A DNA stretch of 63,530 nt, the filler included, from Octopus bimaculoides (lineage: Eukaryota), in the NCBI RefSeq assembly GCF_001194135.2. It is 4 parts of 4 records of this genome, joined end to end, with 100 filler letters (N's around TTAATTAATTAA, not from the genome) between each part and the next. Parts side by side here need not be neighbours in the genome. Positions count along the whole stretch, not along the records: positions 1 to 26,557 come from NC_068996.1; 3 more parts are not named here. One strand, 5' to 3'. Under the pieces are notes generated by a model that searched no databases, was not told the origin of the DNA, and was given only the letters and a program-made list of their open reading frames with translations. Shown here one piece after another: positions 1-63,530 of the stretch. The position numbers and the translations under genes were made by a program. How positions within the stretch are numbered: the stretch's first letter is position 1; each line of letters opens with the position of its first letter.

Positions 1-310
1 GTTGGATGTTCTAGAGTTGGAGATGAAAAGAACCTCTACATTCTCAGTGATAAACATGGCAAGACAGAAAACATAGTATATGAAGAAGCACTTACATGAA
101 TAGTATGTACATGTCATATACAAAAGTGTAAAACAATTGAGTGTTAAAGTAAGTATTACTATTACACTTTCACTTTTCGACTGACATGCGTCAATGTATA
201 TCTGTGTATATAACAGTGAAACAATAACGTGGTATATTCGCTGTGTGAATTTTTTTCATTTAATCCCCATTTTAATTATCGTAAAAGTTTCCAAGTACCA
301 ATAAGCAACA

Positions 311-346
311 ATTTCATTCCCAGGCAATGCTGGGTGGCTCTGCTAG
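311..346 (+). mobile_element. Helitron-like 3' terminus (hairpin + CTAG)
   Basis: Hairpin CCCAG-gcaatg-CTGGG (319-334), 8 nt spacer, then CTAG (343-346) followed by T, matching the Helitron 3' end rule; 5' end not located. Confidence 0.45.
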
Positions 347-852
347 TATTAAATATAAATAACACCAATAACATGGTCATGGGGAAAATACCTGAAATGG
401 GGTGAGGTTCAGAGTATTAAAACTACAAATGTAAGATAGGATCTTATACATGTGATGTAGTGTGGTAAAAAAACATTTTGTGATTGAGATTGTCCTTGCT
501 ATTAATAGGCAACGACTCCCTCAAGAGGTGTTTAAAATTTTAAAGATCAACAAGGAAGAGAAATAACACCAATACAATTAGTTGACTGAAATGTTTGTAC
601 AAGAGTTGTAAGAAAGTGAGAACTAGTCTTGTAAAAGAGTGGAATTGGCATAGAGAGCCAAATGATGAAAGTAACAGATGTTTTCAGTGTTTGTAAGGGT
701 TGTGTCATTCACCCCAGTAAAATATATTCTCTTTAGTTGGCAACATTAAATTAGTGTTGTTTGGTTAAATACTTGCAATAAAGAAAAATTGGATTTAATG
801 CAGTTGCTGGAAGTAAATAAGGGTCTCTTAAATTGGCACAGAGTCATAAAAA

Positions 853-1010
853 TTAGAGGAGGAGGAGAAGGTGGAGAATAAGGGAAGGAAAAGAGGAGAA
901 AGGAGAAAAAGGTAAGGAAGATGAAGAAGAGGGAAAGGAAGAATAACAACAAGAGAAGAAAGAGGAAGAATCGGAGAAAGGAAAATGCAGAAGAAGAGGG
1001 TGAGTGGGAG
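853..1010. repeat. GA-rich low-complexity tract
   Basis: Nearly pure purine gag/gaa/aag runs on the + strand. Confidence 0.8.
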
Positions 1011-1280
1011 CTGATTGAGACAAAAATACCATCATGTTCAGAGCAAATTTAATAATTCCCTTCTCTCATAATTTAAACTCCTCATTGCTGTAAAGCTGAA
1101 TCCTACCCTTCATTTGCCTTAGGTTTCATGGTCTTGCAAGCATGAAAAAAACAAAACAGTATCCAGTTCACTCAGCAAAGCAGTTGGCATTAGGAAAGGA
1201 AAACACATAGAAACCATTCCAAAGCAGACATTGGAGCATGATGTCCTTATATAATAAGGACATTATATGAATGATGATGA

Positions 1281-1498
1281 TAATCCTTTCTACTATAGGC
1301 ACAAGGTCTGAAATTTCAGGGGAGGGAGTAAGTCGATTACATCGACCCCAGTCTCAACTGGTACTTATTTTATTGACCCCAAAAGGATAAAAGACAAAGT
1401 CAACCTCAGCGGAAATTCAAACTCAGAACATAGCATTGGACGAAATGCTGCTAAGCATTTTGCCTGGCATGCTAACGACTCTGCCAGCTTGCCACCTT
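1281..1498 (-). mobile_element. tRNA-derived SINE family A (Meta-domain-like core)
   Basis: Minus strand has A-box-like TGGCAGAGTCGTTAGC, B-box GAGTTTGAATTTCC, core GACTTTGTCTTTTATCCTTTTGGGGTCAATAAAATAAGTACCAG and tail CCTTGTGCCTATAGTAGAAAGGATTA; many copies in the window; flanked by (ATC/ATT)n on both sides. Confidence 0.85.
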
Positions 1499-1604
1499 GA
1501 TGATGATAATACTAATGATGACAGAATGGTAAAATGAGTGGATCTTAATAGTAAAGTCTACTTCAGAAGGATCTGAATTCAGAATTTAAAAGAATTTAAG
1601 GATA

Positions 1605-1758
1605 CAGGGATGGCTGTGTGGTAAGACAAGATATCTGCTTCATAACAAGGTTCTAGGTTCAATTGCACCATTGTGCCACCTTTGACAACTATCTTCTACA
1701 ATGGCCTTAAATTGACCAATGCCTTGTGAAAGGAATTTGTTAGATGGAAACTTTGTAA

Positions 1759-1760
<2 letters not shown>
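1605..1760 (+). mobile_element. tRNA-derived SINE family B/C, head portion
   Basis: GGCTGTGTGGTAAG...GGTTCAATTGCACC...GCCTTGTGAAAGGAATTTG...GGAAACT matches the other B/C copies; runs into (TG)n. Confidence 0.7.
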
Positions 1761-1803
<43 letters not shown>

Positions 1804-1826
1804 TGTGTGTGTGTTTGTGTGTGTTT
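1761..1826. repeat. (TG)n microsatellite
   Basis: Direct inspection. Confidence 0.95.
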
Positions 1827-2461
1827 GTTGTATTCGTTTGATTGATGTCTTTTTTCCATGCTGGCTCCAGTTGGATGACAACATATTTAAAACTGGATTT
1901 TCATGTAATTTGGGTTAATATCTACAGATGGATGCCCTTCGTCATGCCAACTACTTTACAACCAGAGAGGTTGAACAGTCATAGGTGAGACAGGACAAGA
2001 GGAGGCCATACACTTCCTCTGTTCATTTAGCCAACCACATTAATGTGAACAATATGGTGGTGGTGTTGGGTGGGTGAGTCTTATACACAAAGTAAATATA
2101 CAAAAGGGAACAATGATAAGAAGGCCAGAAATTGTTATTTGAAAGTTGCAGGAGTGATAAGCAGAGTAAATGTAGATATAGAGAGCACATACTAATATAT
2201 TGGGGAATGTATGCTTAAACAGGTAACCAGGGAGGCAGAATCAGAGGACGGAAAAGGAAGAACATCATCATTCAGTGTTTTAAATCCAGGTTTTGCTCCC
2301 ATTAATGGTGGTGGCTGGATCTACCTCAATGCCATAGCAACTGCCCTCACACTATCGCCTCGTTTTGGGCATCCTCCTTATACAGTTTTGAGCGAACCAA
2401 AGATTTGCAAGCGGATTTAGTAGACAGAAACTGAAAGAAGGCTGTCAAATATATATACATG

Positions 2462-2875
2462 TCATGAGGCTGACTCGAAAGCTGGCCTCACATAGTCAAA
2501 GTGGAGTTCCTTTTGAGCTTTGGGCCTCATGGAGGCAAAGTGGCTGAGTTCCTTTCGAGTGTTGGGCTTCATGGAGGTAATGGCCAAAACCTTTATGTCG
2601 TGCTTAAGAAAACCCATCAGGCTGAGTAAAATTGCAGTCGTGACAGATACCGGTGTCATGCAAATGGCATCCATGCTAGTGGAACGTAAAAGTACTTATT
2701 ACACTCTCAGAGTGGTTGGCGTTAGGAAGGGCATCCAGTCGTAGAAAACCATGCCAAATCAGACTAGAGTCTGATGCAGCCTTCCAGTGTGCCAGCCCAG
2801 TCAAACTGTACAACCCATGCCAGCATGGACAACAGACGTTAAATGATGATGATGATGATGATATGCAAATGTGTG
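2462..2875 (+). mobile_element. SINE-like retroposon family E with RTE-type tail
   Basis: GTGGTTGGCGTTAGGAAGGGCATCCAG...CAACCCATGCCAGCATGG...GACGTTAAA(TGA)n; related copies at 4157-4370, 7495-7670, 19440-19620 and 20270-20492. Confidence 0.75.
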
Positions 2876-2879
2876 TGTA

Positions 2880-3085
2880 TTCATGTTTGCCCTGCTGCTT
2901 GACAACTGGTGTTGGTTTGCTTATGTCCCCAAAACTTAGCAATTCAGTAAAAAGAGACTGATAGAAAAAGTACCAGGCTCGAAAAGAAAATAAGTATCGG
3001 GGGTCGATTTGTTTGGCTAAATCCTTCAAGGTGGTGCCCCAGCATGGCTGCAGTGCAATGATTGAAATAAATAAAAGATAAAAGA
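2880..3085 (+). mobile_element. SINE family B/C, 3' body
   Basis: TTGACAACTGGTGTTGGTTTG...GGGGTCGATTTG...GGTGCCCCAGCATGGCTGCAGT...TGAAATAAATAAAAGATAAAAGA. Confidence 0.75.
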
Positions 3086-3152
3086 TTATTATTGGCCCTA
3101 TCATGTCACTGCATGCTGTATTTGGATACACCTATACCACACACCAAATTAC

Positions 3153-3244
3153 ATAAATGTTTTCTTTAAATACAGGAAGGTCAGACCATGAAGAAGACAT
3201 TGCAAATGATGGCAGTGGGGAAGGGGGGGAGTTTCCTGCTTCAA
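3153..3244 (-). CDS. Possible internal exon (EAGNSPPSPLPSFAMSSSWSDLPVFKENIY)
   Basis: Minus-strand aacag| acceptor (weak pyrimidine tract), 92 nt open in phase 1 to 0, |gtaatt donor; not linked by phase to the other exons without an unseen intermediate exon. Confidence 0.22.
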
Positions 3245-4124
3245 CTGTTCAGATTAATTATATTTTATAAAATAAATTATATTCCATTACATTATGTAAA
3301 TGTGTTTCTTTATTGGCCACAAGAAACATTAATCAGAGAAATAGTGATGCCAATGAAATTGATAGTCCAGTATATGACTGGTACTGCAAATACTAATATC
3401 GGAACAAGAAAATGATGAAGTTGACTCTAACAGTATCTGAACATGCTAAGCCAGTAGGTTTGTAACTACGCAAACTCCAGTCTACTGCATTTACCCTATT
3501 GCTTCCTAACTTCATTGCATTAACAATTGGCAAATAGCCAATTAATAAAGTATTAAAAAAAACCAAAAAAAAAACCGGTCAGCATCATAATGACGACCCA
3601 TTTTTTCAGAGTTAGGGGAAGAGTACGACACTAGAATGTTGAAGTACAGCATAAGCTAATTGAAAATCACTGTAGTAAGAAATCTATTTCTGTTCTGTCC
3701 ATTGGAGAAACAACAACAGCAACAATAAAAATAGGAATAAGCTGGAGGAAGGGGAGAAATGGTGATGATGATATAATTATATTAATAATGATAATAATAA
3801 TTAGAAAAACAAATAAGGAAAAATATCGACCGATATATTCATTCACTCATTCTTGATTTGAATTGATGCAAAGAAAGGGTTGTTAGGAGGAGGGGAGATG
3901 GAGATGGGAATGTCAGTTTCCAATCATTGAACTTTCATACATATCTCAGCCATCTGCCATACTTCATTTGATCAGTAGCCTAGCCTATGTGTGTGTGTGT
4001 GTGTGTGCATGTGTGCGCACACATGTGATTATATAAGGTTGTATATATATATATNNNNNNNNNNTATATATATAAATTTATATGTATGTATACATATATG
4101 TGTCTTTTGTTTTCTGTAATTTTG

Positions 4125-4156
<32 letters not shown>

Positions 4157-4158
<2 letters not shown>

Positions 4159-4370
4159 TCATCATTTAGCATCTGCTTTCCATACTGGCATGGGTTAGAT
4201 GATTTGACTGAAGCTGGTAAGCTGGGGAGCTGCAACAAGTTCCAATCTGATTTGGCAGGGTTTCTATGGCTATATGCCCTTCCTAATACCAACCACTCCA
4301 AGAATGTAATGGGTGTTTTTTATGTGTCACCAGCACAAGTGCCAGTTACATGATACTAGTACTGGCCACA
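4157..4370 (-). mobile_element. SINE family E copy
   Basis: CATCATCATTTAGCATCTGCTTTCCATACTGGCATGGGTT...CCTTCCTAATACCAACCACTCC is the reverse complement of the 2462-2875 family tail. Confidence 0.75.
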
Positions 4371-4446
4371 GTGTTAAATCCTTAAATATTTCACATAAAA
4401 ACATATTCTACAATTTTTATTTTAATTAAATTTCAAAATAATAATA

Positions 4447-4655
4447 ATAATCCTTTCAAGGCCTGGAATTTGTGGGGAAGGGGACCAGTTGATTACATTG
4501 ACCCCAGTGTTTCACTAGTACTTAATTTATTGAGCCTGAAAGGATAAAAGGCAAAGTTGACCTTGGCAGAATTTGAACTCAGAATGTAGAGACAGACGAA
4601 ATACCACTAAGCATTTTGCCTGGATGGGTTAACAATTCTGCCAGCTCACTGCCTT
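4447..4655 (-). mobile_element. SINE family A copy
   Basis: Same head/core/tail as 1281-1498, CpG-eroded, (AAT)n on both sides. Confidence 0.85.
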
Positions 4656-4676
4656 AATAATAATAATAACAATAAT

Positions 4677-4686
<10 letters not shown>

Positions 4687-4739
<53 letters not shown>

Positions 4740-4749
4740 NNNNNNNNNN

Positions 4750-4796
<47 letters not shown>
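4687..4796. repeat. (TG)n microsatellite spanning a small gap
   Basis: Direct inspection. Confidence 0.95.
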
Positions 4797-4803
<7 letters not shown>

Positions 4804-5901
4804 ATGTGCGTGTGTGTGTACATATATATATACATGCATGTACACATATTCATTCATACATACATGTTTGTATGTATATGTATGTTAATTTTGCCTGGTG
4901 ATTGCAATTGCATGAAACTTGAGTCACAAGAAACTCTCAGCTTCAGTTTTAATTAAAATATAAAAAAAACTATATACAATCTTACTGGCTTTTGTCACTG
5001 CTCATTGGCCATGCTGGAGCATCACCTTCAAAGAGTTATAGTTAATTATATCTGCCACCCCAATATTTAACCAGTACTTTATCTACTTTGGAAGAATAAA
5101 ATGCAAAGTCAACCTGGGTGAAATTAAAATTCAGGTCATAAAAGGATATAAAACAAATATGTTTATTATATATTAATTCAAATAATGCAAAATCACATTT
5201 ATTGTAAAGTTGATTTACTAATTCTACTAATATAGGTGTGGTTAGATCTCAGAATAAATGTAAACCATTTAACAACAAAAAAAAAGTAGTTTTTTGTAAA
5301 TTTTCTGTTTCCAATAAGAAAACATATGGAACCACTGCAAGATCACTTAACTTGTTAGATATAGCAGCTACATATCTCTCTTAATTCACATCCCATAGGC
5401 TTACTTCAACAGGGTGTAATACATTAAATAATCCACAAAATTATCCAGTGTCTTTCCAAGAACAACTTTGACCACCCTTTTGAATTCAATACTTTTATCA
5501 CTTGTGGACATGCTTACAAAAATCAAAAATACAGTGCAGAAATCATGACTTTCAGAAGCATTATTTTGTTGCTCACAATTGTTGAAGTATGGAATAAACT
5601 ATGAATGTAAATTGTTAACTGTCAAGGCATTACATCCTTTATAAAATTCCATGTTTCTCAAAATTCACGAATACTACAGACATGCCTACTAACTTAACCC
5701 TCTCTATGGATCTTTTGCAACTCATTTTTCTCTATTTTTGTGTTTTATTCTGTGCACTGTGTAAGTACTTCAAGCATTCATTGCTGAATTTTATCACTTG
5801 TCTGCTTCTGTCCCCTCTTTTACTCTTTTCTGATAAGCTGTAGAGCACCCCTGAACATTGCGGTCAATATGCTCATTATTATTATTATTATTATTATTAT
5901 T

Positions 5902-6329
5902 CAGTAGTTTTATTTTTATAACGTGCTTTCACTTCACTACCGAGCGCAGCTCTGTGCGCCTTGGGTATGTGCTGTGGTTTGCTGTGGTGCTCTTATGTTT
6001 ACTGTATTGAAAGTGTTTTGTGTAGAATGTGTGCAGTACCCAGTAGTGCAATTTTCTGTATGTTATATATATTTGTAAGTCCTGGTGTTTTTGTTATGTA
6101 TTTGTCTGAATACTTTTTTATTATACCTAAGGCACCTACTATGATAGGAATTGTTTCTGTTTTTAGATTCCACATTCGAGTTATCTCTATTTCCAGGTCT
6201 TTGTATTTTGAAAGTTTTTCCATTTCTTTTAGAGAAACGTTGTCATCTGCTGGTATTGATACATCAATTAGAAAGCATTTTTTTTCTTCATGATCTTTGA
6301 CAACTATATCTGGTCTATTTGCCTTAATT
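5902..6329 (-). mobile_element. 5'-truncated R4/Dong-clade non-LTR retrotransposon (restriction-like endonuclease C-terminus + 3' UTR)
   Basis: KANRPDIVVKDHEEKKCFLIDVSIP...KLSKYKDLEIEI..MW..KTETIPIIVGALG is the PD-(D/E)xK RLE signature; stop at 5999, about 100-nt 3' UTR with a GCGCA/TGCGC stem (5944-5959); (AAT)n on both flanks. Confidence 0.85.
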
Positions 6330-6349
6330 TTATTATTATTATTATTATT

Positions 6350-6570
6350 AAGGTGGTGAGTTGGCAGAACTGTTAGTACACGGGGAAAAATGCTTAGCAG
6401 CATTTCATCCATCTTTACATTCTGAGTTCAAATTCTGCCAGGGTCGACTTTACCTTTCATCCTTCTGAGGTTGATAAAATGATAAAATAAGTACCAGTCA
6501 AGCACTGGGATCTATGTAAACAACTAAGCCCCTTCCCTGAAATCACTCGCCTTGTACCAAAATTCGAAAT
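6350..6570 (+). mobile_element. SINE family A copy
   Basis: AAGGTGGTGAGTTGGCAGAACTGTTAG...GAGTTCAAATTC...GGTCGACTTTACCTTTCATCC; (ATT)n on both sides. Confidence 0.85.
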
Positions 6571-8021
6571 TATTATTATTATTATTCAATCCTAGATACA
6601 CTGTTTCTGAAAACAATTGGCAGTTAATAACAACTGGAGTACTTTTGATCATAGAATTGATTTATCAAAGAATTAATTAACCCTAACAGAAAACACAGTA
6701 AGATTACCTCAAACTTTTAATACTGCCTCACCAAAGACTGCTGCTGATTCCCTGTTACCATATCATCTCTAAACTGACCGTATTTAACTGGCTACTATCT
6801 TAATCAAAATCTAATTATTACCCGATTGTTAATGGAAAATTTCAAGATGTAAAATCATTGTTTGCTTTACTGAAGAAATCTCTCACTTCACTTCAAATAT
6901 CTACTTATTTACTCATCTATTCACCTCTTTTAATAATTGTTTCTCATAAAAATGAAATTATTGTACCCACTTCCAACTTCCATACATTGGATTCTATTTC
7001 TGTAACACAATCCCGAATGTATCCTTGATGTTCTGGTATATATATAATCAGATGAACTTTTCTTCTCTATTATATATCTCTATGTGAATATACAATTCTA
7101 TTGTATAATGCTAAAGATGCATTGATGTAAAAACGTACATATTTAATTTAGAATGTTAAAATTAATAATACTACACGGAAATGATTACAAAACAACTGTA
7201 ATCATATGGAACTAATAAATCTGTAGTCATCTCTCATACATCCTGATTTTATGATTGATTTAAAGATTTTATTTACTCCTCAAGGAAATATTAACTATTT
7301 GTATATCCTGGATTGTCAGTAATATGAACAAACTACATCATAATTCAATTATTATGTGAACCGATAGCTGGTTCTTTGTGGAAGTGCTTACTGTAGGTTC
7401 TGCTTGATTATCTGAATCCAATTTTCTACTTCAGTAGTAATTTATCTATTTACTCATTTATTTATCAATGAAATAATGATAGATATACCATTATCACCAT
7501 CATCACTTAACATCTATCTTCCAGGTTGGCATGGGTTGGATAGTTTGACAGGAACTGGTTAGTTAGAGGACTGTGCCAAGCTCCACTGTCTGCTATGGCA
7601 TTTTTTTTTTTTTGTTTCTGTTTTTGGCTGGATGCCTTTCTGAACATCAACTATTATACAAAAAGGGTTGGTGTATTTGACTAGTTCCCTCCCTCCAAAA
7701 TTTCAGGCTCTGTGCCTATAGCAGAAAGAATTATTAGTTTTATCATTATTATTACTATTAACATCACTATTAGCTGGGGTAGCAGTTCCTCACAGAAATA
7801 ACCCCTAGTCTGAAAGCTTGACTGTTTTGCAACTTAATTGAAACAGTAAGGTAATAAACTTTAATTACATATTAGGAGATTAAATAGTTTTACAGAATTA
7901 TTATGTAATTTCCTCATTAATTCTAACTTCTCCCAAACCACTTTTTATTAATGTTGTTGTTGGCATCTGTTTGTCTTGAGAGACAATGAAGTTGTGCATA
8001 AAGTAATCCAGTCTGGTTTTT

Positions 8022-8338
8022 ACATTTCATGTCCTCTCTAGTTTTGCACAGGCCTGGGCTAGATGTAAGAAAATCCTGGGTAGCCCAATCGTCAGGATTC
8101 CTCTCTCGACCTTGCTGACATAGTCCAAAGGAGTGCAGAGCATTACGTTTGACACCAGCTTGGTTGCAGGAGCTGCCAGAAGAGTGTTGAGTTGAACACT
8201 AAACTGCCTACGAGGCTCCACTTGGGATTTCTTTGAAGGTTGTCTCCTTTCCGTAACCCTGGATAGGGGCCCACACCAGTTACTGTTAGCCAGAGCCAGC
8301 TGAACCCGGTACTCGTGTCAAGCAGCGTCGTCACTCCC
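8022..8338 (-). mobile_element. Non-autonomous RTE-like retroposon
   Basis: GC-richer island with sharp edges; minus-strand 3' end GAGAGGACATGAAATG resembles the family E tail GGACGTTAAATG. Confidence 0.45.
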
Positions 8339-8545
8339 TGAAGTAGTGAAGAAAATTGCTACCCACTACTAATGTTACATATCAAAAAATCATTACAATT
8401 AGGTAGCATACAGTTACTGAAGTACCTAAAAGTGTTTGTTGTTTAAACCTGATTGAATAGGTCTATTGATTGAATAGGTCTATAACCAAAGAGTTCCTAC
8501 TCACGACCATTCCATTGTTTTAGGATATCTAAGAATTCATGATTC

Positions 8546-8905
8546 AACATCTTTTATCTTTTGTTTCAGTCATTAAACTGTGGTCATGCTGGGGCACCAG
8601 CTTGAAGAAATTTTAGTTGAATGAATTAACTCCAAAACTTATTTTTTAAGGCCCATTAGTTATTCTATAAGTGTCTTTTGCCAGACTATGTTACAGAGAT
8701 GTAAACACACCAACATCAAGCAATGGTGGGGGATAAACACAAACACACAACATGTTTCTCTCAGTTTCTGTCTACCAAATCCATTCACAAAGTTTTGGTT
8801 GGCTCAAGGCTACAGTAGAAGTCACTTGCCCAAGGTACCATGTAGTGCGACTGAACCCAGAACCATGTGGCTGGGAAGCAAACTTCTTACCACACAGCCA
8901 CACTT
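8546..8905 (-). mobile_element. Composite SINE family B/C (head + internal simple repeat + body)
   Basis: TTTATCTTTTGTTTCAGTCATT...CTGGGGCACC...CAAACACACAAC...CCCAAGGTACCATGTAGTGCGACTGAACCCAGAACCATGTGG...CTTACCACACAGCCAC. Confidence 0.8.
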
Positions 8906-9060
8906 GCACCTACAATACATGTTTTCATTAAAAACTGCAAGCTGTGATTTGTGTAATTTGGTTGCTATTTCTGCACAAAATTTGAGAGGAAGAGTTTCTT
9001 TTTTATCGATAATTTATTTCTAATATAATTATAATGATTTGAACACGTAGTAGTAATAAT

Positions 9061-9886
9061 AATTCTTTCTACTATAGGCACAAGGCCTGAAAGTTGGGGA
9101 GAGGGGGGCAGTTGATTAGATTGACCCCAGTATGCAATTGGTACTTAATTTATCTATCCCGAAAGGATGAAAGAGACGGTCAACTTTGGTGGAATTTGAA
9201 CTTAGAACGTAGCGATAGACGAGATACTGCTAAGCATATTGCCCAGTGTGCTAACGATCCTGCCAGCTTGCCACCTTGATGATAATAATTATTATTTCAA
9301 ATTTTTGGCACAAGAGCAGCTTGGGAGAGGTGGGGATGAGTCAATTACATCAACCTCAGTGTTCTGCTGGTACTTATTCTATTGATCCTGAAAGGATGAA
9401 AGGCAAAGTCAACTTCAACAAAATTTGAACTCAGAATGTAGCGATGGGTGAAATACCGCTAAGCATTTCATCCAGAATCTGCTAGCTTGCCACCCTTATG
9501 ATAATAATAATAATAATATTAATGGTTTCAAATTATAGGTACAAAGTGAGCAAGTTCAGGGGAGGTGCAAGTCAGTTACAACAATCTTGGTGTTTTACTG
9601 GTACTCATCAATCCCCGAAAGGATGAAAGACATCCTTGGTAGCATTTGAACTCAGAATGCAAAGATGGCAATGATTCTGTCAGCTTGAATAATAACAATA
9701 CTAATGCTTTCTATTATAGGCACAAGGCCTGAAATTTGGGGGATGGGGATAGCCAATTACATTGACCCCAGTACTCAACTGATACTTGTGGGCCTCAGCG
9801 GAATTTGAACTCAGAATGTAAAGACTGGTAAAATACGGCTAAGCGTTTTGCCTGGCATGCTAACAATTCTGTTAGCTCACCGCCTA
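9061..9886 (-). mobile_element. Head-to-tail array of four SINE family A copies (about 9061-9277, 9295-9497, 9525-9690, 9703-9886)
   Basis: Each copy shows the GAAAGGATGAAA / ATTTGAACTCAGAA signature, all in the same orientation, separated by (AAT/GAT)n spacers. Confidence 0.85.

Positions 9887-9937
<51 letters not shown>
9887..9937. repeat. (AAT)n microsatellite
   Basis: Direct inspection. Confidence 0.95.
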
Positions 9938-10126
9938 TCAAGCAGATATATAATGAGGATTACAATACAATATAAATTGTGAAAATTAAAATATGTCTAA
10001 AACCCTTAAAATAACTTCAGATATCCAACATTTTTAGAATGATTTAGATTTCTACAAGAGATCAGCATTAAATCATTTTAAGATTGTGTAGTAAAACACA
10101 TTTTTGTCACAACATAACTCATCTGA

Positions 10127-10175
<49 letters not shown>

Positions 10176-10247
10176 CATACATACATGTGTGTGTGTGTGA
10201 ATGTAGAATGATATGAAAGTAGGTGCAAACCATATCATAATGTTTAC

Positions 10248-10304
10248 CAGTGTATACAGCAAAGGTTGCTTTTCTCCAGTTGCTTGTCTCTTCTTCATGA
10301 GGCT
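10248..10304 (-). CDS. Candidate exon of minus-strand gene A (SLMKKRQATGEKQPLLYTL, phase 0-0)
   Basis: ttttggtag| acceptor, 57 nt, CTG|GTAAAC donor; phase-compatible with the 11824-11854 exon. A second frame is also open. Confidence 0.35.
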
Positions 10305-10658
10305 CTACCAAAACATTAACCCAATCCTTACACCTTACAACCAGCCCCTGTCTCTTCTCAAATTCCTTTCTTGCAACCACTGACCTTCAAGAATTCTCAC
10401 CACTACTAAATTATGCCAAACTCACTCAGCCATTCTTATCTAAAATTTATGAGACTAAAAAGACAGCCAATTAAACTTAAAATTTTCTATTTTAAATTTA
10501 AATTAAAAGAAAAAAAAGATAGCAGCTTTTCCAACTCAAGAGATGTTTAAATCAAATTCACATTTCTATATTATTATTATTATGTCAAAAACAAATCTAA
10601 TATCCACATACAAACACCGTGTGGACATTCAGCTATACTTCTGATACAAAAAGAAATT

Positions 10659-10809
10659 ATCTTTATGTGGTACTTAAGATATACAAACATGCTACTTAAG
10701 TTTCATGGAAATGGAAGCAACTTATATTTGCACTCTGCATAGAGTGCAAATAACTGCTTACTATGAACTTAAGTAGCATGGTTGTGTATTTCAAGTACAG
10801 TATAAAGAT
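10659..10809. repeat. About 150-bp imperfect palindrome (decayed MITE/foldback)
   Basis: ATTTGCACTCT-GCAT-AGAGTGCAAAT core; CATGCTACTTAAGTT / AACTTAAGTAGCATG and ATCTTTAT / ATAAAGAT arms. Confidence 0.85.
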
Positions 10810-11823
10810 CAAACACACAGTTTCATCAGATGAATATTTTGTATATAACCTAACATATTACATTATATATATATATAGTACCATAATCTTACTGTACCGT
10901 ATATAACATTAATATTATTAATCTGTAATTGATAATGTCATAAGATTAGCATGTACAGTGTCATAAGAGTATTATATCTTATAGAACTATCATTGGATTA
11001 TATCATATATAACACTATATAACATTATATCATATATAACAACACATTATATCTGTACCATAAAAGAATTGTATCAAAAGAATTTTATGTCATTAATAAC
11101 ATCATAACATTATTATTATTATTACATCATATATAACTTCATAGAATTATTATATCAAAAATAATGTCAAAATTATTGTCATAGCTATAGCATCATTCTA
11201 AGATTAAATTGCAACTTCAGATAGTGACACAGAAACAGAATTTATAAATAATTCTTCATAATTTGGCTGTAATTTACACAAATATTTTTGACAAGGTATT
11301 AAGTCACTATTAATTGTTAAAATTGAATCCAAGTATATTACTGGTATTAACTTAAACATATCATGACCTCATTTCTAACAAAATGTACTGCTTATGTTTC
11401 AATAAATTTTATAAATAAAGAATTTGGAGAGAGTTAGTAAACTAATTTATTTTTACTTTAAATAATGTGAAACATAATTAGTTTACTAATTAATGTTTAC
11501 ATTAAGCTGATGTTAGAACATAGAATATTTTACATGAATGGTGGAAGATTTTAATTAAAATATAACCACTCCAACACCAGCAGTTTTCTATGATAGAACT
11601 GGAAGTGGTTGTCTCTGGTGGATTGGTTAAAATAACAACTTTGAAGGAATAAAAAGATACAATTGAGATCCCAGTGGATTTTTGAAGTTTGAAAACAATG
11701 AATGTCCAGAAGCAGCTAGCCATAAAATATCAGTTATTCTATATCTTTGTGAATATTTTATAGTGAAACCACAGAACTGAACAAAACTGTTGATGGTCTG
11801 CAGTGCCGGCAAATTATAAATAC

Positions 11824-11854
11824 CAAAAGTTTACAGAGAGGAATACGTTTTTCC
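11824..11854 (-). CDS. Candidate 31-nt exon of gene A ((R)EKRIPLCKLL, phase 2-0)
   Basis: Strong acceptor attcatctctttgtcctcag|, donor TTG|GTATTT; phase matches the 17544-17601 exon end. Confidence 0.4.
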
Positions 11855-12477
11855 CTGAGGACAAAGAGATGAATATTTTATATTTTGGACATTGTATTTT
11901 CCAGAAATCATTTTTTTTTTTCTTTACCAAAATAACAATGTCTAACAGTAGCATAAGGAGTGGTGAGTACTAATATAGTTGGTTATATGGGACTGCCCCA
12001 GTATTTTACTGGCACTTTTTTATTTTCCATGGAAAGATGAAAATTAAATTGGATCCAGTGAGACTTTAGCTTGGAACTCAAGAATTCATAGTCAAAAGCA
12101 AGAATCACTTTCTGTCAGTTTGCCAAATTTGATATATACTTTGTTGTTGGGAAATAAACGTGTGTGTGTATCTATCTATCTATCTATCTGTTTGTCTACA
12201 TATATATTCATATATTCAGACAGACAGACAGACAGACAGACATAGATAGACAGACACTATGTTAAGATTTAACAAACTGGCATAATTCAAGCAGCCAACA
12301 AATAATTATAAAAATATAATGACGGATAAAGACAATGATAATGATAGTGGTGGTGGAGATTATGATGACAATGATGATGATGTCTGTTTAATTGATACCA
12401 GAAGGTTTACTTCAGTAGGATTTGAATTCAAGACATATAAAGGGCCATAATTAATTGCATCTTTGCATGCATGCATC

Positions 12478-12522
<45 letters not shown>

Positions 12523-13553
12523 ATGCAAATAAACAAAATGATGAAAGAAGAATTTAATGCTAGATTTTGAATAAACACATGTATTGAATACTCCCTTTCT
12601 TTTTCCTACATCTACAAAGTTCATTAGACAGATTTGGTATTAATTATTTCAATTTAATTATTTTCTTGATTTATTTAAAATGTCACTTGACAGAGAAAAT
12701 TATGAGAAAAAGATTCAGATCCATGAATGTGAAAGATATATGTACGATACCATAATTTGTGTGTGCATGCATGTGAGTAAATTTGTGTATTTGGCCGTGT
12801 ATTCATATGTACATGTATTTAGATGTATACGTATTTATGTGTGTATGTATATGAGGTTTTATATGAGTGGATATGTGTATCTATGTGTGAGTATGTGTAT
12901 GAGTGTGTGGGGTGTGTGTTTGTATTAGTGTATGCGTTTGTATTAGTGTATGTGTATTTGTGTGTATGAATACATGAACCATATGAGAGCATGCATGTGT
13001 TAGTATGTGAGCTTATGTAATATATTATAGAGAATGTATAAACATGCATATGTGTATATTCTATAAGATCAGTATGTGTACAGATGAACGCACAAATGTG
13101 TGCATGCATGTATATGAAGACGTATGTGTGTGTGTGTGTAAATATAGTTGACGATAATGTGAAGGCTGAACAGTGATCACTATTGTGTTTATAAATCATT
13201 TAACAACAACAACGACACTTATAACAACAGCAAGCCTTATAGGTTATGAAAGAATATCAAATTCCTCAGGTTTGGGTGTTGGAAAATCAGAATAAATGCC
13301 ATTTAGAATAAGGGTTATACATTGTTACTAACAAAAGAAAAATTCAAATGACATGTTGCACATACAAATACATGCATATTTTTATGTGTATATATGGAGA
13401 GACATACACATTTATATCTATACACATATATAACCATCTATAAATCTATTTCTTTCTTTATATGTGTATATGTTTATATATGTATTCATACACACACACA
13501 AAAAATATCTATATTTATCTATCTATGTCTTTATACATATATACATATACACA

Positions 13554-13556
<3 letters not shown>

Positions 13557-13645
<89 letters not shown>
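13557..13645. repeat. (TG)n(TA)n compound microsatellite
   Basis: Direct inspection. Confidence 0.95.
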
Positions 13646-13647
<2 letters not shown>

Positions 13648-14577
13648 ACACACACCTACATGTGGGTATATATATTTATATATACATACACACACATGCA
13701 CATATACACACATACACACACACACACACACACGCATATATAGATGTAAATATACAAATGTAAATATATAAATATACACATAAGCATACACACACCATGT
13801 GTGTAATTAGTTGCAATACAAATGAAAGAGAAAACAAAATTTACCTTTGTGTATTTATAATCAACATGACAGAAGCCTAGCAGAGTGTAGTGCATGAAAA
13901 CATTTTCAGAAACACAGAAACCAACATATTCCACATGTGGTTCCCCTAGATTCCGAAAATATTACAAGAACAATAACAGACCTACAAATCTATCATTGAT
14001 CCAATATGAGAAACTGACGTGATCCAAATATATGTCTTCACATGACCAATGACCATTCTGCTGGCGGGGGGGGGGGGGGTTTAAAAAAAAATTATTATTA
14101 GATATATTAGTTAGTCCATTTCTTTGTAAACAGATGTTACATTGCTTTGCGAGTTGCAAAGCTGAGTTGCTTGGATTCACAGGGACGGTGCCGTGGAAGG
14201 CAGAGATTGATTGACAGAGTGTTGGAATGACAGAATGACAGAGTAAGGGAGGGAGATGTTGATAATGCTATTGAGCATTGTACATAGAAATCAATAATGT
14301 TTTATGAAATCACTATTTCTAAACAGCAGGCTAGAACGAGCAGCCAGTTTATTTGAAGAAGAAATTTTTACTTTTTTATTTTTACAAGCAACACGCAAAG
14401 CTAAACCAGCATATATAAATGTGAACGTTCACCTCCTATTCATGATTGGATGAAGGGAGTGAATTTGTGTGTTGGTATTTGGAAAGAAGTAATACATTTC
14501 ACTTTAAACANNNNNNNNNNNNNNNNNNNNNNNNNNNNNNNNNNNNNTATATATATATATACACACACACACACAAA

Positions 14578-14609
<32 letters not shown>

Positions 14610-15096
14610 GATACATGTACGCACACATACACACATGTATTTGAGTATATACATATATAAATATATATATATATATATATACATTGTAGTTGCGTGAAAC
14701 CGAAATCTATCAGAGATCCAACAGAGAAAGTATTGATTAGAAGTAACTGCTTCAGGTGAAAAGATGGCTGCTTGAACAATTTAAAATCCTAGAAGGAAAT
14801 ATTCTAGAAAATATATAAAATAAACTCAACAAATGGTGCAGAACTAGAACTCAGTGAAATGATACAGCAAAGGCATTAATTGAAGTTTGATCAATTAGCA
14901 TACATAAAATATAATTACCAATATTAAACATGTCACACAAACAAAAAAAATACTACATTAAGAGAAGGTTAAGAGAACAGTAGAACAATGCACACCCACA
15001 CATCTATTTCTGTGGAAGGTTTATATACATATGTACTTTTCAAAATCATCCAAGAAAAGATTCAGTGGAATACATGCGCACGCACGCATACACATA

Positions 15097-16000
15097 CAGA
15101 GGGTGTCTAAAAAAAATGTATAAAATGTATACATATATTTGAATGATTACAAAGTCAGTGTTTATTAAAATAGATTTCATTTTCAAAATTTAGAAGAGTC
15201 TACAGACAGAATTTAATTTTTTTTACGAATGCCTGTTTTCAAACTAATGACCATTCTTGTCCAGGTACAGATGATAGCATGAAGCAACAGAATTGCAAAA
15301 AATCAAGAAACATTGTTTGGTATTTGAATGAATATTCATGCAATAGCTGCCTTCAATTCATCCTCTGTTGTCAGTTTTGTACTGTAAACTTTTATCCTTT
15401 AATTATCACCATAAGAAAAGTTTAGTGGTGTGAGGTACAGTGAAAATAGAAAGTATTCTACTGAACCTCCCCCATCTAATTCACCTATTTGGTAAAATCT
15501 CATCAATATAGGTCCTAACGTTAATATGGTAGCATGGAAATGACCTATCTTGTTGGAAATAAAATTCTGCATTGTCAAAATCCTCTTGAATGCTTGTCAT
15601 TACAACCGGTCAGAGCTAAATTGACATGATGTTTGTTCCCTCATAATATACAGATTCTCAAGTTCACAGCAGGTACAAAAGGGGTGGTTAATGGAACCAT
15701 TTAATTTAAATGTAGCTTCATCATTTCAAACAATCTTTTTTTAAAAAATCTGTATCTTCTACACATCTTGCTAACTACAAAACACTTTTCAGCCTAGATC
15801 ATCTTCATTGAGAGCGTGAACTATTCTTGGGATACAACTTTGTCAATGACAACACTTCAAAATGCTTGCCACACAGATTTTCTTGAACTCTGGCAATATA
15901 ATTCCAATACACTTTCTTGCATTTTGGGATTTGTTGATGTCTATTCTTCTGGAACGTTTTTTTGTAGACATTTGGACACAGAAGTTTGAAGCATGTGGAA
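15097..16000 (-). mobile_element. Decayed Tc1/mariner-superfamily transposon
   Basis: Minus-strand remnants EFYFQQD...NVRTYIDEILPNR*I and IVHALNEDD match Tc1-like catalytic regions; TA|CAGAGGGTGTCT TIR-like end at 15097; right boundary approximate. Confidence 0.6.
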
Positions 16001-16134
16001 TTTTTCAGTCTTACTCGAGTAAGTCATGTAAGTGGGTCTATTTGAAACTCCTCCCCAAACTATCATTGCATCTGTATACATATGTGTGTGTGTGTGTGTG
16101 TGTGTGCATGCATGTACACATCTATCTATCTGTC

Positions 16135-16264
16135 TTGGTTTTGCACCTAAAAAATGCTTAGCTGTATAAGCAACTTATCAGATTCCTTTTACTTGTAGTA
16201 AGATTATGTGCCTCCATCCATCTGAGTCTGATGAGTCGTCTAGGTGCAAAACCAATGGTTACTC
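16135..16264 (+). ncRNA. Degenerate type I hammerhead-like motif with a 15-bp inverted copy (Penelope pLTR remnant)
   Basis: GAGT-CTGATGA-GTCGTCTAGGTGC-AAAA(CGAAA to CAAAA)-CCAATGG-TT-ACTC; TTGGTTTTGCACCTA (16135-49) is the perfect reverse complement of 16241-16255. Confidence 0.45.
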
Positions 16265-16655
16265 TCTAGCCAGCCATAATAATCAACCTTCTATATATAT
16301 ATATATATATAGATATATAGATATATATAATTAACTCACCCATACCAACCTATATCTTCTCAAAACGGCCATTAGACTTTGCACCTGCTCAAGATTCCTT
16401 TTAAAATCATTCTATACAAACTTTCTCATCTATTTGGATTACTGCTATACATTCCCCATCCGCATATTTTAATAGCCTCATTGATTTTAATACAGACATA
16501 CAACCTCCCAAGTACATTCATGTATTATTATATATTTATATATTTATAAATTTTTATATGACTGCACCTATGTATGCCGTGGAGTATTCCAACGCTTTGA
16601 AATATATTGAGTGAATATAAACAGTGACCTTTGAAATTTGTTCTCTCTTTCTTGG

Positions 16656-16666
<11 letters not shown>

Positions 16667-16717
<51 letters not shown>
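16667..16717. repeat. (TG)n microsatellite
   Basis: Direct inspection. Confidence 0.95.
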
Positions 16718-16720
<3 letters not shown>

Positions 16721-17543
16721 CAGATTTAGCAACTATAGTAATCGACTAAGGGATAAAATATCCATATATACTATTGGTATCCATTACCTGTAATATCCCC
16801 GGTCAATGGTGTGCAGGCAGACAATACACGTAGAGTGCAGATAACAACAGGATAAACAAAAGTTTATCAGGAACCAAGGCAAATAATTAGAAAATGGAGA
16901 AAACCATAGATTAACCAACACATCGGTTGGACCACATTTATACCTTATTCTTTAATACAAAGCATGACATGACAAAATAGGTGATGTAACATATCTTACA
17001 GCTATATGCATGAGAATACATACATAAAAGAAAACATATAATTTTGCACATATACATACATACACATACAAAAATGCCCTGTAGATGTTGAAATTCCAAG
17101 GAAGGAGCCTTGGATCTAGGTTAGAAACCAGGTCTTTCTCTATTGGCAAGAAATCTTGAAATAAAACTGAATAATGACATACATACATACAAACTGTAAA
17201 AATTCACACACACACACACACACACATTAACATGCTATATACGAATAAAATTGTAACTGAAGATTTGAAAAACTAAGAATATTTTAAAGAAGGGAGAAGA
17301 AGTGATGTTTAAATACGGTCAGCAACAACTTTTGAGATATACTCTATTTGCAGTTGATAAATTAAACACTAGTTAATTATATAATAGTTTCTCGGTAAAC
17401 TATATTTGCTTTGCTGGTAGAACTGGCCAAGTGCCTTGTAAAGAAATCAATATTATCAGTTTTTGGATACAGTCAATTCCAAAGACTCAGTGAACATAAC
17501 ATTTCAGTAAAAAAAATTTTTTACAATTTTTAAAAAGAATTAC

Positions 17544-17601
17544 CTTTCTAATGGTTCTAAGACCAATTTCTTCACAGAATCACCCTCTATTTCTTCTTGC
17601 T
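17544..17601 (-). CDS. Candidate exon of gene A ((E)QEEIEGDSVKKLVLEPLE, phase 1-2)
   Basis: Strong acceptor tatttctatttttcag|, donor AAG|GTAATT, 58 nt, only one open frame. Confidence 0.55.
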
Positions 17602-17986
17602 CTGAAAAATAGAAATATAGAGCTTTTAAGTTTATAAACAAATTGGTTTATATAAAATTGCAGCAATTTTAAGCTTAAAAAGTAATATGAACTGTAAAAT
17701 TTCAAGTTTCATAAATTATTTTAGAAAAACAGAAAAAATTTAAAAAATTTATTTTATATAAACAAGGCACAAGCATGGATGGGTGATTAAGAAACTTGGT
17801 TTACAACCACTTTGTTTCAGGTTCAGTTCTACTGTGTGGCACCTTAGCAAGTGTCATCAGCTATAGGGGGTTCCTATAAGGTTGTTATCCACCCCTGATT
17901 GGAACTCTCCCGTATGACATGTACGCATGCTCAGTGACTTGCTTTAACTTCCGCAGACGATTCACATACTGTACTAACCGGTTAAT

Positions 17987-18265
17987 ATGTTTCCAAAGAA
18001 ATCACGCAAATACTGCTTTATATGCAGCCACTATAGAGGGAAGAATGTAGACGGCAAAGTTATTTCACTACATAGATATCCTGCAAATGTAGCTATTCGT
18101 CGTATTTGGCTTCAGAGATCGAGACTTGTGAGGAAAGACTTTGTTTACACTGCAAATAGCCAAATGTGTCCCCAGCATTTCGTCAATTTTAATGGACCAT
18201 CGAAAGATCACCCCTTGCCATCCATTTTTCCAAACAAAATATTTAAAATATCAGTAAGTGCATGA
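17987..18265 (+). CDS. THAP zinc-finger domain (first exon of a transposase-like ORF1)
   Basis: YCFIC...ISLHRYP...IW...MCPQHF...LPSIFP is the C2CH THAP pattern; consensus donor CA|GTAAGT at 18254 directly after the domain. Confidence 0.85.
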   Translation: MFPKKSRKYCFICSHYRGKNVDGKVISLHRYPANVAIRRIWLQRSRLVRKDFVYTANSQMCPQHFVNFNGPSKDHPLPSIFPNKIFKISVSA

Positions 18266-18752
18266 TCATATATACGCAGTTAGTAGATGAGTGAAATGTC
18301 TCATTGATTTATCTCCTCACTAACCGATTAGAACATGTTAAAATTCAAGAGAGAAACAAATTCGAGTGGTGTACGTCGGGCTAAACACGAATGTTTAATC
18401 TAATAATTGTTGTGTTGATGTACAGGTATTTTTAATAAAGAATTTTGCATTCAAATAATAAATACATTGAAATTGTTGTTAATGTTCTGAATGAATGTGA
18501 AAATTTCGAGTAAGCCTAGCTATGATATTTTTCTTTATATATATATATATATATATTTATTAATAAGGATAGAAATTGATATTAATCAATTAGAACCAGT
18601 GGTCTAGCATATTAAAAAAATCCGAAGATTAAAATTATATTACATACAAAAATAAGAGGAATGACCAGCAAAAGTGGACTCCTATATGCTAGAAATAGAT
18701 GCCGATTCGGCACTTTTGCTGGTCATTCGTCTTATTTTTGTGTGTATATATA

Positions 18753-18790
<38 letters not shown>

Positions 18791-18881
18791 ATTAAATAAT
18801 AAATTTACAGCATTGAATCTAATATTCCTCTAATTATTAGACTTTATANNNNNNNNNNACAGCATTGAATCTAATATTCCT

Positions 18882-19194
18882 CTAATTATTAGACTTTATA
18901 GTGTGACTGTCCCTACCTCTTCTACACCTTATCATGCTCATGGCCAAATCAGTGAATGGTTGCTGAAAGCAGATAGGGATCAGGCAATACTTCTGCTTAT
19001 TCCTGTCTGAAGTATCGTCCGATGAATTTACTTTGTTGACATTCTTCATCGACAGAATTTTTATACCTTTCAAACCTTTCAATCAAGTCCGTCTTTCTTC
19101 CAGTAACATACTGTCCATATAATCTTAAATATTTCTTTAACTCAGGCACAGTAAGTACTTCGATAGCTGAATCATTGAGCTGCTTTATATCCAT
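18882..19194 (-). pseudogene. SAP-domain ORF2 N-terminus, frameshifted
   Basis: LTVPELKKYLRLYGQYVTGRKTDLIER is the SAP motif; removing one T near 19072 restores ...LIERLKGIKILSMKNVNK..., joining ORFs 18997-19194 and 18882-19082. Confidence 0.75.
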
Positions 19195-20269
19195 GATAAG
19201 ATGTAAAACAATAACAATAGCGTAGATAGTCTGCGGAAGTTTAATTGTCTACATAGAGCGCTGCCTAGCCAAGGGAGATAACCTACTTATAGGAAAGCCC
19301 TATAGCCCCAGACCAAGGAAAGCCTTGTGAGTAGATTTTTCAGACAGAAACTGAAAGAAGCCCTTCATGTGTGTGAGAGAGTGTGTGTGAACTGGGGATC
19401 TCCATGTTTTGACATCACATGATAGTTATAAATGAATGTCTCAGTCATACAAAAAATGTCCATTTTCAATCTTCTGTGAAAACATGTCTTGTCAAGGGGA
19501 AACATTACCATACTTGGAACCAGGTGAGGGTTGGTGACAGGAAGGGCATCTACCTCAACAAATTTCGTCCAATCCATGTAAGCATGGACAAATGGACATT
19601 AAAATAATGATTATGCTGATGGTGATGCAAAAATCTAGATCAGTATTAATTGGAATCTTCTGGATTGTTCTTTACACCAGATTCAGAAGCACTATGGTAA
19701 AATACATTCCAGTTATGACTATTCGATTTGTTTTTCCATTTCCAGGTGCAGTATATCTAGGACTACATTACCCAATTTTTTTTTTTACTTTTAAGAGGGT
19801 AAAAATGCAATTTGAAGAAATGTAGCTGTTTTCATTATAATTCATGCAACTACATAAGGACTTGTCACTAGTTGGAACACTCTTGATACTGTTTAACGCA
19901 AGGATGAGACAAGATGAAGAATTATGTTCAAAGATATTCCAACCATGATGATTCCATCTTTTTCACAAATACAATGTATACAGGACTGCATATTATTTAA
20001 TACATCCTTCTTTTTCTAAGATATGAGGGAAATTTTGGTGCTATTTTTTAACAAAAACTAATAGCAGTAAATGATAACATTCCAATCACTATGTGGTAGT
20101 CAGGGTGTGATATGAGGGAAGTTTAGTTGCTATTTCTAGCAACACTAAATAAAAATCAACATGCACCAGTCATATCATCTTGACAAGGAATCTTGGAATT
20201 GTATGAAGATAATGGAGGTAGTGAAGGATCATGTTGGTGGCTTTTGTTTTTATATTGGAGTTAGTGACC

Positions 20270-20492
20270 AATAGGTGCTGGTGCTACATAAAAAGCACCC
20301 ATGCTAATACTGTGTAATAGCACCCAGTATACACTGCAAAGTGGTTGGCATTAGGAAGGTTATCAAGCCATAGAAACTGTACAAAAACAGACATGGAGCC
20401 TGAACAGCTTTTCTACTGGTCAGCTCCTGTCAAACTGTCCAACCTGTGCCTGCATGTAAAACAGCCATTAAATGATGATGATGATGATGATG
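20270..20492 (+). mobile_element. SINE family E copy
   Basis: AAAAAGCACCC...GTGGTTGGCATTAGGAAGG...CCATTAAA(TGA)n. Confidence 0.7.
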
Positions 20493-21469
20493 TTGAATAG
20501 CACCAGTGGTTGCAACAGATCAATCATTGGATCATTATGTTTATTCAGGTGACAAGTGATAAGGAAGTATGTGATTTCGTGCTGAGCAATTATCACAAAG
20601 GACTTTATTGAAGTGCACTGATTTAATGGTTTTTGTCATTGATGTTTATACCCTACGCCAATATACAAAGGCAAAAAATACACACACATGCTGAAAACAA
20701 ACTTCTGCATAGTTTCTATGTGTCTATCAAATCCCACCCACAAGATACTGGCCCCTCCAGACTATTGTACAAGACACACAATGGAATCAAACCAAGAATC
20801 ACAGGGTTATGAAACAGGCTTGTTAACCACACAGCTATGCTTACATCAAACTAATTTCCTTTCATTAATATAACAAACTGAAATGAGAATTCCTTGGGGT
20901 CACTTAACTAAATCACTATTTTTAGGGGTAACATATTGTAGGAGCAGGAATTTTTATTGGAGAGAAATAAAATCACTTAGAGATTATTTAAATACTAGTG
21001 GAGAAAGAAAAAGAGTAAAAAAGAGAAAGAAATGGCGAGAATAAGACGAGAGGAAAAAAAAAGTAAGAGTTAAGGAGAGAGGGACTTTGAGAAACACAGT
21101 AAGAGTGAGTGAGGGAGGGAGAGAGGAGAGAGTGAGGAAGTGAGAGAGAAGGAAAGAGAGGGAGAGAGAGAATTTAAAGGAGGTAAAATGATTAAGAGAA
21201 ATTAGTGGTTTAAGGAAAAGAAATCACATCTAAAAGATTCCAAGAATTATAAAAAATAAAAAGGAAAACAAAACAAAAAAGTGTTTCATAAGTATTTTTG
21301 CAGCTAAAATGAAACATTAGGAAAAATATTAACACTGAAGTTTATGAAAATGGCATCAAAAACAACCCCCCACCTCAAAACTCAAAATATTTCAGAAGAT
21401 TCTTTGAACATACAATACATGTTCAAACAGAAATCTTCATAGAAGCAGGAAACCTGAAACTTCTTTTAC

Positions 21470-21509
21470 CAAAGGCAGTTATATCAGATGACTTTAAGAG
21501 TATTGAAAG
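21470..21509 (-). CDS. Candidate 40-nt exon (LSILLKSSDITAF in phase 0, or frameshifting cassette)
   Basis: TACTAAT branch-like motifs plus a long pyrimidine tract ending ttag|; donor TTG|GTAAAA. Confidence 0.35.
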
Positions 21510-21611
21510 CTAATTTAGAATATTGAAAGTAAATAAAATGAAATTAGTAAAATTAGTAGATCAAGGTTTGTGTAGAGGGGTGGCAGGCGGGGAAAGAAAA
21601 ACTAATCATTT

Positions 21612-21835
21612 TTATCTTTTATCTTTTACTTGTTTGTCATTAGACTGTGGTCATGCTGGGGCACTGCTTTGAAGAGGTCTTAGCCTTATGAATTGCACCC
21701 CCACCACCATACTTTGTTTTCTTTTCTTTAAAGCTTGGTACATATTCTATCGATATCTTTTGCTGAACTGCTAGGTTACAGAGAAGTAAACACATTGGCA
21801 CCAGTTGTCAAGTGGTGATGGAGGGGGACAAACAG

Positions 21836-21885
<50 letters not shown>

Positions 21886-22015
21886 CAGTCTCCTTTCAGT
21901 CAAGCAAATCCACTCTCAAGGCTTTAGTCAGCTCAAGGTACCATGCAGTGGGGCTGAACCCAGAAACATGTGGTTGGGAAGCAAGCTTCTTACTAATTGA
22001 CTGCACCTGCTCTGA
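21612..22015 (-). mobile_element. Composite SINE family B/C with internal (CA)n(TA)n
   Basis: Full body, internal microsatellite and head in reverse orientation. Confidence 0.8.
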
Positions 22016-22469
22016 GGAAAAATGAAATAAATTTTTAAATGGTTTATATTAAGCATAGTTTTGTAGCACCATCGTCTAATGTCCGCTTTCCATGTTGGTA
22101 TGGGTTGGACAGTTTGACATGAAGCTGCCAACCATCCAAATCATGCAAGCATGAAAATTGGACATTAAATGTTGTTGTTGATGATGATGATGATGTATGT
22201 GTACATAAAACTGTGTCTAAGAGAAATTTAATGTTGTTTGCAAGAAAGACAGCAGTGGTATGGATTTTTGATATTTATGGATGACGTCAGATGTATAAAA
22301 AAAGTGCCAAGCACTTGAGGTCGATTGGACTTGTGGAAGAGGAAGACTTAAGAAAACATAAAAGAAGTGCAAACTAACTTGAAATTGCTGAACTTCACCA
22401 ATGAAATGGCAAGATAGCACAATGATTGTCAAAATGTTGCAGTAGACAAAACTCACTATTTCAGGTAAA

Positions 22470-22790
22470 TACAGGGATCTTTTTTAAAACGGGGGCCACA
22501 GTATTTTCTTAACGAAACACTTTGAAACTTGGAACACTGGTAGAATGTGTCATATAAAACATCTTTTTCTCTTAGTCTTCTTAAAAAAAAAAAGAAACCC
22601 CTAAGTTATTCCATGTTAAAGTTGTCGTATTTCTGTAATTTCAACCAATCACTGACGTCCATTCAGCCGATATACATTAAGTGCCGACTACATAAACAAA
22701 CGATTCTGAAACAATTCTATCGGTGATAAAGTTATTATTTCCTTGTCAAAAAATGGCTGAAGCATATTGGCAGTAGCTAATAAACCTTTC
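22470..22790 (+). mobile_element. Probable 5' end of a Tc1-like DNA transposon
   Basis: TA|CAGGG start, CpG-retaining island with CCAATCACTGACGT promoter-like motif, ending near a possible ATG; no second TIR visible (adjacent gap). Confidence 0.3.
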
Positions 22791-22799
22791 TATTATAGG

Positions 22800-22836
22800 C
22801 TAACCCTAACCCTAAGGTTAGGGTTAGGGTTAGGGT
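22800..22836. repeat. Interstitial inverted telomeric repeat (CCCTAA)n/(TTAGGG)n
   Basis: CTAACCCTAACCCTAAGGTTAGGGTTAGGGTTAGGGT centred on CCTAAGG. Confidence 0.85.
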
Positions 22837-46490: not shown

Positions 46491-49400
46491 CGTGTGTGTG
46501 TGTGTGTTGATATGCTCCGTGTGTTTGGAAATCTAGCAGCTAATGGCCAGTAGGAAATGACAGTTATTTTTACAGTCGTATTTCCTTCGGAGAAACGAAA
46601 ATTTTCATATGGCATTTCTATGGAGATAATAGAAATGGAAGTCCATATACGTGGCATTATAAGTTCATATCCGTCTGGACAGAGGTGTATTTACTTATGG
46701 CTATGTTTATCTATCACGTGTATGTTTGTGTGTTTATGAACGATGATATAGCTATAAATGAATGGGATTGCGTAGTTAAAATACTTTCAATATTTAAAAC
46801 GGTAAAACACACGCACAGATTAACACCTACACGCACCAAGATTGTTCTAAAATTAACTGATATAAATCGTCGAAACTTTTGGTAAATAATACTTCACTTA
46901 TAGTCAATCTACTTAGAGTTCTTCATAGCTGGCAAATATTTTGTTCCAATTAAAAGTAACGGGCTCCCACTGAGTTTTTGACAAATGAAGAGTGCAAAAT
47001 GTCACACATGCGCCAAAATCTATGGATTGTGTAGTGAGATGACAAGTTTGCGATGAAGAAGAGGAATGTAGCAGTGAAGTAAAACTGCGCAGCGGGAAAC
47101 AATCAACGGTAACTGCTGTCTCGATTTGCCAACGGTGAAAGGATTTCATCGGTTCGGACGGAGACGTCTCACAGTTCGTGAGTTTGCTGCACTGAAGTTA
47201 ACACGGATAGTGGAACTCTTGTTGTATAAGTGTGAGAAAAGCGAGTTTGTTGGGAGCTGATATCCAATATGAATTAGAGAAGACAGAAATCTTTTAGAAA
47301 GATTCACTAAGGTGTTGTGTCTCAAGCTACTGCTATCTAGCACCTTCGGATGATCTCTACTCGACTGCTCCACGACGGCTACTGAACAGTTACTCGACTC
47401 CCTACCACGGCCAGTCTACCTCTATTTATATGTCTTGGGCTGTCCTACTTCTTCGCTTGGGGGTGTCGACACAACATAAGGAAAAATATTTTCTTTTATC
47501 TGATCACAAAGGTGAGTATATTTTTACGAACTGAAAACGAAGACTGAATCCACGGAATGGAGTCATACTTATGCACAAACTAACAAATTCATGAACCAGC
47601 ATTCGGCACACTTTTGGAGGTAGAGCACCGACATCTAACATACAATCTGAACCTTGCACACTCCAACTTCCCAATTTCCATCTGCTCTACCCCAAAAAGG
47701 GCAGTACACAAAATCAATGATTTGATGTCATAGAAGATTTAAGGTGGCTCTGTATAATTCGGTTGAAAAGAACAAATTAAATTTTGCGCCAAAAGTATTA
47801 GAGAACTGCGACGAAGCTTAACACAAAGGCACAGCTTCTGAAATGTATTTCGAATCGTAACAAAACTTGCAATTTCAATTATCGTGTGAGGTTATAAATT
47901 AGTCATATTAAATTTCCTGATAAAAATCATCATGTCCTACGTACTTTGGTCTCTAGAAAATTCTTCATCAATATCATGTAATTCAAAGAGAATTCATGAT
48001 GTTTCACTTATTAGCCTTTATTCGTACACGCTGCCAGCTGCCTCTTCTCATTCGTTTTACGGTTATTTATGCTTTCGAAGCAAATACCATTGCATTAAAA
48101 TATCATTTTTACTTTTTGTTGTATTTGCTATACCTCTATTTTTTGTTATCCAGATTTATTCCACAAGTTACGTGTAGATGTTTAGTTAAGTATGTATGTA
48201 TGTATGTATGTATGTTTGTATGTATGTATGTATATACACACCTTAGAGGAGAAAGCACAACGAAAACCAAGGCAGGACCAATATCTCAAGTCATTTAGAA
48301 TATTTAAGTAGAGTAAGGTGAATTTAAGGTAATTAATTAATCAATTAATTATTGGATGTCTTATAGCTGTTTCTGGGATAAGAAAGCAACGTCGACCCCT
48401 GTGGTATTTGCATCTGTATGCACAGGCTATTCCGTCATCAAAGACAAGGTGAATATGAATGAAAGTTCTACACTGGGAATTCCCAGTTTATAAAGGAATA
48501 AAATAGTAGATAGAAGCGTAAAGATTAAAGAGTAAAACAGTAATATATACCTGCTAACTCGGAAGCCTAATACGAATCCCCAGTTCCAGCCTCAGCTGTG
48601 AACTTAGAAACTAGCGGATTACCAATTGGAGCTCTTCCACAGTATACATATTGGTTTAAATCACCAGTGAAATAGAACCTTCATATTCTATATATAGAAT
48701 ACTCAGCTCAATTTCCATTGAATATTTGTCTTTGGAGTTCGTACTTCCAGTAACTTACCACCGCTATGCATAAACGTTAAATAAATTAAACATAAATATT
48801 GACTACTCACTTTGACAATCTTACTACATATATCGCGGAAAAAGAAACACTAAGGTTTGCAAAAAAAAGTAATTAAAAAAATCGAAATTAAATCTATCAT
48901 TTGAACGATGAAAAATAAATTTATTTGGAATATAAATTTAGTAAGTATGAAAGTGGTAGCATATATGTGTGTCGATGCCTGCTTAGAGTTATGCATTTCT
49001 GTAAGTGTGAATGTAGAAGACGCTGAAATCTAAATCGTATAAAGGAACCTAGCAAAATAAGGACCATAGAGATATATGCAATTCTTAAAATGAATAACTC
49101 GGTGAAGTGATTTGATATTTAATACAGTTTAGGTTTTGAGAACTACTCCTTAAGTCAATTGACAAAATGCCTTGTGTTATTTGGCTATGTTCGTTTGCTT
49201 CCTGATTTGAAAATATACCAAGGACAACTTTTGAATGTATTTATCTGATCTCGTTGAGAATATATTATAGTCAAATACCCTAGTCAAATACCCTAGTCAT
49301 GGCATATATTAAGATTGTGAGACGGTTGAATCTCTACGTGGCTGGATGAAATTATTTGCGACATTTCTTCAGACTTTTCTTTCTGAGATCAAATACTACT

Positions 49401-51183
49401 GGGGTCGACTTTGCCTTCTTATCCTTTTGGGGTTGATAAAACTGGTACCAGTTGAGTAATTAGGTCGATGTAAACGACCTACCCACCCCGCAGAAATTGT
49501 TTATCTCGTGCCAAAGTGTGTCAAAAGGGTATCTAGACTAACTGACTAAACAGAAACATTCAAGAGAAGCTATAACTTTGCTATCTTGGAACAGGACGTA
49601 GATACTCAATGAAGATGAGGTTGCCTCTAGATGTCCAATTCATTATGCAAAATTTCGATTGTACCATACTCGTTAGGAAGGGATCACTCTCCCATCAGGA
49701 GCTGACTAAAAATATCAGGAAGATATTATCTTACTTGAGTCGTGGTATTATCGCCAAAAAAATCTATATTGCAACACTCAGGAAAGTTTCTGTTGGCGGC
49801 TATATCAAACGTTTACCAGAACCGGAGTAGAGCCACCTTTTGCAAGATAATATAGAATATTACAGCATTCCAATAAAAATTGTCACTTTGTGAAAAAGAA
49901 AATGCCAAATATTTTACGTGCAACAGGAAGCAAAGATTGTGCAAAATAGTATAGATCAGCTACTTGGCAGTTTTGAACACTCGACCGAAGTTCGTAAAAC
50001 AAAGCAGAACATCTATGTTGAACAAATGGAAAAAATTTACATCTTATAGCTAAGTTTAGGATTTTTATGTGTACGTCTGACCAAATTAAAACAAAGGTTG
50101 GCAAAAAAGACGTCAAAAATTGTTGGTTTGTTGCAGAAAGAAAGCAACCATAAACTGATTACTAATGCGACAGATTAGTGATAAGGACAAAAACTTGTAA
50201 CAATACTTGGATTCCCTATTCAACGTGTCCGTTCTAAATATATGCATACAACTATGTGTATGTGTAAAATACGCTGACAGATACAGGAATTATATACACA
50301 AATATAATATAGAACCCAGATATATACAAATACACACATACATGTGTACAAAAAGAGGTACAGTTCCACTACATAGGTTCACATTTATACAAACGCATTA
50401 GCATAATGGCACACATTCTAGCATATATTCGTACATATACACTTATAGACAAAGATAGTTTCGTTAAAATTTGATATATCATATTCATATATACACAATA
50501 TTCAAGTACACTTTTTTAAGGTGCATTATTTTTCGATTCGAGAAAATGGCCCAGATCAATTTAATTTTATGAAATCCGGGACAATTAGTGCATTCTGAAC
50601 AAATTTTTAACACATAAAACAAGCACTTTTGAAGCAAAGATATTTGTCTCGTTTTATTATATGTCTGTTCCGGTTCGTGATAATCGCAGCCTAGGTATGT
50701 ATATATTTTAGCGATCATGACGAGGATGTACACTTTTATGGTGATATCTGTGTGTGTGTGTGTCTGTGTGAGAGAGAGAGAGAGAGGGAGAGAGAAAGAA
50801 AGAGAGAGAGAAAACGTGGGGGATGATTGTATAGGTGAGAGTATTCCTGTCTATATGTGAGTATATCTATAAGGGCATTTCTATATATGTATATATAAAT
50901 ATATATATACACATATGTCTGTATATATGCATATACATATATATATATATATATATACATATGTATATATATATACATATATATATACATATGTATACAT
51001 ACATATACATATGTATATATATACACACATATATATATATATGCATATATATATATATATACTTATGTATATATGTGTATATANNNNNNNNNNNNNNNNN
51101 NNNNNNNNNNNNNNNNNNNNNNNNNNNTTAATTAATTAANNNNNNNNNNNNNNNNNNNNNNNNNNNNNNNNNNNNNNNNNNNN

Positions 51184-51232
<49 letters not shown>

Positions 51233-51674
51233 TACATATACGTCTGTACACTAATTTCTCTGTTGCTTCTATTTTCACCTGTACCTAATTATATGCACAA
51301 AATACAAAACGATCTGGAAAACAATAAGATCAACAACAACAACAACAACAATAACAATAGTTATATTTGCAACAACAAGAATTAATGTAATAACAATTTT
51401 ATTTATTTATAGAAACCGAATTCTTTGCTTTATAGTTCCCGCTCCACGTCAACACTTCACCTTAATTACTCTGTGTCTAGTAGCCGTTGATTAGATGCAT
51501 TTTTCTATATGCATTTACATCTAATATATATTATATATAATGAACTAGGCGACACTTTTACACCTAACATATCTGTGAAATTTCTTTTAATAACTCTTTC
51601 ATCCAGCTCTCTCTGTTTGAAATACTAATTTATATGTATATATATATATATATGCATTTATCTTAAGTAGAACT

Positions 51675-52345
51675 AATAAACTTTCTGCTATGGATGCAAG
51701 GCATGGAATTTAGGGGATGGGAACGTGTCTAATCGATTACGTCTACCCCCACACTACCGTGCTTGAATGGAACTTTTTGTTTTTTTCGATCCTGAAAGGA
51801 CGGCAGATGAAGTCGGCTTCGGTGGAATTTGAACTCGCAACGTTAACCTGGAAAAAAATGCCACTAAATCAGAACTAATAAATTTTCTACTATGGACATA
51901 AGTTCTGAAATTTAGGGGTCGGGTACGTGGCTAGTCGATTACTTCTACCCACAACCCCTGCTTGAATAGAACTTATTTTTTTCAATCCTGAGAGGAGGTT
52001 AGGTGAAGTCGACATCGGTTGAATTTGAACTCAGGAAGTAAACCCGGAAAAAATGCCACCAAACATTTTATCCGGCGTGCTAACAATTCTGCTAGACCGC
52101 CGTCATAATTATTGCTAATATGATGTTAACTAAAGGGGGTGAGGTGGGAGAATTGTTAGCACGCCGGGCAAAATACTTGGCGGCATTTCGTCCGTCTTTA
52201 CGTTCTGTGTTCAAATTACGTTGAGGTCGACTTTGCCTTTTATTCTTTCGAGGTCGATTAAATAAGTACCAATTGAATACTGGGGGTCGTTGTAATTGAC
52301 TAACATTCTACTCTTAACTTGCTGGTCTTGTACAAAAATTTGAAA
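51675..52345. mobile_element. Cluster of three SINE family A copies (two minus, one plus)
   Basis: About 51675-51870 (-), 51875-52104 (-) and 52135-52345 (+); family core in each. Confidence 0.8.
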
Positions 52346-52419
52346 TCGACATAAACCTAATGTTGAATATTTTAGTTTAAACGTAGTAAAATATATTCAT
52401 ATACACTTTTACACCCTTT

Positions 52420-53025
52420 TATACGTTTCAGTCATATGACTGTAGCCATGCTGGAGCACTGCCTTTTAGTCCGAAGACATCTACCTCAGGGCTTATTCTT
52501 TGTAAGCCTAGTTAGTACTTATTCTATCGTTCTCTTTTGCAGAACCGCTAGCTTTCGAAAACAAACGCACCAACATCGGTTGTCAAGCGATTGTGGGAGT
52601 GGGGACAAACACAAAGACACATACATATAAGTATGTATGNNNNNNNNNNNNNNNNNNNNNNNNNNNNNNNNNNNNNNNNNNNNNNNNNNNNNNNNNNNNN
52701 NNNNNNNNNNNNNNNNNNNNNNNNNNNNNNNNNNNNATAAAGACGAAGACAGATTTATAAACAAGAAGCAGATGTATTAGTTTGACGCTCGGGAAAGTGA
52801 GAAAGTCTTTTATGTTTCGAGCCTACGCCCTTCACCTGAAAGGAACACGAGGAAATAAACAGACGACGGGCTTCTTCCAGTTTCCGTCTACCAAATCCAC
52901 TCACAAGGCTTTGGTAGGCCCGAGGCTATAGTAGAAAACACTTTCCCAAGGTGCAACGCAGTTGAACTGAACCCATATCCATGTGGTTGGGAACCAAAAT
53001 TCTTATCACACAGCCTCGCCTGCGC
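52420..53025 (-). mobile_element. Composite SINE family B/C (gap and insert in the internal repeat)
   Basis: Body 52420-52620, head 52860-53025. Confidence 0.8.
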
Positions 53026-53399
53026 TTATAGTATAATTTACTAAAATAACATACTCGAAACTTAAGCGCCTGTAGAACCCTGATGAATGTATCTTTCTCT
53101 CATAGGTTAACAACCGTTCATAGAAAGGTCTCAAGGTATATAAAAACAAGCCACTCCTCATTTAAAACCGCTTCCACCACAGTTTGGTATGAATTTCGAC
53201 CATGAGGTCGGTCCTTTAATCGCCTACATTCTTACAAGGTGTGATTCATATGAATATGTTTAGTATGACATTGGTGATGAGATTAAATCTGCATCTGCTG
53301 CTTCAGTTTCAATGGCTTGGTTGGGTGGCTTGCTACGCTTCTGAAGGACATTAACATTGTCCCACCTTTTGGCACTACCTTACGCACACATTACGGTCT

Positions 53400-53669
53400 T
53401 CATTTGTTATATACTTGGTTTAGTCATTGGACAGCGACCATGCTGGGGCACCGCCTGGAAGTGTTTTCGTTGAACAAGTCGACATCAGTACTTATTTTTT
53501 AGCTTAATAAAACCTGTTACTCATTCTGTTTTCTTTTGCCGAACTGGTAAGGGGACACAGACCAACCAACAGCGGTTGTCAAGAGATTATAAGTGACAAA
53601 AACAAACACAAAGACACACACACATATACACACACACGTACACACACATCTAGATAAATGTATAGTGTA

Positions 53670-53729
<60 letters not shown>

Positions 53730-53875
53730 TGCTATCTTTTTGATTTCTGTGTAGCAAATTTGGTAGGCCCGAGGCAATAAAAGACACTTGCCATAGTGCA
53801 ACGTATTGGAACTAAACAGGCAACCATAGAGTTGGTAAGTGAAATTCTTACAACACAGCTACGCTTACGCCTGTT
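53400..53875 (-). mobile_element. Composite SINE family B/C with internal (CA)/(GATA)/(GA)n
   Basis: Body 53400-53615, expanded internal microsatellite, head 53750-53875. Confidence 0.75.
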
Positions 53876-54176
53876 GGGGTCATTGAAAATTAGAGATTCC
53901 GAGAGCTAGAAATAATTCTGTTTTGCAGCACTTAATTCTTGCTGGAAAGAATAAAGTTTCTAAAATAGGTAGAGAAGTTCTTGGGAAATTCTTTGGTTGA
54001 ATGGAACAACACTTGCCAGCTATACAGATGTAGGTTTGTGTCACGAGGGCAACATTCAAATATTTTTTAGTCCAAAACTAACTTGTTATTGTCTACAGCC
54101 ACAACTACTTCGAAATTCACTTTGTCCAGAAAATCTGTCTCGCATTAACTCTCTCACATATATATGCATACATACA

Positions 54177-54255
<79 letters not shown>
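54177..54255. repeat. (TATC)n tetranucleotide repeat
   Basis: Direct inspection. Confidence 0.95.
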
Positions 54256-54853
54256 NNNNNNNNNNNNNNNNNNNNNNNNNNNNNNNNNNNNNNNNNNNNN
54301 NNNNNNNNNNNNNNNNNNNNNNNNNNNNNNNNNNNNNNNNNNNNNNNNNNNNNNNNNNNNNNNNNNNNNNNNNNNNNNNNNNNNNNNNNNNNNNNNNNNN
54401 NNNNNNNNNNNNNNNNNNNNNNNNNNNNNNNNNNNNNNNNNNNNNNNNNNNNNNNNNNNNNNNNNNNNNNNNNNNNNNNNNNNNNNNNNNNNNNNNNNNN
54501 NNNNNNNNNATATATATATATATACATATATTCAAAGAGGGAGACAAAAAGACAGAGAGAGAGAAGAAAGACATTCAGACTGACTGGCTGTACGTGTGAG
54601 CGTGGTGCATGTCTGTATGTATGTCCGTCTAAGATTTCAAAACTGTACTTGTTTCTCATGTGACTTGATTTGAGAGTGCACGTTGACCCTAACTGAATGA
54701 CATCGTGAAAGAACCATCCTTAAGCAGAAATGGGATTTTAAATGGCTAAATTGATAAAGAGACGTTCATAAATTATGCGATAAAAACGAAAAAGGCAAAT
54801 TCTACGGAAGAAAAGGAAGGGGAGAACGCCACCCACAGGGAGGATATTATGCG

Positions 54854-54892
<39 letters not shown>

Positions 54893-56030
54893 TATATGTG
54901 GTTCATATATACAACCTATATATATATATATGGGCACAGGACGTCACGAAACGTGTACAACAAAAAGATATGAAGCACGAGTACATGGAACATGAAATAT
55001 TCTTTCGAACAACGAAAGACACAAATGGAAAACAAAATCAACAACATAAAGTACGACCGTTTATCAGTTGTTGGNNNNNNNNNNNNNNNNNNNNNNNNNN
55101 NNNNNNNNNNNNNNNNNNNNNNNNNNNNNNNNNNNNNNNNNNNNNNNNNNNNNNNNNNNNNNNNNNNNNNNNNNNNNNNNNNNNNNNNNNNNNNNNNNNN
55201 NNNNNNNNNNNNNNNNNNNNNNNNNNNNNNNNNNNNNNNNNNNNNNNNNNNNNNNNNNNNNNNNNNNNNNNNNNNNNNNNNNNNNNNNNNNNNNNNNNNN
55301 NNNNNNNNNNNNNNNNNNNNNNNNNNNNNNNNNNNNNNNNNNNNNNNNNNNNNNNNNNNNNNNNNNNNNNNNNNNNNNNNNNNNNNNNNNNNNNNNNNNN
55401 NNNNNNNNNNNNNNNNNNNNNNNNNNNNNNNNNNNNNNNNNNNNNNNNNNNNNNNNNNNNNNNNNNNNNNNNNNNNNNNNNNNNNNNNNNNNNNNNNNNN
55501 NNNNNNNNNNNNNNNNNNNNNNNNNNNNNNNNNNNNNNNNNNNNNNNNNNNNNNNNNNNNNNNNNNNNNNNNNNNNNNNNNNNNNNNNNNNNNNNNNNNN
55601 NNNNNNNNNNNNNNNNNNNNNNNNNNNNNNNNNNNNNNNNNNNNNNNNNNNNNNNNNNNNNNNNNNNNNNNNNNNNNNNNNNNNNNNNNNNNNNNNNNNN
55701 NNNNNNNNNNNNNNNNNNNNNNNNNNNNNNNNNNNNNNNNNNNNNNNNNNNNNNNNNNNNNNNNNNNNNNNNNNNNNNNNNNNNNNNNNNNNNNNNNNNN
55801 NNNNNNNNNNNNNNNNNNNNNNNNNNNNNNNNNNNNNNNNNNNNNNNNNNNNNNNNNNNNNNNNNNNNNNNNNNNNNNNNNNNNNNNNNNNNNNNNNNNN
55901 NNNNNNNNNNNNNNNNNNNNNNNNNNNNNNNNNNNNNNNNNNNNNNNNNNNNNNNNNNNNNNNNNNNNNNNNNNNNNNNNNNNNNNNNNNNNNNNNNNNN
56001 NNNNNNNNNNNNNNNNNNNNNNNNNNNNNN

Positions 56031-56063
<33 letters not shown>

Positions 56064-56070
56064 TAGAGAT

Positions 56071-56121
<51 letters not shown>

Positions 56122-56382
56122 TAGATAGACAAAAATAATAAAAGAGCGACAAAGAGACAGAGAGACAGAGAGACAGAGAGAACTAGAGCCGGAGAGGTAG
56201 TTAGGTAGGGCGATAGGAAGATGTTTAGGACGTCGGATTCAATGATATCCAACTGGCACCTTCGACCAAGTAATTTTTTCTACGGAGACTGAGGTACAGT
56301 TACAGTTTACCGTACATCACTGCCACCGACCCACGATATCCAGTAAGTAAACGAACATTGCTTCTTTTAACCTGATTAAGCT

Positions 56383-56600
56383 AAGGCGCACGGACTAGTG
56401 GTTCTTGCATTGCTCTCACAGTGGGGAGGTCGTGATTTCTATACCTGAAGCGGGCACTGCATTTTGTTCTTGATTAAAACACTTAGAGTCATATTGCTCC
56501 GGCCCACTCAACTTTAAATGATTGACCCCTCAACTGACCGGCGTGACTTCGGTCACGTGTACGTCAAAGAAACTGGGTGACCTGTCCTATCAATCCAAGA
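56383..56600 (+). mobile_element. tRNA-derived SINE, additional family
   Basis: GGCGCACGGACTAGTGG...GGAGGTCGTGATTTCTATACC...TTGTTCTTGATTAAAACACTT (tRNA-like head plus V/CORE-like motif). Confidence 0.5.
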
Positions 56601-56828
56601 ACATGAGAAATTGATGTTCACCGGTTGTTGATGTTGCTGATGTTTATGATGAAAATGCAGTTAGTGACCAGGTCGAAGCTCGCGCGACGTTTTTGACACT
56701 GTGAAACAAATGATAAACATTTAAGCGAATTAAATGTCTTTGTGTGTTTTATGAATGGGTAAAAATATATCAAACACGCAACAATTGTATGAGATTGTAA
56801 TTATCTTCAAATTTCAAGAAATGTTTAA

Positions 56829-57500
56829 ATATTCTTCTCTATAATAGGTACAAGGCCTGAAATTTAGGAGAAGAGGGCTACTCGAGTACATCGACCCCAG
56901 TGCTCAACTGGTACTTAATTTATCGATCCCGTAAGGATGCAAAGCAAGGTCGACCTCAGCGGAATTTGAAAACAGAGCATAAGGATGGACGGAATGCTGT
57001 TGAGCATATTTCGCCCTGTGTGCTAACGTTTCTCCCAGCTCATCACATTCAACTAATCCTTTAATATTATTTTCTACTCTAAGCACAAGGTTCGAAATTT
57101 TGGGGGAGGGGGTCTAGTCGATTAGATCGACCCAAGTACGAAACTGGTAATTAATTTATCGACCCCGAAGTATGAATGGCAAAGTCGACCTCGGCGAAAT
57201 TTGAACTGAGAAAGGAAAGACAGATGATATACCGCTAAGCATTTTGCCCGGCGTGCTAACGTTTCTTATTTCTTCATTGTCAACAAGGGGCTAAATATTG
57301 AGGGGGACAGACAAGGACAGACAAAGAGATTGAGTCGAATAGATGGACTCCAGTGCGTAATTGGTACTTAAATTATCGACCCCGAAATGATGAAAGGTAA
57401 AGTCGATCTCGGCGAAATTTGAACTCAGAACGTAACGGCAGACAAAATACCGCTATGCAATTCGCCAGGCGTGCTAACGTTTCTGCCAGCTCGCTGCCTT
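56829..57500 (-). mobile_element. Three head-to-tail SINE family A copies; third has an alternative 3' tail
   Basis: About 56829-57045, 57064-57265 and 57266-57500. Confidence 0.85.
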
Positions 57501-57845
57501 AATAGTCTTTTAATATTAATAAATTGTTGATTCTCAGACGCTGAAAGCTTCAGAAACGTACAAGTTCACTTCCAGCTGCTCATGGTGGTCGAACCGTAGT
57601 ACATGGGTACCTAACTTCGTTTATGTGTGCCTCTTACCATTTAATCGATTGAATCATTAATACATTTATATCATCTGAAATGTATATGATGATGTTGATG
57701 ATGCTGTTGGCTGTAGGCGACAAGAATAACAAGAAAACCAATAATTATTAATTAACTCAACACCTATCGCGAAATTTCGCGCATTTGCGGGTGTTTATGT
57801 ATATATACATACATACATACTTACATATATACATACACACACACA

Positions 57846-57909
<64 letters not shown>

Positions 57910-58336
57910 NNNNNNNNNNNNNNNNNNNNNNNNNNNNNNNNNNNNNNNNNNNNTTAATTAATTAANNNNNNNNNNNNNNNNNNNNNNNNNNNNNNNNNNN
58001 NNNNNNNNNTATATATAAATATATATATATATACATGCATGCATACATACATACATACATGCATACATACATGCATACATACATACATATAATTGTTTTG
58101 AGACAGAAGATTGATTAGAAATTCTCTCACTATATAGAGGTTTGGACTTAGAAGTGCTCAAGAGTAACTTGAGACGAAAGATATAAATATTTAATGTGAA
58201 GGAACAACAGACCTGGTAATTCAATCCGCAGACATGACTCCGGTTTGAGATGGATTTAGAGGAAAATTGTACATGATAAATTAAATCTATATAAACACAA
58301 TGTCATTTTTAAAACAAAATCTGTAAATTAATAAAT

Positions 58337-58990
58337 ATATTAAATATATATAAGTGTAAAATAATAGATTTTAAAGAATCTTTGTATGCAGACATAAAAA
58401 CGTTAAAACATGTATGTATAGGTAAACATATTGCAGAAGGTATGAAGTGGTGATGGAAACGAACTAAAAGATACAATGAAGAGCGAAGTTAAAATTTGGG
58501 AGTAGTTAAATTTAGTTAAAGTAGGGTACCACCGGCCGTTTCTGGAGGTTCATTACATTTCAAGCAATGAACTCCAAGATACAGCCATTAGCAGTCTAAC
58601 AAATTTTAACTATCTCGAATTTTAAATTCGCTCCTCATTGTATCTTTTAGTTCGTTTCCATCACTACTGCAAACATTCTGTAATATTTTACCTACGCGAG
58701 GAGCTGGTAGAAACGTTAGCACACCGGGTGAAATGCTTAGCAGTATTACGTTCTGAGTTCAAATTTCGCCCAGGTCGACCTGACCTCTCATCGTTTTGGG
58801 GTCGATAAATTCAGTACCAGTTGAGTACTGGGGTCGATCTAATCAACTGACCTCCTCTCCTAAAGTGTCGAGCCTTGTGCCAAGAGTAGAAAAGTATATT
58901 TTTACCTCTTCACGCATGTTTTAAGGTTTTTACGTCTGCATCCGGAGATTCTTTAAAATCTATTACTTTACACTTATATATTTGTAATAT
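58337..58990. mobile_element. Foldback/MITE element with about 210-bp inverted arms, right arm interrupted by a SINE A
   Basis: GTGATGGAAACGAACTAAAAGATACAATGA is the reverse complement of TCATTGTATCTTTTAGTTCGTTTCCATCAC; outer arm resumes after the SINE (58900-58990 mirrors 58337-58430). Confidence 0.85.
58695..58895 (+). mobile_element. SINE family A copy with apparent TSD
   Basis: ATATTTTACCT before and ATATTTTTACCT after the copy. Confidence 0.85.
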
Positions 58991-59400
58991 ACACACATAT
59001 ATATACTCCTTTCCATCACACACCTACACCCGCACATATGCAAAGATATGCATATCTGTATGATGATTGAAAGTCGCACATATGTACCGGACACGGTATT
59101 ACACACATATACATACTTGTATACACATATACACACAGGCACACACATATACATATAATATATATACATACATACACACAGAAATAAACACACGATTAAA
59201 AAGTAAAAAGAAAAAAAAATGAAAAAATATATATAAAAATACTTCGAGTCGCTCTGTCACTTGTGATAAATATTAATAAAAATATACATATATTCACAAT
59301 TTGAGGTTTATTTTTTTCTGTTTGCACCAAAATGGTTGTAAATATATAGGTATATACCTATATAGATATAGATATATTTATATATACCTATATATACATG

Positions 59401-59436
<36 letters not shown>

Positions 59437-60129
59437 NNNNNNNNNNNNNNNNNNNNNNNNNNNNNNNNNNNNNNNNNNNNNNNNNNNNNNNNNNNNNNNN
59501 NNNNNNNNNNNNNNNNNNNNNNNNNNNNNNNNNNNNNNNNNNNNNNNNNNNNNNNNNNNNNNNNNNNNNNNNNNNNNNNNNNNNNNNNNNNNNNNNNNNN
59601 NNNNNNNNNNNNNNNNNNNNNNNNNNNNNNNNNNNNNNNNNNNNNNNNNNNNNNNNNNNNNNNNNNNNNNNNNNNNNNNNNNNNNNNNNNNNNNNNNNNN
59701 NNNNNNNNNNNNNNNNNNNNNNNNNNNNNNNNNNNNNNNNNNNNNNNNNNNNNNNNNNNNNNNNNNNNNNNNNNNNNNNNNNNNNNNNNNNNNNNNNNNN
59801 NNNNNNNNNNNNNNNNNNNNNNNNNNNNNNNNNNNNNNNNNNNNNNNNNNNNNNNNNNNNNNNNNNNNNNNNNNNNNNNNNNNNNNNNNNNNNNNNNNNN
59901 NNNNNNNNNNNNNNNNNNNNNNNNNNNNNNNNNNNNNNNNNNNNNNNNNNNNNNNNNNNNNNNNNNNNNNNNNNNNNNNNNNNNNNNNNNNNNNNNNNNN
60001 NNNNNNNNNNNNNNNNNNNNNNNNNNNNNNNNNNNNNNNNNNNNNNNTATATATGTATATATGTATATATATCTATGTATATATATGTATGTATATGTCA
60101 TAGCTGCACCCTCCTTACACGAGGAAAGC

Positions 60130-60935
60130 CATTGCTTTTATTGATTTACTATTAATGATTTCCCAGTATTTATTTTTCGTTTTATAAAGTATTTGTTAAT
60201 TAGATTAAAGATTGTTTTCGCTTTGCATAGCATATGGTAATATTAGCCAGACAGTATCATTTACTTGGTTCGCATGATTAGGATTACTGTTCTTTGGTCT
60301 ATTGTTTTTATTTGAGAAATAATTTTTATTATTAATAATATTGACGTTATATTTATCAATGGTGGTTGCATTCTTCACATTAACTATTGTATCTACATTA
60401 TTATAGTTAGCATTATTATTGTTATCACTATTAGAAGAGATGACAACGGGTACTTGTTTGGGATTTCCTATGTTATGCATCTTATCCAGAGATAAAATGA
60501 ATATCATAAGATATATATTGATTGCCATCTTTTTCTAACATATATGTAAGACAACATTCTCTATATAACTTATATATTATTTTCTGTAGTAATAAATATA
60601 TACCTAACTAGTAAATATATATAATTCTACCAGTCTTTCGTGGGATGTTACTCCATATATTTGTAAACAATTATTTTTAAGCACCAGAGCCCGGGAGTGT
60701 TTATTTTTCCATTCTTTCATACTTTTATTTTTCTCGTTCAGACAATTACTTGTAAATTTGATATATATCACATATATATTAACAACGCCATTGTTTTCAA
60801 ATATTAGCAGACCAATTACTGTCCAGCCCCTGTCCAATGTTTTGCCAACCTTTGTACAATCCCTGTATATTACTGGTGTGATATGGAAAACTTAGAAAAT
60901 TCGGTAACCCCATGGTAGAACCAGCTGTAAGAGTT
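60130..60935 (-). pseudogene. Highly decayed Penelope-like RT/linker fragment
   Basis: DTVWLILPYAMQSE resembles the PLE RT-to-GIY-YIG linker; upstream GSTMGLP and WSNIPRK resemble RT motifs. Confidence 0.4.
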
Positions 60936-62596
60936 TAGTNNNNNNNNNNNNNNNNNNNNNNNNNNNNNNNNNNNNNNNNNNNNNNNNNNNNNNNNNNNNN
61001 NNNNNNNNNNNNNNNNNNNNNNNNNNNNNNNNNNNNNNNCAATACTCTGTGTTTTGTAAGTTCTTGTTTCAACTGAATTGTTTGTAGCTTTACATTAGTA
61101 TGTTAATGAGGGTATTTATATTTCAGTGATTTAATAAATAAGTTTAGTACTAAGGACTATAATATATTCGTCTTAAGTGGTAATTGTATCACCATATTCG
61201 TAGTTAAATTTAATATATGAGTTATAATTATACTATCATCGTTATAAAAAATGATTATAAATATGTAAATTAAATTTAATACTAATAGTATATAAAGAAT
61301 TTTGTAAAAGGCCCTATCGTATTTAAAAATATATATTTCCTGTTATTTTTTCCGTAGGCAATGAATGTATAAATGTGTGATTTTCACTTCTTAATTACTA
61401 AGAATAACGCTTACATTAGTACGCATATATAAATTAGAATAATTCTTAAATTATATATCTTTTTGAATAATTGTGCATATATGAATATTTCTTGTAGACT
61501 CTTTATATTTATGATATTATGTTCTTTCGAAATTATATGCACATAAAAATTATGGCTTACTCCAATCTTAAATTGGCTTACACTAATGTTTTTCTTCAGT
61601 AAAACTAGATAAAGTTTTGATAATTTATTTATTTATATATTATTATCATTCTTATGTAAGAAAATGTATAGTGTAATGTGTAACTTTATACATATGTTTA
61701 ACATCGGCGTATTTAGAAGAAACTCTTGAATTAATGAATCGTTGATTAACAGTTTTTGTTAATGAATTTCGTGTGTGAATAAAATATATCCTTATTTATT
61801 ATTTCATAATACTGTATAGAAATTAGAAATATATTTCCTACTCCACTTCTTAATATATTATATAGATTCTATTATATTGATTTTATATGATAAAAATGGG
61901 CAGTGATTATTTTAGATTAAAATATCATTAGATTACTATTATTAAAGATGCATAAGAACATTTTATGACCGTTGTAATTGTTTTGTTTATTTAATTTATT
62001 TCAACTTTGGTTTCGATTTATATTTATTATAGGTTTAGATTATGAACGCTCACGCTTGCAAACATTGGTATATTTTAAATCAGTTTATTTTAGGATTTAG
62101 CAGTCCTTGCATGAAATCTTTGTCTATGTTTTAAAGAAATATTACTCTGACGAGGTTTATATATATATGTGTGTGTATTTTTTTATAAATTTACTAGTGG
62201 ATATGAATCGAAAAAATTCTAGGATATATATTCATTTTATTTATTTGTCATGTATTATATTATATCTTCTTACAGTATAATTATATTATAATATAATGTG
62301 AATAAATTTATAATACGTCAATTGTATTTATTTTTTTATACATACACCTACACACGCATATATGTGTATACATTTATTTATTTACTTTTTTAATTACTTG
62401 TGTATATCTGTGTGTCTGTGCCTGTGCCAATCGCCAATCGCCACTTCTGAGGGTTGTAGTATCGTTGGTCACGATCGTTGCTTCTCATTCCCTACTATAG
62501 GAAATAAGTCATGATTGGTATCTCTAATATTTTGCTCGTTTAAGGCGACCTCTTCAATCTACAATAGAATGGAATGAAAAATTGAAATAAATTAAA

Positions 62597-62723
62597 TCAA
62601 ATTTTCTTTAGATCAGTTCTAGAAGTTTTCATATTTGGATCCTCTCTGTTTGGCTGCAACCGTGGAAATGTTAAAGCTTCGGGAAAATTTCTAATAATCG
62701 GTGAATTGATGTAATGTTCCATG
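62597..62723 (-). CDS. Candidate terminal exon of minus-strand gene B (MEHYINSPIIRNFPEALTFPRLQPNREDPNMKTSRTDLKKI*)
   Basis: Acceptor tttcctctgaaattcag|, phase 2, stop at 62597-99, followed by very AT-rich UTR-like DNA. Confidence 0.35.
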
Positions 62724-62946
62724 CTGAATTTCAGAGGAAACTTCACTTTTATCTGGACATTATTTTAGAGAAAGTTACAGAGGTATATATTTTGATCATT
62801 TTTACTCATTAAGAAAAGAGGATTTGAGAGCTGTCATTTTATGCATAACTGCATTTGTTGTCAAACGCAAGCAAATGAAACATTGGGGAATTCTGCTTTA
62901 CGCACCCAATATAACCCCTCATAAGTTTTCTTACATTTTGTATGCT

Positions 62947-62987
<41 letters not shown>

Positions 62988-63093
62988 ACAATAAATTTAT
63001 ATGCATATCTAGACATGTATGCATGTATATATATGTGCATTAAAGAAAACAGTTTAATCTACAAGAAATGTTTAAGATTATGCTTACATTCAC

Positions 63094-63213
63094 ATTATAT
63101 CCGGGACAGTTGGAACAATTCTTAAATAAACACTACTTATGAAGTTGGAATATTGCTGTAATGAGCTACATGATTTATTCCAGCGAATGTTTCTCAATTC
63201 TGATTTAATTATA
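63094..63213 (-). CDS. Possible symmetric 120-nt exon of gene B (IIKSELRNIRWNKSC...VPDI)
   Basis: actttcag| acceptor, AAT|GTGAAT donor, phase 2-2; the implied upstream intron is only 47 nt, which is doubtful. Confidence 0.22.
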
Positions 63214-63260
63214 CTGAAAGTCATTACGCTAGGATTAGAGTATAATTGCATATTATTTAC

Positions 63261-63351
63261 CCTCTCGTTCGTTCATATTGTTCAGAATATTTAATAGAAT
63301 TCTGTTGGGCGGTTACAAAATAATTCCATCCTATCGAAATCCGGCGACGTG
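63261..63351 (-). CDS. Candidate exon of gene B (RRRISIGWNYFVTAQQNSIKYSEQYERTR, phase 1-2)
   Basis: Acceptor ttatttgtttattag|, donor AGG|GTAAAT, only one open frame; phase-compatible with the 62723 exon. Confidence 0.4.
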
Positions 63352-63497
63352 CTAATAAACAAATAATTCTCCTAATTTAGAAAGTGTGAAATATAAATCG
63401 AGACAATTACTTTGGGTAATTTAACTTAAATTTGAAAATTACCTAGACTTTTACAAACATCTACGAAATTATATAGTTTTCTTGCTGTCCTTTTTCA

Positions 63498-63530
63498 ACT
63501 CTTCTTCTTCTTCTTCTTCTTCTTCTTCTT
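63498..63530. repeat. (TTC)n microsatellite at window end
   Basis: Direct inspection. Confidence 0.9.

What the first reader, a model, noticed from the sequence alone, without database searches (positions are those of the whole stretch)
17862..19304. Young two-gene DNA transposon with convergent THAP and SAP ORFs, inserted into a SINE
Seen: 24-bp imperfect TIRs (19/24) and a clean pre-insertion site (the host SINE rejoins at ...CTATA|GCC). A THAP ORF starts 121 bp inside the left TIR and ends at a GTAAGT donor; a SAP ORF starts 106 bp inside the right TIR on the opposite strand. Both DNA-binding N-termini survive while no catalytic domain is visible. Known: ISL2EU (PIF/Harbinger-related PHIS group) elements encode a THAP-DDE transposase plus a second YqaJ lambda-exonuclease ORF and make AT duplications; some Kolobok elements are similar but use TTAA. 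Inference: this is a deletion derivative of a possibly uncatalogued cephalopod two-component transposon, and the retained THAP could act as a TIR-binding repressor or be exonisable. Retained CpGs in a CpG-eroded gene body imply recent activity.
Basis: partly seen in the sequence, partly recalled or inferred. Interest (0 to 1): 0.8.

Follow-up and report, generated by a model that had tools for sequence, protein, structure and literature searches.

The report
Truncated ISL2EU-type transposon in an octopus SINE
This is a short, gutted copy of a known kind of cut-and-paste "jumping gene" (ISL2EU type) that landed in an older repeat of an octopus-like genome. It keeps both ends and the first exon of each of its two genes but has lost the enzyme parts, so it is an ordinary, if neatly preserved, genomic parasite.

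Summary
17866-19300 is bounded by imperfect inverted ends (19/24; 30 nt at 83%) and flanked by TATA on both sides. A THAP reading frame (17987-18253) ends at a GTAAGT donor. A convergent SAP reading frame starts at 19194 on the minus strand. Joining the flanks restores a SINE-like repeat without a gap. The N10 gap sits between two exact 42-nt copies, so it is probably an unmerged contig overlap, and no reading frame crosses it.

Relatives settle the identity. In the mussel Sinanodonta woodiana, elements of 4.3-4.6 kb have homologous left and right ends, also flanked by TATA. The same THAP exon (70% aa) there continues into an HTH_Tnp_4 + DDE_Tnp_4 transposase. The convergent gene is SAP-SWIM-YqaJ. 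That is the ISL2EU (PHIS/Harbinger-like) architecture.

The window copy is therefore a non-autonomous internal-deletion derivative. Its second-gene exon carries a +1 frameshift and further indels. At least 24 short proteins predicted in Octopus bimaculoides come from sister copies; no octopus transposase core turned up.

The duplication reads as AT inside a TATA target (canonical) or as a 4-bp TATA, and these copies cannot separate the two. High CpG (o/e 0.74 vs 0.25) supports "younger than its surroundings", not current activity.

Verdict: a new member of a known kind, of modest interest.

The parts
17765..17861 (.). Left half of the host SINE-like repeat (tRNA-like head)
   Evidence: Together with 19305-19400 it matches a second copy at 8756-8906(-) at 70% over 152 nt. 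ARAGORN finds no tRNA in the window.
17862..17865 (.). Left TATA flank: target-site duplication, either a 4-bp TATA or an AT core at 17863-17864
   Evidence: The same TATA lies at 19301-19304, while the paralogous repeat has a single CT(A/G)TAG there. Mussel copies are flanked the same way.
17866..17889 (+). Left terminal inverted repeat GGGGGTTCCTATAAGGTTGTTATC
   Evidence: Homologous to the left ends of the Sinanodonta elements.
17890..17986 (+). Left subterminal, promoter-like region: CCCCTGATTGGAACTCTCC, ACGCATGC (17923-17930), AACTTCCGCAGAC (17946-17958)
   Evidence: These blocks are conserved with the mussel and Logan relatives. Reading them as NRF1-like and ETS-like sites is inference from known motifs. 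An O. bimaculoides model (P0137) translates through 17883-17972 at 90%.
17987..18253 (+). Exon 1 of the transposase gene: intact THAP zinc finger (C10, C13, C61, H64), 89 codons
   Evidence: Pfam THAP 26.4 bits. 70% identical to the N-terminus of the 507-aa THAP-HTH-DDE transposase P0017, with all invariant columns kept. 82-96% identical to O. bimaculoides proteins.
18254..18259 (+). GTAAGT splice donor at the conserved exon-1 boundary
   Evidence: The boundary falls at the same codon in Sinanodonta (GTGAGT) and in L002 (GTTAGT). A 334-nt GT..AG intron present in L002 is absent from the otherwise 94-97% identical L004.
18260..18976 (.). Internal AT-rich filler where about 3 kb (HTH-DDE, SWIM-YqaJ) is missing. 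Contains (TA)n 18536-18560, a hairpin 18641-18746, (TG)n 18759-18787, and N10 at 18849-18858 between 42-nt duplicates
   Evidence: No protein or DNA similarity to the full relatives or to the rest of the window. Repeats.
18977..19194 (-). Decayed 5' part of the second gene (SAP domain at about 19063-19158), with a +1 frameshift at 19072-19074 and further indels
   Evidence: Pfam SAP 29.3 bits. Matches residues 4-57 of the SAP-SWIM-YqaJ protein P0016 in two frames. O. bimaculoides copies read through as ...ERLKGIKILSMKNVNKV.... 9-bp tandem.
19195..19276 (-). Right subterminal, promoter-like region with GTCTGCGGAAGTT (19229-19241)
   Evidence: (I9). O. bimaculoides models P0015 and P0144 translate through it.
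19277..19300 (-). Right terminal inverted repeat GATAACCTACTTATAGGAAAGCCC
   Evidence: It resembles the right ends of the mussel elements more than its own left end.
19301..19304 (.). Right TATA flank (duplicate of 17862-17865)
19305..19400 (.). Right half of the host SINE-like repeat, ending in a (TG)n tail

Best explanation
The feature is a non-autonomous internal-deletion derivative of an ISL2EU-type DNA transposon (PHIS / Harbinger-like superfamily) in an octopus-like genome.

The full element, seen in a freshwater mussel, is about 4.3-4.6 kb. Its ends begin GGG. Two convergent genes are each read inward from a subterminal promoter-like region. Gene 1 is a THAP-HTH-DDE transposase. Gene 2 is a SAP-SWIM-YqaJ exonuclease-like protein.

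The window copy keeps both ends, both subterminal regions and the first exon of each gene. It lacks the catalytic parts. It could therefore only have moved when a full element supplied transposase in trans (inferred). It inserted by cut-and-paste into a TATA inside an older SINE-like repeat, duplicating AT or TATA (shown by the empty-site comparison).

An internal deletion of this kind is the usual outcome of interrupted gap repair after excision (inferred from P element and Ac/Ds biology; not shown here). Today the copy is most likely inert: gene 2 is frameshifted, and the THAP exon is still open but has no downstream exons.
For: Ends, THAP, SAP and donor confirmed.

Sinanodonta locus L003 has TATA|GGGCATTCCAATAAGG...GGAATGCCC|TATA. 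Its gene P0017 scores THAP 30.5, HTH_Tnp_4 52.7 and DDE_Tnp_4 148.8 bits. Its convergent gene P0016 scores SAP 25, SWIM 17.5 (below the 19.6 cut-off) and YqaJ 67 bits. A second, decayed copy, L001, has the same layout.

The octopus left end aligns with the mussel left ends and the octopus right end with the mussel right ends.

The window THAP exon is 70% identical to P0017 and keeps every invariant column. The window SAP exon matches P0016 residues 4-57.

The same THAP-HTH-DDE plus SAP-YqaJ pairing recurs in Pinctada, Saccostrea, Argopecten and Logan/ENA contigs.

Published definition of ISL2EU: a THAP+HTH+DDE transposase plus a YqaJ second ORF, AT duplication, ends usually starting GG, about 4.8 kb, animals only (PMC4482050; PMC4122938).

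No DDE or YqaJ remnant in the window. Empty site restored.
Against: No full-length octopus copy was recovered. The THAP and SAP searches returned only short octopus proteins (63-144 aa), and no octopus entry appeared among the 120 hits listed (of 232) for the DDE/YqaJ query. The autonomous partner is therefore inferred from bivalves.

The deletion reading assumes that the N10 gap hides nothing. The deletion breakpoints could not be mapped.

The duplication looks like TATA relative to GGG...CCC ends, which is not the textbook A|AT|T pattern.

Placement of the transposase inside the ISL2EU clade rests on domain architecture and on similarity to an Acropora digitifera THAP-DDE protein (P0121), not on a tree with reference sequences.
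Confidence: 0.88

Rival explanations
1. The copy is really full-length or much longer. The assembly gap at 18849-18858 hides the catalytic exons, and the apparent 1.4-kb element is an assembly artefact.
For: Gap length is only estimated. The gap lies exactly in the region where the missing coding sequence would be.
Against: Exact 42-nt duplicates on both sides of N10 point to overlapping contig ends. About 590 bp after the donor and about 120 bp before the gap carry no exon-2 or SWIM homology. The second gene is already frameshifted and stops in all frames before the gap. Many O. bimaculoides sister models are equally short.
Confidence: 0.07
2. The short element is not mere debris. It is kept or spread because it expresses a THAP-only protein that binds the family's ends and damps transposition (like the KP repressor of the P element), or because its exon 1 is spliced into host transcripts.
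For: The THAP frame is open with all zinc ligands and invariant residues. The promoter-like motifs and the conserved donor are intact. An O. bimaculoides sister copy has the same 92-codon frame (P0136). CpG is retained.
Against: There are no expression data. The sister copies differ by 4-18% at the protein level and several are disrupted, which looks neutral. An 89-codon frame surviving in a fairly young copy is not unusual. No acceptor or downstream exon was identified.
Confidence: 0.1
3. It belongs to another THAP-bearing transposon class (Kolobok or P element) or to PIF/Harbinger proper or Spy, not ISL2EU.
Against: [quoted passage not shown] The flanks are TATA/AT: not TTAA, not 8 bp, not TWA, and not the TSD-less AAA|TTT of Spy.
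Confidence: 0.02
4. It is a pair of small host genes (THAP and SAP proteins) that happens to lie between inverted repeats.
For: UniProt lists the O. bimaculoides relatives as THAP-type and SAP domain-containing proteins.
Against: There are many diverged copies per genome. The ends are homologous to those of bona fide mussel transposons. The unit sits inside a SINE-like repeat with a restored empty site. One of the two frames is frameshifted.
Confidence: 0.01

Closest known systems
ISL2EU group of the PHIS (PIF/Harbinger-ISL2EU-Spy) superfamily, e.g. the Crassostrea gigas and Acropora digitifera families listed in Han et al. 2015 (PMC4482050)
   Same: Full relatives have a THAP+HTH_Tnp_4+DDE_Tnp_4 transposase and a second, YqaJ-bearing gene. 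They are 4.3-4.6 kb, animal-only, with short inverted ends starting GG and an AT-only target with an AT core.
   Different: The flanks read T-AT-A (TATA) rather than A-AT-T. Relative to the GGG...CCC ends the net duplication is 4 bp, unless the ends are taken as AGG...CCT. The second gene starts with a SAP domain and has a SWIM-like finger, which the papers read here do not mention. The window copy itself lacks both catalytic parts.
Non-autonomous internal-deletion derivatives of cut-and-paste transposons (Ds of Ac, KP and other deleted P elements)
   Same: Both ends and the 5' coding parts are kept and the catalytic core is lost. Mobility is presumably in trans. KP likewise retains only the THAP DNA-binding part.
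   Different: A different superfamily. No evidence here of repressor activity or of mobilisation.
PIF/Harbinger elements
   Same: A related DDE_Tnp_4 transposase, a two-gene organisation, and an AT-rich target.
   Different: Harbinger has a 3-bp TWA duplication and a Myb/SANT second gene, and its transposase has no THAP. None of these applies here.
Kolobok
   Same: Some members have a THAP domain at the transposase N-terminus.
   Different: TTAA target and an unrelated catalytic core. Not seen in the homologous full elements.

Membership tests
ISL2EU (PHIS superfamily) | Transposase with an IS5/Harbinger-type DDE domain (DDE_Tnp_4) plus HTH and an N-terminal THAP | tested here: met
   Met in full relatives that share ends and exon 1 with the window copy: P0017 scores THAP 30.5, HTH_Tnp_4 52.7 and DDE_Tnp_4 148.8 bits (alignment). 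The window copy retains only the THAP exon.
ISL2EU (PHIS superfamily) | Second ORF encoding a YqaJ exonuclease-domain protein | tested here: met
   P0016, P0018, P0108 and the L004 second ORF score YqaJ 57-81 bits, each with an N-terminal SAP. The window keeps only the SAP exon, matching P0016 residues 4-57.
ISL2EU (PHIS superfamily) | 2-bp AT target-site duplication (target A|AT|T) | tested here: inconclusive
   Five of the six ends examined (octopus, L001, L003) are flanked by TATA and one by TATT. The empty site has one TATA. The data fit AT with ends A...T, or a 4-bp TATA. The oyster relative L022 reads aaaAT|TCCCC...GGGGA|ATcac, which favours AT. The flanking bases are T/A, not the A/T of Han et al..
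ISL2EU (PHIS superfamily) | Short inverted ends usually starting GG | tested here: met
   GGGGG... / ...GCCC next to the TATA. GGGC in Sinanodonta. The oyster and Logan relatives instead start (T)CCCC.
ISL2EU (PHIS superfamily) | Transposase falls in the ISL2EU clade in a DDE phylogeny, separate from PIF/Harbinger, Spy, Pangu and Nuwa | not tested
   No reference ISL2EU, Harbinger or Spy sequences (Repbase) were available. The only indirect support is an E of 1e-52 to an Acropora digitifera THAP-HTH-DDE protein (P0121), a species with a catalogued ISL2EU family.
PIF/Harbinger | 3-bp TWA duplication and a Myb/SANT second ORF | tested here: not met
   Flanks are TATA/AT. The second ORF is SAP-SWIM-YqaJ.
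Kolobok | TTAA target duplication and a Kolobok-type transposase | tested here: not met
   No TTAA at either junction. Full relatives carry DDE_Tnp_4.
Spy | No duplication, insertion between AAA and TTT, single ORF without a zinc finger | tested here: not met
   A net 4-bp gain at the filled site, two ORFs, and THAP present.

The most novel reading that the evidence does not exclude
The octopus/unionid lineage may be a distinct ISL2EU subgroup that makes a true 4-bp TATA duplication and whose accessory nuclease is tethered to DNA by a SAP domain. The abundant octopus mini-elements would then express a THAP-only protein that acts as a KP-like repressor of the family, or donates a THAP exon to host transcripts.
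Probability: 0.1. Interest if true: 0.45.

Novelty: new member of a known kind. Interest (0 to 1): 0.25.

Why it matters
It adds a cephalopod representative to the ISL2EU group; none appears in the 2015 survey table read here. It shows that both element ends, the subterminal promoter-like blocks and the exon-1 boundary have been conserved between an octopus and a unionid mussel, even though synonymous sites are saturated. Practically, it explains a set of at least 24 'THAP-type' and 'SAP domain-containing' orphan proteins in the O. bimaculoides proteome as transposon first exons. It also documents that the poorly understood YqaJ accessory protein of these elements begins with a SAP DNA-binding module. 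None of this changes how such elements are thought to work.

Tried and rejected
1. Octopus DNA copies. Exact-protein look-ups of an O. bimaculoides model (P0009) and of the window's own THAP frame found no contig. Termini and duplications of sister copies therefore could not be read.

2. Metagenome scan. The degenerate end pattern GGGNNTTCCNATAAGGTTGTT gave 15 hits, none followed by the family's subterminal blocks, so all are chance.

3. Catalytic remnants. tblastx and blastn of the full mussel element against the window found only the THAP exon and the two ends.

4. Origin of the internal 720 bp. It matches nothing else in the window or in the fetched loci.

5. Rfam on 17600-19600 gave only sub-threshold miRNA-model hits on the hairpin. 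ARAGORN found no tRNA.

6. Recent horizontal transfer between octopus and mussel. Rejected: pS 0.83 (saturated) and pN 0.185 for the THAP exon.

7. End mismatches as a sign of age. Rejected: the left/right asymmetry is shared with the mussel elements.

8. Acropora locus L021. No clear inverted ends were found around the gene, so it gave no duplication information.

9. Literature. No paper in the held library holds both ISL2EU and octopus. Searches for SAP/SWIM/YqaJ transposon descriptions and for mollusc ISL2EU surveys gave nothing useful.

10. Pfam on other long frames of the window gave nothing.
Full report
**1. What is in the sequence**

Positions 17866-19300 are bounded by GGGGGTTCCTATAAGGTTGTTATC on the left and its imperfect reverse complement GATAACCTACTTATAGGAAAGCCC on the right.
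- The repeat finder pairs 17860-17889 with 19277-19306 (30 nt, 83%).
- A 20-nt end pattern with up to three mismatches occurs only at these two places, with none in 100 shuffles.
- A second, subterminal inverted block (AACTTCCGCAGAC) lies 80 and 59 nt inside the ends.
- Both ends are flanked by TATA.

The reading frames are as described, with one correction.
- The plus-strand frame 17987-18265 passes Pfam's THAP threshold (26.4 vs 23.9 bits).
- The minus-strand frame 18997-19194 passes the SAP threshold (29.3 vs 23.9 bits).
- GTAAGT follows codon 89 of the THAP frame at 18254-18259.

**2. The assembly gap**

N10 at 18849-18858 is flanked by two exact 42-nt copies, 18807-18848 and 18859-18900 (D3).
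- This is what two overlapping contig ends look like when they are placed side by side without merging.
- The most likely true sequence has one 42-mer and no gap, giving an element of about 1383 bp.
- The gap lies in non-coding filler. The THAP frame ends 580 bp to its left, and the extended second-gene frame stops at 18882, before reaching it.
- Only reads can prove continuity. I keep a 7% rival that sequence is hidden there.

**3. The insertion site**

The flanks belong to a dispersed SINE-like repeat, and a second copy lies at 8756-8906 on the other strand.
- The flanks joined with one TATA align to that copy without any gap across the junction: CAGCTATAGCCCC against CTACTGTAGCCTT.
- The element plus four bases is therefore an insertion into an older repeat.
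- This rests on a single paralogue.

**4. What it is**

Protein searches with the two short frames found only short O. bimaculoides proteins (63-144 aa). These are annotated as THAP-type or SAP domain-containing and are 65-96% identical to the window frames. The THAP search also found a THAP protein of the unionid mussel Sinanodonta woodiana at 71%, plus two Logan proteins.

The first mussel locus (L001) holds a 4.3-kb element.
- Its ends (TATTGGGCATTCCAATAGG... / ...GGAATGCCCTATA) are homologous to the octopus ends.
- The THAP exon is followed by HTH_Tnp_4 and DDE_Tnp_4 coding sequence.
- On the opposite strand, reading inward from the other end, lie a decayed SAP, a SWIM-like finger and a YqaJ domain.

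A search with those pieces recovered an intact pair of adjacent mussel genes.
- P0017 (507 aa) scores THAP 30.5, HTH_Tnp_4 52.7 and DDE_Tnp_4 148.8 bits.
- P0016 (565 aa) scores SAP 25, SWIM 17.5 (below the cut-off) and YqaJ 67 bits.
- That copy (L003, 4562 bp) is flanked TATA|GGGC...GCCC|TATA.

An alignment of all ends shows a left/right correspondence between the two animals.
- The octopus left end resembles the mussel left ends. Shared blocks are CCCC(T)nATTGGAACTCT, (G/A)CGCATGC and ACTTCCGC.
- The octopus right end resembles the mussel right ends, which lack a 21-nt block.
- So the five mismatches between the two octopus ends are mostly an inherited asymmetry, not decay.

The same two-gene pairing recurs in Pinctada, Argopecten, Saccostrea and several unnamed contigs.

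This architecture is the published definition of ISL2EU within the PHIS superfamily (PMC4482050; PMC4122938; PMC9179366):
- a THAP+HTH+DDE transposase plus a YqaJ second ORF;
- ends usually starting GG;
- about 4.8 kb;
- animals only.

**5. State of the window copy**

tblastx of the full mussel element against the window finds only the THAP exon and the ends, and no DDE, SWIM or YqaJ.

*THAP exon*
- It is open, keeps C10, C13, C61 and H64, and keeps every column that is invariant across 14 family members.
- By eye it differs at about 5 of 92 positions from the pattern of the O. bimaculoides copies.

*Second-gene exon*
- Sister copies read ...DLTERLKGIKILSMKNVNKVNSSDD....
- The window reads ...DLIERFERYKNS... 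and continues the correct sequence in the next frame.
- The cause is one extra T in the run at 19072-19074, inside a perfect 9-bp tandem.
- Further on, short deletions remove KSEVSD and LISPLG, and homology fades near 18977.

*Interior*
- The 720-bp interior holds (TA)n, (TG)n and a strong hairpin. It matches nothing else that was fetched.

The copy is thus a non-autonomous deletion derivative. Its breakpoints cannot be placed without a full octopus copy, and none was found. No octopus entry appeared among the 120 listed DDE/YqaJ hits.

**6. Target-site duplication**

Relative to GGG...CCC ends, the filled site has TATA twice and the empty site has it once.
- The same sequences can be read as T-AT-[AGGG...CCCT]-AT-A, that is, the canonical 2-bp AT duplication inside a TATA target.
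- All three copies examined (octopus, two mussel) fit both readings. One mussel copy has TATT on one side.
- In the oyster relative L022 the junctions are aaaAT|TCCCC...GGGGA|ATcac. Here AT/AT is perfect, whereas the four-base reading (AATT vs AATC) needs a mismatch. By homology this favours AT.
- The bases outside AT are T and A in the octopus/mussel lineage. In the published moth example they are A and T.
- I score this defining feature as inconclusive but compatible.

**7. Age**

Evidence for a relatively recent insertion:
- CpG observed/expected is 0.74 over the element, and 0.67-0.82 in each of its three parts.
- The rest of the window gives 0.25. Windows of equal size there give mean 0.245, sd 0.095, maximum 0.457.
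- The insertion is therefore clearly younger than the surrounding CpG decay, or is protected from methylation. The flanking TATA is also perfect.

Evidence against current activity:
- The second-gene exon has already taken several indels.
- Microsatellites sit inside the element.
- Sister proteins differ by 4-18%.

Between octopus and mussel the THAP exon shows saturated synonymous change (pS 0.83) and pN 0.185. This indicates old divergence under purifying selection in the active lineages, not recent horizontal transfer.

**8. Mechanism**

*Shown*
- Two-ended structure, insertion with a duplicated AT/TATA, and loss of the catalytic parts.
- Homology to elements that encode a DDE transposase and a YqaJ protein.

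*Inferred*
- Mobilisation in trans by a THAP-HTH-DDE transposase that recognises the shared ends.
- Origin of the deletion by interrupted repair after excision.
- Promoter function of the conserved ACTTCCG(C/G) and GCGCATGC blocks, which resemble ETS-type and NRF1-type sites (from general knowledge).
- Use of the conserved donor. The support is that a 334-nt GT..AG intron sits at exactly this boundary in one Logan contig and is absent from a 94-97% identical contig carrying both intact genes.

The idea that the THAP-only product represses the family, as KP does for the P element, is possible but untested.

**9. Verdict**

The element is a new (cephalopod) member of a known transposon group, not a new kind of element. 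The points of some interest are these:
- conservation of both ends between an octopus and a mussel;
- the SAP module at the start of the YqaJ protein;
- the TATA context of the duplication;
- the explanation of a family of orphan octopus 'genes'.

Interest 0.25.

Noticed in passing
window 18641-18746: A near-perfect hairpin (36-nt arms, 94% complementary, 34-nt loop) inside the element's filler. The RNA fold is -56.7 kcal/mol with z = -10.7. It occurs once in the window and matches no Rfam family at threshold. It could be a tiny nested foldback element or a repair product.
   Followed up: partly
L025 3680-3710 (ENA ERZ26168041, 16.8-kb contig whose name ends in _c): The right and left ends of a related element abut head-to-head around a single TATA (...GAAACGTGC TATA GCACGATTC...). 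The SAP/YqaJ gene reads leftwards and the THAP gene rightwards. This is either two tandem copies sharing one target or a joined-ends (circle-like) junction.
   Followed up: partly
L002 406-739 versus L004 437-438: Two Logan contigs of one oyster-like family, 94-97% identical. One has a 334-nt GT..AG intron at the THAP exon boundary. The other has no introns and carries both genes open (523 aa, and at least 571 aa).
   Followed up: partly
L022 4884-10660 (Saccostrea cucullata): A 5.8-kb relative with ends TCCCCATTTTCAAAAG.../...CTTTTGAAAATGGGGA flanked by AT on both sides. The terminal GGG of the octopus/mussel lineage is CCCC here, while the subterminal blocks stay conserved.
   Followed up: partly
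window 17923-17958 and 19229-19241; L001, L003, L004, L022, L025 subterminal regions: ACTTCCG(C/G) near both ends, and (G/A)CGCATGC(G) near the left end only, are conserved across octopus, mussel, oyster and unnamed relatives. They look like ETS-type and NRF1-type promoter sites for the two inward-reading genes.
   Followed up: partly
window 8756-8906 (-) and 2414-2440: A second, diverged copy (70%) and a fragment of the same SINE-like repeat that hosts the insertion.
   Followed up: yes
window 5999-6412 (-): An open 137-codon frame (...NRPDIVVKDHEEKKCFLIDVSIPADDN...ALGII...) with no Pfam match. From memory it resembles the C-terminal tail of some retroelement polyproteins; this was not tested.
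   Followed up: no
window about 22900-23500, and short N runs near 4040 and 14510: Further assembly gaps, one of about 600 N, and many (TG)n/(TA)n microsatellites between 10 and 16 kb. These are typical of a draft, repeat-rich assembly.
   Followed up: no
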